Below are positions 1 through 64,000 of a DNA stretch of 64,000 nucleotides, in pieces. How positions within the stretch are numbered: position 1 is the first letter of the stretch; each line of letters opens with the position of its first letter. The notes below the pieces were generated by a model that made no database searches, was not told where the DNA came from, and saw only the letters and a program-made list of their open reading frames with translations. This stretch comes from an uncultured bacterium (GTDB lineage: Bacteria > Bacteroidota > Ignavibacteria > OLB7). The position numbers and the translations under genes were made by a program. The stretch is taken from contig CBHYLN010000006.1 of assembly GCA_966128725.1 (NCBI GenBank), positions 6,236 to 70,235 on the forward strand, in the 5' to 3' direction.

Positions 1-38
1 AACGGGGCGCAGGCGCGGCACGCCTGCACATCAAGCAA

Positions 39-740
39 TTACTGGCTTGCGGCCGGGAGCGAGCCAGCCGGGCTGGAGCCCGCGCCAAGCTGCGCCTTCA
101 GCGCGGCCAGTTCGGCATCGGCATCACTGCCGGCCGAAAGCTGCTTGAACTGATCTTCCAACGACGTGTTTTCGCCCGCAAGCTGCGCGAAGGCGTCGGC
201 CTCGGCCTCCTGCTTCTCGACCTTCTGTTCCAGCTTGTCGAACTTGGAGAATGCGTCGCTGCCGACACCGGCAAACGACTGCGCGATCTGCTTCTTGGCC
301 TTGGCCGCCTGGGCACGCGCAATCAGCGTGTTCTGGCGCATGCGGGCCTCATCCAGCTTGGCCTTGATCTGGTCCAGCTGGCCACGAAGCGCGGTGGATG
401 TTGTACGAGCCTCGCCCAGCATCCGCTCCAGATCGCCAACGTTCTTCTGGATGGTGTTCTTGCGCTCCAGCGCCGCCTTGGCAAGATCATCACGCCCCGC
501 GCTTACCGCCTGGATCGCCTTCTTCTGCCACTCGTCTGTCTCGGCGGTCTGCTTGTTGTACTGGCGCTCCAGCATCTTCTCGTTGGCAATGGCGCTGCCA
601 ACGGCGATGGTCGCCTTGTTAACCGCCTCCTCCATCTCCAGCACCATCTGCTTGATCATCTTCTCCGGATCTTCAGCCCGGTCAAGGAGATCGTTGATGT
701 TGGCCTTCATGATGTCGGCCATGCGTCCGAAGATACTCAT
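39..740 (-). CDS. pspA: PspA/IM30 (phage-shock protein A / Vipp1) family protein
   Basis: 233-aa ORF. N-terminus MSIFGRMADIMKANINDLLDRAEDPEKMIKQMVLEMEE is the canonical PspA start. Coiled-coil composition; ATG (rev) at 738-740. Confidence 0.8.
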   Translation of the reverse strand: MSIFGRMADIMKANINDLLDRAEDPEKMIKQMVLEMEEAVNKATIAVGSAIANEKMLERQYNKQTAETDEWQKKAIQAVSAGRDDLAKAALERKNTIQKNVGDLERMLGEARTTSTALRGQLDQIKAKLDEARMRQNTLIARAQAAKAKKQIAQSFAGVGSDAFSKFDKLEQKVEKQEAEADAFAQLAGENTSLEDQFKQLSAGSDADAELAALKAQLGAGSSPAGSLPAASQ

Positions 741-846
741 GTTCCTTTCCTTCGATTATGTGTTGATCCAACGGTATATCACAACTGAACCGATCGCCGG
801 GCGAACGCCCGCCCTCGCATCGCGAGGCTGCATCCCCACACTGTGT

Positions 847-1383
847 TCAACCTTCGGGTACCGGCGCAAGTTCCACCAGTGGGGCCCCTTTCTCAACCGC
901 CGTCCCCCCTCGAGCAATCAGTCTCTTGACAAGCAAACGAGCCGGTGACTTGATCTCGTTTTCCATCTTCATCGCCTCGAGAATGCAGAGCGATGTGCCA
1001 CGCTCCACAATGTCCCCTTCGCTCACCACCATGGCCTTCAACAGGCCCGGCATGGGCGCCGAGATGATCTGCCCGCCGCCGCCCGCGGCACGCGTGTTCT
1101 TGCGCAGGGCAAGCAAACGCTCGTCGCGCGGGGTAACCAGGCGGACACGAACTGCCTCACCCTTCACGTACACCACATAATCGTGCTCATCATCCCCCTC
1201 CTGTACGTAGATCGGGATCGCCTCGCCATCGGCGGTGCGTCCGTTGAAGCTGCGAAGCCGCGCTCCATCCTCAACAACAGGCGCGCTGTTGGTGTCGAGG
1301 AATTGAACGTGGTGTTCGGAGACAACGGCTGCAAGTTTCAAATCACCTGCTTCAACGCTGTAGGAATTGGTAGCATCGCTCAT
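847..1383 (-). CDS. biotin/lipoyl-attachment domain protein (BCCP-like)
   Basis: The ORF track extends to 1554, but the first plausible ATG (rev) is at 1381-1383 (MSDATNSYS...). C-terminal EAMKMENEI biotinylation motif (AMKM). Confidence 0.65.
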   Translation of the reverse strand: MSDATNSYSVEAGDLKLAAVVSEHHVQFLDTNSAPVVEDGARLRSFNGRTADGEAIPIYVQEGDDEHDYVVYVKGEAVRVRLVTPRDERLLALRKNTRAAGGGGQIISAPMPGLLKAMVVSEGDIVERGTSLCILEAMKMENEIKSPARLLVKRLIARGGTAVEKGAPLVELAPVPEG

Positions 1384-1559
1384 GAATCTAACATAGAGAT
1401 TCTGCGTCGGTCGGACAACGGGCTGCGTAATTGCACCACGGCAGCATCGCGCCGCATCCGGGCAATCAGGCCGTCTGTCGCATCTTGATACCAACATTTC
1501 GTGCAAAAGGCTCGTCGGTACGGTAATGCGGCGGGGCACAACACGTGGAACCAACGATC

Positions 1560-3155
1560 ATGAAGACGCACGAGAACATAGCAGGAAACGAGTCGGACGA
1601 CCCCGACGAACGTAGCCGATTGACCTTGCGAGACCACCTGGCACGGCTGCGCAGGCCTTCGCGGCACGCGGCCGACATGCCCACCAGCACGGCCGGCGCC
1701 GCGCGCACGCATCACGGCGACCGCGGGCCGCTGTCGCCGGACCACGACGCACACGAGCAAACCACAACCGAACAAACGGTACCCGCTCCGCCGCACGAAG
1801 CGCGCGCCGCCAGTCGCAATTCGCTTATCGAAGGGCCGATAGCGCCAACCCTGTGGCGCCTGGCGGTACCATTGGCATTCGGATTCGTGATCAACGCGGT
1901 GTACTCGTGGATCAACATGTACTTCGTTTCGGGCCTGGGCGACGAGGCAATCGCCGCCATCGGGTTCTGCGACCAGATCAACCTCGTCATCTTCACGGTC
2001 GGCAGCGGGTTCGGCATCGGCACGGGCATCATCGTTGCACGGCGCGTTGGCGAGCGGCGATTCAAGGAAGCCTCGTTCATCGCAACGCAGGCCTTCTCCT
2101 TCATGGCCGTGTATGCCACGCTGGCCGCGGTGGTTCTGCATTTCCTGATCCCGTACGCATTCGAGCTTCTCCAGTTGAAGGGCGCCGTGCTTCAGAACGC
2201 GACGCTGTACATGACAACGTTGATCTTCGGATTCCCGGCGATCCTGCTGGTGTTCCAGGCCAACGCGTCGATACGGTCCACGGGCAACACCGTGTTCCCG
2301 ATGACCGTAGCCATCACCAGCGCGGTGATCAACGCCGTACTGGATCCCCTGCTGATCTATGGCCTGGCCGGCATGCCGCGCCTGGGACTTCAGGGTGCCG
2401 CGATCGCCACGGCAACAGCGCAGTGGGTAAGCGCCCTGATTGCCACATACGCGCTGTACAGTGGCCGGCTGAACTTCCGGTTGTACCGCCCCACGTTGCG
2501 ATTCCAGTGGGATATCATCCGAAGCATCTTCAGGCTGGGCATCCCCGCCTCGCTGCAAACGCTCGCGGTGAGCGTTTCGCGCGTGGTGGTGATTTCGCTG
2601 GCGAACATGTTCGGCACCGCGGCGGTTGCCGCCTATACCATCGGCCTGCGCGTGGATGTGCTTGTGATGATGCCGATCTTCGCAACGGGAATCGCCATCG
2701 AAACGCTGGTGAGCCAGAATCTGGGCGCCCGACGGTTCGACCGCGTGCAGCAGTTCCGATCCACGGCAATTCGCCAGCTCTGCGGCGTGATCGCCGCGAT
2801 GGGGGTAGCCATCTACTTCCTTGCCGGCCCAATCGCCGGGCTGTTCACCAGCGATGCCGGCGTCACGGCGCTCACGGTGCGCTACCTGCACATCGCGGTG
2901 TTCGGATACCTGTTCTTCGTGGTGGGGCACACCGCGACCCGGGCACTTTCCGGCGCGGGCCATCCGTTGCGCGCTCTGGCAATCACGTGTATCGTGCTGT
3001 TCGCGGTACAGATACCGTTGGTGTACGGATTCGCGCAGTGGTCCGACATGTCGGCCGTGGGAGTTTTTATCGGCATCACCGCCAGCATGCTGGTGTTTGC
3101 GCTGGCCGGCACGTACGCGGTGCGTGGGAAGGCGTGGATGATGAAGACGGTATAA
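1560..3155 (+). CDS. MATE family multidrug/oligosaccharidyl-lipid efflux transporter (NorM/DinF-like)
   Basis: 12-TM hydrophobic profile. MATE-typical segments (PTLWRLAVPLAFGFVINAVYSWINMYFVSGLGDEAIAAIGF..., repeated second half). The first ~100 residues are low-complexity, so the true start may be internal; ATG at 1560, GTG at 1545. Confidence 0.75.
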   Translation: MKTHENIAGNESDDPDERSRLTLRDHLARLRRPSRHAADMPTSTAGAARTHHGDRGPLSPDHDAHEQTTTEQTVPAPPHEARAASRNSLIEGPIAPTLWRLAVPLAFGFVINAVYSWINMYFVSGLGDEAIAAIGFCDQINLVIFTVGSGFGIGTGIIVARRVGERRFKEASFIATQAFSFMAVYATLAAVVLHFLIPYAFELLQLKGAVLQNATLYMTTLIFGFPAILLVFQANASIRSTGNTVFPMTVAITSAVINAVLDPLLIYGLAGMPRLGLQGAAIATATAQWVSALIATYALYSGRLNFRLYRPTLRFQWDIIRSIFRLGIPASLQTLAVSVSRVVVISLANMFGTAAVAAYTIGLRVDVLVMMPIFATGIAIETLVSQNLGARRFDRVQQFRSTAIRQLCGVIAAMGVAIYFLAGPIAGLFTSDAGVTALTVRYLHIAVFGYLFFVVGHTATRALSGAGHPLRALAITCIVLFAVQIPLVYGFAQWSDMSAVGVFIGITASMLVFALAGTYAVRGKAWMMKTV

Positions 3156-3191
3156 CGCGAACCGACCGTCCGGCGACACCGGAACTACATG

Positions 3192-3230
3192 AGGGCGAGC
3201 AACCGAACAGGTGGCTCGCCCTTTCTGTTG
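3192..3230. terminator. bidirectional rho-independent terminator between MATE (+) and mobA (-)
   Basis: GC-rich hairpin GGGCGAGC..(loop)..GCTCGCCC followed by TTTCTGTT, between convergent genes. Confidence 0.55.
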
Positions 3231-3315
3231 TGTGTCCGTTGCGTGTCCACCATTGACTGTGTATCGGTGATCGGCCTTGCACCGGGCAGTTGTCCGCTGG
3301 TGATTTCGTGTGCGG

Positions 3316-3921
3316 TCAGGTATCGGGCGGGGCCATCCCATGTGCCTCGAAATCCCGTGGCTCGTTCATGTTGCACAGTTGCGCGGCGATGTGCGGCGGA
3401 ACAACGATCCGTGCCACGCGTGCCACGGCCAACAGTTCGCGCACGGCAAAACGCTCCTGGCTGATGTGTTCCTCAATCGACCGACGGCAGCCGGCGCGAT
3501 ACAGCCCGAACAACGGTTCCGGCTGGCCGGCATTGATTGCGATTACCGCCTGAAGTGTTGGCTCGGCCGCAATCGCCGCCACGGACTGACGGTGCAACCA
3601 GGCAACGGCCTCGGCCCGCAGCAGCGGCATGTCGCACGCAAGCGCCAGAACGTCCGCACCGTCCGCCGCGGCCAGCGCGGTCACGATGCCACCAAGCGGA
3701 CCGGCACCAGGATGGCGGTCATCCACAAAGCGCACATCATCCAATCGCCACCATGTGGGCCGCCGCCGCCCAACCACAAGTACCGGCAATGCCGCGCCCA
3801 CGGCGGCGGATACGACGCGCTCAAGCATGGGCATGCCGTCGACCACAATCGCGGCCTTGTCGCGCCCCATGCGCCGGCTGCCGCCGCCCGCCATCACCGC
3901 CACGATAACGCCGTTGCTCAT
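3316..3921 (-). CDS. mobA: molybdenum cofactor guanylyltransferase MobA
   Basis: MSNGVIVAVMAGGGSRRMGRDKAAI... contains the GG.S.RMG.DKA, GPLGGI and ACDMP motifs of MobA. Track ORF trimmed to the ATG at 3919-3921. Confidence 0.75.
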   Translation of the reverse strand: MSNGVIVAVMAGGGSRRMGRDKAAIVVDGMPMLERVVSAAVGAALPVLVVGRRRPTWWRLDDVRFVDDRHPGAGPLGGIVTALAAADGADVLALACDMPLLRAEAVAWLHRQSVAAIAAEPTLQAVIAINAGQPEPLFGLYRAGCRRSIEEHISQERFAVRELLAVARVARIVVPPHIAAQLCNMNEPRDFEAHGMAPPDT

Positions 3922-4134
3922 GTTGCCATCCGGTTTGGGAATTTCATCATGTGCGGCCCAAAGTATCGCGCTGCCCGGGTGCGGCAAAATCAAACGGCGT
4001 GCGGGTCACCTTTCGCTTGCGATACAACGAATGCACGCTATTTTGCGCGCCATGTTCCAAGCCAGGCCCACCGATGCGCATCAGCCGCGACGCGTGTGCA
4101 CAACCCCCTGCAACCCAATTGATCGGCACCCCGG

Positions 4135-4629
4135 ATGATTGTGTACCTGATGCGCCACGGCATTGCCGAGGACAGTTCGGCCACCGGCCGCGATGCCGAC
4201 CGCGCATTGACGCGCGAAGGAACGCTGCGCACGGCAATGGTTGCGCGCGGGATGGCCCGAGTCTGCGGCTCGTTCGACAGGATTGTTGCCAGCACGTATA
4301 CGCGCGCGATCCAGACAGCGGAGATCGTGGCACGCGCAAGCACCTATCAGGGCACGCTGGAAACCGACGCACGGCTTGTTCCGTTCGCGCGGTTCGAGGA
4401 CGCCGCCGCGCTGATTGCCGAGAACAGCGACGTAGAACATCTGCTGCTGGTTGGCCACGAGCCAAGCATGAGCGCCTTCATCGGCGGACTGGCCGCGCAC
4501 GGCGGGCTGGCCATTCAGGTAAAGAAGGCATCGATAACCGCCATCGAACTATCGCGATTGCGCCCATCGCCAGCGGGCACGTTGCTGTGGTCGGTAACGC
4601 CCGCGGTTGTTGAACAGTTGGGGCGATAG
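4135..4629 (+). CDS. sixA: phosphohistidine phosphatase SixA (histidine phosphatase superfamily)
   Basis: 164 aa. MIVYLMRHGIAE... (RHG catalytic motif) and size typical of SixA. Confidence 0.7.
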   Translation: MIVYLMRHGIAEDSSATGRDADRALTREGTLRTAMVARGMARVCGSFDRIVASTYTRAIQTAEIVARASTYQGTLETDARLVPFARFEDAAALIAENSDVEHLLLVGHEPSMSAFIGGLAAHGGLAIQVKKASITAIELSRLRPSPAGTLLWSVTPAVVEQLGR

Positions 4630-4729
4630 GCACACCCGCGTTCGCAGCAGGCCACCACGGCCCGCGAACAACCAATCCACAAGCCGGCGCCGCCGGTGAT
4701 CACGTTCGCACAATCAACCGATCTGAACC

Positions 4730-6274
4730 GTGAAGCAAACCGAGACCCACACAACCGGCGCCGATTCACGACGCCTTAGTGCCGGCCTTCTGCCATCGCT
4801 GGGGCTGTTCACAACAACGATGATCGTTGTTGGGGCGGTAATCGGCTCGGGCATCTTCAAGAAACCCGGCGTGATGGCGGGCGACCTTATCGGCCACGGT
4901 GTCGGCTCGCCGGAGTTGCTGCTGGGCGTGTGGGCGCTGGCCGGCATCATCACGCTGTTCGGGGCGCTCACCAACGCCGAAATCGCCGGCATGATCCCGG
5001 AAACCGGCGGCCAGTACATCTACTTCGACAGGATGTACGGCCCGTTCTCGGGCTACATCTACGGGTGGTCGGTGTTTTCGGTGATTCAGACCGGATCGAT
5101 TGCAAGCATCGCGTACGTGTTTGCCGACTACTTCACCAAGTTCGTCGAGCTACCGCACCTGTCGGCCGCGGCCGAGGCATTCTCCATCCATCTCCCATTC
5201 ATCGGCGATATCACCCCGCTTGCAAACATCGGCGTGAAGGGTGTTGCCGCGGCGTTGATCATCGTGCTTACAGCGATCAACTATCTGGGCGTACGCTTCG
5301 GCGGCGTGGTGCAGAATGTGTTTACCGTTTCAAAGGTCGTGGCGATAATGGCGCTGGTTGCGCTGGCGTTCGTGCTTCCGGAGATCGGATCGGTTGCAAA
5401 CATCACAACCGCCAGCGCCGCGCCGGCAACCACCGGCTCCGGCACAACGGACACCGGCGCCCTGGCCATAGCGCTTGCGATCGCGGCCGCACTGCAGGGG
5501 GCATTCTGGGCCTACGACGGCTGGAACAATGTCACGTACATCGCCGGCGAGGTGATCCGGCCACAGCGAAACATCCCGCGCGCGCTGATATTCGGCATGG
5601 CGATCATCATCACCGTATACCTGCTGGTGAACCTGGCGTATTGTTACGTGCTGCCGATCGACGAGATGGCGAAGTCGAGCCTTGTGGCGTCGGACGTAGC
5701 CGAGAAGTTCTTCTCGGGCGGCGGCAAGTGGATCGCCGCAGCGGTGCTGATCTCCACGTTCGGCACAACCAACGGCACCATCCTGGCCAGCGCCCGCGTG
5801 TATTTCTCGATGGCGCGCCGCAACGTGTTCCCGCGCTTCCTGGGCAACGCCCACCCGCGCTATCACACGCCGGCCTCGTCGCTGATGGTGCAATGTGTCT
5901 GGAGCGTGGTGCTGTTGTTCAGCGGCACGTTCGATACCCTTACCGACACGCTGATCTTCGTAAGCTGGATGTATTACGCCGCCGGCGCGTACGGCGTGTT
6001 CGTGCTTCGCCGCAAGGAGCCCGATGCGCCCCGGCCGTATCGCGTGCCGGGTTATCCGGTGGTGCCGGCATTGTTCGTCGTGTTCGCGGTGGTATATCTG
6101 GTGCTCACGGTCTACAACGACATCGCCGCCTATCAGGATGCGGTTGCGGCAGGCAAACCGGCGATCATCAACTCCGCGTTCGGCCTGTTCCTTGTGGCGC
6201 TGGGCATCCCGCTCTACTTCTATTACCGGGCCAAGGGTCGCCGCGCCGATCCGCTTCCGGCGATCAAGGAATGA
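4730..6274 (+). CDS. amino acid permease (APC superfamily)
   Basis: 514 aa, ~12 TM. N-terminal GLFTTTMIVVGAVIGSGIFKKPG motif typical of APC amino-acid transporters. Confidence 0.75.
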   Translation: MKQTETHTTGADSRRLSAGLLPSLGLFTTTMIVVGAVIGSGIFKKPGVMAGDLIGHGVGSPELLLGVWALAGIITLFGALTNAEIAGMIPETGGQYIYFDRMYGPFSGYIYGWSVFSVIQTGSIASIAYVFADYFTKFVELPHLSAAAEAFSIHLPFIGDITPLANIGVKGVAAALIIVLTAINYLGVRFGGVVQNVFTVSKVVAIMALVALAFVLPEIGSVANITTASAAPATTGSGTTDTGALAIALAIAAALQGAFWAYDGWNNVTYIAGEVIRPQRNIPRALIFGMAIIITVYLLVNLAYCYVLPIDEMAKSSLVASDVAEKFFSGGGKWIAAAVLISTFGTTNGTILASARVYFSMARRNVFPRFLGNAHPRYHTPASSLMVQCVWSVVLLFSGTFDTLTDTLIFVSWMYYAAGAYGVFVLRRKEPDAPRPYRVPGYPVVPALFVVFAVVYLVLTVYNDIAAYQDAVAAGKPAIINSAFGLFLVALGIPLYFYYRAKGRRADPLPAIKE

Positions 6275-6524
6275 CGCGCCGACGTCGCGAATGCCCGGGC
6301 CGCGCAGAAGCGGATCACCGGAGCAACCGCTTATCGCCGGCGCGGTAACAGGAAGGATCACACTGGCCGTCACGATGACATTCGTGCGCGGCCGTGCGCC
6401 TCGGCGCAGCCATCCGGAACTGTTCGCGACGATCGCACCGGAAGGCATACGGTATCAGCACGGAACAACAGGCATCGTGCATCGCGATCGCCAGCCTGTC
6501 AGGCCCGTGAGTCAGGCCCTTGAG

Positions 6525-7874
6525 TCAGGCCCCCGGGCAGCGCAGTACCGCGCCGAAGAACGCATCGGTGCCGTGGACATGCGGATAACAGCGGAAGAAG
6601 CCCTCGGCGGTGCGCACCTCGGCGGGCACGTTGCGCGGGTCGATCGCCCAGCCGGGGTTATCCGCCAGGAATCGCGCAACCTGATCCTCGTTTTCCTGGC
6701 GAAGCACCGAACACGTGGCGTACAGCAACAGCCCGCCCGGCTTTACCAGCCTGGCATATTCGTCGACGATTGCGGCCTGCTGCACCACCAGCCGATCCAG
6801 CATCTCCGGATCGAGCGTCAGCCATGCGCCCGGGTTGCGCCTGATTACCCCGGCCCCCGTGCACGGCGCATCCACCAGCACCGCATCGAACGTACCAGCC
6901 AGCGTATCGCGCAACTCCTGATATCGCTCGTGCCCCATCACGCGAACGTTCTGGGCGCCGCTGCGCCGCAGTCGCGGCTTGATCTCGGCCAGACGGCGCT
7001 CGTTCACATCGTGCGCGGTAACCGATCCGCGACCGCGCATGATTGCCGCCAGATGCAGGGTTTTACCGCCCGCGCCGGCACAGGCGTCGAACACCGACCA
7101 GTTTGGATGCGGATCCAGCACAACCGAAAGCAACTGGCTGCCTTCATCCTGAAGCTCGAACCAGCCATCCTTGAACTCGGCGATCGCGTTGGCGTTCATG
7201 CGCCGCGCAAGGATCAGCGCGTCCGGCGCCAGAACGCCCGGTTCGGCCGCTATGCCGCGCTGGGCAAGGGCTTCGGCCAGCCGCTCGCGTGTGGTGCGAA
7301 GCGTGTTGGCGCGCAGCGCAATCGGCGCCTGCCGCCCCAACGATCCCAGCAACGCCCCGCCGTTGCTCTCCCCCATCTGCTGAAGCACCATCGCGGCGAA
7401 CCATACCGGCACCGAGTTCCGCATCGCCGTACGCTCCGGCTCCTCAAGGGCTTCAAGGCGTTCCTCACGTTCGGCCAGCAGCGCCCGGATGCGTTCAACG
7501 TCCCTGCGCTCAAGCTCCAACGCCCGCATCGCGGCCTCGGTTTCGCCCGTGGGCTCGCCGGCCTGCAACAGCCGTGCGGCCAGCAGCAGCGCGGCCTCGT
7601 GGGCGGGCGCAAGGCCATCAAGGCCCAGCAGCCAGCGCAGCGCGATCACCCCGCGCAGCACGGCGTACACCGTTTCGGCGATATAGCCGCGATCGTGCGA
7701 GCCAAGGTATCGGCGAGCGGCAAAGAACCGAGCGATCTGGGCATCGGCCGGGATTCTGGGCGCGGCCAGCACCGCCGCCAACAGTTCGTGGCAGTGCCCA
7801 AGGCGGAACGGCGTTGGGCCTGCGGCCGGGCGTGCAGGCCTTGGCGAGGAGGAGTCACGGTTCGGATGCTGCAT
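6525..7874 (-). CDS. rsmB: 16S rRNA (cytosine-C5)-methyltransferase RsmB/Sun family
   Basis: C-terminal methyltransferase core (FDACAGAGGKTLHLAA..., VLVDAPCTGAGVIRRNP, LLYATCS). The track ORF runs to 8204, overlapping tsaD by 300 nt. The ATG at 7872-7874 (MQHPN...) removes the overlap. Confidence 0.75.
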   Translation of the reverse strand: MQHPNRDSSSPRPARPAAGPTPFRLGHCHELLAAVLAAPRIPADAQIARFFAARRYLGSHDRGYIAETVYAVLRGVIALRWLLGLDGLAPAHEAALLLAARLLQAGEPTGETEAAMRALELERRDVERIRALLAEREERLEALEEPERTAMRNSVPVWFAAMVLQQMGESNGGALLGSLGRQAPIALRANTLRTTRERLAEALAQRGIAAEPGVLAPDALILARRMNANAIAEFKDGWFELQDEGSQLLSVVLDPHPNWSVFDACAGAGGKTLHLAAIMRGRGSVTAHDVNERRLAEIKPRLRRSGAQNVRVMGHERYQELRDTLAGTFDAVLVDAPCTGAGVIRRNPGAWLTLDPEMLDRLVVQQAAIVDEYARLVKPGGLLLYATCSVLRQENEDQVARFLADNPGWAIDPRNVPAEVRTAEGFFRCYPHVHGTDAFFGAVLRCPGA

Positions 7875-7900
7875 ATTGTGAGGATACCTTGCGGAGAATA

Positions 7901-8920
<1,020 letters not shown>

Positions 8921-8980
8921 AAGCGAGGCACAAGATACGAGGCCGGATGAAAGGAGCGACGATGGGGGCGTCGATCGATC

Positions 8981-11209
8981 ATGCGGCGGGCGCCGCCAGG
9001 ACGTATATTGAGCAATTCATCGGACCTTCAAAGTACACGCGTGACATCTTTTTCCGTCGGACTCGCGGCGAGCCTCTGGATCGTGTTGCTGGTGATCGCG
9101 GCAGGTTTCGCGTTCGCCGTGTATACGTATCGCACAACCGCCCCGGCTGTGGCGCCGGCGCGGCGCTGGACGCTTATCACACTGCGCACGCTTGGGCTGG
9201 CACTGTTGCTGCTTACACTGTTCGAGCCGGTGCTCAGCTTGCTGAACATCAACGCCGAACCGCCGGTTGTGGTGGTAGCGGTGGACAACTCGCGCAGCAT
9301 GACGCTTGGCGGCCAGGACTCCTCGCGTATTGCCGAGGCGTGGGCAATTGCCCGGAGGCTGGAAGGCTCGAAACTTGGGGCAACCGCACGGTTTGTGGTT
9401 GTCGCCGATTCGGTGCGCCCGCTAGGCCATCCCCTTGCGCGCGCGGCCTTCAACGCCAACGGGCCGGAGTCGCGGCTGGAAGCGGTATTTGCCTCGGCGG
9501 CGGATTCGCTTCGGCTGCACAATGTGCGCGCGGTGGTGATGCTGAGCGACGGGCGCTACAACGTTGGGGCCAACCCGCTGCAATCGGCCGAGGGGCTTGG
9601 CATGCCGGTGTTCACCGTTGGGCTGGGCGATTCGGTGCCGCCGCGCGACCTTGTGGTGGATGAGCTGTTCACCAACGAGATCGCGTACGTGGGCAGCGAG
9701 CTGCCGGTGGAGGTTCGCGCGAAGTCCACCGGATTCGATAACGGCACGGCAACCATCACGCTTCGCGACGATAACCGCGTTGTTGGCACACAGTCCGTAA
9801 CGCTTGCGCCGGGCAGCAACGAATACACCGCGAGCTTTACGTACACGCCCCGGGCCGAAGGGATCGCCAAGCTCCGCGCCGAGATTTCGCCGCGCCCCGG
9901 CGAGCTTACCGACCGCAACAACGCCCGCATCACGTACGTGCGCGTGAAATCGAACAAGCGCCGGTATGTGCTGATTGCGGGCAGCCCAAGCCCCGACGTG
10001 GCCTTTATTCGCCGCCTGCTGAGCAACGAGCCCAACGTGGAGGTGCGCACGTTCATCGGGCGCACCGGCGCGGACTTCATCGAAGGCAAGCCCGATGCGC
10101 GCGCATTCGCCGACGCCGAGGCCGTGGTGTTGATCGATTATCCAACCACGGGCGCATCAGCCGAAACGGTAAACCTGATCCGCACAAGCGTACGGGCGGG
10201 CAATCTGCCACTGTTTGTGGTGCTCGGAGCAAACACCGATGCCGCGCGTCTGAAGGAGCTGGAGGAGCTTCTGCCGGTAACCGTGGGCGCAAGCCGGCGC
10301 GATGAGATGCAGGTAAGCGCGGAGATCACCGAAAACGGGCGAGCCAATCCCGTTACCCGCATCCGGCACCCCGAGGCGTGGGCGCAGATGCCGCCCATTT
10401 ATCGCACCGAGACCACGTTGCGCGCAAAGCCGGAATCGGAGGTGCTGGCACGGGCGCGGCTTGGGGGAGCGCTGTTGGATGAGCCGCTTATCGTATCGCG
10501 GCGCCTTGGCCGCAGCCGGTCGCTGATTGTCACCGGGTACGGCATCTATCGCTGGCAACTGCTGGGCGAAGGGCCTGCAGCGGCTCGCGGCGCCGAGCCG
10601 GGCGGCGTTCTGGAGGATTTCGTGGCCAACTCGGTACGGTGGCTGGCCGTTGCCGACGAGCAGAAGCAGGTGCGCATCGCGGCCAGCAAGCAGTTGTACA
10701 GCCTGGGTGAGGCAGTCCGGATCCAGGCACAGGTCTACAACGAAAGTTTCGAGCCGGTGAACGACGCCGAGGTAACCGTTGCGATCAAAGGCCCGGCACG
10801 CACGGTGAACCTGGTGCTTGCCGCAATCGGCAACGGGCGCTACGAGGCAACGGTCAGCGGCCTGGGCGCCGGCGACTACAGCTTCACCGGCCGCGCGGTG
10901 TCCGGCGGCCGCGAGCTGGGGCGCGATGGCGGGCGTTTCGCGATCGACGAGGTGGGCATCGAGTTCCAGGAACCTTCGATGAATGCCGAACTGCTTCGCG
11001 AGCTTGCATCGCGAACCGGCGGAAAATTCTATACTGCGCGTACCAGCAATACGTTGGTGGATGATATCGTCAACCACAAGGGCTTTTCGCCGCGTTCGGT
11101 GGAATCCCGCAATGACCTTCCACTTCGGCACCTGCCGTGGCTGCTTGCAGCAGCGCTGGCGGCGTTCTCGGTGGAATGGTTCATCCGGAAACGCTCCGGT
11201 ATGTTATAA
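8981..11209 (+). CDS. vWA-domain protein with N-terminal double-TM anchor (BatA-like, large)
   Basis: Two N-terminal TM helices, then a vWA MIDAS start (VVVAVDNSRSM). 742 aa with a C-terminal TM (WFIRKRSGML). The exact start is uncertain; a GTG alternative exists. Confidence 0.6.
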   Translation: MRRAPPGRILSNSSDLQSTRVTSFSVGLAASLWIVLLVIAAGFAFAVYTYRTTAPAVAPARRWTLITLRTLGLALLLLTLFEPVLSLLNINAEPPVVVVAVDNSRSMTLGGQDSSRIAEAWAIARRLEGSKLGATARFVVVADSVRPLGHPLARAAFNANGPESRLEAVFASAADSLRLHNVRAVVMLSDGRYNVGANPLQSAEGLGMPVFTVGLGDSVPPRDLVVDELFTNEIAYVGSELPVEVRAKSTGFDNGTATITLRDDNRVVGTQSVTLAPGSNEYTASFTYTPRAEGIAKLRAEISPRPGELTDRNNARITYVRVKSNKRRYVLIAGSPSPDVAFIRRLLSNEPNVEVRTFIGRTGADFIEGKPDARAFADAEAVVLIDYPTTGASAETVNLIRTSVRAGNLPLFVVLGANTDAARLKELEELLPVTVGASRRDEMQVSAEITENGRANPVTRIRHPEAWAQMPPIYRTETTLRAKPESEVLARARLGGALLDEPLIVSRRLGRSRSLIVTGYGIYRWQLLGEGPAAARGAEPGGVLEDFVANSVRWLAVADEQKQVRIAASKQLYSLGEAVRIQAQVYNESFEPVNDAEVTVAIKGPARTVNLVLAAIGNGRYEATVSGLGAGDYSFTGRAVSGGRELGRDGGRFAIDEVGIEFQEPSMNAELLRELASRTGGKFYTARTSNTLVDDIVNHKGFSPRSVESRNDLPLRHLPWLLAAALAAFSVEWFIRKRSGML

Positions 11210-11249
11210 TAGGCGCGTGGCTGCGGCCACGAACACCGTTACCGACTGA

Positions 11250-11774
11250 TTGAATACAGGAATGGCGAAGAACGATTCCGGGCCTACGCCGATGTCGAAC
11301 TCAATTCTGGAAGAAGCGCAACGCTACATGCGAATGGCCTATGCCTCGCAGATGAACGGCGACCTGGCCGAGGCGATTGCGCTGTACAAGAAATCGATCG
11401 ATCTGCACCCAACCGCCGAGGCACACACGTACCTCGGCTGGACCTATAGTTTCCGAGGAGATCTGGACGCGGCGATTGCCGAGTGCAAAACGGCGATCGG
11501 CATCGATCCGGATTTCGGCAACCCATACAACGATATCGGGGCGTACCTGATTCGTCAGGGGAAGTTCGAGGAAGCGATCCCGTGGCTGGAGATGGCATGC
11601 GAGGCCGAGCGCTACGACGCGCGCTACTTCGCCTATTTCAATCTCGGCCGTGTGTTCGAGCGCCTGGGCGACATCCACGGCGCCCTGGCGGCTTACCGCA
11701 ACGCGGCAAGGATCGACACCAACTACAAACCTGCGGTGCAGGCGGTTGAGCGCATCGTTGCCTGGATGAACTAA
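11250..11774 (+). CDS. tetratricopeptide-repeat protein
   Basis: 174 aa with repeated TPR-like 34-aa helical units (AEAIALYKKSIDLHP..., AAIAECKTAIGIDP..., ALAAYRNAARID). Confidence 0.65.
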   Translation: MNTGMAKNDSGPTPMSNSILEEAQRYMRMAYASQMNGDLAEAIALYKKSIDLHPTAEAHTYLGWTYSFRGDLDAAIAECKTAIGIDPDFGNPYNDIGAYLIRQGKFEEAIPWLEMACEAERYDARYFAYFNLGRVFERLGDIHGALAAYRNAARIDTNYKPAVQAVERIVAWMN

Positions 11775-11790
11775 CCAATCGTGGCCGAAA

Positions 11791-12405
11791 ATGTCGTTGT
11801 TCAGCACGAAACCCGAACTGCCGAAGGAGAATTCCTACGGGCTCCCGAAGCTCCCAACCGGCCAGCTCTACACCGAGAAGTTCCCGGTGCTTACCTACGG
11901 CCCCGTGCCCATTGTTGAGCTGGAGACCTGGCAGTTCGAGATTTCCGGGCTGGTAAGCCCACGGCGTACGTGGTCGTGGGAGCAGTTCATGGCACTGCCG
12001 CAGACAACGCTTCATGCGGACTTCCATTGCGTTACCCACTGGTCGCGTTTCGATGATGATTGGACGGGCGTGATGTTCCGCGATCTGTGGGCGGAGATTT
12101 CCGGCAACGTGCAGCCCGATGCCGCGTACGTAATGCAGCACGCATACGGCGGCTACACAACCAACCTGCCGCTGCAGTGGATGCTCGACGAGGATGTGAT
12201 GTTCGCGCACACGTTCAACGGCGAACCATTGCCAGTTGAACACGGCGGCCCGATGCGGGTGATTACACCGAAGCGGTATGCCTGGAAGGGCGCGAAGTGG
12301 ATCAAGGGGCTGGAGTTCATGAGCACCAACAAGCCCGGATTCTGGGAACAGAACGGCTACAGCAACAGCGCCGACCCCTGGAAGGAGGAGCGCTACTGGG
12401 AGTAG
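11791..12405 (+). CDS. sulfite-oxidase-like molybdopterin-binding oxidoreductase (small YuiH/MsrP-related type)
   Basis: 204 aa. Motifs HADFHCVTHWSRFDDDWTGV and FNGEPLPVEHGGPMRVITPKRYAWKGAKWIKGLEF are characteristic of Mo-pterin oxidoreductase domains. Confidence 0.7.
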   Translation: MSLFSTKPELPKENSYGLPKLPTGQLYTEKFPVLTYGPVPIVELETWQFEISGLVSPRRTWSWEQFMALPQTTLHADFHCVTHWSRFDDDWTGVMFRDLWAEISGNVQPDAAYVMQHAYGGYTTNLPLQWMLDEDVMFAHTFNGEPLPVEHGGPMRVITPKRYAWKGAKWIKGLEFMSTNKPGFWEQNGYSNSADPWKEERYWE

Positions 12406-12541
12406 CGCATCGCGTTGCGGAAATGGAGCAACAGTGCCTCCATCGAAGGTATCCCCGGCTTGCAGATATGCCGGATCGAGGCATGGCTTTTCGATCCGGC
12501 ATCGTTCGTTATTGGACTATCCAGACCGAACCACAACATCT

Positions 12542-13570
12542 TCAGCCCGGCAGCCGTACGTGATCGTGTTCGGCGATCTCCCCTTCCCGCGCAAGCGGCA
12601 CGCCGTTGGCAACACATACCGCAAAGCCTTCACGCGCCAGCGAGTTCACAACGGCCAGCAGTTGCCGCCGTACCGCTGTTGTGGCATTGGCAACGTTCAT
12701 CGCGGCCAGGGCACGGTCGATCAGCGTGGCAACCGGCAGAGCTTCCTCGGCCAATCGCAGAATCTCCACCAGGCGGCCCCGCCATATTCGACGGGGCGTG
12801 CCAAGGATCGCCGGCTCGGCCCGGGCGGCATGTTCCGGCCGAAAAAGTTCGATTGGCAGCGGGTTGGCCGATAGACAGTGCCCGGCAACCGGGCAGCCGC
12901 CGCATGCCGGATTACGCGCGGTGCACACAGTGGCGCCCAGGTCCATCAACGCCTGATGCCAGCGGTACGCGTCGTTTGCGGGCAGCATGGCTTCGGCGAC
13001 AACCGCAACCGCCGCGGCCGGCATAACCTGCGATGCGGTGTGGCACTTGTGGAAGATCCGCCCCAGCACACGCGCAACATTGACATCCACAACCGGCACC
13101 GCCGCGCCAAAGGCGAAGCAGGCAACCGCCGCGGCCGTGTATGGCCCCAGCCCCGGAAGCCTGATAAGCTCGGCAACCGATTCCGGGAAGCGCCCGGCGT
13201 GGCGCTCAACAACGGCGCGCGCGGCAGCCTGAAGCCTCAGCACGCGGCTGTTGTACCCCATCCCCTGCCATGCGCGAATGACCTCGCCCTGTGAAGCCTG
13301 CGCAAGCGACCGTGCGTCCGGAAATCGACGCAGGAATTCCGGCAGCTTGGCGGCTACCCGGGCGGTCTGTGTCTGCTGCAGCATCACTTCGCTCACCAGC
13401 ACCACGTACGGATCAACGATCGGCTCGCCGGCCGGCCGCGCAACGGCGCGCTCCACCGAACGCCACTGGAAGCTGCGCGCAGTACGGTTGAACCACTCCA
13501 GCAGGCGCCCCTGCACAACGTCACGCCAGCGCTCTACGCTCAGCGGTTGCATCAGTGTTGAACTTGGCAA
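12542..13570 (-). CDS. mutY: A/G-specific adenine DNA glycosylase MutY
   Basis: HhH-GPD region (VSEVMLQQTQTARV...LPGLGPYTAAAV) plus 4Fe-4S Cys ladder (CTARNPACGGCPVAGHC). 342 aa. Confidence 0.8.
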   Translation of the reverse strand: MPSSTLMQPLSVERWRDVVQGRLLEWFNRTARSFQWRSVERAVARPAGEPIVDPYVVLVSEVMLQQTQTARVAAKLPEFLRRFPDARSLAQASQGEVIRAWQGMGYNSRVLRLQAAARAVVERHAGRFPESVAELIRLPGLGPYTAAAVACFAFGAAVPVVDVNVARVLGRIFHKCHTASQVMPAAAVAVVAEAMLPANDAYRWHQALMDLGATVCTARNPACGGCPVAGHCLSANPLPIELFRPEHAARAEPAILGTPRRIWRGRLVEILRLAEEALPVATLIDRALAAMNVANATTAVRRQLLAVVNSLAREGFAVCVANGVPLAREGEIAEHDHVRLPG

Positions 13571-13941
13571 CGAATCTCCTCACGATGGTTGACAAACGAT
13601 GCCCGGCATCACCTGCCTTCACGCCCCGGCGTCGCGGGATTGCATCGGCTTTGCCGAAGCAGCCGGCAATGTGGCGGGCATGTATGCGGCACGGGCAATC
13701 CTACTACGCGCCCTGATGAATCCGCAGGCACGGCTACGCCGTCATGGCCAGCACATCGCAAGTTTCGCCCACCGTGCCCACGGCGAAGCATCAAGTCACG
13801 CAAGATAATCCCTGGGCAGGAGCGGAGCGCACCGGCTTCCACGCATCACACCATCATCAAGCCTGTCCCATGCGGTATATTGCGCCGCTTGTGGTGGCAT
13901 GCAGCATGCAGTGTACGCCAACTTGAACACGTAATACACGG

Positions 13942-14910
13942 ATGCACGTACTTCTTACCGGCGGCGCCGGATACATCGGCAGCGTTGTCTGCGAGGAACT
14001 TATTTCCGCCGGGCACGGCGTTGTGGTGTACGACAACCTTTCGAAGGGCCACCGCGAGATGGTACATCCGGACGCGGCGTTTGTGCAGGCCGACCTGCGC
14101 GACGGCGCCCGGCTGCGCGCCACGATGGCCGAACACGGCGTGCAGGCCGTCGTCCATATGGCGGCTGATTCGCTGGTTGGCGAATCCGTTGCCCAGCCGC
14201 GCACGTATTACGCCAACAACGTTGGCGCCGGGCTGGAGCTTCTGAACGCGATGGTTGATTGCGGTGTAGAGCGGATCGTGTTTTCCTCCACAGCGGCGGT
14301 GTACGGCGAGCCGACGAAGCAGCCGATCGAGGAGACCGATCCCACAATCCCCACCAATCCGTACGGCGAAACGAAGCTTGCACTGGAGCGCGCATTGCAC
14401 TGGTACGGCGGCGCGTACGGCATCCGCCATGCGTCGCTCCGGTACTTCAATGCGGCCGGGGCAAGCCAGCGCTGCGGCGAGCTGCACGTACCCGAAACGC
14501 ACCTTATCCCGATTGTGCTGGACGTTGCGGCGGGCCTTCGCCCCAATGTCACGATCTACGGAACGGACTACCCCACACACGACGGCACTTGTGTGCGCGA
14601 TTACATCCACGTGATCGATCTGGCCCGCGCCCACGTGATGGCGTTGGACGTGCTTGCTCAGCGCAATGCAACGTACAATCTGGGCTGCGGCGGCAACGGG
14701 TACTCCGTGTTGGATGTGGTACAGGCCGCGCGTGCGGTAACCGGGCGCGATATCCCCGTGCAGCTTGGCGCGCGCCGCGCCGGTGATCCCGCGGTGCTGG
14801 TGGCCGCATCGGACCGGATCCGCGCCGAGCTGGGCTGGGCCCCCGAGTATCAGGACCTTGCGGTAATCATCGAATCGGCCTGGCGGTGGCAACTGGAACA
14901 CCGGCGATAA
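13942..14910 (+). CDS. galE: UDP-glucose 4-epimerase GalE
   Basis: MHVLLTGGAGYIGS Rossmann start, YxxxK region and 322 aa length. Confidence 0.8.
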   Translation: MHVLLTGGAGYIGSVVCEELISAGHGVVVYDNLSKGHREMVHPDAAFVQADLRDGARLRATMAEHGVQAVVHMAADSLVGESVAQPRTYYANNVGAGLELLNAMVDCGVERIVFSSTAAVYGEPTKQPIEETDPTIPTNPYGETKLALERALHWYGGAYGIRHASLRYFNAAGASQRCGELHVPETHLIPIVLDVAAGLRPNVTIYGTDYPTHDGTCVRDYIHVIDLARAHVMALDVLAQRNATYNLGCGGNGYSVLDVVQAARAVTGRDIPVQLGARRAGDPAVLVAASDRIRAELGWAPEYQDLAVIIESAWRWQLEHRR

Positions 14911-14946
14911 CAACGGCACAGGTACGGCAATGCCTGTTGGACTGCG

Positions 14947-16638
14947 TTATCGGATTCGTGCCCTGCCCACCCTGGTACGCAGGTCGTCGTGGGCATCAAC
15001 AATGCCCGCGCGCGGTGTCATGATGCCCAGCTCGGCCTCCTCGCGCTGCACGGCATCCAACGACTTCACGCCGCCATTATACCGCGCCATCATCTTCCGG
15101 TATTCACCGAACAGCGCATCGTATCGGCCCCATGTTTTCCGGCACAGATCGCCCCACACCCGCCGGGCCTGCACCAGCGCTGCCTCCTGCACGCCACTAT
15201 CGGCCGTTCCGGTGCGCAAGCTCTCCAACTTGGTGAGCTGCCGGTCGAGCGTGTCGGCAAGTTTTTCCAGATAGTTGGCATCATAATCGATGCTGTCCTC
15301 CAGTTGGCCCAGCACAACTTCCTTTGCCGTGACAAGGTGAATCCGGTCTTCAATGGGTCGGTTGACACCAACGGACTCCTCAACGGTGTCCAACTCGGAA
15401 TCGCGCATGGGAACGTGTTCGGCCACGTCAGGTGGGATAGTCGCCCCATCATCCCGATATCCGGACCATGTTGATTCCTTGTTGTTGTCGATCATCGTGG
15501 AGATGGTCATCATGGCAATCACCAGGCCCACCATGGTAAATCCGATAATCTTCTCGCGCTTTTTCTGTTTGGCGGTACGCTTCACGGGCACGCGGTCCTG
15601 CTGGGTGGGGCGTGCGGCCAAGGCTGCACGGCCAAGCCTGTTGGCCTCGGCCTGCAGCGTGTTGGCAAGCTGCTGGTCGCCGGAAACCACGGCAGCCTCG
15701 ACAATGGTTTCCAGCAGCGCGGCCCCCTTGTCGAACGCGGCTCTGGTGGGCGGGAAGTCCGGCCCGGTCAGCGATTCCAGCTCATGGAGTTTCGGCTGCA
15801 CGTTGCGCCTGAACGCGGTTCGCGCAAGCTCGATGGCAGGCTCAAGTGAACGCGATGGCGCGCGACCAAGCTCTTCCCGGATTGGCGCGATCACGGTATC
15901 GAGATCGATCAGCACCGGAGCAAACGCCTCCATCACGATGGAACGCACATGCTTTCGTGGCGCGCCGGCGCCCGCTAGATCGTCGTTGTGATCGCGCGCC
16001 TGCCCGTACTCGCCGGCCTCCACGAGCGCTGCAAGCAGGTCGCGCGACGGTTCCAGTACGGGCAACCAGGCCTGAGCCCTGAAACTTCGGACGTCGCCCA
16101 TGCCGGCAGCCGGCGTCAATCGCGAATGCGCGTCATCCAGCGCGAACTGTTCCCAGAACTCATCGGAGTTGATCGCAACAGCCCACGCCGCAATCGCCCG
16201 CCCCCAGATCCCCGCCGACTGCCCAATCGGCCCGAAACGTATGTCGTCATCCGATGACGAGCCCGCCAATGCCAGCGAATGCAGCAGCCGCGCAAGGTTT
16301 GCCTTGGCGCGCGCACCGGGCTCGGCCTCCCATATGTCCACGGCCGCTGGAAACCTGCCCCGGTTGATCGCCGCCAATGCCGCGCGATCCTGGTCGGAAT
16401 CAGCCGTGAACCACATCAGCCGCGCGGCCAGCCGAGCAGGCACCGAAGCAAGCGCCACGCCGGCAGCGCTCAGGGCCTCGGCGGTGCGGTCGTGCGCCAT
16501 GATACGCGCCATCGGGTCGGTCCCGGTACAATCGCAGGCGATGCCGCGCTCCGCAACCAACTGGCCCAGGCGCGCGGCATCCATCGGTTCGTTGGCGCAT
16601 ACACCGAGCAAACGAAACGGGTTCGAGAAATAAGCCAT
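14947..16638 (-). CDS. hypothetical membrane-spanning protein (Ala-rich N-terminal domain, single central TM)
   Basis: 563 aa from ATG (rev) 16636-16638 (MAYFSNPFRLLGV...). One predicted TM (IIGFTMVGLVIAMMTISTMI) near residue 390. No motif recognised. Confidence 0.45.
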   Translation of the reverse strand: MAYFSNPFRLLGVCANEPMDAARLGQLVAERGIACDCTGTDPMARIMAHDRTAEALSAAGVALASVPARLAARLMWFTADSDQDRAALAAINRGRFPAAVDIWEAEPGARAKANLARLLHSLALAGSSSDDDIRFGPIGQSAGIWGRAIAAWAVAINSDEFWEQFALDDAHSRLTPAAGMGDVRSFRAQAWLPVLEPSRDLLAALVEAGEYGQARDHNDDLAGAGAPRKHVRSIVMEAFAPVLIDLDTVIAPIREELGRAPSRSLEPAIELARTAFRRNVQPKLHELESLTGPDFPPTRAAFDKGAALLETIVEAAVVSGDQQLANTLQAEANRLGRAALAARPTQQDRVPVKRTAKQKKREKIIGFTMVGLVIAMMTISTMIDNNKESTWSGYRDDGATIPPDVAEHVPMRDSELDTVEESVGVNRPIEDRIHLVTAKEVVLGQLEDSIDYDANYLEKLADTLDRQLTKLESLRTGTADSGVQEAALVQARRVWGDLCRKTWGRYDALFGEYRKMMARYNGGVKSLDAVQREEAELGIMTPRAGIVDAHDDLRTRVGRARIR

Positions 16639-16851
16639 GTGCCGGTTGTGCTGGATGGATAGGCCGGTGCCGCGCATACCGAGGTGTGGGCGGTACCGTA
16701 TCGTGCGAAGATGAAATCAATTGTGGCGCGCTGCCGGTGCGCAAACGGCTGGCACGAAGCGTTGTAAATTGCGTGGCCAGCGTGGCTGGCATGCTACGAA
16801 GGATTTGGCCTTTCGCCAAATACCCAACCGAACCCAATCCGGATATCGCGC

Positions 16852-18216
16852 ATGAAGTACATCAATTCCGTTACCGAGCTGATCGGGAACACTCCACTTG
16901 TTCGATTGAACCGCGTTGTTACCACCGAGTCGGGAGCGTTGGTGCTCGCGAAGCTGGAGAGCGCGAACCCCGGCGGGTCGGTAAAGGACCGGATCGGCAT
17001 TCGGATGATCGAGGCGGCCGAGCGCGATGGCCGGATAAAACCCGGCGGATTGGTGATCGAGCCCACAAGCGGAAACACCGGCATCGGCCTTACGCTTGCG
17101 GCCATCCAGAAAGGATATCGTTGCCTGTTTGTCATGACCGACAAGGCATCGGTTGAGCGCGTTCGTTACCTGAAGGCAATGGGCGCCGATGTGTTGATTG
17201 TTCCGTCGGCGGCAAAGCCGAGCTCGCCGGAATACTACTACAACACGGCGCAGCGCCTGGCTTCGGAGATCCCGAACTCGATCATGCTGAACCAATACGA
17301 CAACCCGGCCAACCCGGAATCGCACTACTACGGGACCGCGCCGGAGATGTGGGAGCAGACCGGGGGCGCAATCACACACTTCGTTGCCGGCATGGGAACC
17401 GGCGGCACGATTTCCGGTTGCGGGCGCTTTCTGAAGGAGAAGAACCCGAACATCAAGGTGATCGGCGCCGACCCCACGGGCTCGTCGCTGAAGACGTACA
17501 AGGAAACCGGACGGCTGGTTGAGGCCCTCCCCTATCTGATCGAAGGAGTCGGGCAGGAGCGCATCCCCGGCAATCTCCATTTCGAGTTCGTTGACGAAGT
17601 AGTGAACGTCACCGATCGCGAAGCCTTCGCGATGGCACGGCGCATGGCACGCGAGGAAGGAATTTTCTGCGGCGGTTCGTCGGGCATGAACATGGTTGCC
17701 GCGCAGAAGGCGGCGCGAGGCCTGAAGCAGGGCGATGTGATGGTGGTGATCGTATGCGATACCGGCGAACGGTATCTCACCAAGCATCATTCCGACGAGT
17801 GGTTGCAGGAGAAGGGTTTCCTGGAGCCGGAGAAAATCACGTTGCAGGTGGTGCTTCAGATGAAGACGCTCCGTAACGGCGCGGCCCCGCTGGTGGCTGC
17901 CTCGCCAACGATGACCGTCCGCGAAGCGCTCGACCTGATGAATGGCCAGGGATTCAGCCAGCTCCCGGTGATCGACGAAGGCAGGCCCGTTGGCTCGCTG
18001 CGCGACAACCGTGTAATGGCGGCCGTGCTGGAGGATCGCGCGCTGCTGGACAGCCCTGTAAAGGACGTGATGGAACCCAGCTTCCCGGTGGTTCCACACA
18101 CCACCGATGTCAACAACGCAATCCGATATCTGAAGGACGCCCGCGCGGTGCTGATCGACGACTACGGCATCATCGGCGGCATCCTTACGCGGCACGATCT
18201 GGTGGAATACACCTGA
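16852..18216 (+). CDS. cystathionine beta-synthase (PLP fold-type II, C-terminal CBS pair)
   Basis: N-terminal cysteine-synthase-like PLP domain (GNTPLVRLN..., [14 protein letters not shown]) plus two C-terminal CBS domains. 454 aa. Confidence 0.8.
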
Positions 18217-18254
18217 TCCACCGCCGAACGGCGCGCTCCACGATTTCATGCCAG

Positions 18255-18290
18255 GGCCCAACAACGAGACGTTGTTGGGCCTTGTGCGTT
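18255..18290. terminator. bidirectional intrinsic terminator between the CBS gene (+) and pyrC (-)
   Basis: Perfect 12-bp stem GGCCCAACAACG-AGA-CGTTGTTGGGCC followed by TTGTGCGTTGC. Confidence 0.6.
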
Positions 18291-18325
18291 GCTAATAGGA
18301 AGTATGTCAGCGGCGGCTGTTGCGG

Positions 18326-19624
18326 CTACAACGTGCTCCAGACGATCGCGCCATTGTTGGCGATCGCAATCGGCTTGCCCTTCAAGGCCCATCCATCGAA
18401 CGGCGTGTTCCACGACATCGTCTGGAACTTCGACTTGTCCACCGTCCACTCCGCATCCGGCGCGAAGATCGTCAGGTTGGCACGCTCGCCCTCGGCAATG
18501 GCGGGCACCGGCTGCGACAGTATCCGCCGGGGATTGATGGCCATCAGCTCCACCAGGCGCCCCAGTGTGATAACACCGGCGTGCAGCAGGTACGTGCAGC
18601 TCAGGCCGATCGATGTCTCCAGGCCGATGATGCCATTGGGCGCGCTCTGGAACTCCACCTCCTTCTCGGCCAGCGCGTGCGGCGCGTGATCGGTTGCGAT
18701 CACGTCGATCGTGCCGTCGGCAAACCCTTCTAGGATTGCGTCCACATCGGCCTGCGTGCGCAACGGCGGATTCATCTTGGCGTTGGTGCCGTATCGCTCA
18801 ACGGCTTCGTCGGTCAGGATAAAATGATGCGGGGTCACCTCGCAGGTGATGCCGGCCGCTCCGCGCGCCTTGGCCGCGCGCACCAGCCCCACGCCACCGC
18901 GGGTGCTCATGTGCGAAACATGATACGGCCGGCCGCCGGAGAACTCGGAGAGCATGATGTCGCGCGAGATGATCAGATCCTCGGCAACATCGGGATAACC
19001 CGGCATCCCAAGCTTGGTGGCGGTAACACCTTCGTTCATCGCGAAGCCGCGTGTCATCGAGTGTTCCTCGCAATGCTGGCTGAGCACGGCCCCCTCGAAC
19101 ATCGTGGCGTACTCAAACGCACGGCGCATCACCTCCGGCGAGCGCACGCAGTCACCGTCATCGGTAAACAGGCGCACGCCGGCTTCATACAGCGCGCCCA
19201 TCGGCGCAAGCTCCTCGCCCTTGCGACCCTTGGTGGTCGCGGCCGAGGGAAGCACATCCACGGCCAGGCCATGCGCGCGGTACAGGATGGAGTGCACAAC
19301 CTCGATCGAATCGATCGCGGGCGTGGTGTTCGGCATCGCGCACACGCCGGTAAACCCGCCATTGGCGGCCGAGGCACATCCGGTGGCGATCGTCTCCTTG
19401 TGCGTGGCGCCAGGCTCGCGCAGATGCACATGCATATCGTAGAAGCCGGGGGCGGCCACCCAGCCGGATGCGTCGCGAACGTCGGCGCCGGCGGGTTCGG
19501 CTAGGTTGTCGCCAATGGCCTGTATCACTCCGTCGGCCAGGAGAAGATCGGCCGTGCGATCCAGATTCTGCGCGGGATGTACCAGTCGGATGTTTTTCAG
19601 CAGAAGCATGAGGAGCCCTAACAA
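18326..19624 (-). CDS. pyrC: dihydroorotase
   Basis: DMHVHLREPG metal-binding motif, carbamylated-Lys region and HHFILTDEA. 432 aa. Confidence 0.8.
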   Translation of the reverse strand: MLGLLMLLLKNIRLVHPAQNLDRTADLLLADGVIQAIGDNLAEPAGADVRDASGWVAAPGFYDMHVHLREPGATHKETIATGCASAANGGFTGVCAMPNTTPAIDSIEVVHSILYRAHGLAVDVLPSAATTKGRKGEELAPMGALYEAGVRLFTDDGDCVRSPEVMRRAFEYATMFEGAVLSQHCEEHSMTRGFAMNEGVTATKLGMPGYPDVAEDLIISRDIMLSEFSGGRPYHVSHMSTRGGVGLVRAAKARGAAGITCEVTPHHFILTDEAVERYGTNAKMNPPLRTQADVDAILEGFADGTIDVIATDHAPHALAEKEVEFQSAPNGIIGLETSIGLSCTYLLHAGVITLGRLVELMAINPRRILSQPVPAIAEGERANLTIFAPDAEWTVDKSKFQTMSWNTPFDGWALKGKPIAIANNGAIVWSTL

Positions 19625-19687
19625 GTCAGTGATCGATGCGGAGATGTCGGTTGGTGCCGAGAGAGTGCCGATACGGAAAGGAAGCGT

Positions 19688-20371
19688 TCAGCCGGCCAGA
19701 CGCGCGCGCGCCAGCGCAACCACGCGATCCACCTGCTGCTCAACGGTCAGCACGGATGTGTCGATCTCGACGGCGTCGTCGGCCTTGCGCAACGGACTGG
19801 CATCGCGCGTGGAGTCCTGCCGGTCGCGCTCGGCAAGCTGCGCGGCAAGCCCGTCGATGCTGACCTCGGCGCCTAGAATTTCCAGCTCGGCATGGCGGCG
19901 GCGCGCGCGCGCATCTATATCGGCCACCATGAAGATCTTTACGTCGGCGTTGGGAAACACCACGGTGCCGATATCGCGACCATCGAGCACGATGCCGCCG
20001 CGCTCGGCAGCCTGACGCTGCAGGTCAACCAGACGGCGACGCACGCCGGGATACGAGCTTATCAGCGATACGTTTGCGGTAACCTCGGGCGTACGGATCG
20101 CCGCCGACACATCCTCGCCGTTAAGCAGCACGCGCACAGCCGCGCCATCGTTGCGCTCCAGCAGGATGGCGGAGCCTTCGGCAAGGGTTTCCACGGCGTG
20201 GCGGTCGTGCGGATCAAGCCCGGAACGCAGCACCGCAAGCGTCACCGCACGGTACATGGCGCCGGTGTCCACGTACACGTACCCCAGCCGCTCGGCAACA
20301 AGCCTGGCGGTTGTGCTTTTTCCGGAGGCGGCCGGCCCGTCGATTGCGATGATCAGGTGCGAGCGTGACAT
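19688..20371 (-). CDS. cmk: cytidylate kinase
   Basis: MSRSHLIIAIDGPAASGKSTTARLVAERLGYVYVDTGAMYRAVT is the Cmk P-loop start. The track ORF (to 20620) is trimmed to the ATG at 20369-20371. Confidence 0.8.
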   Translation of the reverse strand: MSRSHLIIAIDGPAASGKSTTARLVAERLGYVYVDTGAMYRAVTLAVLRSGLDPHDRHAVETLAEGSAILLERNDGAAVRVLLNGEDVSAAIRTPEVTANVSLISSYPGVRRRLVDLQRQAAERGGIVLDGRDIGTVVFPNADVKIFMVADIDARARRRHAELEILGAEVSIDGLAAQLAERDRQDSTRDASPLRKADDAVEIDTSVLTVEQQVDRVVALARARLAG

Positions 20372-20451
20372 ATCGGGCAAACATCCGAAAGCGGCACGGT
20401 TCGCCCAAGGAGAATGATTGTTGCGATTGGTGCCGGAGGCCCGGCAGCCTG

Positions 20452-23088
20452 TCAGCCAACCGGAATCCAATAGGAGAACTTGAGCGTGAAGAAGTTGGTC
20501 CCGAGGGCGGTAATGGACTGGAACAGATCGTCCGGGGCCACGGGCCTGCCGGAGGAATCGTACAGCGATCGATCCTGCTGCCATACCAGATACATGGTGC
20601 TGCCGGGCAGCCACTCCCATCGCATCACCAGATTGCTCCTGAAGGAAACGAAGTAATAATCCGGGAAGGGAATGTTGAACCGGGACGCACCGTCGGTAAC
20701 GGCATATCCCTCATCGGGCACCGGTGTGATGCTGGTTCCGTCGGTACCGTACATCCGCAGGTCGCTGCGCCGCGCGGCAACCAGCTCGCCAAACGAATCA
20801 TATCGCCCGGAGGCCGCGAACGGTTCGGCATATAATTCCAGGCTCATGTCCGGCGAAAGCGAGTACCGTGCCCGCACGGTTGCGTTGATGCTTGTCTGGT
20901 ACACACGGCCGAACACATAACGCGCACCGTAGGTTGCGGCCGGCCCGTCGTTGTACGCCGCAATGAACTGCCGCGTGGTGTTCGATCGCGAATACGTTGG
21001 CTCGAACCGCAGCTCCAGGCGGTCGCCAATAATCGTGCTGATCGACGCCCATGCATTGTAGTACCACTGCTGCTCCCCGTTCCCACCGAAGTTCAGTCCG
21101 GCACTGCCCATTGTGCGGGCGCCGTACGGCGAGTTGACACTCACCGATCCATCCCAGTTCCACGGCACCGCCATCAACGGCCCACCACGTGTCATGTCGT
21201 CGGCGATGCCGGTGGTGCCATAATCGGCCGAAGCCTGTACGCCCCAGAAATTGGGCAATGTCGCGTTGAAGTTCAGGGCAAGCACCGAACCGGAACTTTC
21301 CCACTCGAAGTTGAACGGACTGGATAACGACAGTGTTGCCGAATAATCGTGGAACAGTGCCGTGGGCGTCGTTTCGCGGTAGATAAGCTGGTTCTCGAAG
21401 TTGATATCGGAAGCCGAGCTCAAACGCCCGATGTCATTCAGTTCCAGGCCGGGAGTCTCCACCCAGCCGGATATGGTCCACAGCCAATGGTCGCCGTCGC
21501 GCTTCACCATGGCAAGCCCGCCTGTAAGGCCGGCCAGCGATGTCCGGGTGGAATCGAACCTGACGAACTCGGCATCGGGCCTCTGGAAGTAATGCGCGCT
21601 GGAACGCTGCACGCGCGCAATGGCCCGGGAACTACCGCTTATGTAGCTTCCGCCCAGATGCCCGTTCAGCTCGTAGGTTCCCTTGTCGAACCGAAACACC
21701 CAATCGCCGCCACCGCTGATGGCGGTGCGCACCAGGCGATCATCAAGCGGTGTGCCGGCCTCAAGATCGCGGCGCACGGCGGTCACCATGCCACCAATTT
21801 CCGAGCCGTCGTCGCTCAGTTCGTGCCCAACCCTGGCAACGGCATACGCCGTTACGGGCTCGATCTGCTGCGCATGGATTTCGGTGCTGGAATCCGAAAC
21901 GTCCACGAACTCGCGCTGGGTAACGGCAACCAGACCACCCAACGACGTGCCGGAGGCAAGGCGACCAGTGACCTTCCCGGCGCCAAGAATGGTGGTGTTG
22001 GGCGGCGGCGGGGCCACGGCGTTTGCCGGGGCGCCATGTGGTGGAGCGCCGATGCGGCGCGAGTAGAAGTATCCGCCCGGCCCGGTAAGCAACGAGATAC
22101 CCTCCACAAAAAAGGGCCGGCGCTCATCGAAAATTGTTTCGTACGCCGAAAGGTTCACCTGCGCGGGATCGGCCTCCACCTGGCCGAAGTCCGGATTCAC
22201 CGTTGCATCCAGCGTAAGGTTCGATCCCAGGCCCATCTTCAAGTCAAGGCCGGCATGCGCATGCACCTCGGACTCCTGCGCCGTCGGATCGCCGGGCGTA
22301 CGCTTCGGTGCAAGCGTTGCGCTGAGTGAGGCGTACGGCATTACCTCCAGCCGCATCGTGGGGCGTATCCCGCGTATGCCGGTCAGCTCGCCGAAACGCG
22401 AAGCCCAGCCGGCCACCTCCTTCGGGATCGGTATCCAGTAGATGTCCTCGTTGTTGCTGGGCACATACCGGTCCATGTTCAAGCCCCACACCTGCTCCTC
22501 GTGCTCGTTGAACCGAAGCTGCGAAAACGGAATGCGCATCTCGGCGGTCCAGCCGGCCGAGTCGATCGCCACGCGTGCTTCCCACACCGGATCGAAGCTG
22601 AACTCGCGGGAGAACTCGTTGTCCTCGGCGTGATAATAATCTGTGCGTACGCCTGCGGCGGTTACGCTGAAGCTGTAGGCCGTGCGGCGATCGTGATACG
22701 TATCCAGCGTCACGATGAAACGTTCGGCCGAGCCCGAGTTATCGCGGCGGGTAAGCATCGAATGCAGCTCCTCCGGCTTGGAGCAGTGCATGCGCGCAGC
22801 CACGTACAGCGCATCGGCATCGTACATGAACGCCACCTCGGTTGGCGCGCTCGGCGCCCCGCCCAGCACCGGCTCCTTTTGCAGGAAGTCCGTACGGAAC
22901 GGCACCGCACTCCATACAGCATCATCAAGGCGACCGTCCACGTGTGGGGCGGCCCCCGCCATTGCCACGGCGGTAATACGCTTTCCCGCGGCCGGGTCCG
23001 GCGACGGCGGTGAAATCTGGGCCGCTGCATCGCGGGCCACAACCACGAACAGGAGTACGGCTGGAAGAACGTATCGCAAACGTGTCAT
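20452..23088 (-). CDS. DUF5916 / CBM9-like-domain outer-membrane or secreted protein
   Basis: 878 aa with signal peptide (MTRLRYVLPAVLLFVVVARDAAAQ). N-terminal DGRLDDAVWSAVPF...FLQKEP region typical of CBM9/DOMON-like domains that head DUF5916 proteins. Beta-rich remainder. Confidence 0.55.
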   Translation of the reverse strand: MTRLRYVLPAVLLFVVVARDAAAQISPPSPDPAAGKRITAVAMAGAAPHVDGRLDDAVWSAVPFRTDFLQKEPVLGGAPSAPTEVAFMYDADALYVAARMHCSKPEELHSMLTRRDNSGSAERFIVTLDTYHDRRTAYSFSVTAAGVRTDYYHAEDNEFSREFSFDPVWEARVAIDSAGWTAEMRIPFSQLRFNEHEEQVWGLNMDRYVPSNNEDIYWIPIPKEVAGWASRFGELTGIRGIRPTMRLEVMPYASLSATLAPKRTPGDPTAQESEVHAHAGLDLKMGLGSNLTLDATVNPDFGQVEADPAQVNLSAYETIFDERRPFFVEGISLLTGPGGYFYSRRIGAPPHGAPANAVAPPPPNTTILGAGKVTGRLASGTSLGGLVAVTQREFVDVSDSSTEIHAQQIEPVTAYAVARVGHELSDDGSEIGGMVTAVRRDLEAGTPLDDRLVRTAISGGGDWVFRFDKGTYELNGHLGGSYISGSSRAIARVQRSSAHYFQRPDAEFVRFDSTRTSLAGLTGGLAMVKRDGDHWLWTISGWVETPGLELNDIGRLSSASDINFENQLIYRETTPTALFHDYSATLSLSSPFNFEWESSGSVLALNFNATLPNFWGVQASADYGTTGIADDMTRGGPLMAVPWNWDGSVSVNSPYGARTMGSAGLNFGGNGEQQWYYNAWASISTIIGDRLELRFEPTYSRSNTTRQFIAAYNDGPAATYGARYVFGRVYQTSINATVRARYSLSPDMSLELYAEPFAASGRYDSFGELVAARRSDLRMYGTDGTSITPVPDEGYAVTDGASRFNIPFPDYYFVSFRSNLVMRWEWLPGSTMYLVWQQDRSLYDSSGRPVAPDDLFQSITALGTNFFTLKFSYWIPVG

Positions 23089-23218
23089 GGATATTCAGGC
23101 ATCAGAGTGGGACGAACAGGCATGCGCAAGCACCCGAGCAACGGCGGAACCGACCACGGGAATGCGCAAACGCGGGAGCCGCATGCCATTGATGCCGGCA
23201 TGCAGCATGGCCGGCGAC

Positions 23219-24172
23219 TCAGGCGGCGATCGCGGGCTCGGGCTCGGCAATGGCGCCGCGTCGGCGCCGGATAAGCCCATGCGTGGGCGAAAAAACAAAC
23301 GCGAGAAGGAACTCGAACCCGGCCGTGACGGCAATCGCGCCCGCGATGGAACCGTCGAGCCAGGAGGCAAGCAGATAACCGCCGGCAGCGGCGCCCACGC
23401 CCAGCAGCACGGCGATCGCGATCATGTAGCCCAGCCGGTCGGTAAGCAGATACGCGGCCGACGGTGGCACAACCAGCATTGCAACCACCAGAATCGCGCC
23501 CACCGATTCAAACGCCCCAACGGTGGTAAGCGACACCATGCCCATCAGCATGTAGTGCCAAAGGGTAGCCGAGATTCCCAGGGAGGTTGCAAGCGCGGGG
23601 TCGAATGCCGTTACCTTCAACTCCTTGTAGCCGAACAACACGAACAGCAGATTCAGAACGAACAGCGCGCCAAGCGTCCATACCGCGCGTGGCCCAAGAA
23701 CAAGCCCGGAGGCGGTTACCCACTGGTCCAACGGCACGTAGGCGATCTCGCCGTATAGCACGCACTCCTGATCCAGATCCACCTGTGAGGCGAACAACGT
23801 GATGAGGATAACGCCAAGCGCGAACAGCCATGTGAACGTTACGCCGATGGAAGCATCTTGTTGCAGTTTTCCTCGGCGGTGCAACGTCTCGATGGCAAAC
23901 GTGGTGATCACGCCCAGCGCGCCGGCGCCAACCAGCATGGGCAGCGGTGCACGGCTCCCGGAAAGAAGGAACGCGATCGCAATGCCCGGCAACACGGCGT
24001 GGCTGATGGCATCGCCCAGCATCGCCATGCGCCGCAGCACAAGGAAGCACCCAACAAGCGAGCACGCCCCCGCGGCGAGCGCTCCGGTCAATATGATCCA
24101 ACCGCTATCGGACATCGTTGCACGTTCCTGTTGTTGATTGTCGGCGTCCCGCCTCGCCGGCCCGGCGACCAC
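23219..24172 (-). CDS. metal (Mn/Zn/Fe) ABC transporter permease (ABC-3 family)
   Basis: 317 aa, ~8 TM. Glycine-rich helices typical of ZnuB/MntB/TroD permeases. Confidence 0.7.
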   Translation of the reverse strand: MVAGPARRDADNQQQERATMSDSGWIILTGALAAGACSLVGCFLVLRRMAMLGDAISHAVLPGIAIAFLLSGSRAPLPMLVGAGALGVITTFAIETLHRRGKLQQDASIGVTFTWLFALGVILITLFASQVDLDQECVLYGEIAYVPLDQWVTASGLVLGPRAVWTLGALFVLNLLFVLFGYKELKVTAFDPALATSLGISATLWHYMLMGMVSLTTVGAFESVGAILVVAMLVVPPSAAYLLTDRLGYMIAIAVLLGVGAAAGGYLLASWLDGSIAGAIAVTAGFEFLLAFVFSPTHGLIRRRRGAIAEPEPAIAA

Positions 24173-24190
24173 GGACGGAACTGTCAGGCG

Positions 24191-24682
24191 TTATTGCCGC
24201 CCGGCGTTCCATGCGGCCAGGTTGCGACGTATCTGCGCGATATGCACCGGCACGTGTGCCTCGTAGGTATCCAGCCAGTCATCCAGCGTCATGGTCCCGT
24301 TTTCGGGATGTTCGATCGTGTTGGCCCAGACCGATTCCGGCAACGCCCGTATCAGCTCGTACGTGGTTGCGCGCAGCACGCGGAACAGCTCCAGCGCGGC
24401 GTCGGTATCACGGTTGTGATAGTCCAGCGCCTCGGCCCACTTGTTTTCGTCGTACGCGATCACCGCGCTGCCCGGCTCGGCAATGGCCCGGCGGCAACGG
24501 ATGAAACTGTTGGCTTCGCTGTCGGCAACATGGATCACTACCTCATGCACCGTCCACTTCCCGGGCGCCGGGCGATACTGCCACATCTCGCGCGGCACCT
24601 CGGCAAGCGCTTCGGTAAGCAGCTCGTATGCCCGGGCATAGGAATCCAGTTTCTGGAGCCGGATCTCCGGTTCAAACGTCAT
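24191..24682 (-). CDS. DinB/YfiT-like (DinB_2) metal-dependent four-helix-bundle protein
   Basis: 163 aa. Spaced His residues (WTVHEVVIHVADSE ... HVPVHIAQI) as in DinB_2 family. Confidence 0.55.
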   Translation of the reverse strand: MTFEPEIRLQKLDSYARAYELLTEALAEVPREMWQYRPAPGKWTVHEVVIHVADSEANSFIRCRRAIAEPGSAVIAYDENKWAEALDYHNRDTDAALELFRVLRATTYELIRALPESVWANTIEHPENGTMTLDDWLDTYEAHVPVHIAQIRRNLAAWNAGRQ

Positions 24683-24754
24683 GTCGGTCCCCTTGCCGAT
24701 TGGTTTCAGGATATATGGTCAGCAACTTTTTAATAGCCGTTGATGGTCACGAGG

Positions 24755-25555
24755 CTACCACACCGGGTATCGCAACGATAGTCCAGCGCCAATTCGGTAG
24801 TCGGGCGCGGCTTCGCTGAGGCCCGCACCAATCGAACCATCGAACTGTAGCCAGGGCAACACCAGGCAGGTAAGGCCCGCGTTTGCCGAAAACTCGGCCG
24901 TCGAGCCGGAGCGAGAGCGCCCGAGCACCTCGGCGAACATGCCCACCTCATCGGTGACCGCCAGGCCCACGACAAGCGTGTAGATGAATGCGCCTTCGGG
25001 GTCGGAGCCATCCCACTCGGCGCCAATGTTCGCCCCAACATCCAGGGCCTCGCCCAGGGAATGTTCGGCCGCCACCCGGAACGATGGCGCCACGTTTGCG
25101 GGCCGGTAGGCCGAATCACCAACGGGAAGCTCCAGCTCGCAGATCAACGCCAGCCTGGGCAATACGTCGCCCTCCGGGGCCACAGCGGTTTTAACACCCA
25201 CTGTGACGCTCCCCAACCCGCCGTGTTCCATGTCGTTCACGCGAACCACGTCGTTAGGGAAGTGATACGCGGCGCCCAGACGCAACTCCGTGGTCCCAAG
25301 CAGCCCATACCGCGCCAACACACCAATCTCGGCATCCAACATTGTGGAGCCAATCGAGCTCGCATCATCGGCCAACGTAAGCCAACCACCTTCGGTCTGC
25401 AGCCAGCCCTCCGGCACCACCCAGGCGGACTCGGTTTCGTCGGGACGGTCGGTAATCATGGTGGCCGGCTCCTGCGCGCGCACCTTGGTGGGCAAAACCG
25501 CCGATGCTAGAAGGGCGGCAACAAACAGCGATACGATGTACACACGTGTGATCAT
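24755..25555 (-). CDS. outer-membrane beta-barrel protein (MetA-pathway/'ITDRPD' transporter family)
   Basis: Signal peptide (MITRVYIVSLFVAALLASAVLPTKVRAQ), ITDRPD motif, alternating beta-strand pattern and C-terminal aromatic residue. Start trimmed to 25553-25555. Confidence 0.5.
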   Translation of the reverse strand: MITRVYIVSLFVAALLASAVLPTKVRAQEPATMITDRPDETESAWVVPEGWLQTEGGWLTLADDASSIGSTMLDAEIGVLARYGLLGTTELRLGAAYHFPNDVVRVNDMEHGGLGSVTVGVKTAVAPEGDVLPRLALICELELPVGDSAYRPANVAPSFRVAAEHSLGEALDVGANIGAEWDGSDPEGAFIYTLVVGLAVTDEVGMFAEVLGRSRSGSTAEFSANAGLTCLVLPWLQFDGSIGAGLSEAAPDYRIGAGLSLRYPVW

Positions 25556-25586
25556 GGCTTCGTTGAGTGTGGGCCGCACGGAACGA

Positions 25587-26906
25587 TTATCGGTACGGAA
25601 TGGCACGTTCGTGCGGATCGCTCGACGGCCGGTTCAGCAATTGCTCCAGCCGTTCCTCCAGTTCGGGCGTCAGCACGTGTTCGATCGATTCGGCATCGTC
25701 GTGTACGTGGTCGGGCGCGATCTGAACATAGTCGGTGAGATATACCTCCCACAATCGGTGCAAACGGGTAACACGTTCGCCCTGGCGGCTGCCCTCCGGT
25801 GTAAGCCGCCATGCTTCCCCCTGCTGCTCCAGATAGCCATGCCGCGCCAGACGCCGCACAACGCGCAGCAGCAGCGCATGCGGCATCGAGCGCCGCGAGC
25901 GGATCTCGTCCAGCCCGCGAGCGGCAAACGGCTGATGATCAACCTCGGCCAGGTGGTGGAACGCCTTCAGGACGTTTTCCTCCAGCGTGCGGCGCCGGTT
26001 GTTTCGCTGGCGTCGCAACCGCGCAACCGCGCCGCGCCTGGGGGCGGCCAGCACGGAGACGGCGAAGATCAACGTGGCCGAGGTGACAATCCACGGGCCT
26101 GTTGGCATGTGCGGAGCCACGTAGCTGACAAACGCACCGGAATAGCCGGCGAACGCGCCAAACGCGGCGGCCAGTAACAGCATCACCGGCAGGCGATCGG
26201 TCCAGTAGCGCGCTGCTGCGGCGGGCGTGATCAACATGGCCGCCATCAACACCACGCCAACAGCCTGAATGCCAACCACCACGGCAAGCACCATCAGCGT
26301 TGTAAGCACGATCTCCAGACCCCGCACCGGCAGGCCCAGCGATCGGGCAAAACCGCCGTCGAACGCCAGCAGCTTGAAATCCTTGTACAGCAGCAGGATC
26401 GCCAGCACCAGCACCAGACTTACCGAGGAGAACACCACCACATCCTCCGGAAGCAGCGAGGCTGCCTGGCCGAACAGGAACTTGTCCAGCCCGGATTGCT
26501 CGGCCGCGCCGGACGCCTGGATGTGGGTCAGCAGCAGGATGCCCAGCCCGAAGAACACGCTCAGCACGATGCCGATCGCGGAGTCCTCACGGATGCGCGA
26601 GTTGCGCACGATGGCATCCATCGCCATCATGCTCAACCAGCCGGCGATCGCCGCGCCGATCAACAACGCCACCGGATTTTTTCCGCCGATCACCATGAAG
26701 GCAATGGCCACCCCGGGCAGCGCGGCATGCGCAACCGCATCGCCAACCAGCGCGCGCTTGCGCAGCAGGGCAAAGCAGCCGATCGCGGCCGACCCGATTC
26801 CCAGAAGAACCGAGCCAACCACAACCACCCGCACATTGAGATCGCGCAGCAGAAGAAAATTCAGGATATCCACGGCATGGTCCGGTACAGTCAAATGAAT
26901 GGCCAA
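25587..26906 (-). CDS. metal ABC transporter permease fused to a C-terminal DtxR/MntR-like metal-sensing domain
   Basis: N-terminal ~290 aa ABC-3 permease (8 TM). C-terminal ~140 aa soluble domain (LRVVRRLARHGYLEQQG..., RLHRLWEVYLTD) resembling the winged-helix and dimerisation region of DtxR-family repressors. Confidence 0.6.
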   Translation of the reverse strand: MAIHLTVPDHAVDILNFLLLRDLNVRVVVVGSVLLGIGSAAIGCFALLRKRALVGDAVAHAALPGVAIAFMVIGGKNPVALLIGAAIAGWLSMMAMDAIVRNSRIREDSAIGIVLSVFFGLGILLLTHIQASGAAEQSGLDKFLFGQAASLLPEDVVVFSSVSLVLVLAILLLYKDFKLLAFDGGFARSLGLPVRGLEIVLTTLMVLAVVVGIQAVGVVLMAAMLITPAAAARYWTDRLPVMLLLAAAFGAFAGYSGAFVSYVAPHMPTGPWIVTSATLIFAVSVLAAPRRGAVARLRRQRNNRRRTLEENVLKAFHHLAEVDHQPFAARGLDEIRSRRSMPHALLLRVVRRLARHGYLEQQGEAWRLTPEGSRQGERVTRLHRLWEVYLTDYVQIAPDHVHDDAESIEHVLTPELEERLEQLLNRPSSDPHERAIPYR

Positions 26907-26927
26907 TGCAAACGTGCGCGGCGCGCG

Positions 26928-27752
26928 TCATCCGTCACGCCCGGAGCGGCCCTGCTGGCGCATCAGCTCGGTAACCTCGCTGAGGATATTCAGCCGGCCA
27001 CCGTAGGTCTTCTGCAGAAGCTCGCCGGTGAAGGCGTCGTCGATCGGGCCAAAGGCTACCTGGCGAAGGTTCAGCAGCAACACCCAGTCGAAATATTCGC
27101 GCGCGGTCTGCAAGTCGTGGTGCACCACCAGCACCGTCTTGCCAAGGCGGCGCATCTCGCGAAGCAAATCCACGATGGCCGTTTCGGTGGAGGCATCAAC
27201 GCCAACAAACGGTTCATCCATCAGGTAGATATCGGCGTCCTGCGCCAGGGCACGGGCCAGGAACACTCGTTGCTGCTGCCCACCGGAGAGCTGCGAAATC
27301 TGGCGTTCGGCGAAATCATGCATCCCCACCTTGCGCAGCGATTCGCGCGCCACCTCAACATCGGCCGCGCGCGGCCTGCGGAACAGGCCCAGCCGGCCAT
27401 AACGGCCCATCAGCACAACGTCGAGCGCGTTTGTTGGGAAATCCCAATCCACCGAGCTGCGCTGCGGCACGTATCCCACACGCCGGCGCACGCTGGCAAG
27501 GTCCTCGCCAAAGATCTTCACGTAGCCGCTGGAGAGCGGCACCAGACCCATCACGGCCTTGATCAGCGTTGACTTCCCCGCCCCGTTCGGCCCCACGATC
27601 CCGATCAGCTTTCCGCTGGGCACGGCGAAATCGATATCCCACAGCACCGGCCTGCGATTGTAGCTCACGGTAAGATCGTGCACCTCGAGCGGCGAAACGG
27701 CCCCGGCAACAGGCCCAGCGGAGTGCGGCATGGCGGTGTCTTGAACGCTCAT
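26928..27752 (-). CDS. metal ABC transporter ATP-binding protein (ZnuC/MntA-like)
   Basis: Walker A GPNGAGKST, signature LSGGQQQR, Walker B IYLMDEP. Track ORF trimmed to the ATG at 27750-27752, directly abutting the upstream SBP stop. Confidence 0.8.
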   Translation of the reverse strand: MSVQDTAMPHSAGPVAGAVSPLEVHDLTVSYNRRPVLWDIDFAVPSGKLIGIVGPNGAGKSTLIKAVMGLVPLSSGYVKIFGEDLASVRRRVGYVPQRSSVDWDFPTNALDVVLMGRYGRLGLFRRPRAADVEVARESLRKVGMHDFAERQISQLSGGQQQRVFLARALAQDADIYLMDEPFVGVDASTETAIVDLLREMRRLGKTVLVVHHDLQTAREYFDWVLLLNLRQVAFGPIDDAFTGELLQKTYGGRLNILSEVTELMRQQGRSGRDG

Positions 27753-28699
27753 CGCAGTGCCTTCACGATTTTGTTGACGTTGGCCGACACCATGCCGATA
27801 TACGTCCCCTCGGCGGTTCCGGCGGCCCCCATCGCGTCGGAGTAAAGCTGGCCGCCGATCGTGATATCGTGTCCCTTGTCGCGCACGCCCTTCACCACGG
27901 CTTCGATGGAACGCTTCGGCACGCTCGACTCCACGAACACCGATTTCACACGCCGTTCCACAATCATGTTCACGAGCGATGTGATGTCGGCAAGGCCGAA
28001 CTCGCTCACGGTGCTGATGCCCTGCAAACCGCGCACCTCGATATCGTAGGCGCGCCCGAAATACCCGAAGGCATCGTGCGCGGTAACCAGCACGCGCCCC
28101 TCGCGTGGGATCGAGGCGATCTGCTGGCGCACCCACACGTCCAGCGAATCCAGACGCGCCAGGTACGCCACGGCGTTGCGTTCGTATTCGGCCGCATGCG
28201 CGGTGTCGAACTGCTTCAGTTGATCGGCGACCGTGCGAACCGCGCGCTGCCACAACTGCACATCGAACCAGATATGCGGGTCGTAATTGCCCTTGAACTC
28301 CGGGGGGCGGCGCAGCTTCGCCGTATCGATGCCGGCGGCCACCGGGCTCACGGGCTTGCTTTGGGCCAGCTTCTCCAATGCGTCAACCATCTTCCCTTCC
28401 AGATGCAGCCCGTTGTAGAACACGATGTCGGCATTGCGAAGCTTTTCAAGATCGCCCTGCGTGGCCTTGTAGAGATGCGGGTCAACGCCCGGCCCCATCA
28501 ACGCAACAACCGTAACGTGGCTACCGCCAACGTTGTGAACCGCGTCGGCGATCATTCCGGTTGTCACAACGGCGGTGAACGGCTCGTTGCCGGATCGGCG
28601 CGGCCCTCGCTGTTCGCTGCACGCGGCAAACGCAAACGAGGCAAGAAGCACAAGAACCAGGCGGATGTGTATGCGATGCGATGAACTCATTGTTGGCAA
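27749..28699 (-). CDS. metal ABC transporter substrate-binding protein (ZnuA/MntC/TroA family)
   Basis: Lipoprotein-type signal (LLASFAFAACS). His-containing metal site motifs (VDPHLY, DPHIWFD). 316 aa. Confidence 0.8.
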   Translation of the reverse strand: MPTMSSSHRIHIRLVLVLLASFAFAACSEQRGPRRSGNEPFTAVVTTGMIADAVHNVGGSHVTVVALMGPGVDPHLYKATQGDLEKLRNADIVFYNGLHLEGKMVDALEKLAQSKPVSPVAAGIDTAKLRRPPEFKGNYDPHIWFDVQLWQRAVRTVADQLKQFDTAHAAEYERNAVAYLARLDSLDVWVRQQIASIPREGRVLVTAHDAFGYFGRAYDIEVRGLQGISTVSEFGLADITSLVNMIVERRVKSVFVESSVPKRSIEAVVKGVRDKGHDITIGGQLYSDAMGAAGTAEGTYIGMVSANVNKIVKALR

Positions 28700-28766
28700 C
28701 TCCCAATCTCTCTATCTCTCGATTTCCCGGTTCCGGATGCACCCGGCGACCGTGCATGCCAGCACC

Positions 28767-29507
28767 CTAGCGCTGGGCAACAATTGCAAGGCGCGAAGCC
28801 CCGAAGGCGAATGGGCGGCCGGTGCTGGTATCGTATCCTTCCACTGTTCCGAAGCCTGCATCGCGCAGCATCGCCGCCAGTTCGCGATACGTGTAGATCA
28901 TCATCGAACTCTCGGAAGTCCGGGCGGGATGGCCGTCGCGCAGAAACGTCCAGACCACGTTAATGCATCCGGCAGCATGGTCGTACCGCCGCTCCTCGGT
29001 GATGATCATCCCGGCCTGGCGCGTAAAGCCGCGCGGCTGAAGCTTCGGCAGCAGCGATTCGGCAACATGTGTGTCGATCAGGAACCGAGCGCCCGGGCGC
29101 AGCGACCGCGCCACGGAGTTCAGGAATTCGACGTTGCCGGCGTGATCGAAATAGCCGAAGCTCCCGAAGAAGCAGTAGGCCGCATCGAACTCGGCATCGC
29201 GGTTGATGGCGCGCATGTCGCCCTCGATCCACTCGATCTCCAGGTTCCGTTCGGCGGCCCTTCGGCGCGCCTCGGCCAGAAGAGCGGGCGTGATGTCCAG
29301 CCCGGTAACGCGCATGCCGCGCCCCGCCAGCTCGATGGCATGCCGCCCCGGACCGCACGGAACATCCAACAGCCGCGCGCCGGGCCGAAGCTCCAGCAGG
29401 CGCACCAGCAAATCCGCTTCGGCCCCGGTGCGCTCCGGCTCGATTGCCGTCGCCACATCGTACCACTGATCCGAAGCGAACAGTTTACCCCACCATTCGT
29501 CCATCAT
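28767..29507 (-). CDS. class I SAM-dependent methyltransferase
   Basis: Motif I LDVPCGPGRHAIELA and post-I acidic residue (GLDIT). 246 aa. Paralog of 37902..38753. Confidence 0.7.
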   Translation of the reverse strand: MMDEWWGKLFASDQWYDVATAIEPERTGAEADLLVRLLELRPGARLLDVPCGPGRHAIELAGRGMRVTGLDITPALLAEARRRAAERNLEIEWIEGDMRAINRDAEFDAAYCFFGSFGYFDHAGNVEFLNSVARSLRPGARFLIDTHVAESLLPKLQPRGFTRQAGMIITEERRYDHAAGCINVVWTFLRDGHPARTSESSMMIYTYRELAAMLRDAGFGTVEGYDTSTGRPFAFGASRLAIVAQR

Positions 29508-29579
29508 GTCATCCTTATTCCAACTGCATCAATCACAAGGGATCCGTTCGATCCGCCAACACACCCGATCCACGATGGA

Positions 29580-30053
29580 TCAGACGCTGCCGCGAAGCCG
29601 GCGCAGCATGCGGCGCAACCGGTCGACGAACGAAATTTTGGCGGCCGGCACATTTGGCGCGCGCACACCAATCTCGGCGTACAGCATCTCGTAAAAACGC
29701 GGCGAGCCAAACGGCGCCTGCATTACACGATGCCCCATGGCGTTCAGATCGATGTACATCGCCGCCGCGGCAATGGTATTCATGGTGTGCACGATGAATG
29801 CCCCATGCTCGCCGCCGTTGGCGCGCAGCCACCGCACCACCTCCATCCCGCAGTCGTCGCGGCTGCTCTCCACAAACGTTTCGCCGCCAAGGTCATGGTC
29901 CAGCAACACCAGATCGAATCGTGCCTCGCCAAGGCGCGCGATACACTCGGCGGCGGTTTCCACCGTAAGCAGCTCGCAGGCCACGGCGCGAAGGCGAAGG
30001 CGGATTTCATCGGTACGGCGTGTGTCGTCGTCCAGGAACAGAATCGTCTTCAT
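29580..30053 (-). CDS. stand-alone receiver (REC)-like domain protein
   Basis: 157 aa from the ATG at 30051-30053. LFLDDD acidic pocket, LVLLDHDLGG (putative phospho-acceptor Asp) and FIVHTMN as in CheY-like folds. No output domain. Confidence 0.5.
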   Translation of the reverse strand: MKTILFLDDDTRRTDEIRLRLRAVACELLTVETAAECIARLGEARFDLVLLDHDLGGETFVESSRDDCGMEVVRWLRANGGEHGAFIVHTMNTIAAAAMYIDLNAMGHRVMQAPFGSPRFYEMLYAEIGVRAPNVPAAKISFVDRLRRMLRRLRGSV

Positions 30054-30057
30054 CGCT

Positions 30058-30789
30058 TCACGCTCCTTTGCGCCTGGGCCGTGCTTCGGGCGTACCGCGC
30101 GGGCGCGTCGCCTGGCGTGGAGACTCCTCGCGTTGCACGAACACGCTGTTGGCCAGCTTGTCGGAAACCACGGTGTCGCGCCCGTTGGCCACCAACCGCA
30201 CCGAGCCGTCGAAGGAGATTTTCTCCAGCACATGCACCTGCGCCGCCAGCGACAATCCAAGCGACGATGCGTAGCGCAGAATCTCCGGGAACTCGTCGCT
30301 CACCCGTGCAACAGTTGCAAGCTCGCCCGGCGCCAGATCGGCCAGCGGCACCAGAACACGCTCCACCACCTCGCCCTTCTTGTTCGGGATCGGGTCGCCA
30401 TGCGGATCGTGCGTGGGGAAGCCCAGGAACTGCTCCAGGCGGTCGATCAGGTCGTCGGAATCGATGTGCTCCAGCTCGTCGGCCAGATCGTGTACCTGAT
30501 CCCACTCGAACCCGAGATGCTGAATCAGGAACACCTCCCACAACCGATGCCGGCGCGTAACGTTCACGGCCAGGTCGCGGCCCGCCTTGGTGAGGCGTAC
30601 ACCCTGATACCGCTGATAACTCAGCAACCCGCCCTCGGCCAGGCGCCTCGCCATCTCGGTGACGGCCGATGCGCTGATAGCCAGTTCGCGCGCCACCGCC
30701 GTGGTGGACGCCTTGCCATCGCGCTGCTCCAAGCGATACATGGACCGGAGATAATTCTCGACGGTATGGTTAACTTCAATTTTCACCAT
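30058..30789 (-). CDS. DtxR/MntR-family metal-dependent transcriptional regulator with C-terminal FeoA/SH3-like domain
   Basis: N-terminal HTH (TTAVARELAISASAVTEMARRL). Metal-site region (RRHRLWEVFL, HDPHGDPIP). C-terminal FeoA-like segment. Confidence 0.8.
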   Translation of the reverse strand: MVKIEVNHTVENYLRSMYRLEQRDGKASTTAVARELAISASAVTEMARRLAEGGLLSYQRYQGVRLTKAGRDLAVNVTRRHRLWEVFLIQHLGFEWDQVHDLADELEHIDSDDLIDRLEQFLGFPTHDPHGDPIPNKKGEVVERVLVPLADLAPGELATVARVSDEFPEILRYASSLGLSLAAQVHVLEKISFDGSVRLVANGRDTVVSDKLANSVFVQREESPRQATRPRGTPEARPRRKGA

Positions 30790-30898
30790 GCTTAACTTTT
30801 AATATAGGCAAACATGATCCAAGAAGTCAAACAACCTTGCCAACACCCCATCAACTCCCCCATTTTGATATCTTCGTGCGGCACATTCGGAACCAATT

Positions 30899-32515
30899 AT
30901 GGCAACTACTGAACATCAGATACAGAACGGCGTTGGCGATATCGTAGCGCCCACGGCAATCACGGACACGCCCGTCGACCCGATGGAGCGGCTTGCAGAC
31001 ATGCGGGCGGCGTCACGCATGGGCGGTGGTGAAAAGCGCATCGCCGATCAGCACAAGAAAGGCAAGCTGACCGCGCGCGAACGGCTGGAGATCCTTCTGG
31101 ACGACGGCAGTTTTGTTGAGATCGACGCGTTCGTGCAACATCGGTCGCACGATTTCGGGCTGGCCGAACAACGTTTCCTGGGCGACGGCGTGGTAACCGG
31201 CACCGGAACGGTCAACGGTCGTACGGTGTGTGTGTTCTCGCAGGACTTCACGGTGTTCGGCGGCTCGTTGTCGGAAGCACATGCCGAGAAGATTGTCAAG
31301 GTGATGGACCTGGCGATGAAGATCGGCGTGCCGGTGGTTGGGCTGAACGATTCCGGCGGCGCGCGCATTCAGGAGGGTGTGGTGTCGCTGGGAGGTTATG
31401 CCGACATCTTCCTCCGCAACACGCTGGCATCCGGCGTTGTGCCGCAGATCTCGGCGGTGCTGGGCCCGTGCGCCGGCGGCGCGGTGTATTCGCCCGCCAT
31501 TACGGATTTCGTGGTAATGGCCCGCAACAGCAGCTACATGTTCGTTACTGGCCCCAACGTGGTGAAAACGGTTACCCACGAGGACGTAACGCAGGAGGAG
31601 CTGGGCGGCGCGATGACGCATGCCTCGAAGTCCGGCGTGGCGCATTTCGCGGCCAACGATGAAGTGGACGCGTTGATGACGATCCGCAAGCTGCTGGGCT
31701 ACATGCCGCTGAACAACCGCGAGCAGGCGCCCGTGATCGATATGGACGATCCGGTTGACCGGCGCGACCACATGTTGAACGCAATTGTTCCGGATAATCC
31801 GAACAAGCCGTACGACATGAAGGACGTGATCAATCGCGTGGTGGACGAGGGGTCGTTTCTGGAAGTTCATGCCGATTATGCCCCCAACATCATCGTCGGC
31901 TTCGCGCGGCTTGGCGGCACGTCGGTGGGCATTGTGGCAAACCAGCCGGAGTCGCTGGCCGGCGTGCTCGATATCGACGCATCGGTAAAGGGCGCGCGTT
32001 TCGTCCGGTTCTGCGACTGCTTCAATATCCCGCTGGTGGTGTTCGAGGACGTGCCCGGCTTCCTGCCCGGCACCGATCAGGAATGGCGCGGCATCATCCG
32101 CCACGGCGCGAAGCTGCTGTACGCCTTCTGCGAGGCAACGGTGCCAAAGATGACGGTTATCACCCGCAAGGCATACGGCGGCGCCTACGATGTTATGAAC
32201 AGCAAGCACATCCGCGGCGACTACAACATCGCCTGGCCCAGCGCCGAGATTGCCGTGATGGGCAGCAAGGGCGCTGTGGAGATTCTGTTCCGACGTGAGA
32301 TTCAGGACTCGGCCGACCCCGAACGGGCCGTGGCGGAGAAGGAAGCGGAGTATCGTGCCAAGTTCGCGCACCCGTATCTGGCGGCCGAGCGTGGCTTCAT
32401 CGACGACGTGATCGAACCGGCCGATACACGACCACGGCTTATCCACGCGTTGCGCCTGCTGAAGAACAAGCAGGATTCCAACCCATGGAAGAAGCACGGC
32501 AACATACCGCTGTAG
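30899..32515 (+). CDS. pccB: acyl-CoA carboxylase carboxyltransferase subunit (propionyl-CoA carboxylase beta / methylmalonyl-CoA carboxyltransferase)
   Basis: 538 aa. Two carboxyltransferase half-domains; diagnostic stretches [38 protein letters not shown]. Confidence 0.85.
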
Positions 32516-32655
32516 CAGGAGCACCGGCCGGGCGCATGGTGTTGGCAGCGCCATTGGCCGATACCCTGAAATTTTTGTGGCGCGACTTGCTACATCTGCA
32601 TATCTTTGGCACGGCTCCTAATCGGAAACACGAAAACACCCGTCCCGATATACCA

Positions 32656-32690
32656 GGCCCCGGCATCGATCCGGGGCCTTCCTTTTTTCC
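32656..32690. terminator. bidirectional intrinsic terminator (pccB + / FG-GAP protein -)
   Basis: GGCCCCGG-CATCGAT-CCGGGGCC hairpin followed by TTCCTTTTTTCC. Confidence 0.65.
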
Positions 32691-32738
32691 GAAGTGCCCG
32701 GCACCATCGCGCCACACCGGGAGAATGCCACCAGAACG

Positions 32739-35651
32739 CTAACGCACCACCAGGCTGCGCACCGAACACCGCCCGGCGATATCCACTCTTACGAAGTACA
32801 GGCCGGCAGGCATGCCCAGTGCCCGGGTATCGATTGCCAGATCGTGCGGGCCGGCATTCATCATCTCATCATACATGTAGCCACCAATCGCGGCACCCAA
32901 TGCATCGTATATCCGAAGGCGCACCGGGAGGCGTGCCGGCAACACCAGGCGCACGCGTGCCTGCCCGGTTGTCGGGTTCGGCGTGATATCAAACGCCGCC
33001 GAGAGGGCCGCCTCCGCTCGCGACATCTCGACGCCTGAAGACGGGTTGCCGCCGTAGAACAACAGATCCTGATTGTCGCGGCCCACGTACAGATCGGGCA
33101 GCCCGTCCGCGTTGAAATCGGCGAAGGCCAGACACTTCGCCATCATTCTCGTCTGGAAATCCTGGTTACGGAAATAACGCCCACCAACGGAACTGACGGC
33201 GAAGGTGCTGTCCAGCTCGGCAACAACGATGTTATCCGACCCGGCAATAACGATTTCATTGCGGCCATTGCCATCCAGATCGTACGCGGCCACGGCCCAG
33301 CATTGCTGAGCGGCCACCGATACCGGAATCCTGTTGATCTGCGGACGCCCGACGCTATCGCGCGCTCCGGTGATTTGATAATAGATATCGCTGGCAAGCA
33401 CGCTGCCGGTGGTTTCCCATACGCCCTGTTTACCGGTGTTGGCAGGATCAACAAAGATGGCGGCATTGGCGAAGTTGCGCTGAAGATACCCGGCCGCGAT
33501 CTGATAGCCCGGCGAGGCAGCGGGATACGTTGTCGTGGACAGGTACAGCGCGGAAGCCCCCATATAGTTGGTGATGATCAGATCCTTCCAACCATCGCCG
33601 TTAACGTCGGCGGCATCAACGGTCCGGTTCCACCCGGAGTTTGCCGGAAGCCATTGCGAGGAATCCACGAATCGATGCGCGCCGGCATTCCAGAGGAAGA
33701 GCTTGCTGACGCCCAGGCCGGGCGGAAGGTTCCCGATAGGCAGAACGAGATCCGGATTGTGGTCGTTATCCAAATCGATGAACCGCGCACGGTTCACCAG
33801 GCCGATGGAGGCCAGTTCCGGCAACCATCGGGCGGTGGAGTCCACAAACCGCGGCGTCCCCTGCGCATCATTGCCGGCATTACACAGCAATATGGAGTTT
33901 GCGTTGCCCGCAAGAAGAACATCGGGCCGGCCATCGGCATTGATATCGGCCGCGGCCACACCGTGGCAGGGGCCCACAAGCAACGGGATCGCGCCCGATC
34001 GATCCTCGAATCGTGCGTGGCCATCGGGGGTATTCTCCACGTTGATCAACAGAGTGAACGGGTTCGCGTCATCGTTCGCCGCAATCACATCCATCCTGCC
34101 GTCACCGTTGAAATCGGCCACGGCCACATCCTCGGTGTTGGCACCCTCCGGCGGCAGATTGGTTTCGGTGGCGTCAACAAACGTGCCGTTCGGGCTCTGC
34201 AGCAAAACCCGGTTCTGCTCGTTCGAATTGGCCATCGCGATATCCTTGCGGCCATCACCGTCGAGATCGGCCACAACCATTCCCATCGAGCCGAACTGAT
34301 GCGGACGCCCGGTTCCGGGGTGCAAGGGCAACCTGTCCGTTGCATCCACGAAGCGCCCCCCACCCTGATTGATCAACAGTTCGTTCGCGAGCCCGGCAAC
34401 CACGATGTCTGGAAGGCTGTCGCCGTTGATATCCGTCAGCTCCACGCGAATACCGGTCTGCTTTAGTGGCCGATTCGGCGGCAGCAACGAATCGGTGGCA
34501 TCGGTGAATCGGCCCGCGCCGTTGTTCAGATACAGCCGGGTGCGCCCAAGCGTAGGGTCGGCCGTAGGACGCCAGTCGTTGGCGACAACCAGATCGACGT
34601 CACCATCGCGATCAACATCGCCGGCGGCTGCCGAGGTCGAGCCCAGAAACGCGCGCGGGAATCGCGTGGAGTCGTACGCGAACCGCGACGTGCCGTCGCC
34701 GTAGTTGATGTATACCCGGCTCAGGTAGTCATCCACCTTATAAAGGGAACCCACATCGTTGTACAGGTAGTAGTTGGACACAAAGACGTCGTCCCAGGAG
34801 TCGCCGTTAAAATCGGCCACGACAACGTCCGTGGAAATATCCTCGGCTGTGGCGATACGGCTGGTCTCGGTGAGGTCAAGAAAATCCGGAACACCATCGC
34901 CACCCTCATCAGGGCGCCCCAGATAGATGTTCTCGTGCAACAGATCGGCCATCGGGCCCAGATAGAAGAGATTCGATTTCATCAATCCGGGCCACGGGAA
35001 TAATCTCAGCCCGCCGTTTGCGATAACCAGATCCGGGATATGGTCCTTGTTGAAATCGCCGGCGGCAATCCCCATGCTGAAGTTGATGGTGTCGCGGCGC
35101 TGCACGCGCTGGCATGTGAAGTCCACACCGTTAAGAAGCTGGGGCCCTAACGGCAGGTTGTTGCTGGCTTCCACGAAACCGCCGCGCCCGGTGTTCAGCA
35201 GGATCTGATCGTGGCCGGGCATCAGGCTGCACGCCGATCCGGACTCGGTTCCATCGTCCGGACCACGCGAGACAATCAAATCCACCCGACCGTCATGGTT
35301 GATATCAACGGGAAGCAGGTCGTAGCTCCCACCCGGAGCCTGCCAGCTCGCGGTATCGGGCAGGCGTTGGAAGCCCGCGTGGCCATCGTTCATATACACC
35401 TGCATCGGCTGGAACGAGCGTCCCACCACCAAATCCAGGTCGTTGTCGGAATCGATGTCGATGGCGGCGATGCACCAATTTCCGCCCGTCCCGTACGGCC
35501 TGCCGGTATAGCCGGGCAATGTGAATTCACGAATCGACTGCGCGGAAAGTCTCTGGGCAAGCCCTGAGGCAAGCACAACAAGAACCACGGATGCAATCAT
35601 GCAACCGACATCCGAATAACGCCAGGTATGGGCCATCACGTCTCCTTGCAA
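32739..35651 (-). CDS. FG-GAP/VCBS-repeat (beta-propeller) protein with type-A T9SS C-terminal sorting domain
   Basis: 970 aa. Signal peptide, many D.D.DG..D...G FG-GAP-like Ca-binding repeats, C-terminal ~80 aa ending ...GLYFVRVDIAGRCSVRSLVVR typical of Por-secretion CTDs. Confidence 0.65.
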   Translation of the reverse strand: MQGDVMAHTWRYSDVGCMIASVVLVVLASGLAQRLSAQSIREFTLPGYTGRPYGTGGNWCIAAIDIDSDNDLDLVVGRSFQPMQVYMNDGHAGFQRLPDTASWQAPGGSYDLLPVDINHDGRVDLIVSRGPDDGTESGSACSLMPGHDQILLNTGRGGFVEASNNLPLGPQLLNGVDFTCQRVQRRDTINFSMGIAAGDFNKDHIPDLVIANGGLRLFPWPGLMKSNLFYLGPMADLLHENIYLGRPDEGGDGVPDFLDLTETSRIATAEDISTDVVVADFNGDSWDDVFVSNYYLYNDVGSLYKVDDYLSRVYINYGDGTSRFAYDSTRFPRAFLGSTSAAAGDVDRDGDVDLVVANDWRPTADPTLGRTRLYLNNGAGRFTDATDSLLPPNRPLKQTGIRVELTDINGDSLPDIVVAGLANELLINQGGGRFVDATDRLPLHPGTGRPHQFGSMGMVVADLDGDGRKDIAMANSNEQNRVLLQSPNGTFVDATETNLPPEGANTEDVAVADFNGDGRMDVIAANDDANPFTLLINVENTPDGHARFEDRSGAIPLLVGPCHGVAAADINADGRPDVLLAGNANSILLCNAGNDAQGTPRFVDSTARWLPELASIGLVNRARFIDLDNDHNPDLVLPIGNLPPGLGVSKLFLWNAGAHRFVDSSQWLPANSGWNRTVDAADVNGDGWKDLIITNYMGASALYLSTTTYPAASPGYQIAAGYLQRNFANAAIFVDPANTGKQGVWETTGSVLASDIYYQITGARDSVGRPQINRIPVSVAAQQCWAVAAYDLDGNGRNEIVIAGSDNIVVAELDSTFAVSSVGGRYFRNQDFQTRMMAKCLAFADFNADGLPDLYVGRDNQDLLFYGGNPSSGVEMSRAEAALSAAFDITPNPTTGQARVRLVLPARLPVRLRIYDALGAAIGGYMYDEMMNAGPHDLAIDTRALGMPAGLYFVRVDIAGRCSVRSLVVR

Positions 35652-35729
35652 GGATCACCACGAATCGATTGCCGCGTATCACGGCAACCGACAATTGCGC
35701 ACCGGATTATCAGAATCATTCCCCATCAT

Positions 35730-36938
35730 TCATCGCGCGTCGATCGACGCCTGCCGCCGGACGGCCGGGCGGGCAATCGTGTCGCGCAACATCCGCAACG
35801 GCCGTACCAGCCGATACATCCACGCATGGCGCGGCGCCAGCGAAATCATCGCACGATCGCGTTCGTTTGGCGTGAACGTCCAGAACCACAGGTAATGGGC
35901 GCGGTCACGCAGGCGCTCGCGCATGGCCATCAGAAATTGATGCGAGCCTCGGGCGTCAAGATACTGGCGGTCATCCACCAACAGGCGCCGAATCACGCCC
36001 GCGGCAAGGCTGGCCGCGGCACGGTTGGCGGCAACGGCGTTGCCAACAGGCTCCGGCAGCCGTGCCCCCCACAGATCAACCGCCAGATGCAGCGCCAGAT
36101 GCAGCATCCGCTCGGCGCCAAGTTCCCGGGCATCGTGGGAAACCCGGTCCCAATCAAGACCCGGCTCGGCGACGATAAGTCGCTCGATATCATACGACCA
36201 TGCCAGAATTGCCCAGGCATGTTTGGAGCCGTGTACCGCAAGTGTCAGCAGCAGGTGCTCCGGCGACATCGCCAACACGTCGGCGCCAAGCATTCGTCCC
36301 TGGCGCAGCCCACCCCAGAACTCAGCCGTATCCAGCGGGAAGTAGATATAACGATCGAACAGGCGCCAATGCAACTCCAGATGCACCGCCGACTCCGGGC
36401 GTCGGAAATTTCGGTCGTGCTCGAATCGCACGAAGATCTCCTCCTGGCGGCCATCGATCGCCGGAAACGCCTGGAATCCAGCCTCCTTCAGCACGGCCAT
36501 CGCCCGCAGGGCATTGTGCTGCTCCACAACGATGTCGATATCGCTGAACGACCGCATCGCAAGATTTCCATGCAACAGCAACGCAAGCGCAGGCCCCTTG
36601 ATCGGCAGCACCCGAATGTTGGCATCCAAAAGCAAGGCGATCACGTGCAGAAGTTCGGAGGTCAGGCGAAGATTATTGCGGGCGATCGCGTCGGTATTGG
36701 CGCGCAGCTCGGCAACAAACGCCTCCGGGAAACGATCAACGCCGATATGCTCCACAGCCGCGCGCAACTGCGGCGTAAGCCGATGCTGGAATGCAAACGC
36801 AAGCAGGCGTGCAGGATCAACCGCGCCGAGGATGCCGGCCGGAACCCCGCCGCCATCGGGTACATCGCCGTGCATCAAGGCAACCAGCAGCGCGGCCTCG
36901 GGCCTCGTGTCGGCAGGGATGTTCGGCTTGAAGTTCAT
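35730..36938 (-). CDS. uncharacterised nucleotidyltransferase (NTP_transf_5-like)
   Basis: 403 aa from the ATG at 36936-36938. Pol-beta-like NTase core (G..LLHG......SDIDIVV) and following helical domain as in PF14907-type proteins. Confidence 0.55.
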
Positions 36939-37180
36939 CGGCGCAAGATAGGGCCTGGGCGGCGGACACATCGCAGCCATACGCCAGCCCCCTGCCCACG
37001 ATCCGCTCCCGACAACCTGCGCAACCTTCGCCGGATTGGCGTCCGGGCTTGCGTGGTGAATCGGCGATGTGCAGCCATCGTGCCGTACCGGCCAACACAT
37101 CCCCGTTGCAAAGTGAACGTAGGCTGGGCGGCCGGGGCGCTTTATCTTGCACGGCGAATTCCAGAAACGTTCCCCTCAAC

Positions 37181-37777
37181 ATGCTGTATACGTCGGAGTC
37201 TCTCGAAGCCGCCATCGAACATCTCAGCCGCCTGCCAACCATTGGCAGGAAAACGGCTCAGCGCATCGCCATGTATCTCCTGAAACAGCCTCATGAGGAT
37301 GTTGTGGGGTTGGCCGAGGCGTTGATCGGCATGAAGGAGCGCACACATTATTGTTCGGTGTGCCAGAACATTACCGAAACCGATCCATGCCCGATCTGCG
37401 AGTCGCCGAAACGCGACCGCTCGCTGGTATGCGTGGTTGAGGAACCAAGCGATGTGCTGGCGGTGGAGAAGACCAACGATTACACCGGCCTGTACCATGT
37501 GCTGGGCGGCGTGATCAATCCGCTGGACGGAGTAGGGCCGGAGGAACTGAAGGTGCGCGAGCTTCTGGTGCGCATTCAGGAAGGGGTCAGCGAGGTTATC
37601 CTGGCCTTGAATCCGAATGTGGAAGGCGAGATGACAACGCTGTACCTGGCGAAGATGCTGAAACCATTCGAGGTGAAGGTGACGCGTATCGCGCGAGGCA
37701 TTCCGCTTGGCAGCGAGCTGCAGTTCATCGACGAGGCAACAATCTCGCGAGCGATGGAAGGGCGCGTGGCCGTATAG
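37181..37777 (+). CDS. recR: recombination protein RecR
   Basis: HhH ([17 protein letters not shown]), C4 zinc finger ([16 protein letters not shown]), Toprim. 198 aa from the ATG at 37181. Confidence 0.85.
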
Positions 37778-37901
37778 CCACCCCAGCCGATCGCCGGGCG
37801 CCATGATGCCGCACGGCGCACCCGGCTCCCCGCAAACGCCGGCCCCATATGGCACGGCGACTTTTGATACACGATTCAACCGAGTCACGACAGATCCGCG
37901 C

Positions 37902-38753
37902 ATGATGACCGACATACCGGCAACCGCAACCGGAGCAAATTCCGGAAACGGAGATGATGCCGACTGGTTCGAGGAATGGTTCCGCAGCGACTTCTATCTG
38001 AAGCTTTACAGCCACCGCGATCATCGCGAGGCCGACGCATGCGTTGACCTGATTCTCCGCTCGGTGAACATGCGATTGGGCCAGGATGGCCCGGCACACG
38101 CACTGGATCTGGCCTGCGGCCCCGGGCGGCATGCGATCGCGCTGGCCACGCGCGGGCTGGCCGTTACGGCGGTGGACCTGTCCCCCACCCTGCTGGCCTA
38201 CGCCATGGCCGAGGCGCGTGCCGCCGGCACGGATGTAAAGTTCGTGCGGTCCGACATGCGGGACATCGATTTCCAGGGGGAGTTCGATCTGGTATTGCAG
38301 CTTTTCACCAGCTTCGGTTACTTCGATGACCATGCCGACGATGCTCTGGTGCTGGAACGGGTTCGTGGCGCGTTGATCCCCGGCGGTTATTACGTGCTCG
38401 ATCTGATCAACGAGCGGAATCTCCGCGAGACGCTGGTGCCGCGGAGCGTGAAGCATGTTGACGGGCTGGAGGTTGTGGAACAGCGCCGGATTGTTGGCGA
38501 CCGTGTGGAGAAGGAAATCACGATCCCCGGGGCAGACAACGCGCCGCACAGGTTCGTGGAATCGGTGCGGTTGTATTCGCCGGAGACTATCGAAGGCATG
38601 CTGTACGATGCCGGATTCTCACCGGTACATTGGTTTGGCAGCTACCAGGGCGAGCGGTTCGACCCTTCGACTTCGGAGCGCATGCTGGTTATCAGCCGTA
38701 CCGAACCAGGCGCAGGTGAGGCCCTTGCCGGCCCGGGCAACAGCATGCCGTAA
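37902..38753 (+). CDS. class I SAM-dependent methyltransferase (paralog of 28767..29507)
   Basis: ALDLACGPGRHAIALATRG, VDLSPTLLAYA, FTSFGYFDDHADD align with the other methyltransferase in the window. Start taken at ATG 37902; the track ORF begins 37707. Confidence 0.65.
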   Translation: MMTDIPATATGANSGNGDDADWFEEWFRSDFYLKLYSHRDHREADACVDLILRSVNMRLGQDGPAHALDLACGPGRHAIALATRGLAVTAVDLSPTLLAYAMAEARAAGTDVKFVRSDMRDIDFQGEFDLVLQLFTSFGYFDDHADDALVLERVRGALIPGGYYVLDLINERNLRETLVPRSVKHVDGLEVVEQRRIVGDRVEKEITIPGADNAPHRFVESVRLYSPETIEGMLYDAGFSPVHWFGSYQGERFDPSTSERMLVISRTEPGAGEALAGPGNSMP

Positions 38754-38770
38754 TCAGGATTCATCGATCG

Positions 38771-39406
38771 ATGCCAGGCAGAACCTCCATACCGTTTGCA
38801 ACGGCGATCCCGCAACTGCTGGCGGGCGCATTGGCGCTTGGCTGCATGCTGGCGCTTGCATCGTGTGGATTGTTCGACACACGCGATCCCGAGAATCCGA
38901 TCAATGCCGGCTCCACGTTCGAACCGCCAACCACGCCAAGCGTTGTGCTGCACAACCTTGCCAGCTCATTAAACGAGGCGAACGCCGCCGACTACCGCAA
39001 GTGTTTCGGGGATACGGCGCTGGGCCTTACTCCGTTCTTCTTCGTTGCGTCGGCGCAGGGGATCTCCGCCGCGCCGAACAAGTTCGCGCAATGGGGGGTC
39101 GACCAGGAGGAGCAGTACATCCGGAACATCTTCTCCGAGCTGGAACAGGGCGGTGTCTGTTCGGTGGTGTTCACCCCGGCCGACGTTACCGACGTACCGA
39201 TAGCCGATTCGGTATCGTTCAGCGCAAGTTATTCGGCGCGGTTCCCGCATACTCGCGACGGCGCCGAGCGCGAAGCCGAGGGCACGATGTACCTTACGTT
39301 TCGCATGTCCAAACAGAACGAGTGGTACATCTCCTCCTGGCGCGATGTTGCCGCGCAGGGCAAGACCAGTTGGTCGTTGATCAAGGCCCGATTCATTGAT
39401 CGCTAA
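38771..39406 (+). CDS. hypothetical lipoprotein
   Basis: Lipobox LALASCG. 211 aa. C-terminal WYISSWRD motif shared with the next ORF. Confidence 0.5.
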   Translation: MPGRTSIPFATAIPQLLAGALALGCMLALASCGLFDTRDPENPINAGSTFEPPTTPSVVLHNLASSLNEANAADYRKCFGDTALGLTPFFFVASAQGISAAPNKFAQWGVDQEEQYIRNIFSELEQGGVCSVVFTPADVTDVPIADSVSFSASYSARFPHTRDGAEREAEGTMYLTFRMSKQNEWYISSWRDVAAQGKTSWSLIKARFIDR

Positions 39407-39487
39407 GGCATGCCGCCCGCGATTGCCCGCCATGCGCGTGATGCAGCCGAATGCGCGCGTAGAATGCTTCGCCCGTGAACTTCAGCG

Positions 39488-40003
39488 ATGACAACAACAC
39501 AACGATATGTTCTGCTGACAGCATTGGCGGCCGCACTGGCTGGCTGCACAAATCCGTTTGCGCCCAAGCTGGAACCCGAGCTGTTGCCGAACACCACGGT
39601 GTTGGGCGATCAGCGCACGGTAAGCGGCGTGTTCCAGAACGTTCAGTACGCCTACACGTTCCGCGACACGCTGATCTACGCAAACCTGCTCCACCCCGAG
39701 TTCCAATTCCGCTACTACAATCCCGATCGCGCATCCGATGTCACGTTCAACCGCGACGAAGAGGTGCGCACCACGTACAACCTGTTTCGCGGCGCCGATC
39801 AGATCGACCTGCAATGGAACGACATCCTCTCGCAGGAGGGGGATTCGCTGCTGGTTGATGTAACGCGCGCATACACGCTGAAGGTTGCGCTGCAGGCCAA
39901 CGATGTGTTCCGCATCGAAGGGCGTGCTACGCTCAGGCTTGTACGAACCACTCCCAACGACATATGGCTTATTCGAAGCTGGCGCGACGACTCAAGTTTC
40001 TGA
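39488..40003 (+). CDS. hypothetical lipoprotein (paralog of 38771..39406)
   Basis: Lipobox ALAGCT. 171 aa. Shares C-terminal W[LY]I[RS]SWRD motif and overall pattern with the upstream lipoprotein. Confidence 0.5.
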   Translation: MTTTQRYVLLTALAAALAGCTNPFAPKLEPELLPNTTVLGDQRTVSGVFQNVQYAYTFRDTLIYANLLHPEFQFRYYNPDRASDVTFNRDEEVRTTYNLFRGADQIDLQWNDILSQEGDSLLVDVTRAYTLKVALQANDVFRIEGRATLRLVRTTPNDIWLIRSWRDDSSF

Positions 40004-42045
40004 TCGCTTCGTACCGGCGCCACGGTATCGCTCATGTCGTGGAGGTGTTCCGCCAGGAACGTATTCGCCGTGCGTACGCGGCCGCGCCAATCCCCCCGCC
40101 CACAGCCAACGAACTGCTTGCCACGTACGGCATCAACGACGGTGATGCGCGCACGTTCATCGAACGCTTTGCCGGCGGGGCCGCAGCCAGCCTGCCGCCC
40201 GTTGCCGCGATCAAGGCCGGCTCGTTCGGCCGCGATCTTATTGCCCTTGGCATCGGCGACCAGTTGCGCTCCGACGCATCGACGATTGCGTCCGGGCGTT
40301 TCGAGGGGCTTGGGATCTGCATCAACGAACCGGGCGGCGAGTTCGATTGGAGCCGTGACTACGGCAGCGCGCACCGGTGGCCGCCCGTACCGTTCAACCG
40401 GATCGCCTATGGCGCCAACGACGGAGCCGATGTAAAGTATCCGTGGGAACTCAGCCGCATGTATTGGATCGGCTGGCTGGGCATGGCGCATCATACCGAA
40501 CCCGGCGGCATGTGGCCCGCGCAGTTCGTGCGCCTGCTGGACCATTGGGCAGCGTGCAACCCGGTGAACGTGGGTGTGAACTGGGCAATGCCGATGGAGG
40601 TTGGCATCCGTGGATTCTGGCTGGTGATGGGATACGCGTTGTTCGGCGATGCCGACTCGATTACGCCGGGATGGTGGGTAAACTACCTCTGCCTTGCCTG
40701 GGCGCACGGCGCGTACCTGGAGCACAACCTGGAGTACTTCTCCAATCTTACCAACCACTACATAGCAAACTGCCTGGGCCTGGTGGCCCTTGGCGCGTTG
40801 TTCGCCGACACCGTCACGGGCCAGCGCTGGCTGCGTAACGGGCGTGACCGGCTGATCGCCGAGCTGGAGCATCAGGTATTGCCCGACGGCACGCACTACG
40901 AGCGCTCGGTAGGATATCATCGGCTTGTGCTGGAGATGTACCTGGCCGCGCAGGCCCTGCTGCAGGGCGCACGCCTGCCGTTCGGCGCGCAGGCGTGCGC
41001 GAGGCTCGAACGCATGGCGGAGTTCCTGCGCGACTATTCACCGAACGCAGTTGGTGCGCCGCCGCCAACCGTACCGCAGTTCGGCGACTCGGACAACGGC
41101 GTACTGCTGCGGCTTTCGATGGATCAGGAGCTGTACAACCATCATGACACGCTGGCGCTGGCAGGGGCGGTTCTGCACCGAAAGGATCTGCTTCGCGATG
41201 CAGGCGGCGACCACGCATGCTCTGTTCTGCTGGGTTATCCGGGTACCGATCAGCCACAGGGGCCGTCCGGCAGCAACGGCGGCACGCCGGGACCGGAGCC
41301 CGCGCTGGGGTCGGTGCTGTATCCCGATGGCGGGTTTGCTGTTCTGCGTGGCGCAGGCTGGCATGTTGTTGCCGACGTCGGCCCGATTGGGCTGCACGGA
41401 AACAACGACACGCTGGCCTTTACGGTTAACGGCGCAACCGGCGCGTTTATCATCGACCCCGGAACCTACTGCTACACACGTTCCCCCCGCCTTCGCAACA
41501 CATTGCGCTCATCACGGGCACACAATGCGCCGGTACTGAACGGCGCCGAAACGGCCGAGTTCGACGGCCTGTGGCGCGTGCGGCACGACGGCACCAACAC
41601 ACGCGTGCTGCGCTGGGAGCACCAGCAACGCCAGGACCAAAACGGCACAGCGGATGAAACGTTGCTTGTTGCCGAACACGCCGCTTATGACAGGCCCCCT
41701 CTGGCGGCGCGTGTGCGGCGCACGTGGCAACTGCGCGGCAACGAGCTGCGTGTGCGCGATGCGGTCATCGGCGTGGGCCGGCATCAGGTGGCGGTCCGGT
41801 TTGCGGTGGCGGCCGACGCGCGTACAGTGCAACAGGCGCCGAACGTTGTTGTCATCATCCGCCCGGGCGGCGAACAACTGACACTGGAGTGCTCGCACGA
41901 GCTGGCCATCGAATCCGGCTGGTACTCGCCGAGCTACGGTGTGGCCGCCGGCAATCAGTGGATAACGCTGAGCGCCGGGATTGCCGCGGTTGCTCCGGAT
42001 GGGACCGATCAAATAGCGTATATTTGGCGCTTATCCTCGCTGTAA
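39964..42045 (+). CDS. heparinase II/III-like (alginate-lyase-type) protein
   Basis: 693 aa. Central (alpha/alpha)6 toroid and C-terminal beta-sandwich signatures (LPDGTHYERSVGYHRLVLEMY, WHVVADVGPIGLHGNNDTLAF, PGTYCYT). 40-nt overlap with the upstream lipoprotein gene. Confidence 0.65.
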   Translation: MAYSKLARRLKFLIASYRRHGIAHVVEVFRQERIRRAYAAAPIPPPTANELLATYGINDGDARTFIERFAGGAAASLPPVAAIKAGSFGRDLIALGIGDQLRSDASTIASGRFEGLGICINEPGGEFDWSRDYGSAHRWPPVPFNRIAYGANDGADVKYPWELSRMYWIGWLGMAHHTEPGGMWPAQFVRLLDHWAACNPVNVGVNWAMPMEVGIRGFWLVMGYALFGDADSITPGWWVNYLCLAWAHGAYLEHNLEYFSNLTNHYIANCLGLVALGALFADTVTGQRWLRNGRDRLIAELEHQVLPDGTHYERSVGYHRLVLEMYLAAQALLQGARLPFGAQACARLERMAEFLRDYSPNAVGAPPPTVPQFGDSDNGVLLRLSMDQELYNHHDTLALAGAVLHRKDLLRDAGGDHACSVLLGYPGTDQPQGPSGSNGGTPGPEPALGSVLYPDGGFAVLRGAGWHVVADVGPIGLHGNNDTLAFTVNGATGAFIIDPGTYCYTRSPRLRNTLRSSRAHNAPVLNGAETAEFDGLWRVRHDGTNTRVLRWEHQQRQDQNGTADETLLVAEHAAYDRPPLAARVRRTWQLRGNELRVRDAVIGVGRHQVAVRFAVAADARTVQQAPNVVVIIRPGGEQLTLECSHELAIESGWYSPSYGVAAGNQWITLSAGIAAVAPDGTDQIAYIWRLSSL

Positions 42046-42053
42046 CTGTACCA

Positions 42054-43427
42054 ATGTCCGAAACGCCCGCAGCCACGCCCCCCGGATCGCGCCGAACCAT
42101 GTCGCCGTTGAAACTCGCGGCATGGGCAGCCGCGGACAAGATCCTGCCGATGCTCTATGGCGTGGCCGTGATCTTCATTCCCCTTCGGTGCCTGAGTGCC
42201 GAGGAGTGGGGAGCGTGGACGAACACACAGATGGTGTTCATGATCATCGCGCTTGTTGGTGACTTCTTCGTGTTGCAGCCGATGGTTAAGATCACCGCCG
42301 AAACCGACGACGACCCACGCCCGGTGATAACGGCGTCGTTCCTGCTGTACGCCGCGTTCACGCTGGTGCTGGGCCTTGGCGTGACGTTCGGGCAGAACTC
42401 GCTTGCGGCCCTCGTGAAGTCGCCGGAGGCCGCGGCCTCATTCGGTCTGATGGGCTGGCTGATTCTAGCGAACATCGTGCGTACCGTGGCAATCCGGGCA
42501 CTTCAGATTTACTACCGCATCATCGCGATTTTTGTTGTCGACGCTGTGTACTTCGTGCCGCTGATCGCCTTGATGGTGGTGGGCCAGCGGACCGACACGT
42601 TCAAGTCGTCGGTGGATTTCGTGAACTACAACCTGATCGCGTTTGGCATCAGTTCGGTTGTGGGCGTGGCGCTGTGCGGGCGCGTGCTGCTGCCGCGGCT
42701 TACCAACGTCGGGCGGTCGGTGCGTCGCCTGCTTGATCTCGGCATTCATCAGGGCGGCACCGGAATGCTTACGGTGCTGCAACAACAAAGCGATCTGGCG
42801 ATTGTCTCCGGCCTGCGCGGCGGCGTTGCAGCCGGCCTGTACAATGCAGCACGCACCTTCTACCGCTTTTTCGATTCGGTGCGCGATGCCGCGCAGCTAC
42901 TGCTTGTGCCGGCTACCTCGCGCGCGTACACACAGGAGCGGATCGAGGATGTGGAGGAAGTCACCGAGCTGGCCACCGCGGCAATCGCCGCATTGATGAT
43001 TCCGCTCTCGATTGTGATGATCGCCCTGGCGCCCTGGATTGTGCCGATTGTGCTGCACAAACCCGATGCGGTTGAGGAGTTCCAGATCCTGATGGCCGGC
43101 GGTTTCGTGATGCCGTTCGTGATTGTACCCTCGGCGGTATTGCTCGGCATCGGCCACACGCGCGATCTGTATCGGTGCACATTCGTGGGCACGGTTGTGC
43201 TGATCGTGGGCGGCTTCGCCCTGACATGGTTCTTTGGCAGCGAGGGCATGGCGGCCGGCGTATTGCTGGGCACATCGGTGACTGCCATCCTGCTCACACG
43301 GAGAATGAATCGCCACGTACCGTTCACGTTCCGGTCGGTGTTGCGGCGCTCACGCAGCTTCGGGCCGCTGGTTCGGCGACGCCTGGCAATGCTGCAATTA
43401 CCCACCAAGCGCAACGGAAACAACTGA
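42054..43427 (+). CDS. polysaccharide biosynthesis protein / Wzx-like flippase (MOP superfamily)
   Basis: 457 aa from the ATG at 42054, immediately after the heparinase stop. ~12-14 TM and N-terminal KILPMLYGVAVIFIPLRCLSAEEWG pattern typical of polysaccharide exporters. Confidence 0.6.
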   Translation: MSETPAATPPGSRRTMSPLKLAAWAAADKILPMLYGVAVIFIPLRCLSAEEWGAWTNTQMVFMIIALVGDFFVLQPMVKITAETDDDPRPVITASFLLYAAFTLVLGLGVTFGQNSLAALVKSPEAAASFGLMGWLILANIVRTVAIRALQIYYRIIAIFVVDAVYFVPLIALMVVGQRTDTFKSSVDFVNYNLIAFGISSVVGVALCGRVLLPRLTNVGRSVRRLLDLGIHQGGTGMLTVLQQQSDLAIVSGLRGGVAAGLYNAARTFYRFFDSVRDAAQLLLVPATSRAYTQERIEDVEEVTELATAAIAALMIPLSIVMIALAPWIVPIVLHKPDAVEEFQILMAGGFVMPFVIVPSAVLLGIGHTRDLYRCTFVGTVVLIVGGFALTWFFGSEGMAAGVLLGTSVTAILLTRRMNRHVPFTFRSVLRRSRSFGPLVRRRLAMLQLPTKRNGNN

Positions 43428-43802
43428 CAGGCAGCCGCCACACGCAATCGGCCTGCGCACGGGTAGTATGCCATGCCCGAATGCGCCTTGCTCGATGCAT
43501 GGCATACACCCACAGCTTCACATCGGGAACCGTTGCTCACAGCGCGCAGGCCCCGCATCAACAAGCAGTGGATCGCAACTTTTACCCTGAAATTTTTGCG
43601 TAGTTCGCGCGAAATGGATGCGCGTTCCGATGGAAATCCATAACTTTGCCACGCTTCGAACATCGTTGAGCGACCATGCACGGCACACCATGCGTATGCG
43701 CCAGCTCGTCGGTTCGGGCCCCCGAACTGAACGCCGGTTGCCGACCGCCACGAAGATGCCTACCCTCCAGTTCGGCAACTCCGGCACAAAACACATTCAA
43801 CC

Positions 43803-44885
43803 TTGGTAGAGACTGTTCCTATGGCAGACCCAATGAAGGAAGCGCGCCAGCGTGCGATCACCAATGCGGTGGATCAGATCGAAAAGCAGTTTGGCAAGGG
43901 GGCGATCATGCGCCTGAGCGACTCGGCCGTGGTGCCGGTCGAGGCCATTTCCACGGGGTCGCTCTCATTGGATGCGGCCATCGGAATCGGCGGCATCCCC
44001 CGCGGTCGTATCACGGAGATCTACGGTCCGGAATCGTCGGGCAAGACCACGGTGTGCCTTCACGTGATCGCCGAGGCGCAGAAGCGTGGCGGCGTGGCGG
44101 CATTCGTTGATGCCGAACACGCGTTGGATATCAACTACGCGGCACGCCTGGGCGTGGACGTCAACAACCTGCTGCTGGCACAGCCCGAGTTCGGCGAGCA
44201 GGCGCTGGAGATCGTGGAGACGCTTGTGCGCTCCGGGGCGATCGACGTGGTTGTGATCGACTCGGTTGCCGCGCTTACGCCGCGCGTGGAAATCGAGGGC
44301 GAGATGGGCGACGCGCAGATGGGATCGCAGGCGCGCCTGATGTCGCAGGCGATGCGGAAGCTGAACGCCGCGATTGGCCGCAGCAACGCCATCGTGCTGT
44401 TCACCAACCAGCTTCGTTCCAAGATCGGTGTGATCTACGGCAACCCCGAGACCACAACCGGCGGCAACGCGCTGAAGTTCTACGCGTCGGTCCGCATCGA
44501 CATTCGCCGCAAGGAAGTGCTGAAGGACGGGCAGGAGATTGTCGGAAACCGCGTTCGCGCGAAGATCGTGAAGAACAAGGTGGCGCCTCCGTTCCGCGAG
44601 GTTGAGTTCGACGTGATGTACAACGAGGGGATCTCGAAGATCGGCGACGTTATCGATATCGCGATCGAGAACAGCCTTGTGCAGAAGAGCGGCTCGTGGT
44701 TCACCTTCGGTGAGGAGCGCGTGCAGGGTCGCGACCAGCTTAAGAAGCTGTTTCAGGACCAGCCCGAAACCTTCGCCTCGTTGGAATCACTGGTGCGCGA
44801 ACGGCTTGGCATCCGCGACCCGCAGCCACTGTCGGACATGCCCAACAGCGGCATCGACAATCAGAAAGGCAAGCCGTCGAAGTAA
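43803..44885 (+). CDS. recA: recombinase RecA
   Basis: Walker [11 protein letters not shown]1/L2 loops, [11 protein letters not shown]. 360 aa. Confidence 0.9.
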
Positions 44886-44911
44886 CGTCGGGCTGCACGA
44901 ACAAACATCCG

Positions 44912-44952
44912 CCCGCCCGTGTTGGTTTACCATCAGCACGGGCGGTTTCACG
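44912..44952 (+). terminator. putative intrinsic terminator downstream of recA
   Basis: CCGCCCGTG ... CACGGGCGG stem with a 15-nt loop, followed by TTTCACGTT. Confidence 0.45.
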
Positions 44953-45470
44953 TTCGGAAGTGCCATAGCCATCGCCGTTCCTGGAACTGAGACGGATTAG
45001 GGGATTGGCTGTACGCCGCATGCAGCGGCAAACGGCGTCCTTGATACAAACGGAGCGCACACGCGAAGCCGATGATCTGTTGGAAATACAGGCGACAAGT
45101 TGTGCTCCAAGTGCTTTACAAATAGCCAAACAATCGTATTTTGGGCGTGCTAACTCTCATCCGGCAGGTTTTTGAACGTGTGTACTTGTGGCTGCTCCAC
45201 AATGCGACCCCGTTCCTCTTTTCCCAAACCGGTCGCTGTGTCTGTTCGGTCCCGCATTGACACCCCAATCAGCATTACAGTAGCCCTATCTCGATAGATA
45301 TGTGCGCTTGTTGTGCCTGAATTCATGCGCCTGTCGCCGTGATTCCCCCGGTTGACGTTGGTAGCCTCCGAACTAACCTTTGCGCATTCGCTGTATCGCG
45401 GCCTGCATGGCAGTGATACGTTGATTGCCGCATCGATATGACTAACCCTCACTGAGCTCGGGTCAAACAC

Positions 45471-46733
45471 ATGAAGAAGCGCACGCTCTCGACCAACAGC
45501 AGCCGACGTTCGGCTTTGAAAACTCTCGGCATGGCCTCGGCCGCAACGCTTACCGCGCCGTTCCTCACGACGATGTCCGGCTCGGTTGGTTCGGTTGCAA
45601 CGGCCGGTACGTTCATCGGTCGGCGCCGCGATCTCCGTTTGGCTGTGCTTATGCCCGGCACGCAGGGTGTTGGCACTGCTTCGTTTAACAACGGCATCAA
45701 CCTTGCCCTGGAAATGGCGGGCACAACGGCCGTTCGTGCGCGCGTTCACGATATCGGCGGCGGCGTCAGTTGCGCTGTACGCTTCGCGCGCGAGCAGGCG
45801 GCAAACCGCGACGCGGATGTTGCAATCGGACTGATGAGCCCACGTGTGGCACGATGGCTGGATACGGATCTGGAGCAGGCAAGGCTTCCTTTGATCGTTG
45901 CCGGCGCCGGCGAACGGGCGGTCAGCAGCGACGCGGTTTCCCCGGCGTTTGTGTACACAACCTTGCAGCTCACCAGCGCCGCCTACGCCGCTGGTGCATG
46001 GGCCGCCAATAACCTTGGCCGTTCGTGTGCGCTTGCGGCATCGTATTACGAAGCGGGATACGATATCGTGCATGCCTTCGGGGCCGGGTTCCAGGCCGCC
46101 GGTGGCACTGTGATATCCAGCTACATCAGTGGCTCACCGGTTTCAACGGTAACCGCCCACGATGTTGTGCGGGCGATCGCCGAAAGCAAGGCCGACGTTG
46201 TTGGCGCTTTCTACAACGGCGCGGAAGCAGCCGAGTTCTTTGCCCGGTATGCGTCGTACGAGAGCACCGCATACCGGCCCGTTGTTGGCAGTGCGCTGGT
46301 TTCCCCAACACAGACCTCGGGCATTCGCCTGATGAGCGGCACCACGTGGTCGGCCGCGCTCGACAACGTTGCCAACCGCGCGTTCGTTGACGCGTACACC
46401 GCACGGTTCGCGCAGGCGCCCGATTCCTTCGCGCTGCTTGGCTACGAGAGCGCGCAGCGCGCGATCGACGCCTACGATCGCGGCGGCCGCGATGGCGTGG
46501 TTGAGGCGCTTCGCTCCTCGGCATCGAATGCTCAGGTTGCGGTTGGCGCCCGTGGCATGGTTGCCGTGAACAAGGGGACAAACGAGATTTCGGCCCCGGT
46601 GTATCTCCGCCGTTTCAACAGCGACGGAACCGAGGAGATGGTCGCCGAACTTTCCACGGCCGATCAGGCACAGAAGATTGCCGCGCAGCTCCCACAGCGC
46701 AGCGGCTGGATTACTTCCTACCTCACAGTATAG
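45471..46733 (+). CDS. Tat-signal periplasmic-binding-protein-like protein (type I PBP / LivJ-like fold), orphan
   Basis: Twin-arginine motif SRRSALKTLGMASAA. ~390-aa mature domain, Ala/Gly-rich alpha/beta pattern of type I PBPs. No ABC transporter genes adjacent. Family assignment from pattern only. Confidence 0.5.
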   Translation: MKKRTLSTNSSRRSALKTLGMASAATLTAPFLTTMSGSVGSVATAGTFIGRRRDLRLAVLMPGTQGVGTASFNNGINLALEMAGTTAVRARVHDIGGGVSCAVRFAREQAANRDADVAIGLMSPRVARWLDTDLEQARLPLIVAGAGERAVSSDAVSPAFVYTTLQLTSAAYAAGAWAANNLGRSCALAASYYEAGYDIVHAFGAGFQAAGGTVISSYISGSPVSTVTAHDVVRAIAESKADVVGAFYNGAEAAEFFARYASYESTAYRPVVGSALVSPTQTSGIRLMSGTTWSAALDNVANRAFVDAYTARFAQAPDSFALLGYESAQRAIDAYDRGGRDGVVEALRSSASNAQVAVGARGMVAVNKGTNEISAPVYLRRFNSDGTEEMVAELSTADQAQKIAAQLPQRSGWITSYLTV

Positions 46734-46868
46734 GAGTCGGTTACCGCCGAGAGATGGATTCCCTTGAGGCCAGATCTCACCAACATCGGCGAACCGCGTT
46801 TCGATGGGACGGATGCACGGCATTGGGCCGTGCGAGTTCACACAACCATTTAGTTAGGAGAAGTTCAC

Positions 46869-47396
46869 ATGGCAGAACCGTTTATCGGCCAGATCATCCA
46901 GGCTGGGTTCAACTTCGCACCGCGTGGCTACGCTACGTGTGATGGACAGCTCTTGTCCATCGCGCAGAATACGGCGCTCTTCTCGCTGCTCGGCACCACA
47001 TTCGGCGGCGACGGACGTGTCACGTTCGGGCTGCCCGATCTCCGTGGCCGTGTAGCGATTCATCAGGGCCAGGGTCCGGGCCTTACCCCCCGTGTGATGG
47101 GCGAGGCAGCAGGCTCTGAAACGGTAACGCTGATCAACAGCGAAATGCCGATGCACAACCACCTGATGGCGGTCACCAATGTGTCGGGTGCGGTCGCGAC
47201 GCCAAACGGCAACTTCATCGCCGCGAGCAGCGATGCTAACGCCGTTGTCACGTTCCGTCCCACGTCCGACGGGTCCACGCTGAATCCGCAGTCAATCGGC
47301 CTGGCCGGTGGCAATCAGCCGCATAACAATATGCAGCCGTACCTCGTGATCAACTTCTGCATCGCGCTGCAGGGCATCTTCCCGTCGCGCAATTGA
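46869..47396 (+). CDS. phage tail-collar domain protein (MdpB-like), copy 1
   Basis: 175 aa. MAEPFIGQII..FNFAPRGYATCDGQLLSIAQNTALFSLLGTTFGGDG...LPDLRGR is the hallmark start of collar-only proteins. AGGAG Shine-Dalgarno 8 nt upstream. Confidence 0.8.
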   Translation: MAEPFIGQIIQAGFNFAPRGYATCDGQLLSIAQNTALFSLLGTTFGGDGRVTFGLPDLRGRVAIHQGQGPGLTPRVMGEAAGSETVTLINSEMPMHNHLMAVTNVSGAVATPNGNFIAASSDANAVVTFRPTSDGSTLNPQSIGLAGGNQPHNNMQPYLVINFCIALQGIFPSRN

Positions 47397-47450
47397 TCAT
47401 CGTTCGGTAACAAAAACTCAACGACTGATTAACCTGTAGGAGAACGATCA

Positions 47451-47978
47451 ATGGCAGAACCATTTATCGGTCAGATCATAATGACCGGGTTCAACTTCGC
47501 ACCGCGAGGCTACGCAACATGTGATGGGCAGCTCTTGTCCATTGCGCAGAACACGGCCCTTTTCTCGCTGCTGGGCACCACGTTCGGCGGCGACGGACAG
47601 GTCACGTTCGGATTGCCCGACCTGCGTGGTCGTGTCGGGATTCATCAGGGGCAGGGCCCCGGCCTGACCAATCGCACAATGGGTGAGGCTTCGGGCACTG
47701 AAACGGTAACGCTGATCAGCAGCCAGATGCCGATGCACAACCACTTGATGGCAACCACCAACGTGTCGGGTGCGCTCGGGACACCGAACGGCAACTTCAT
47801 CGCCGCAAGCAGTGCGCCAGGCACCGCGGTGATGTTCCGCCCTACGTCGGACGGATCCACGTTGAATCCGCAGTCCATCGGTTTGGCTGGCGGCAATCAA
47901 CCGCACAACAACATGCAGCCGTATCTGGTGATCAGCTTCAGCATCGCGTTGGAAGGAATCTTCCCGTCGCGCAACTAG
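47451..47978 (+). CDS. phage tail-collar domain protein (MdpB-like), copy 2
   Basis: 175 aa, ~77% identical to copy 1. Own AGGAG RBS. Confidence 0.8.
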   Translation: MAEPFIGQIIMTGFNFAPRGYATCDGQLLSIAQNTALFSLLGTTFGGDGQVTFGLPDLRGRVGIHQGQGPGLTNRTMGEASGTETVTLISSQMPMHNHLMATTNVSGALGTPNGNFIAASSAPGTAVMFRPTSDGSTLNPQSIGLAGGNQPHNNMQPYLVISFSIALEGIFPSRN

Positions 47979-48010
47979 CCGACATACAAACGCGTTTGTT
48001 GCGGAATATT

Positions 48011-48055
48011 GTGGCCGGCATACATCCAAGCGATCGTGCCGGCCACAGTTGTATT
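48011..48055 (+). terminator. putative terminator hairpin after collar gene 2
   Basis: GTGGCCGGCA-(16 nt)-TGCCGGCCAC inverted repeat followed by AGTTGTATTC. Confidence 0.4.
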
Positions 48056-48153
48056 CAACACCGGCACCATGGCCCGCTCGCTCCCATGATGATATGGCGC
48101 CGGTTCCACATAAAGCGCCCTTCATACGGCACATCCACCAAGAATACCCGTTC

Positions 48154-48660
48154 ATGCTTGCCAACTTCGGCCCGTATACGTTTCGCAGAATCGAGGAACG
48201 CGACAGCGAGTTTGTGCGCTCTCTGTTCCACATCACGCTGCGCTCGCAGATGCCATTTGAGCAGACCGGATTAAGCGATGACCAGATCGATGCCCTGCTG
48301 GATCACCAACTTGAGGCGCAGACACTGCACTACAGCTCCAACTACCCACAGGCCGAGATTTCAATCGTAGAGCACCCCGACGGCCCGGTGGCACGGTTGA
48401 TCATCATCGAGTTCGACAACGAGGTTCGGTTGGGTGATTTGATGGTGCTGCCCGAGCATCAGAACAATGGCCTGTGCTCATACATCATGGATCAGTACGT
48501 GGCGCTTGGCCTGGCTACCGGGCGCATGATCCGTCTGCACGTTGAGAAGGTGAACCGTGCGATCAACCTGTACAAGCGAAAGCACTTTGTCATCATCGAG
48601 GACCTGTCGTCGCACTGGCTTATGGAATACCAGCCCGAGAAAGCCTCACAAGCAGCATGA
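48154..48660 (+). CDS. GNAT family N-acetyltransferase
   Basis: 168 aa from the ATG at 48154. Acetyl-CoA motif A region (LMVLPEHQNNGLCSYIM) and beta-strand pattern of the GNAT fold. Confidence 0.6.
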   Translation: MLANFGPYTFRRIEERDSEFVRSLFHITLRSQMPFEQTGLSDDQIDALLDHQLEAQTLHYSSNYPQAEISIVEHPDGPVARLIIIEFDNEVRLGDLMVLPEHQNNGLCSYIMDQYVALGLATGRMIRLHVEKVNRAINLYKRKHFVIIEDLSSHWLMEYQPEKASQAA

Positions 48661-48944
48661 TTGTGGTGATGCAGGCAATTGTCGCGGAACACATGAAACC
48701 CGTTGGCAATTACCACGCCCCACGGGAAACCTGCGTGTTCGTGTGTATCCCGTGGAGCATGTTCAGCAAGGTTTTCGCAAAGGCATAATCCAGCTCCTGC
48801 TCACATCCGCCCCGTTGGTTCAGAGGTCGGCGATCCTCGCGAGCCAACCGGCGCACCCGCCCCTTCTCCCCATTCCACTCCGCTGCATCACGTGACCATG
48901 ACATCGGATGCAGCATTGCTACCCGGTTATAGGCCGCACGCGCG

Positions 48945-49319
48945 TCAGTTAAACACGGATTCGTACTGCCATCCGGTCTCACCCGGACCAACCGGTACCA
49001 CTCCCATCTGGAACTGCCCCACCTCCGGGTGATCGAACTGGTACAATCCCTGGCGTGTCAACGCCATTTCATCTCCACGAAACAAGAGAACAAATGGATC
49101 GGTACGCACATACCCTGCCTTGCCCAGGGCCCTGCCATCCATGGGCTTAAGCTGAAGGGGCTCGGCACTGATCAGCTCCAGATTCACGGTGACCCCATCC
49201 GGGCGAGTGACGACGAAGTTGGTGCCAACGTGCCGCACGAAGGTCTCGTATGTAAAGGGACTGGGGGTTGGCACAAATGCATTATCCACGGGGCATTCCT
49301 CTTGGCAAAGTTGGTCCAC
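48945..49319 (-). CDS. hypothetical small protein (124 aa), no recognised family
   Basis: ORF with noticeably lower GC than its surroundings, downstream of and co-oriented with the giant fibre-like gene. No motif recognised. Confidence 0.4.
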   Translation of the reverse strand: MDQLCQEECPVDNAFVPTPSPFTYETFVRHVGTNFVVTRPDGVTVNLELISAEPLQLKPMDGRALGKAGYVRTDPFVLLFRGDEMALTRQGLYQFDHPEVGQFQMGVVPVGPGETGWQYESVFN

Positions 49320-49380
49320 GAAATCCGGGGCAAACCCAAACTATCATGTTCACGATGATGATTGGATCCCCATTTACAAC

Positions 49381-49410
49381 AAGGGACATCCACATACGTG
49401 GATGTCCCTT
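49381..49410. promoter_or_regulatory. perfect 13-bp-stem palindrome (AAGGGACATCCAC-ATAC-GTGGATGTCCCTT)
   Basis: Lies between the giant gene stop (49455) and the small ORF start (49319). Either a U-tract-less terminator/attenuator or a dimeric-regulator operator. Confidence 0.45.
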
Positions 49411-49454
49411 GCTCGATGATCGTTCAACGATAGCCGTTAGCTGCAAGCAGCAGC

Positions 49455-52400
49455 TTACCAGCCATACCAGTTGCCGGCGCCATCGGAATACAGGCGGCGG
49501 TTACCGCCGGCATTGCCGAATGCCATGTTATTCTGGCCGTCGATCTTGTCGGTTCCATTCGGCTGAATGGTCAGAACCGGCAGAAGCGCATTGTTGTACT
49601 TCTCGATCTTGATAATCAGGATCTCACCGGCAGTTGTTGCCGGCTGCAGATTGATCGTGAAGTTCGTACCGGCCGACATATCAACACCGATGATGTCGTC
49701 GGCACCAACAACGTTGTACGACGTATTACCGGCATTTGCGATAAGCCCGGTGCGAGCAAACAGAATGGCGCCACCGCCAATCGAACCCCACTTCAACGTG
49801 GCGTTGTTGCCCGCAACCGCCTGTACCTGCAGCACCTGATCAACCCCCGTTGGGGCGGCATTCGGGAGCGTGTAGGTAAGATCGGCGGCCTGCGCCTGTG
49901 CCTTGATCGCGGTATAGTTCACACCCGAGCCACTGGGCTCAAGCAAACGCAACTCGCGGGCAGTGTTGTCGTTGTTGCCGATTGCGATGTGCGCGTTCGT
50001 TGTCGTGAACGTGCCCGCGGCGATATCCGCGCCCTGAATCGTACCGTCGGCGATCTTGGCACTGGTAACCGCACCATCGGCGATGTGTGCCGTGTTCACC
50101 GCCGAGGTAAGCAGCTTCAGGCCCGAAACGGCACTGTCGGCCAGCTTCGAGGTCGTCACCGTACCGTTGGCAACCTTCGAGGTCGTGATCGCGTTGGCCA
50201 CGATGTCAGCGTTCTGGATGCTGTTGACAAGCGACAGCTTCGAGTACACAATCGCCGCCGTCGGCGAAACATCGGCGTCAACGATCGTGCCGTCCAGGAT
50301 CTTCGCGCTCGTCACGGCATTGGCCGCGATTACCGGGTTCGGATACGTGCCGGTAAGATCACCGCCCGCCGCGCCGCTTGGCGGCAACGAGGTTGGCGCA
50401 CCGCTCAGCTTCGAGTAGCTGATGCCGTTGGCAACCTTGGCGTCGGTAACCGCACCATCGGCGATGTGCGCCGTGTTCACCGCCGAGGTAAGCAGCTTCA
50501 GGCCCGAAACGGCACTGTCGGCCAGCTTCGAGGTCGTCACCGTACCGTTGGCAACCTTCGAGGTCGTGATCGCGTTGGCCACGATGTCAGCGTTCTGGAT
50601 GCTGTTGACAAGCGACAGCTTCGAGTACGCAATCGCCGCCGTCGGCGAAACATCGGCATCAACGATCGTGCCGTCCAGGATCTTCGCGCTCGTCACGGCG
50701 TTGGCCGCGATCGTCGGGTTCGGATACGTGCCGGTGAGATCACCACCCGCGGCGCCACCCGGCGACGGGCTGCCCCACACGATGTTGGTGCCGTTGTACG
50801 TGATCGCCTGGCCCGAGGCCGCACCCGTTGGGCTCAACTTCGGAAGCGTGATCGATCCGTCGATATGATCGGCCGTAACCAGGCTGTTCGTCAGGTTCAG
50901 CTTCGAGTATGCGATCGCTGCTCCGGCCGCAACATCGGCGTTGACGATCGTGCCGTCCAGGATCTTCGCGCTCGTCACGGCGTTGGCCGCGATCGTCGGG
51001 TTCGGATACGTGCCGGTGAGATCACCACCCGCGGCGCCACCCGGCGACGGGCTGCCCCACACGATGTTGGTGCCGTTGTACGTGATCGCCTGGCCCGAGG
51101 CCGCACCCGTTGGGCTCAACTTCGGAAGCGTGATCGATCCGTCGATATGATCGGCCGTAACCAGGCTGTTCGTCAGGTTCAGCTTCGAGTATGCGATCGC
51201 TGCTCCGGCCGCAACATCGGCGTTGACGATCGTGCCGTCCAGGATCTTCGCGCTGTTGACCGAGCCGTCGACAAGGTCACCAGTGACGATGCTGTTGGCA
51301 AGCGCCAGCTTCGAGTACGCAATCGCCGCCGTCGGCGAGACGTCGGCATTGACGATCGTGCCGTCGAGAATCTTCGCGGTCGTGACCGCACCGTCGGCAA
51401 GGTCCGCCGTGACAACGGTGCCATCGGCGATCTTCGCGGTAGTGACCGAGCCATCGGCAAGGTCCGCCGTGACGATCGTGCCATCGACGATGTCGCCGCT
51501 GACAATGCTGTTGGCAAGCGCCAACTTCGAGTACGCAATCGCGGCCGCGGCGGCAACGTCGGCGTTCACAATCGTGCCGTCGAGAATCTTCGCGCTGTTG
51601 ACCGCGCCGTCGGCAAGGTCCGCCGTGGCGATCGTGCCATCGACGATGTCGCCGCTGACGATGCTGTTGGCGAGCGCCAGCTTCGAGTACGCAATCGCGG
51701 CCGCGGCGGCAACGTCAGCGTTCACAATTGTGCCGTCGAGGATCTTCGCGCTGTTTACCGCATCGTTGGCGATATCCTGCGTCTTGACCTCGCCGTCCTT
51801 GATCTTCACGGACGTGACGGAACTGTCGGCAAGGATGGACTCGGTCACCGAACCGATGGCGAGCTTGTTGGTCGTCACCGCGCCGTTGGCCAGATCGGCC
51901 GTGGCGATGGTGCCGTCGAGAATCTTGTCCGACGTAACGGCATCCGGAGCAAGCTTCGGATTGGTCACCGCGCCATTGGCCAGCTTCACCGTGTTGATCG
52001 CCGAGTCGGCAATGTATTCACGCTTGATGCCCCGTCCGGCGATCGAGAGCGACGTGGTCGGTCCGTTCGGATCGGAAACGATGATGGCATCGTCATTGCT
52101 CTGGATGGTGTTGATCGTGCCAACACTCAACGAGGTCACCGTGATCTTGCCCGTGGCATTGTTCTTGGTGATCTGGATGTTGGTACCGCCCAGAATTTCG
52201 AGATCGCCCTTCATTCCGTTCAGGCTGCTCACAACCAGACCGGGCAGCGAAGTCCAGGCAACGCCGGCGCCGGTGGAAACAAGGATCTGGCCCGCGGTGC
52301 TGCCCAGGGAGCTGAGCTTGGCCGGGGTCACCGAGCCGTCGGCAATGCTGGAAGTGCCGATCGCGCCTGGCGCAACCGCGCGCGCGGAATCGGCCATGAT

Positions 52401-52778
52401 CGCCCGCATGCTATACGGCGAACTGGTGAGCTGGACACGCGGCGTCAACTCGGTGCCGCCATCGATACCAAACCCAAGCCAATAGGTACGGTCGAACTGA
52501 ACGCTCGACGGGATACCACCCGGGGTGGATGCACCGATGATCAGGTTGTAGATGCCCTTGTTTACCGACACAGTCTGTGTCTCGGAGAACAGAGCCGTGC
52601 CACCGGTCTCTACATCGTAGAGCTTTACGGCAATGGCGTGATTGCCCTGCACGGGGTTACCACCTGCATTGGTGATATATCCCTGATAGGATATCGTGCG
52701 TGGAGCCTGGGCCCAGGCTGTTGTTGCCATCAGGAGTCCGGCAACCGCAACGCCGAAATACCTACGTGGATGCTTCAT
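49455..52778 (-). CDS. large secreted tail-fibre-like repeat protein (putative surface fibre/adhesin)
   Basis: 1107 aa from the ATG at 52776-52778 (MKHPRRYFGVAVAGLLMATTAWAQA signal peptide). N-terminal ISYQGYITNAGGNPVQG...LYDVETGGTALFSETQTVSVNKGIYNLIIG domain, then ~800 aa of DGTI[VA].AD.A.GAVT.AKI fibre-type repeats. ~180-aa C-terminal non-repeat domain ending GNWYGW. Confidence 0.7.
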   Translation of the reverse strand: MKHPRRYFGVAVAGLLMATTAWAQAPRTISYQGYITNAGGNPVQGNHAIAVKLYDVETGGTALFSETQTVSVNKGIYNLIIGASTPGGIPSSVQFDRTYWLGFGIDGGTELTPRVQLTSSPYSMRAIMADSARAVAPGAIGTSSIADGSVTPAKLSSLGSTAGQILVSTGAGVAWTSLPGLVVSSLNGMKGDLEILGGTNIQITKNNATGKITVTSLSVGTINTIQSNDDAIIVSDPNGPTTSLSIAGRGIKREYIADSAINTVKLANGAVTNPKLAPDAVTSDKILDGTIATADLANGAVTTNKLAIGSVTESILADSSVTSVKIKDGEVKTQDIANDAVNSAKILDGTIVNADVAAAAAIAYSKLALANSIVSGDIVDGTIATADLADGAVNSAKILDGTIVNADVAAAAAIAYSKLALANSIVSGDIVDGTIVTADLADGSVTTAKIADGTVVTADLADGAVTTAKILDGTIVNADVSPTAAIAYSKLALANSIVTGDLVDGSVNSAKILDGTIVNADVAAGAAIAYSKLNLTNSLVTADHIDGSITLPKLSPTGAASGQAITYNGTNIVWGSPSPGGAAGGDLTGTYPNPTIAANAVTSAKILDGTIVNADVAAGAAIAYSKLNLTNSLVTADHIDGSITLPKLSPTGAASGQAITYNGTNIVWGSPSPGGAAGGDLTGTYPNPTIAANAVTSAKILDGTIVDADVSPTAAIAYSKLSLVNSIQNADIVANAITTSKVANGTVTTSKLADSAVSGLKLLTSAVNTAHIADGAVTDAKVANGISYSKLSGAPTSLPPSGAAGGDLTGTYPNPVIAANAVTSAKILDGTIVDADVSPTAAIVYSKLSLVNSIQNADIVANAITTSKVANGTVTTSKLADSAVSGLKLLTSAVNTAHIADGAVTSAKIADGTIQGADIAAGTFTTTNAHIAIGNNDNTARELRLLEPSGSGVNYTAIKAQAQAADLTYTLPNAAPTGVDQVLQVQAVAGNNATLKWGSIGGGAILFARTGLIANAGNTSYNVVGADDIIGVDMSAGTNFTINLQPATTAGEILIIKIEKYNNALLPVLTIQPNGTDKIDGQNNMAFGNAGGNRRLYSDGAGNWYGW
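50685..51248. repeat. intragenic perfect tandem duplication, 2 x 282 bp (94 aa x 2)
   Basis: Track residues 517-610 and 611-704 of the giant protein are identical (AKILDGTIVNADVAAGAAIAYSKLNLTNSLVTADHIDGSITLPKL...TIAANAVTS). A 2 x 153-bp repeat lies further 5' and a near-perfect 2 x 381-bp repeat at ~50022-50684. Confidence 0.8.
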
Positions 52779-52804
52779 GGAGATCCCTCTCGTCATTGTG
52801 AGTA

Positions 52805-52832
52805 GATTCTACAGTTCAAACGTTGTCAGCAA
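52805..52832 (-). promoter_or_regulatory. candidate sigma-70-like promoter of the giant gene
   Basis: On the minus strand, TTGCTG-(15 nt)-TAGAAT ~45 nt upstream of the start, with AGAGGGA RBS. The 290-bp upstream gap is AT-richer. Confidence 0.35.
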
Positions 52833-53085
52833 ATCTTGTGGGGAGGGGGGATGAACCAGCTCGCCTCCATTGGGGAAAAGGAGCGGACCTCCGGCCAAAG
52901 GCCACAGAGTTTACGAAGGGTTCATGCCAAGCCGGCCATGTTGGGCGCGGTTCAACGAAGCTCAAACATACGGAATTCATTTTAAACAAAAACCAAATGC
53001 CAAGCCCGGAAGGTTGAGGCCTGCATACCCGCCAACGTAGACACAGGCGCGCGCGCAGCGGCATGCCGACAGCAGAAACCATATG

Positions 53086-55485
53086 TTACTTGGCCGGTCC
53101 GTCGTCGAACACGATTCCGTTGCCCTTTACAACCGGCGTCCCGGGTACAACGCGTGGCTCGGTAACGTAATCGGCGCCGCTGCCGCGATCGATCAACAGC
53201 CCGATCGAACCGGAGCCTCGTACACGGTTTGCGTTGCCACCGCCCTGGCTGAGCGCCGAATCGCTCAGCTTGGCGTAATACATATCGTCGCCCGCCGCAT
53301 CCAGAAGCCACGCGAACGACACGGTCAACGCCGAACCCTGGCTACTGTTGGAGCCCCGATACGTGTCGTTGCCCGATGCGTCCTCAAGGCAGCCGGCCGA
53401 CCAGTCGTGCGCGTTCCCCTGCTCCAGCCCCGCGTAGGCATCATACATATCGTCGCCGGCATCGTCGAGCAACGCCCCGAACGACAGGTGAATCCCACTT
53501 CCCTGCGAATACTGACCGGCCGTGTACCGATCGGCACCGGCGCCATCGTGCAATATGCCGAGCGCATACCAGTAGCTGCCGCCCTGGCTGAAGTAGTCCG
53601 AAGCGTACACATCGTCGCCGGTACGATCGGTAAGCACGCCAATGCCTCCGTCGGTCCCGATACCGGTGCCCCACGGACGCATGCCGAAACCGAAGCCCTG
53701 CGACATCGCCAGATACGCCCGGTTCGGATACCGCGAGTCGGGAATCTTCCACCCTGCCCTGTAGGCATCATTCCCCTCGAACTCCAGAATGGCGCCAAAG
53801 CCCCGGGCATAACCAAATCCCTGCGAATACACCTGTGAGGTATACTGGTCGTCGCCGGCGCGATCACACAACAGACCGATCCCCAGGAACGCCGCCCCCT
53901 GCGAACACCAGCGGGCATCGTAGACATCGTTGCCGGCATGATCTACCAATACACCAACGCCGAGAAGCCCGGCGCCCTGCGAGAAGTGACCGGCACGATA
54001 GGTGTCGTCGCCGGCAAGATCGAACAGAACATCCACGGCCCCCAGGCCCGCGGCCTGCCCTGTTGCGGTGGTGTTGTAGAAGTCGTTGCCGGCAACATCG
54101 CCAACATAACGGAAGCCGCCCATGCCAACCGGCGGAAGCTGGTACAGGTCATCGCCGCCAACATCGATGATCACGGCGAAGTCACCGGTATAACGATTAT
54201 GCCCCGGGCCGCCGATCACGATTCTCCCAAAGGGTGTAGATGTCACCTGCAACACCGTGCCTTCCACGCCGGGGACCGCAACGGGCACCGACGATCGGAT
54301 TGGCGGAAGTGAGCGCACGAACGCAACCAACCACGACGAATCCGCAAGCCCGGCCAGCAGTGCCCCGGCCTGGAACAGCGAGATGCGGTCCAGGCCATCG
54401 GCGGCACCCAGTAACGCAGCCATCCGCTTCTCCTCGGCAATACGAAGCTCGCGGTGGCGCACGGGGTCCTTCACGGTATCCAGCCCGGCCTCCCAGTTGC
54501 TGTCGATATCAAGCAAACCGCTCAGGCCCCGCACCAACGAGTCAAGCGGGTACCGGATCGCACGAAACGCCTCGTGCAGTTCGTTGGCCACAGCCGTGCA
54601 ACGGTTGCGCAGCGTGGACATCGAGGCGGGCAGAATCGGTTCGGGCGCCACTGTTGGCAGCGAGACATCAAGCCCGGAAGCGGCGGTGGCCACGGCGCCG
54701 GCAATACCGTTGCGTTCTACGGAGCCCCAGATATCGGTGCAGACCTGGCGCGCAAACGCGCCGATGCGTGTGGGGTTATGATGCAGATAGGTGACGGCGT
54801 TCAACCGCCATGGGCTGCGCCGCTGCGTAAACGGTACGGTGCAGAAATCCTGATCGGCGACTACACACATCTGCTTCTGAATTGTCCGGGCACGCTCTGT
54901 CAGATTGGTTTGCTCCAGCGTCCGGGCAAGCCAGCTTTGCTCCACAACCGGCCCCAGCCCGGCCGGAGCCGGCGGCACCGGCATTGGCGCTCGTTCGGGC
55001 GCACGCACCGGCACCATCAGATCGCGGGCAACACCGGCGCGAACAATCCGGAATCGAGCGGTGTCCCCGGGCGACATCCCGCGCACGGTCATGTTCAGAT
55101 AGTCATCGTACTGATAGACGGTATCACCGATTGGGTGGCCGTTGAGCGAAACAATCAGGTCCCCGATCAACATGCCGCCATCGTCGGCAAGCCAGTGTGG
55201 CATCACGTGCCACACACGCACGGGCCGCTCCCCTGCCTGCACGCCCGGAATCAGCGCCATGCTGTCGTCGGGGATCGCGTTGACATACACACCAAGGCGC
55301 GGGCGCAGCGGATCGGGCTGCCCGCCCCACACGAACGGTGGTAGATCGAACATCGACAGGCTGACGCGCATAAGGCTGTCGGCCCGTTGACGATTGTACT
55401 GCGCTGCAAGCGGGCGCGCAGCGGCAAGATGAAGCAGCACAAACGCGAGAACGGCAACGAGGAAGCAACGAGCTGTGATTCGCAT
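53086..55485 (-). CDS. secreted PDZ-domain protein with C-terminal Gly/Asp/Tyr-rich ~23-aa repeats (predicted beta-helix/beta-roll), unknown family
   Basis: 799 aa from the ATG at 55483-55485 (signal peptide MRITARCFLVAVLAFVLLHLAAARPLAAQ). PDZ-like segment (GMLIGDLIVSLNGHPIGD), helical middle, then ~12 units of pattern h..D.AG[ND]D.Y.......SQG.G..G. Confidence 0.55.
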   Translation of the reverse strand: MRITARCFLVAVLAFVLLHLAAARPLAAQYNRQRADSLMRVSLSMFDLPPFVWGGQPDPLRPRLGVYVNAIPDDSMALIPGVQAGERPVRVWHVMPHWLADDGGMLIGDLIVSLNGHPIGDTVYQYDDYLNMTVRGMSPGDTARFRIVRAGVARDLMVPVRAPERAPMPVPPAPAGLGPVVEQSWLARTLEQTNLTERARTIQKQMCVVADQDFCTVPFTQRRSPWRLNAVTYLHHNPTRIGAFARQVCTDIWGSVERNGIAGAVATAASGLDVSLPTVAPEPILPASMSTLRNRCTAVANELHEAFRAIRYPLDSLVRGLSGLLDIDSNWEAGLDTVKDPVRHRELRIAEEKRMAALLGAADGLDRISLFQAGALLAGLADSSWLVAFVRSLPPIRSSVPVAVPGVEGTVLQVTSTPFGRIVIGGPGHNRYTGDFAVIIDVGGDDLYQLPPVGMGGFRYVGDVAGNDFYNTTATGQAAGLGAVDVLFDLAGDDTYRAGHFSQGAGLLGVGVLVDHAGNDVYDARWCSQGAAFLGIGLLCDRAGDDQYTSQVYSQGFGYARGFGAILEFEGNDAYRAGWKIPDSRYPNRAYLAMSQGFGFGMRPWGTGIGTDGGIGVLTDRTGDDVYASDYFSQGGSYWYALGILHDGAGADRYTAGQYSQGSGIHLSFGALLDDAGDDMYDAYAGLEQGNAHDWSAGCLEDASGNDTYRGSNSSQGSALTVSFAWLLDAAGDDMYYAKLSDSALSQGGGNANRVRGSGSIGLLIDRGSGADYVTEPRVVPGTPVVKGNGIVFDDGPAK

Positions 55486-55805
55486 GGCGCTGTTGAACGA
55501 GAGAGAGAGAGGATTTCCGTGAACGGGAAGAATCCGCGAAGCTACAATACTTACCGCCGATGCCCTAACAGGCTGCCAGCGACTATTGCTGATCAGTCCG
55601 GGGGGACCTGAGCGGCGGTTCAACAGACGACAGGAGTGTTGCGAGGGATGGCTATGATGAACGTGGAGAGGAGGTGATAACGTGGATCAGAATCGGATGC
55701 ACGGCACACCCGACGCTGGATCACATCCGCGCCCGGATCGCGCTTGCCAGTCCTTACCGGCCGAGCGCGTATCCAGGCTGCCGACGGTGCGCGGCTGACC
55801 GCGCA

Positions 55806-56102
55806 TCAACGATGACGACGCCCGCGCTGTATGTCCTCGCGCACTTCCAGAATCTCGGCGCGAAGCCCAAGGATACCGAACATCGGCGCCCACAGGCCGA
55901 TGAACAGCGCGATTTCGTGACGGCTTTGTTCGTTGCCGCCATGTGCCAGCAGAAACAGGTACAGCGAAAGCACAATCGACAACCCAGCCAGGGCATACCA
56001 TACGGTTGGGCCTGCCAGCAACGGCAACCTTTGCTCCGGACGCTGCTTCTCCGGCGCAGCCGTCTCGGTTCGAATCTCGATGATCTTTGGTTCCATGCTC
56101 AT
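55806..56102 (-). CDS. small two-TM membrane protein
   Basis: 98 aa from the ATG at 56100-56102 (MSMEPKIIEI...). Two hydrophobic helices (VWYALAGLSIVLSLYLFLLA, IALFIGLWAPMFGILGL). Confidence 0.4.
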   Translation of the reverse strand: MSMEPKIIEIRTETAAPEKQRPEQRLPLLAGPTVWYALAGLSIVLSLYLFLLAHGGNEQSRHEIALFIGLWAPMFGILGLRAEILEVREDIQRGRRHR

Positions 56103-56169
56103 GTGAACATCCCTGGCTAGCGTTCTGGTTCCCGTGGCACCGGCACGCACCTACGTTTGCGAGCCCGTG

Positions 56170-57123
56170 TCAGAAACTGGCATTCACGGTAACACGGTGG
56201 TTGCCGCCCAGGCGGTCGAGACTGTTGAACGCATAATCGAATCGATATCCCTTCACAGCCACACCCAGCCCAGCCGAAAAACCGGCCAATCCCTTCGATT
56301 GCCCAAACGCCACATCCTGGCGCACCCGGTTATTATAGCCAACGCGCACACGCAGCGGCTTGGAGAGTGTGAACTCGCCACCAACACTGAAGGAGCTGAA
56401 CCGGGAAAGGAAGTCATCGGTTTCGTCCAACAGCCGGCTGAAATTCACGGCAACCAACAGCGGAAGCCCGCGCAACTGGTGCGAGGCGCCGATCTTCAGA
56501 TCCAGCGGCAGGCGTTCGTTGTCCGCACCGAAGGAGGAGACCTGCGAGCCGAGGTTCAGCAGCGCAAGGCCCGCCTGCACGCGATTGGCGGTATCCATGT
56601 AGTGCAGGCCGCCATCCAGCGCCAACGCGGCCGAGCCGTAGCTGTCGATCGTTGAGAATATCGCCTTGCCGTTGATGCCAGCGGCAAATCCCTCGCCAAG
56701 CTCGGTTCCCCAACCAACAACGGCCACGATGTCGTTCGAGCCGAAGGTGCCGTTAAGCTGGCCGGCACGATCGGTACGATCGAACGAACCGTAATTGGTA
56801 TACGAGACACCGAACCCGACCTTGCCCACGCCCTCCAACGACGTTGCAATCGTGGCCGAGCCGCTGTTGATATCCAGCAGATGCTTGAAGAAGGTGAACG
56901 ACGCCTGCGTGGAATCCACGGAGTTGAGCGTCGCCGGATTGTAGTACATGCCCGACGGATCGTTGGCGATCGTAACGAACGCCCCACCCATGCCAGCGGC
57001 ACGCGCGGAGACGTCGTTGTGCAGAAAATCGTATACGTATACGGCCTGCGCGCGCGCCTGCACCGCCGAGACGCATGCCACGATCGCGATTGCCAGAACG
57101 ATCCGCGAAGGAGTCAGGAACAT
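56170..57123 (-). CDS. PorV/PorQ-family (T9SS-associated) outer-membrane beta-barrel protein
   Basis: 318 aa from the ATG at 57121-57123. Signal peptide, then DVSARAAGMGGAFVTIANDPSGMYYNPATL motif shared by PorV/PorQ-type FadL-like barrels. C-terminal aromatic residue. Confidence 0.55.
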   Translation of the reverse strand: MFLTPSRIVLAIAIVACVSAVQARAQAVYVYDFLHNDVSARAAGMGGAFVTIANDPSGMYYNPATLNSVDSTQASFTFFKHLLDINSGSATIATSLEGVGKVGFGVSYTNYGSFDRTDRAGQLNGTFGSNDIVAVVGWGTELGEGFAAGINGKAIFSTIDSYGSAALALDGGLHYMDTANRVQAGLALLNLGSQVSSFGADNERLPLDLKIGASHQLRGLPLLVAVNFSRLLDETDDFLSRFSSFSVGGEFTLSKPLRVRVGYNNRVRQDVAFGQSKGLAGFSAGLGVAVKGYRFDYAFNSLDRLGGNHRVTVNASF

Positions 57124-57327
57124 CAGGTATTGTCCAGAAGATTGCCGCCATGGGTTACGCCCCATCGCACCAAGGTATGCCGCCGAATCGAATCGGCAAT
57201 GAACGGCCGTCAATAAGCGGAGAGCCGCCAACATTTGCAAGGCCAACATGCGCCGCACTCCGGCGTCCTGAAATCGCCGGATGCCCGGGCGCGACAGCAC
57301 GATCGGCTTGCCCTGAAAGGCCGCCAA

Positions 57328-57780
57328 TCAGTGAGCCATTTCCGGAACGGCCGGGAACCACTGATACAGCATCATGTACACCAGCACGCCGGTAACCGAG
57401 ACGTACAGCCAGATGGGCAATGTCCACCGGGCAATTCGGCGATGTGGATCGTAGCGCGCGGCCAGTCCGCGACGAATCGTGATAATGGCCAACACCGGCA
57501 CGCAGGCCGCCAGGACCACGTGCGAGATCAGCATCGCGAAATACACCGTGCGGATTGCGCCGGTACCGCCGAACGGCGAGGCCACGCCACCACGCAGGGC
57601 ATGGTAGGTGAGATAACAGGCGAGGAACAACACCGAAACGAAAAACGCCGACAGCATCACCTTGCGATGGGCCGCCACACGCTTGCGACGGATAAGGATG
57701 TACCCGATCACGAGCAGCACGGTGGCGACAGCGTTCAGCGATGCATTGATCGCCGGCAGAATCATCACATCGAAATTCAT
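57328..57780 (-). CDS. DUF420 (CtaM-like) membrane protein of cytochrome oxidase operons
   Basis: 150 aa, 4 TM. Located between the SCO1 and cox genes as in aa3 oxidase operons. ATGA overlap with SCO1 stop. Confidence 0.5.
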   Translation of the reverse strand: MNFDVMILPAINASLNAVATVLLVIGYILIRRKRVAAHRKVMLSAFFVSVLFLACYLTYHALRGGVASPFGGTGAIRTVYFAMLISHVVLAACVPVLAIITIRRGLAARYDPHRRIARWTLPIWLYVSVTGVLVYMMLYQWFPAVPEMAH

Positions 57781-58430
57781 CACTGGGCCTCCTTCACAAG
57801 CAGCGCGACATCGGCCAGCAGCTTGCGCTGTGCCTCGGGTTCGTCGCTGCTGTAATACCCACGGATATGCCCCTGCGAGTCCACCAGCACAAATCGCTTC
57901 GAGTGGATGATCGGCTCGGCCGGATCGGTCCCTTCCTCGATACCAAGATGAAACGCGTTCTTGGCCAGATCCTGCATTTGGTCGCGGCTTCCGGTAAGGA
58001 ACAGCCACTTGTCGGCACGGGCCTTGTAGGTTTCGGCGTAGTCCCGAAGCTTGCCGGGGGTATCGTTGTCGGGGTCAACCGTGAACGATACCAGCAACGC
58101 GTTGCCCACCGAAGCAAGCGAATCCTGCAACTGCCCCATCTTGGCGGACATCGCCGGGCAGCTTCCGGCACAACGGGTGAAAATGAAGCTGGCCACCCAC
58201 ACCTTGCCGTGCAGGGCATCCAGGTTCATCGGCTTGCCGCTTCGTTCGGTAAGCTGCGCGCCGGGCACTGCGCCAAAGTCGGCCAGCCCGGAGGATGGCT
58301 GCACGCCGCGGAGCCGCACAAGAAACAGGATCATCGCAACCACCGCGGCCGCGGCAATCACGTACAGGGCAATCAGCAAGGGCGACCGGCGCGCGCGCGG
58401 CATCGTGCCCGTGGTTATCTCTGGAGTCAT
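57780..58430 (-). CDS. SCO1/SenC copper chaperone (thioredoxin-like)
   Basis: N-terminal TM, then FIFTRCAGSCP (CxxxC copper site) and a conserved His region. Confidence 0.8.
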   Translation of the reverse strand: MTPEITTGTMPRARRSPLLIALYVIAAAAVVAMILFLVRLRGVQPSSGLADFGAVPGAQLTERSGKPMNLDALHGKVWVASFIFTRCAGSCPAMSAKMGQLQDSLASVGNALLVSFTVDPDNDTPGKLRDYAETYKARADKWLFLTGSRDQMQDLAKNAFHLGIEEGTDPAEPIIHSKRFVLVDSQGHIRGYYSSDEPEAQRKLLADVALLVKEAQ

Positions 58431-58461
58431 GGGCTACAGGGGTGTATTACGTTCGGGATGT

Positions 58462-59052
58462 TCATGCACTGTGAAGAAGAAGAACGATGACCAATGCCAC
58501 GACGCCCACGAACCCCCAATACAGCTCCTGCGCCGAAAGCACGGCTGCGGGCATCATTGGTTCGTTCATCCGCGCCGATCGCACGGCCGCAAGCATTGCG
58601 GGTATCAGGCCGCCCGTCAGGTGCACGACATGCGCGCCAGTGAGGGCAAACGCGAACCCGGCTTTCACATTCGTTCCAATCCCCTGCCCGGCCGCGTTCC
58701 ACTGCGCCCATTGCATCAGCACAGCGGCAACCGAGCCAAGCCCGGTTACCACGGTTCCCCACAGGGCAATCCGATAGGCGCCAAGCGAGCCGCGCTCACC
58801 GGCCAGACGCGCATGGCGCAACGCCAGCGAGGCAACAATCAGCAGGGGCAGAAGCAGGTTGATTGGCCCAACCTCGGTTGGCGGCATTCCCTGGAAGTTG
58901 TGCGAGGAATATCGCAACACGATGTATGCCGCCAGCAGCACCACGAAGAACATGGTTTCGGCCGCCACGAACAGTATCATCCCCAGACGCGCGTTGCTGG
59001 CGCGCCCACGCATCGGCACGGATGCCCGATCGACAACGGGATGCTGGTTCAT
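58462..59052 (-). CDS. coxC: cytochrome c oxidase subunit III
   Basis: 196 aa from the ATG at 59050-59052. 5 TM. GFAFALTGAHVVH pattern of Cox3. Confidence 0.7.
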   Translation of the reverse strand: MNQHPVVDRASVPMRGRASNARLGMILFVAAETMFFVVLLAAYIVLRYSSHNFQGMPPTEVGPINLLLPLLIVASLALRHARLAGERGSLGAYRIALWGTVVTGLGSVAAVLMQWAQWNAAGQGIGTNVKAGFAFALTGAHVVHLTGGLIPAMLAAVRSARMNEPMMPAAVLSAQELYWGFVGVVALVIVLLLHSA

Positions 59053-59186
59053 GGATAGCTCGGGAAGATTCAGTCCGCCATTTCCGATGCTCCGGATGCA
59101 ACAGCGCCGTATTGAACATGACGGCTGCCGCAAGGCGCAGGCACGATGGGCCGCATACACGGCCGCATCATCGCCGGATGGAGCAA

Positions 59187-60089
59187 CTACATGCCGCGAT
59201 CCAGCGCCATCAGCAACAGAAGGATTGGCAGATAGAGAATCGAGTAATGGAACAGATGTTTGGCGTGTTTGTTCTTGCGTGTGATCGCCTGCTGTGCCGC
59301 GAACGCAAGGAACCCTATGCCCAACACCAACGCGCCGTAGAAGTATGTAGGCCCGGCCATCCCCATGATCGCCGGGATCAGGCTGATCGGCAGCAGGGCC
59401 GACGTATAAAGCAGGATCTGCCGGCCCGTGCTTCCACCCTCCGGATCAACTACGGTAAGGATCTTGTACCCGGCACGCTCGTAGTCGTTGCGGTACATCC
59501 AGGCAAGGGCCAGGAAATGCGGCATCTGCCAGAAGAAGAGAATGGCGAACAGCACCATCGCCTCGGGTTCGATCACGCCGCGCGCGGCCGCCCAGCCCAT
59601 CACCGGCGGGATGGCGCCCGGGATGGCGCCAACAACGGTGTTCAGGGTGGAAAGCCGCTTCAGCGGCGTGTACATCAGCACGTAACTGACGATGGTTGCA
59701 AGCGCCAGCACCGCCGTAAGCAGGTTCACGAGGAACAACAGATACACCACCGACGCAACGGCAAGCGCAAGGCCAAACACCAGGGCCTCACCGGGCACAA
59801 GCCGGCCGGCCGGCAATGGGCGGGTCATGGTGCGGCGCATCTGGGCATCGTGCTCGCGTTCCACGTACATGTTCAAGGCGCCACACGCGGCCCCTGCCAT
59901 GAATGTGCCAACCAACGTGTGCACCAGCAACAGCGCATCGATGCCGTCGCCGGACGCCATATAGAAGCCCGCCAGCGTGGTGAGCACCGAAAGCATCGTA
60001 AGCCGTGGCTTGGTCAGCTCCAGATATTCGCCGAACCGGGCAGTGCGCTTCATCTCCGCGGCAAGCGTGGTGCCATCGGGCTCGCTCAT
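59187..60089 (-). CDS. ctaB: protoheme IX farnesyltransferase (heme O synthase)
   Basis: UbiA-family motifs (NMYVEREHDAQMRRT, YRNDYERAG). 300 aa. 4-nt overlap with ctaA. Confidence 0.85.
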   Translation of the reverse strand: MSEPDGTTLAAEMKRTARFGEYLELTKPRLTMLSVLTTLAGFYMASGDGIDALLLVHTLVGTFMAGAACGALNMYVEREHDAQMRRTMTRPLPAGRLVPGEALVFGLALAVASVVYLLFLVNLLTAVLALATIVSYVLMYTPLKRLSTLNTVVGAIPGAIPPVMGWAAARGVIEPEAMVLFAILFFWQMPHFLALAWMYRNDYERAGYKILTVVDPEGGSTGRQILLYTSALLPISLIPAIMGMAGPTYFYGALVLGIGFLAFAAQQAITRKNKHAKHLFHYSILYLPILLLLMALDRGM

Positions 60090-61195
60090 GCGATCGCCTC
60101 CCCTACCGAGGTGCTGCCCTGCGGCACGGCCCGCGCCGCGGGTTCCGGCAGCGTATCGCCCAGCAGATGGCGTGCCCGCACGGTAAGCATCAAACTTGTC
60201 ACAAGGGTCGCGGCTCCGTTAACAACATGGAATGACGTAATCGTGAACTGCTTTTCGGTAAGGATCGTAAGGATACCGAGCGTTGCCTGCACAACCAGCA
60301 ACGCAAGCAACATCCACGCGGGGCGGCGCAGCTCGGCAACATCCCGGTAGTTGCGCATCACGCGCACAACGCTCCACACCACCATCACGCTCACCACCAG
60401 CGCGCCCAATCGATGCAGCAGATGCGAAAGCATCTGCATCCGGGTAACCGATTCAAGATCGAGCGCGATCAGCTCGCGGTTGGCCGAAGCAAGCGCCGAA
60501 TCCGACAGCGGCGGCAACCAGCTTCCGAACATGGTCGGGAAATCCGGGATGGCCAGGCCGGCCTCCGAGTGCCGCATCACAGCGCCGATGATAAGCTGCA
60601 AGGCAATCACCACGGTTGTGGCCAGCGCCAGACGCCGCAACGATCCGCCCACGGGTTCCGGCCGGCGCGAGGCGCCGTCCACCCAGGATGCCGAGGTCAC
60701 CATTGCCAGCACCACCACCATCGAGAGATAGATCTGGGCAAGCGTGCCGTGGCTGGTGGAGATCCACGCAGGCAGCATGAACAATACCGTCATCCCGCCG
60801 AGCACGCCCTGAGCCAGCACGGCCACCGAGGCCCACACCGCCAGGCTGCGAACCCAACGCCGGGGATCGAAGCGGTACACCATGATGGTGAGCGCGAATG
60901 TGAACAGCCCCGCGAACGAAGCAACCATGCGGTGCAGGTGCTCCCAGAAAATCCCGCCAACCATCTTCTCCCATGGAAAGGAGAACATGAAGTGATTGTA
61001 TGTGTTCGGCCAGTCAGGCACCGACAGACCGGAGTTGGTGCTCTTTACCTGCCCTCCCAGGAAAATCAGGCATAGGATCCAACCGGCCAGGAAGATCGCG
61101 AAGCGATGGCTTCGCCGCCGCCACACGGCGCGCGACGTGGTCGCGGCATCGGATGCCACCGCACGAGAATCGGTATGCGTATGCATGTTGCTCAT
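60086..61195 (-). CDS. ctaA: heme A synthase (COX15/CtaA)
   Basis: 8 TM with conserved His pairs (WEHLHRM, HSEAGL). Start taken at the ATG at 61193-61195, just after the coxA stop; the track ORF extends to 61402. Confidence 0.75.
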   Translation of the reverse strand: MSNMHTHTDSRAVASDAATTSRAVWRRRSHRFAIFLAGWILCLIFLGGQVKSTNSGLSVPDWPNTYNHFMFSFPWEKMVGGIFWEHLHRMVASFAGLFTFALTIMVYRFDPRRWVRSLAVWASVAVLAQGVLGGMTVLFMLPAWISTSHGTLAQIYLSMVVVLAMVTSASWVDGASRRPEPVGGSLRRLALATTVVIALQLIIGAVMRHSEAGLAIPDFPTMFGSWLPPLSDSALASANRELIALDLESVTRMQMLSHLLHRLGALVVSVMVVWSVVRVMRNYRDVAELRRPAWMLLALLVVQATLGILTILTEKQFTITSFHVVNGAATLVTSLMLTVRARHLLGDTLPEPAARAVPQGSTSVGEAIA

Positions 61196-61205
61196 GTGCT
61201 CGTCT

Positions 61206-62957
61206 TCATCGCCCTTTTCTGCCGGCTTCGCCATTGGGTGGGGCATCCTGCCGGAGGAAATCGTCGGCACAGCCGGGCGGGCTGTACTCGTACGGACCGT
61301 GCGATACGGTCGGCTGCGGTTGGAAGGAGGCAGGGCCTGGCGGCGACGGCAACGACCACTCCAATGTCGTGGCCCGCCATGGGTTGTCGCCGGCAGGGGC
61401 ACCGCGTTTCAAACTAAGGAAAATGTTGGCCACCAATAGGAGCTGCCCGAAACCGAGTGTAATGGCCGCGATGGTGATCGCGGTGTTCAGCGGCTGAAGG
61501 CCCGCCAGGTGGGCATACACGTTGGGATCGTAAATCCGACGCATATGCCCGGCAATGCCCAGGATGTGCATCGGAAAGAAGGTGCAGTTGAAGGCAACAA
61601 ACGTGATCCAGAAATGCCACCGGCCCAGCCCGGCGTGCATCATGCGCCCGGTGGCCTTCGGGAACCAGTACGCGATTGCCCCGAACGCGCCGAAAAGTGT
61701 GCCGCCAAACAGCACGTAGTGGATATGCCCCACGATGAAGTAAGTATCGTGGATGTAGGAATCAACCGGCGTGGAGGCCATGAAAATCCCGGACAAGCCG
61801 CCGATCGTGAAGGTGAGCACGAAGGCCAGCGCGAAGTGCATCGGCAGCGTGAACTGTATCCTGCCGCGCCACAGCGTGGCCAGCCAGTTGAAGACCTTCA
61901 CCCCCGACGGAATCGCAATGGCCATCGTGGAGAACATGAACGTGCTGCCGACCAGCGGGTTCATGCCCGATTGGAACATATGATGCCCCCACACCAGCCA
62001 ACCCAGCAGGGCGATCGCACACGTGGAATAGATCATCCCCCGATATCCGAACACGGGTTTGCGGGCGAACACGGCAAGCAGTTCCGAAACGATCCCCATG
62101 GTGGGCAGGATCATGATATACACCACCGGATGCCCGAAGAACCAGAACAGGTGCTGCCACAGCAACGGATCGCCACCGCCGGAATGGCCGGCCAGCGGAA
62201 TACCTGAAACGGCGAGCCCAGCCGGGAGAAAGAAGCTGGTGGCGGCCGTACGATCCAGCAGCAACAGGCCAAGCGCGGCGGCAATAACCGGCATCGCCAG
62301 CAGCGTTATGATGGCGGTAACAAAAAAGGACCACACCGTAAGCGGCAGCCGCCGGAACGTGAGCCCCGGCGCACGCATGTTGATCACGGTGACAATCTGG
62401 TTTACCGCGCCAATGGTAAGCGCAACGCCCAGCAGCACAAGCGAGCCGATCCACAGATTGCCCCCCAACGTGCCATTGGTATACCCGGCAACCGCCGAAA
62501 GCGGCGGGTAGGCCGTCCACCCCGCCGATGCCGGCCCGCCCTGCACGAAGAAGCTGGCGCACATGGCCGCGCCCGCAACGGCGATCATCCAGAACGACAG
62601 CGAGGCCAGGCGCGGGAAGGCGTTGCCGGGAGCGCCGATCTGCAACGGGATCACGAAGTTCGCGAAGGCGCCGGCCAGCATCGGCAGAATCGCGAAGTAG
62701 ATCATGAACGTGGCATGCATGGTGAACATGCCGTTGTATGCGTCGGGGGCAATGATGCCACCGGGCGCCATCGACGCCGGCAACAGCATCCGGAACGGCT
62801 GCGGGACGGGCGTGCCCGGGAATCCCAACTGCCACCGCACGTACAGCGCCAGCGCGCCGCCAACAAACATGAATGTGATGGCAAGCCACATGAACCGGCG
62901 CGCCAACACCAGGTGATCGCCGCCGCGTTGTACTGTATCGGTTCCCGCCAATCTCAC
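61206..62957 (-). CDS. coxA: cytochrome c oxidase subunit I
   Basis: 583 aa, 12 TM. Heme-copper oxidase motifs (GGDPLLWQHLFWFFGHPVVYI, HHMF). Confidence 0.9.
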   Translation of the reverse strand: MRLAGTDTVQRGGDHLVLARRFMWLAITFMFVGGALALYVRWQLGFPGTPVPQPFRMLLPASMAPGGIIAPDAYNGMFTMHATFMIYFAILPMLAGAFANFVIPLQIGAPGNAFPRLASLSFWMIAVAGAAMCASFFVQGGPASAGWTAYPPLSAVAGYTNGTLGGNLWIGSLVLLGVALTIGAVNQIVTVINMRAPGLTFRRLPLTVWSFFVTAIITLLAMPVIAAALGLLLLDRTAATSFFLPAGLAVSGIPLAGHSGGGDPLLWQHLFWFFGHPVVYIMILPTMGIVSELLAVFARKPVFGYRGMIYSTCAIALLGWLVWGHHMFQSGMNPLVGSTFMFSTMAIAIPSGVKVFNWLATLWRGRIQFTLPMHFALAFVLTFTIGGLSGIFMASTPVDSYIHDTYFIVGHIHYVLFGGTLFGAFGAIAYWFPKATGRMMHAGLGRWHFWITFVAFNCTFFPMHILGIAGHMRRIYDPNVYAHLAGLQPLNTAITIAAITLGFGQLLLVANIFLSLKRGAPAGDNPWRATTLEWSLPSPPGPASFQPQPTVSHGPYEYSPPGCADDFLRQDAPPNGEAGRKGR

Positions 62958-63010
62958 ATCGTATCCAACATTTGCACGTGTCGTTCAATTCAGGCCGTCA
63001 GGCCCCCCAA

Positions 63011-63829
63011 CTATCTTGCCAATCCGGCACCGCTGGCCCGGCCGGCGGAATCCAGCCACGAGCGGAATTCGTTGGGCGGCATCACGATCAACGCCCCGCG
63101 CATCCGATAGTGCCCAAGGCCGCACAGCTCGGCACAGGCAATCTCGTACCGCCCGGGCACGGGCACGTTGAACCATGTGCGCGTCACCATTCCGGGCACG
63201 GCATCCTGCTTCACACGGAACTCCGGCACGAAGAACGAATGGATCACGTCCTGCGCGGCCAGCCGTACAACAACGTCGCGCGCCGCCGGCACTCGCAGCA
63301 CGTTGATCGCGGTGATGTCGTCGGCCGTGCCGAACGCCCCGTCGAGCCCCGCGTACACCACATCCCACTGGAACTGGCGCGGCTTTACCAGCACAACAAA
63401 CGACTCCGCCTCGGACGGCATGGCCTCGGTCATCCGCGACCAGATCGAGTTGCTGGCGATCGCTATGACTATCAGAACCGCCGCCGGAATCGCAGCCCAC
63501 AGCAGCTCGATGCGGTCGCTCCCGTGGGTGTACAGCGCCTGCCGACCGGTGCGTTCGCGATACCGGATAACAATTACCACAAGCGCCACGGTAACCAGCG
63601 CCAGGAAGAACAGCGTGATCCACAGGATCAACCCGAACAGGCCGTCGATCCGGCCCGCGATGTCGGTGGCCGCCTCGGGAAGCCACCAGCTTGAATACTC
63701 AGGTCGCGGCTGCGCCGCACCGCGTGCCATGGGCGCCAGCATGCATACGGCAATCAGCGCCGCCAACCGGCGGCCGTACCCACCCGTGCCCGCCGCGCTT
63801 CGGCCGTTATCGGGTTCGGCGCCCGTCAC
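63011..63829 (-). CDS. coxB: cytochrome c oxidase subunit II (CuA; no fused cytochrome c, aa3-type)
   Basis: CuA site YEIACAELCGLGHYRM. Start uncertain: GTG at 63827-63829 or an internal ATG giving MLAPMARGAA signal. Confidence 0.8.
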   Translation of the reverse strand: MTGAEPDNGRSAAGTGGYGRRLAALIAVCMLAPMARGAAQPRPEYSSWWLPEAATDIAGRIDGLFGLILWITLFFLALVTVALVVIVIRYRERTGRQALYTHGSDRIELLWAAIPAAVLIVIAIASNSIWSRMTEAMPSEAESFVVLVKPRQFQWDVVYAGLDGAFGTADDITAINVLRVPAARDVVVRLAAQDVIHSFFVPEFRVKQDAVPGMVTRTWFNVPVPGRYEIACAELCGLGHYRMRGALIVMPPNEFRSWLDSAGRASGAGLAR

Positions 63830-64000
63830 GGAGCAACAAACGTGAACGTTGCCGAGGCCGCGCCCCGTTCGGTTACCGTTACCGTTGCCTGCTGCGTTCC
63901 GTACTTCTCATGCCAGGCGGTCATCGTGTACGTTCCGGGCGGCACGCCGGAAATGTTGAACGCGCCATCGGTGCCGGTGACCGCGAAGAACGGATGGGTA
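63826..64000 (-). CDS. 3' end of a gene (partial, runs off the window)
   Basis: Minus-strand frame reads ...THPFFAVTGTDGAFNISGVPPGTYTMTAWHEKYGTQQATVTVTERGAASATFTFVAP-stop. The stop overlaps the coxB start. Confidence 0.4.
   Translation of the reverse strand, partial: THPFFAVTGTDGAFNISGVPPGTYTMTAWHEKYGTQQATVTVTERGAASATFTFVAP

What the first reader, a model, noticed from the sequence alone, without database searches (positions are those of the whole stretch)
53086..55485. Secreted PDZ protein with ~12 copies of an unrecognised 23-aa Gly/Asp/Tyr repeat (hxxDxAG[ND]DxYxxxxxxxSQGxGxxG)
After a signal peptide and PDZ-like domain there is a helical linker. Then comes a regular array of units such as LFDLAGDDTYRAGHFSQGAGLLGVG, LVDHAGNDVYDARWCSQGAAFLGIG and LCDRAGDDQYTSQVYSQGFGYARG. 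The AG[ND]D.Y core recalls RTX GGxGxD Ca-binding turns, but the 23-aa period with a second SQG.G turn does not match an RTX beta-roll or any repeat family I recognise. This suggests a calcium-binding beta-helix, tethered by a PDZ domain, of unknown function. The gene has its own 320-bp leader and sits between the fibre gene and the PorV/PorQ-like gene.
Basis: partly seen in the sequence, partly recalled or inferred. Interest (0 to 1): 0.6.

Follow-up and report, generated by a model that had tools for sequence, protein, structure and literature searches.

The report
Exported PDZ protein with unannotated beta-solenoid
This gene encodes an exported protein whose C-terminal 390 residues form a 12-coil beta-solenoid that matches no Pfam or NCBIfam model and no solved structure, yet turns up in thousands of protein clusters across many mostly uncultured bacterial phyla, with function still unknown.

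Summary
The gene (53086-55485, minus strand, 799 aa) encodes four parts: a Sec signal peptide, an HtrA-type PDZ domain, a conserved ~210-aa helical domain (not a linker), and a 390-aa domain of 12 repeats. The repeat period is 26-27 aa, not 23.

AlphaFold2 models the repeats as a beta-solenoid with high confidence (pLDDT about 92). The solenoid gave no significant match in Pfam, NCBIfam, PDB sequences or Foldseek searches of PDB and BFVD. The nearest structure, not significant, is the Ca2+-bound antifreeze beta-helix MpAFP_RIV. Each coil carries one RTX-like turn (D-x-[AG]-G-[ND]-D-x-Y), so Ca2+ binding is plausible but untested.

The helical-plus-solenoid core is a large unannotated family: 4,435 clusters at 50% identity and at least 575 GTDB species in a capped scan. 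About 23 of 85 loci carry a PDZ domain, as here. In 51 of 85 loci a HEAT-repeat module is fused or encoded by an adjacent gene. A nearly invariant patch (R603, Y638, W639, Y659, H666, H693, D694) marks a probable functional site. The function is unknown. The PorQ and fibre neighbours are lineage-specific.

The parts
53086..55485 (-). Coding sequence, 799 aa plus stop. The ATG at 55485 is the supported start; the mechanical ORF extends to TTG 55623.
   Evidence: The N-termini of 21 full-length orthologues align at M1 and all carry signal peptides.
55402..55485 (-). Sec-type signal peptide, about aa 1-28 (MRITARCFLVAVLAFVLLHLAAARPLAA|Q).
   Evidence: Read directly from the sequence. Orthologues all show n-region, h-region and an A-x-A|Q end. 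No dedicated predictor was available.
55006..55308 (-). HtrA-type PDZ domain, about aa 60-160. The carboxylate-binding loop is conserved (PRLGxY), as is the IGDxxxxxNGxPIGD segment.
   Evidence: Pfam PDZ_6, PDZ_2 and PDZ hits are below threshold. NCBIfam matches the PDZ region of degP_htrA_DO. The A1 profile matches DegP PDZ1 at E=4.7e-6. Foldseek matches DegP, DegQ, DegS and MucD PDZ domains at E about 1e-4, prob 1.00.
54313..54933 (-). Conserved all-helical domain, aa 185-391, with the motif P(F/W)RLxxVxxLxxxP. It is homologous to the N-terminal domain of the HEAT-type family members.
   Evidence: AF2 secondary structure. hhalign of the PDZ-type helical domain against the HEAT-fused N-domain gave Prob 99.0, E=4e-18 over 186 columns. 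phmmer to the TA06 protein P0185 gave E=1.7e-16.
53089..54270 (-). 390-aa beta-solenoid domain, aa 406-799. It has 12 coils of 26-27 aa, each with (h)xhLxD-x-[AG]-G-[ND]-D-x-Y and most with a (S/A)QG turn, plus N- and C-terminal cap strands.
   Evidence: motifs. (AF2 pLDDT 91.6 and 92.4). (relatives match the domain end to end, profile positions 2-391).
53404..53700 (-). Nearly invariant polar and aromatic patch on coils 6-9: Q596, R603, Q634, Y638, W639, Y659, Q661, H666, Q689, H693, D694. This is the probable functional site.
   Evidence: Conservation over 151 sequences aligned to the domain HMM: R603 99%, Y638 98%, W639 94%, Y659 99%, H666 100%, H693 96%, D694 100%. R603, Y638, W639, H666 and D694 are also invariant in the 12 divergent domains of A3.
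53641..53796 (-). Coil 6 (aa 564-615) with a 25-aa insertion (GWKIPDSRYPNRAYLAMSQGFGFGMRPWGTGIGTDGG). It carries R603, and model confidence is lower here.
   Evidence: Unit of 52 aa. pLDDT drops to 60-75 in this stretch.
55486..55805 (-). Upstream intergenic stretch of 320 bp. No recognisable RNA element or promoter consensus was found.
   Evidence: The promoter scan does not cover Bacteroidota-type promoters.

Best explanation
The gene encodes a Sec-exported, most probably periplasmic, protein of four parts: a signal peptide, an HtrA-type PDZ domain, a conserved helical domain and a 12-coil beta-solenoid.

The helical domain plus solenoid is the conserved core of a large, unannotated family found in many phyla.

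Each 26-27-aa coil is closed by one RTX-like turn, D-x-[AG]-G-[ND]-D-x-Y. I infer that the stacked Asp, Gly and Asp residues bind Ca2+ between successive coils and stiffen the solenoid, as in RTX beta-rolls and MpAFP_RIV.

I infer that the working surface is a nearly invariant Gln/Arg/Tyr/Trp/His/Asp patch on coils 6-9. It probably binds, and perhaps chemically processes, a periplasmic polymer or ligand.

I also infer that the PDZ domain docks this module onto the free C-terminus of a partner or substrate protein. In most other lineages a HEAT-repeat module, fused or encoded by the next gene, takes that place.

Shown: the domain architecture, the repeat, the predicted fold, the family's size and distribution, the PDZ/HEAT alternation and the conserved patch. 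Inferred: Ca2+ binding, periplasmic location, the roles of the patch and of the PDZ.
For: - Architecture and fold. The AF2 full-length model has pLDDT 91.6 and pTM 0.93. The solenoid alone has pLDDT 92.4 and pTM 0.91.
- Repeat statistics. Ten motif matches against 0.08 expected.
- PDZ. Profile and fold matches to DegP, DegQ and DegS PDZ domains, with a conserved carboxylate-binding loop.
- Export. Signal peptides in all orthologues and in the HEAT-type relatives examined. No T9SS C-terminal domain.
- Family size. 4,435 representative clusters at E<=1e-3 and 2,555 at E<=1e-30, matching the whole 390-aa domain. At least 575 GTDB species, in Nitrospinota, Brocadiaceae and other Planctomycetota, Zixibacteria, Ignavibacteria, Eisenbacteria, WOR-3, TA06, Cloacimonadota and others.
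- Shared helical domain. hhalign Prob 99.0, E=4e-18.
- PDZ/HEAT alternation. HEAT is fused in 22 and adjacent in 29 of 85 loci. About 23 loci are PDZ-type: 15 by a Kapabacteria-derived HMM, plus about 8 Brocadia-type loci that I assign from the Pfam PDZ hit on the Brocadia protein P0132. In a separate sample of 38 long-N-terminus members, 22 carry a Pfam PDZ.
- Conserved patch..
- RTX-like turn. The nearest structure is the Ca2+-bound MpAFP_RIV, PDB 3p4g. The RTX and MpAFP consensus motifs come from PMC3492233.
Against: - No test of Ca2+ binding was possible.
- Pfam HemolysinCabind does not match, even at E<=10.
- The 3p4g match is not significant (E=0.6, TM 0.36-0.46).
That the patch residues lie together on the surface is therefore inferred only from their equal register in successive coils and from the DSSP strand pattern.
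- No conserved neighbour other than HEAT points to a pathway.
- Nothing distinguishes ligand binding from catalysis.
- The PDZ scores below Pfam's threshold in this particular protein.
Confidence: 0.55

Rival explanations
1. The solenoid is an enzyme, not just a binding module. On this reading it is a beta-helix carbohydrate-active enzyme (lyase, epimerase or hydrolase-like) acting on a cell-envelope polysaccharide such as peptidoglycan. H666, D694, R603 and Tyr would be the catalytic residues, and the PDZ or HEAT modules would be regulatory or targeting parts.
For: - H666 and D694 are 100% conserved, R603 99%, Y638 and Y659 98-99%, and there is a Gln ladder, all across sequences that are only 30-45% identical. 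That degree of conservation is typical of active sites.
- From my own knowledge, not tested here: Gln, Arg, His, Tyr and Asp make up the catalytic sets of uronate lyases and C5-epimerases, several of which are beta-helices.
- Rare fusions join this core to peptide-cleaving domains: Peptidase_M14 in P0136, and a C45/AAT Ntn-hydrolase plus PDZ in P0064. These fit a substrate that has both glycan and peptide parts.
Against: - No sequence or fold match to any CAZy-type beta-helix. Pfam Beta_helix and pectate lyase families do not hit the domain, and Foldseek against PDB finds nothing significant.
- The two peptidase fusions are single sequences on short metagenomic contigs.
- No polysaccharide-synthesis or export genes recur nearby.
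Confidence: 0.25
2. It is a cell-surface or secreted accessory of the neighbouring fibre protein, exported with help from the T9SS. This is the genomic context the first reader stressed.
For: The gene lies between a PorQ gene (NCBIfam T9SS_PorQ, 230 bits against a cut-off of 220) and a 1,113-aa DUF5907 fibre gene. The same order is found in locus L004.
Against: - PorQ and fibre homologues occur next to the gene only in the window and in L004, out of 86 loci.
- Orthologues at 48-58% identity sit in unrelated contexts.
- There is no Por_Secre_tail domain, and the protein ends with the last coil.
- The family is abundant in phyla not known to have a T9SS, such as Nitrospinota and Brocadiaceae. 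The absence of T9SS there is my own knowledge.
Confidence: 0.05
3. It is an ordinary RTX or antifreeze-type Ca2+ beta-roll protein that profile libraries simply miss.
For: The motif x-G-[ND]-D-x-(aromatic) matches positions 4-8 of GGxGxDxUx. The best Foldseek hit is 3p4g. One member gives a very weak Peptidase_M10_C hit (E=7.4).
Against: - There is one such turn per 26-27 aa, not tandem nonapeptides.
- HemolysinCabind is not matched.
- The protein has an N-terminal Sec signal instead of a C-terminal T1SS signal.
- There is no Thr/Asx ice-binding array.
- The domain has a fixed length of 390 aa and a non-repetitive conserved patch.
Confidence: 0.05
4. It is a periplasmic metal-handling protein, for example for copper. 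His666, His693 and Asp694 would form the metal site, and the protein would be linked functionally to the adjacent cytochrome oxidase assembly genes (SCO1, DUF420, CtaA/CtaB).
For: A His/His/Asp cluster is nearly invariant. In the window and in L004 the gene lies just downstream of SCO1/SenC, DUF420 and the cox genes. From my own knowledge: the periplasmic beta-helix protein NosD serves metal-centre assembly.
Against: - The cox neighbourhood is not conserved in the other orthologues or in the wider family.
- H693 is replaced by Trp in divergent members.
- There are no Cys or Met motifs typical of Cu(I) sites.
Confidence: 0.07

Closest known systems
MpAFP region IV (PDB 3p4g), the Ca2+-bound RTX-derived beta-solenoid of the Marinomonas primoryensis ice-binding adhesin
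   Same: A single-chain beta-solenoid with one G-x-G-N-D-x-U type turn per coil. The MpAFP consensus is xGTGNDxuxuGGxuxGxux (PMC3492233). It is the best, though not significant, Foldseek hit for the solenoid model.
   Different: - Its coils are 19 aa, against 26-27 aa here.
- The match has E=0.6 and TM 0.36-0.46.
- MpAFP is a T1SS-secreted giant adhesin with a Thr/Asx ice-binding face.
- This protein has a Sec signal, a second (S/A)QG turn per coil, a Gln ladder and a non-repetitive His/Asp/Arg/Tyr/Trp patch.
RTX beta-roll (Pfam HemolysinCabind PF00353; the C-terminal domain of serralysins)
   Same: The D-x-[AG]-G-[ND]-D-x-Y core reproduces G4, Asx5, D6 and the hydrophobic position 8 of the nonapeptide GGxGxDxUx. 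Stacked Asp/Gly turns are the Ca2+ sites in RTX rolls (established knowledge).
   Different: There are no tandem nonapeptides and no Pfam match at E<=10. Asp replaces Gly1. The coil is three-sided and 26-27 aa long, rather than an 18-aa two-sided roll. Export is through Sec rather than the T1SS.
HtrA-family PDZ domains (DegP PDZ1, DegQ, DegS)
   Same: The N-terminal domain matches them by profile (E=4.7e-6) and by fold (Foldseek prob 1.00, rmsd about 3 A over about 105 residues). It keeps the carboxylate-binding loop.
   Different: No trypsin-like protease domain is attached. Here the PDZ precedes a helical domain and a solenoid.
Periplasmic or secreted right-handed beta-helix proteins of the pectate-lyase / CASH type (for example NosD, AlgG, PL1/PL6 lyases)
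   Same: They share the general idea of an exported solenoid with a ladder of polar residues and a functional groove along several coils. This comparison rests on my own knowledge.
   Different: No sequence or Foldseek match was found. The Asp-Gly-Asp RTX-like turn in every coil is not a feature of those families. The handedness of this model could not be checked.

Membership tests
RTX / HemolysinCabind beta-roll | Tandem nonapeptides GGxGxDxUx recognised by PF00353 | tested here: not met
   No PF00353 hit at E<=1 for the protein or at E<=10 for 12 family members. There is one RTX-like turn per 26-27 aa.
RTX / HemolysinCabind beta-roll | C-terminal T1SS secretion signal and no cleavable N-terminal signal peptide | tested here: not met
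   A classical N-terminal signal peptide is present in this protein and in all 21 orthologues.
RTX / HemolysinCabind beta-roll | Ca2+ bound in the Gly/Asp turns and Ca2+-dependent folding | not testable with these tools
This needs biophysics or a structure.
MpAFP_RIV-type Ca2+ beta-solenoid | 19-21-aa coil with consensus xGTGNDxuxuGGxuxGxux | tested here: not met
   Coils are 26-27 aa, and only the G-N-D-x-U part is shared.
MpAFP_RIV-type Ca2+ beta-solenoid | Significant structural superposition on 3p4g | tested here: inconclusive
PDZ domain (HtrA type) | Match to PDZ profiles | tested here: met
   The protein alone scores below the Pfam cut-off (22.3 against 27 bits). The orthologue profile matches DegP PDZ1 at E=4.7e-6. 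Many orthologues carry PF13180 or PF17820 in precomputed annotation.
PDZ domain (HtrA type) | PDZ fold | tested here: met
   Foldseek of the AF2 model against DegP, DegQ, DegS, MucD and HtrA structures gave prob 1.00, E down to 7.7e-5 and rmsd 2.3-3.8 A over about 105 columns.
PDZ domain (HtrA type) | Carboxylate-binding loop (x-hydrophobic-G-hydrophobic) | tested here: met
   R-L-G-V at aa 62-65 lies within the conserved PRLGxY of the orthologue consensus. Actual peptide binding was not tested.
HtrA/DegP protease | Trypsin-like serine protease domain N-terminal to the PDZ | tested here: not met
   Only the PDZ part of TIGR02037 matches (profile positions 235-333; 25.7 bits against a cut-off of 416). 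No protease domain appears in Pfam.
Pectate-lyase-like right-handed beta-helix (Pfam Beta_helix, PbH1 repeats) | Profile match or significant fold match | tested here: not met
   No Pfam hit on the solenoid. Foldseek hits to beta-helix proteins against PDB and BFVD all have E>2.
T9SS cargo protein | C-terminal sorting domain (Por_Secre_tail or type B CTD) | tested here: not met
   No such Pfam hit. The sequence ends directly after the last coil (...GIVFDDGPAK).
Unannotated helical + solenoid family (defined here) | End-to-end match to the 390-aa solenoid profile, preceded by the PFRL-motif helical domain | tested here: met
   The window protein is the seed. Relatives match profile positions 2-391. 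The helical domains are homologous at hhalign Prob 99.0.

The most novel reading that the evidence does not exclude
The helical-domain plus solenoid core could be a previously undescribed periplasmic machine found in at least 575 species of a dozen or more, mostly uncultured, phyla, including anammox bacteria and Nitrospinota. In this reading it is a Ca2+-stiffened beta-solenoid enzyme or receptor. Its invariant Arg/His/Asp/Tyr/Trp groove acts on a cell-envelope polymer, with peptidoglycan the obvious candidate. Interchangeable PDZ or HEAT modules, and rarely M14 or C45 peptidase domains, couple it to protein or peptide partners.
Probability: 0.25. Interest if true: 0.65.

Novelty: new variant of a known kind. 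Interest (0 to 1): 0.45.

Why it matters
Confident beta-solenoid predictions with no family assignment are not rare. This one stands out for three reasons.

- It defines a large family with a fixed architecture: more than 4,000 clusters at 50% identity.
- The family is spread over many poorly studied phyla, yet has no Pfam or NCBIfam model and no significant match to a solved structure.
- It has an active-site-like invariant patch and a clear Rosetta-stone link to HEAT and PDZ peptide- or protein-binding modules.

If the patch proves catalytic or binds a specific ligand, this would add a new periplasmic function shared by anammox bacteria, nitrite oxidisers and members of the FCB superphylum. 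It would also add a new coil geometry, 26-27 aa with one RTX-like turn, to the set of Ca2+-type solenoids. At the least it deserves a domain-family entry, so that thousands of 'hypothetical' or 'PDZ/HEAT repeat domain-containing' proteins are annotated consistently.

Tried and rejected
- Foldseek of the full-length model returned only PDZ hits. Foldseek of the solenoid alone against PDB and BFVD returned nothing significant.
- phmmer and profile searches of PDB sequences with the solenoid gave only chance hits (E=0.019 and 1.7) or none.
- Small genes directly upstream of relatives in L005, L006 and L001 looked like a possible conserved partner. They are unrelated to each other and absent from the window.
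- PorQ and fibre adjacency as a functional clue was rejected. It is found only in the window and L004.
- A first hhalign of the helical domains was contaminated by N-terminally truncated PDZ-type sequences in the 'short' set. I repeated it with HEAT-fused proteins only.
- An Rfam scan of the leader and gene gave only a sub-threshold FMN hit inside the coding region. The promoter and terminator scan was uninformative.
- Literature searches found no paper describing this family.
- An exact look-up of the window protein's contig found nothing on record, so the organism is inferred only from its orthologues. The named ones are mostly labelled Kapabacteria, Chlorobi or Bacteroidetes MAGs, and one Armatimonadetes.
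- Recurrent sigma54 response-regulator and type IV pilin genes lie upstream in some Zixibacteria, Ignavibacteria and WOR-3 loci. They were noted but are too patchy to build on.
Full report
**1. What is at the coordinates**

The minus strand carries an ORF that ends at 53086. Read from the ATG at 55485 it gives 799 aa. The mechanical ORF can be extended to a TTG at 55623. However, 21 full-length orthologues (45-63% identical) align from M1.

The protein ends directly after its last repeat, and Pfam finds no T9SS C-terminal sorting domain. What is shown is export through Sec. A periplasmic location is the simplest reading, and release from the cell is not supported.

**2. The repeat**

The core motif D..G.D.[YF] occurs 10 times in the last 395 residues. 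Shuffles of that region's own composition give 0.08 on average, with at most 3 in 20,000 trials.

Twelve units can be laid out. Their anchors are at D441, 463, 489, 515, 541, E568, 620, 647, 674, 702, 729 and 766. Their lengths are 22, 26, 26, 26, 27, 52, 27, 27, 28, 27 and 37 aa, plus a terminal unit. The period is therefore 26-27 aa, not 23. One unit carries a 25-aa insertion.

Eight units also contain an (S/A)QG turn. There is no tandem repeat at DNA level, so the array is ancient rather than recently amplified.

**3. Domains and fold**

*PDZ.* Pfam finds only weak PDZ matches (PDZ_6 at 22.3 bits against a cut-off of 27). NCBIfam matches only the PDZ part of the DegP model. A profile of the orthologues matches DegP PDZ1 in the PDB at E=4.7e-6.

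*Full-length model.* AlphaFold2 with 30 sequences gives a very confident model (pLDDT 91.6, pTM 0.93). It shows the signal-peptide helix, a PDZ at about 60-160, an all-helical domain at 185-391, and a beta-solenoid from about 411 to 794. Foldseek of this model against the PDB returns HtrA-family PDZ domains (prob 1.00, E down to 7.7e-5). The carboxylate-binding loop (PRLGxY) is conserved among orthologues.

*Solenoid alone.* A second model of aa 405-799 is equally confident (pLDDT 92.4, pTM 0.91). It has no significant Foldseek match in the PDB or in BFVD. The best PDB hit is 3p4g, the Ca2+-bound beta-helical antifreeze region of MpAFP. With E=0.6 and TM 0.36-0.46 that is a lead, not a classification.

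**4. The family**

*Size.* A profile of 12 trimmed solenoid domains (A3) was scored against 1.84 billion representative proteins. It found 4,435 clusters at E<=1e-3 and 2,555 at E<=1e-30. Nearly all of the 150 listed hits match the whole domain, profile positions about 2-391. This is a fixed-length domain, not a variable repeat array.

The best 80 come from one further Kapaibacterium and from Nitrospinota, Brocadiaceae and other Planctomycetota, Zixibacteria, Ignavibacteria, Eisenbacteria, WOR-3, TA06, Cloacimonadota, Verrucomicrobiota, Acidobacteriota, Armatimonadota, Deltaproteobacteria and a Gallionella.

*Annotation.* Every source calls these proteins 'hypothetical', 'PDZ domain-containing' or 'HEAT repeat domain-containing'. 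The precomputed Pfam column never covers the solenoid.

**5. Architectures**

The helical region is not a linker. hhalign compared the 250 residues before the solenoid in PDZ-type proteins with the N-terminal domain of 53 HEAT-fused proteins. It gave Prob 99.0 and E=4e-18 over 186 columns, with a shared P-F/W-R-L-x-x-V-x-x-L-x-x-x-P motif. An earlier run was contaminated by truncated sequences and was discarded. The conserved core is therefore the helical domain plus the solenoid.

Around that core I made crude gene calls in 86 loci and clustered the products.

- **HEAT-type.** In 51 of 85 loci a HEAT-repeat module is either fused to the C-terminus (22) or encoded by a nearby gene within two positions (29). 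In 28 loci this is the next gene downstream on the same strand. The separate HEAT protein examined has its own signal peptide. This is a Rosetta-stone relation.
- **PDZ-type.** About 23 loci are PDZ-type. Fifteen were called by a Kapabacteria-derived HMM. About 8 Brocadia-type loci scored 'neither' with that HMM, and I assign them to the PDZ type from the Pfam PDZ hit on the Brocadia protein P0132. The type occurs in Kapabacteria, Nitrospinota, TA06 and Brocadia.
- **Peptidase fusions.** Two rare fusions join the core to peptide-cleaving domains: Peptidase_M14 in P0136, and a C45/AAT Ntn-hydrolase plus PDZ in P0064. Each is a single sequence on a short contig.

No other neighbour is conserved across phyla. 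Recurrent genes are lineage-specific:

- LpxK and WaaA in Nitrospinota.
- A radical-SAM gene in Brocadia.
- TatC, NrdR and dCMP deaminase in one Zixibacteria/Ignavibacteria group.
- A sigma54 response regulator plus type IV pilins in another such group and in WOR-3.

**6. Local context in the window**

Upstream lies a PorQ gene (NCBIfam T9SS_PorQ, 230 bits against a cut-off of 220). Downstream lies a 1,113-aa DUF5907 fibre gene. This order recurs in L004, the locus of orthologue P0003. It does not recur in orthologues at 48-58% identity. Among all 86 loci, PorQ and fibre homologues are adjacent only in the window and in L004. The position therefore says nothing about function.

The 320-bp gap upstream contains no Rfam match or consensus promoter. 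The gap exists only if the small ORF 55806-56102 is a gene. L004 has no counterpart to that ORF.

**7. How it probably works**

*Per-coil residues.* In every coil the invariant residues are the Asp that ends the first strand, a Gly three residues later, a second Asp, and a Tyr (D-x-[AG]-G-[ND]-D-x-Y). These are 92-100% conserved over 151 sequences.

*RTX-like turn.* This reproduces positions 4, 5, 6 and 8 of the RTX nonapeptide GGxGxDxUx and of the MpAFP_RIV coil xGTGNDxu... (PMC3492233). In those proteins the stacked turns bind Ca2+ between successive coils. I infer the same here, with about 0.5 confidence. It could not be tested.

*Conserved patch.* A second set of nearly invariant residues is not part of the repeat. 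These are R603 (99%), Y638 (98%), W639 (94%), Y659 (99%), H666 (100%), H693 (96%) and D694 (100%), together with Gln in the QG turns of coils 5-9. R603, Y638, W639, H666 and D694 are also invariant in the 12 divergent domains of A3.

*Register.* W639, H666 and D694 each lie eight residues before the anchor Asp of the next coil. They should therefore form a line along the solenoid axis.

*Reading.* Such a patch is what one expects of a catalytic or specific ligand-binding site. The PDZ here, or the HEAT module elsewhere, would couple that site to a protein partner. I cannot decide between binding and catalysis. The residue types and the peptidase fusions make a cell-envelope polymer, such as peptidoglycan, a reasonable but unproven target.

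**8. Comparison with known families**

The protein works like a Ca2+-type beta-solenoid (an RTX roll, or MpAFP_RIV), but it is not a member of either.

- There are no tandem nonapeptides and no PF00353 match.
- The coil is 26-27 aa rather than 18 or 19 aa.
- Export is through Sec rather than the T1SS.
- There is no ice-binding array.

It is not an HtrA protease, because the protease domain is absent. It is not a T9SS cargo, because it has no C-terminal sorting domain. It is not detectably a pectate-lyase-type beta-helix.

**9. Verdict**

Ca2+ binding and function remain hypotheses.

The find is a new variant of a known kind, an RTX-like-turn beta-solenoid. It defines a large, widely distributed and unannotated domain family with a Rosetta-stone link to PDZ and HEAT modules.

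Interest is moderate. It merits a family definition and a biochemical look, but nothing here overturns current understanding.

Noticed in passing
window 49455-52796 (-): A 1,113-aa fibre-like protein with DUF5907 repeats. It has long internal DNA repeats up to 96% identical (for example 50044-50343 against 50425-50724), which suggests recent internal duplication. Its N-terminus weakly resembles the NCBIfam Bdellovibrio 'mosaic adhesive trimer' fibre family (E=1.7e-7, below the cut-off).
   Followed up: partly
window 46869-47396 (+), 47451-47978 (+), 48945-49319 (-): Two tandem 175-aa phage-tail Collar-domain proteins (PF07484, E about 1e-27) and a DUF6916 protein lie next to the fibre gene. 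The same set is found in L004. This looks like a conserved fibre/collar cassette of unknown role in a non-phage context.
   Followed up: partly
window 56173-57126 (-): The upstream outer-membrane protein is a PorQ (NCBIfam T9SS_PorQ, 230.1 bits against a cut-off of 220), not merely 'PorV/PorQ-like'. It follows directly on a cytochrome oxidase assembly cluster with SCO1/SenC at 57783-58430 and DUF420 at 57331-58008.
   Followed up: yes
window 55806-56102 (-): A small 98-aa ORF with two predicted hydrophobic helices lies between PorQ and the PDZ gene. It has no family match and no counterpart in the syntenic locus L004, so it may not be a real gene.
   Followed up: partly
window 53640-53770 (-): A sub-threshold Rfam FMN riboswitch match (25.9 bits against a gathering score of 66.2, E=0.005) lies inside the coding sequence of the solenoid. 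It is almost certainly chance.
   Followed up: no
L030, L038, L041 and about 25 other loci (for example L041:7218-8144): In HEAT-type relatives the HEAT-repeat part is a separate, signal-peptide-bearing gene of about 310 aa immediately downstream of the solenoid gene. In other genomes it is fused to the C-terminus. This is a Rosetta-stone pair.
   Followed up: yes
L006:1932-5235; L033, L038, L066, L073 upstream of the match: A sigma54-dependent response regulator and one or two type IV pilin-like (N_methyl) genes recur just upstream of the solenoid gene in WOR-3, Zixibacteria and Ignavibacteria loci. This is a possible regulatory or functional link that was not pursued.
   Followed up: no
P0136 and P0064 (metagenomic proteins): These are rare fusions of the helical + solenoid core with a Peptidase_M14 carboxypeptidase (P0136) or with a C45/AAT Ntn-hydrolase plus PDZ (P0064). 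Each is a single sequence on a short contig.
   Followed up: partly
P0031 (Thermoplasmatota archaeon) and P0033: These distant proteins use the same LhDhxGxDxY coil unit in longer arrays, and they lack the conserved His/Asp/Arg patch. The coil appears to be a general building block beyond the fixed 390-aa domain.
   Followed up: no
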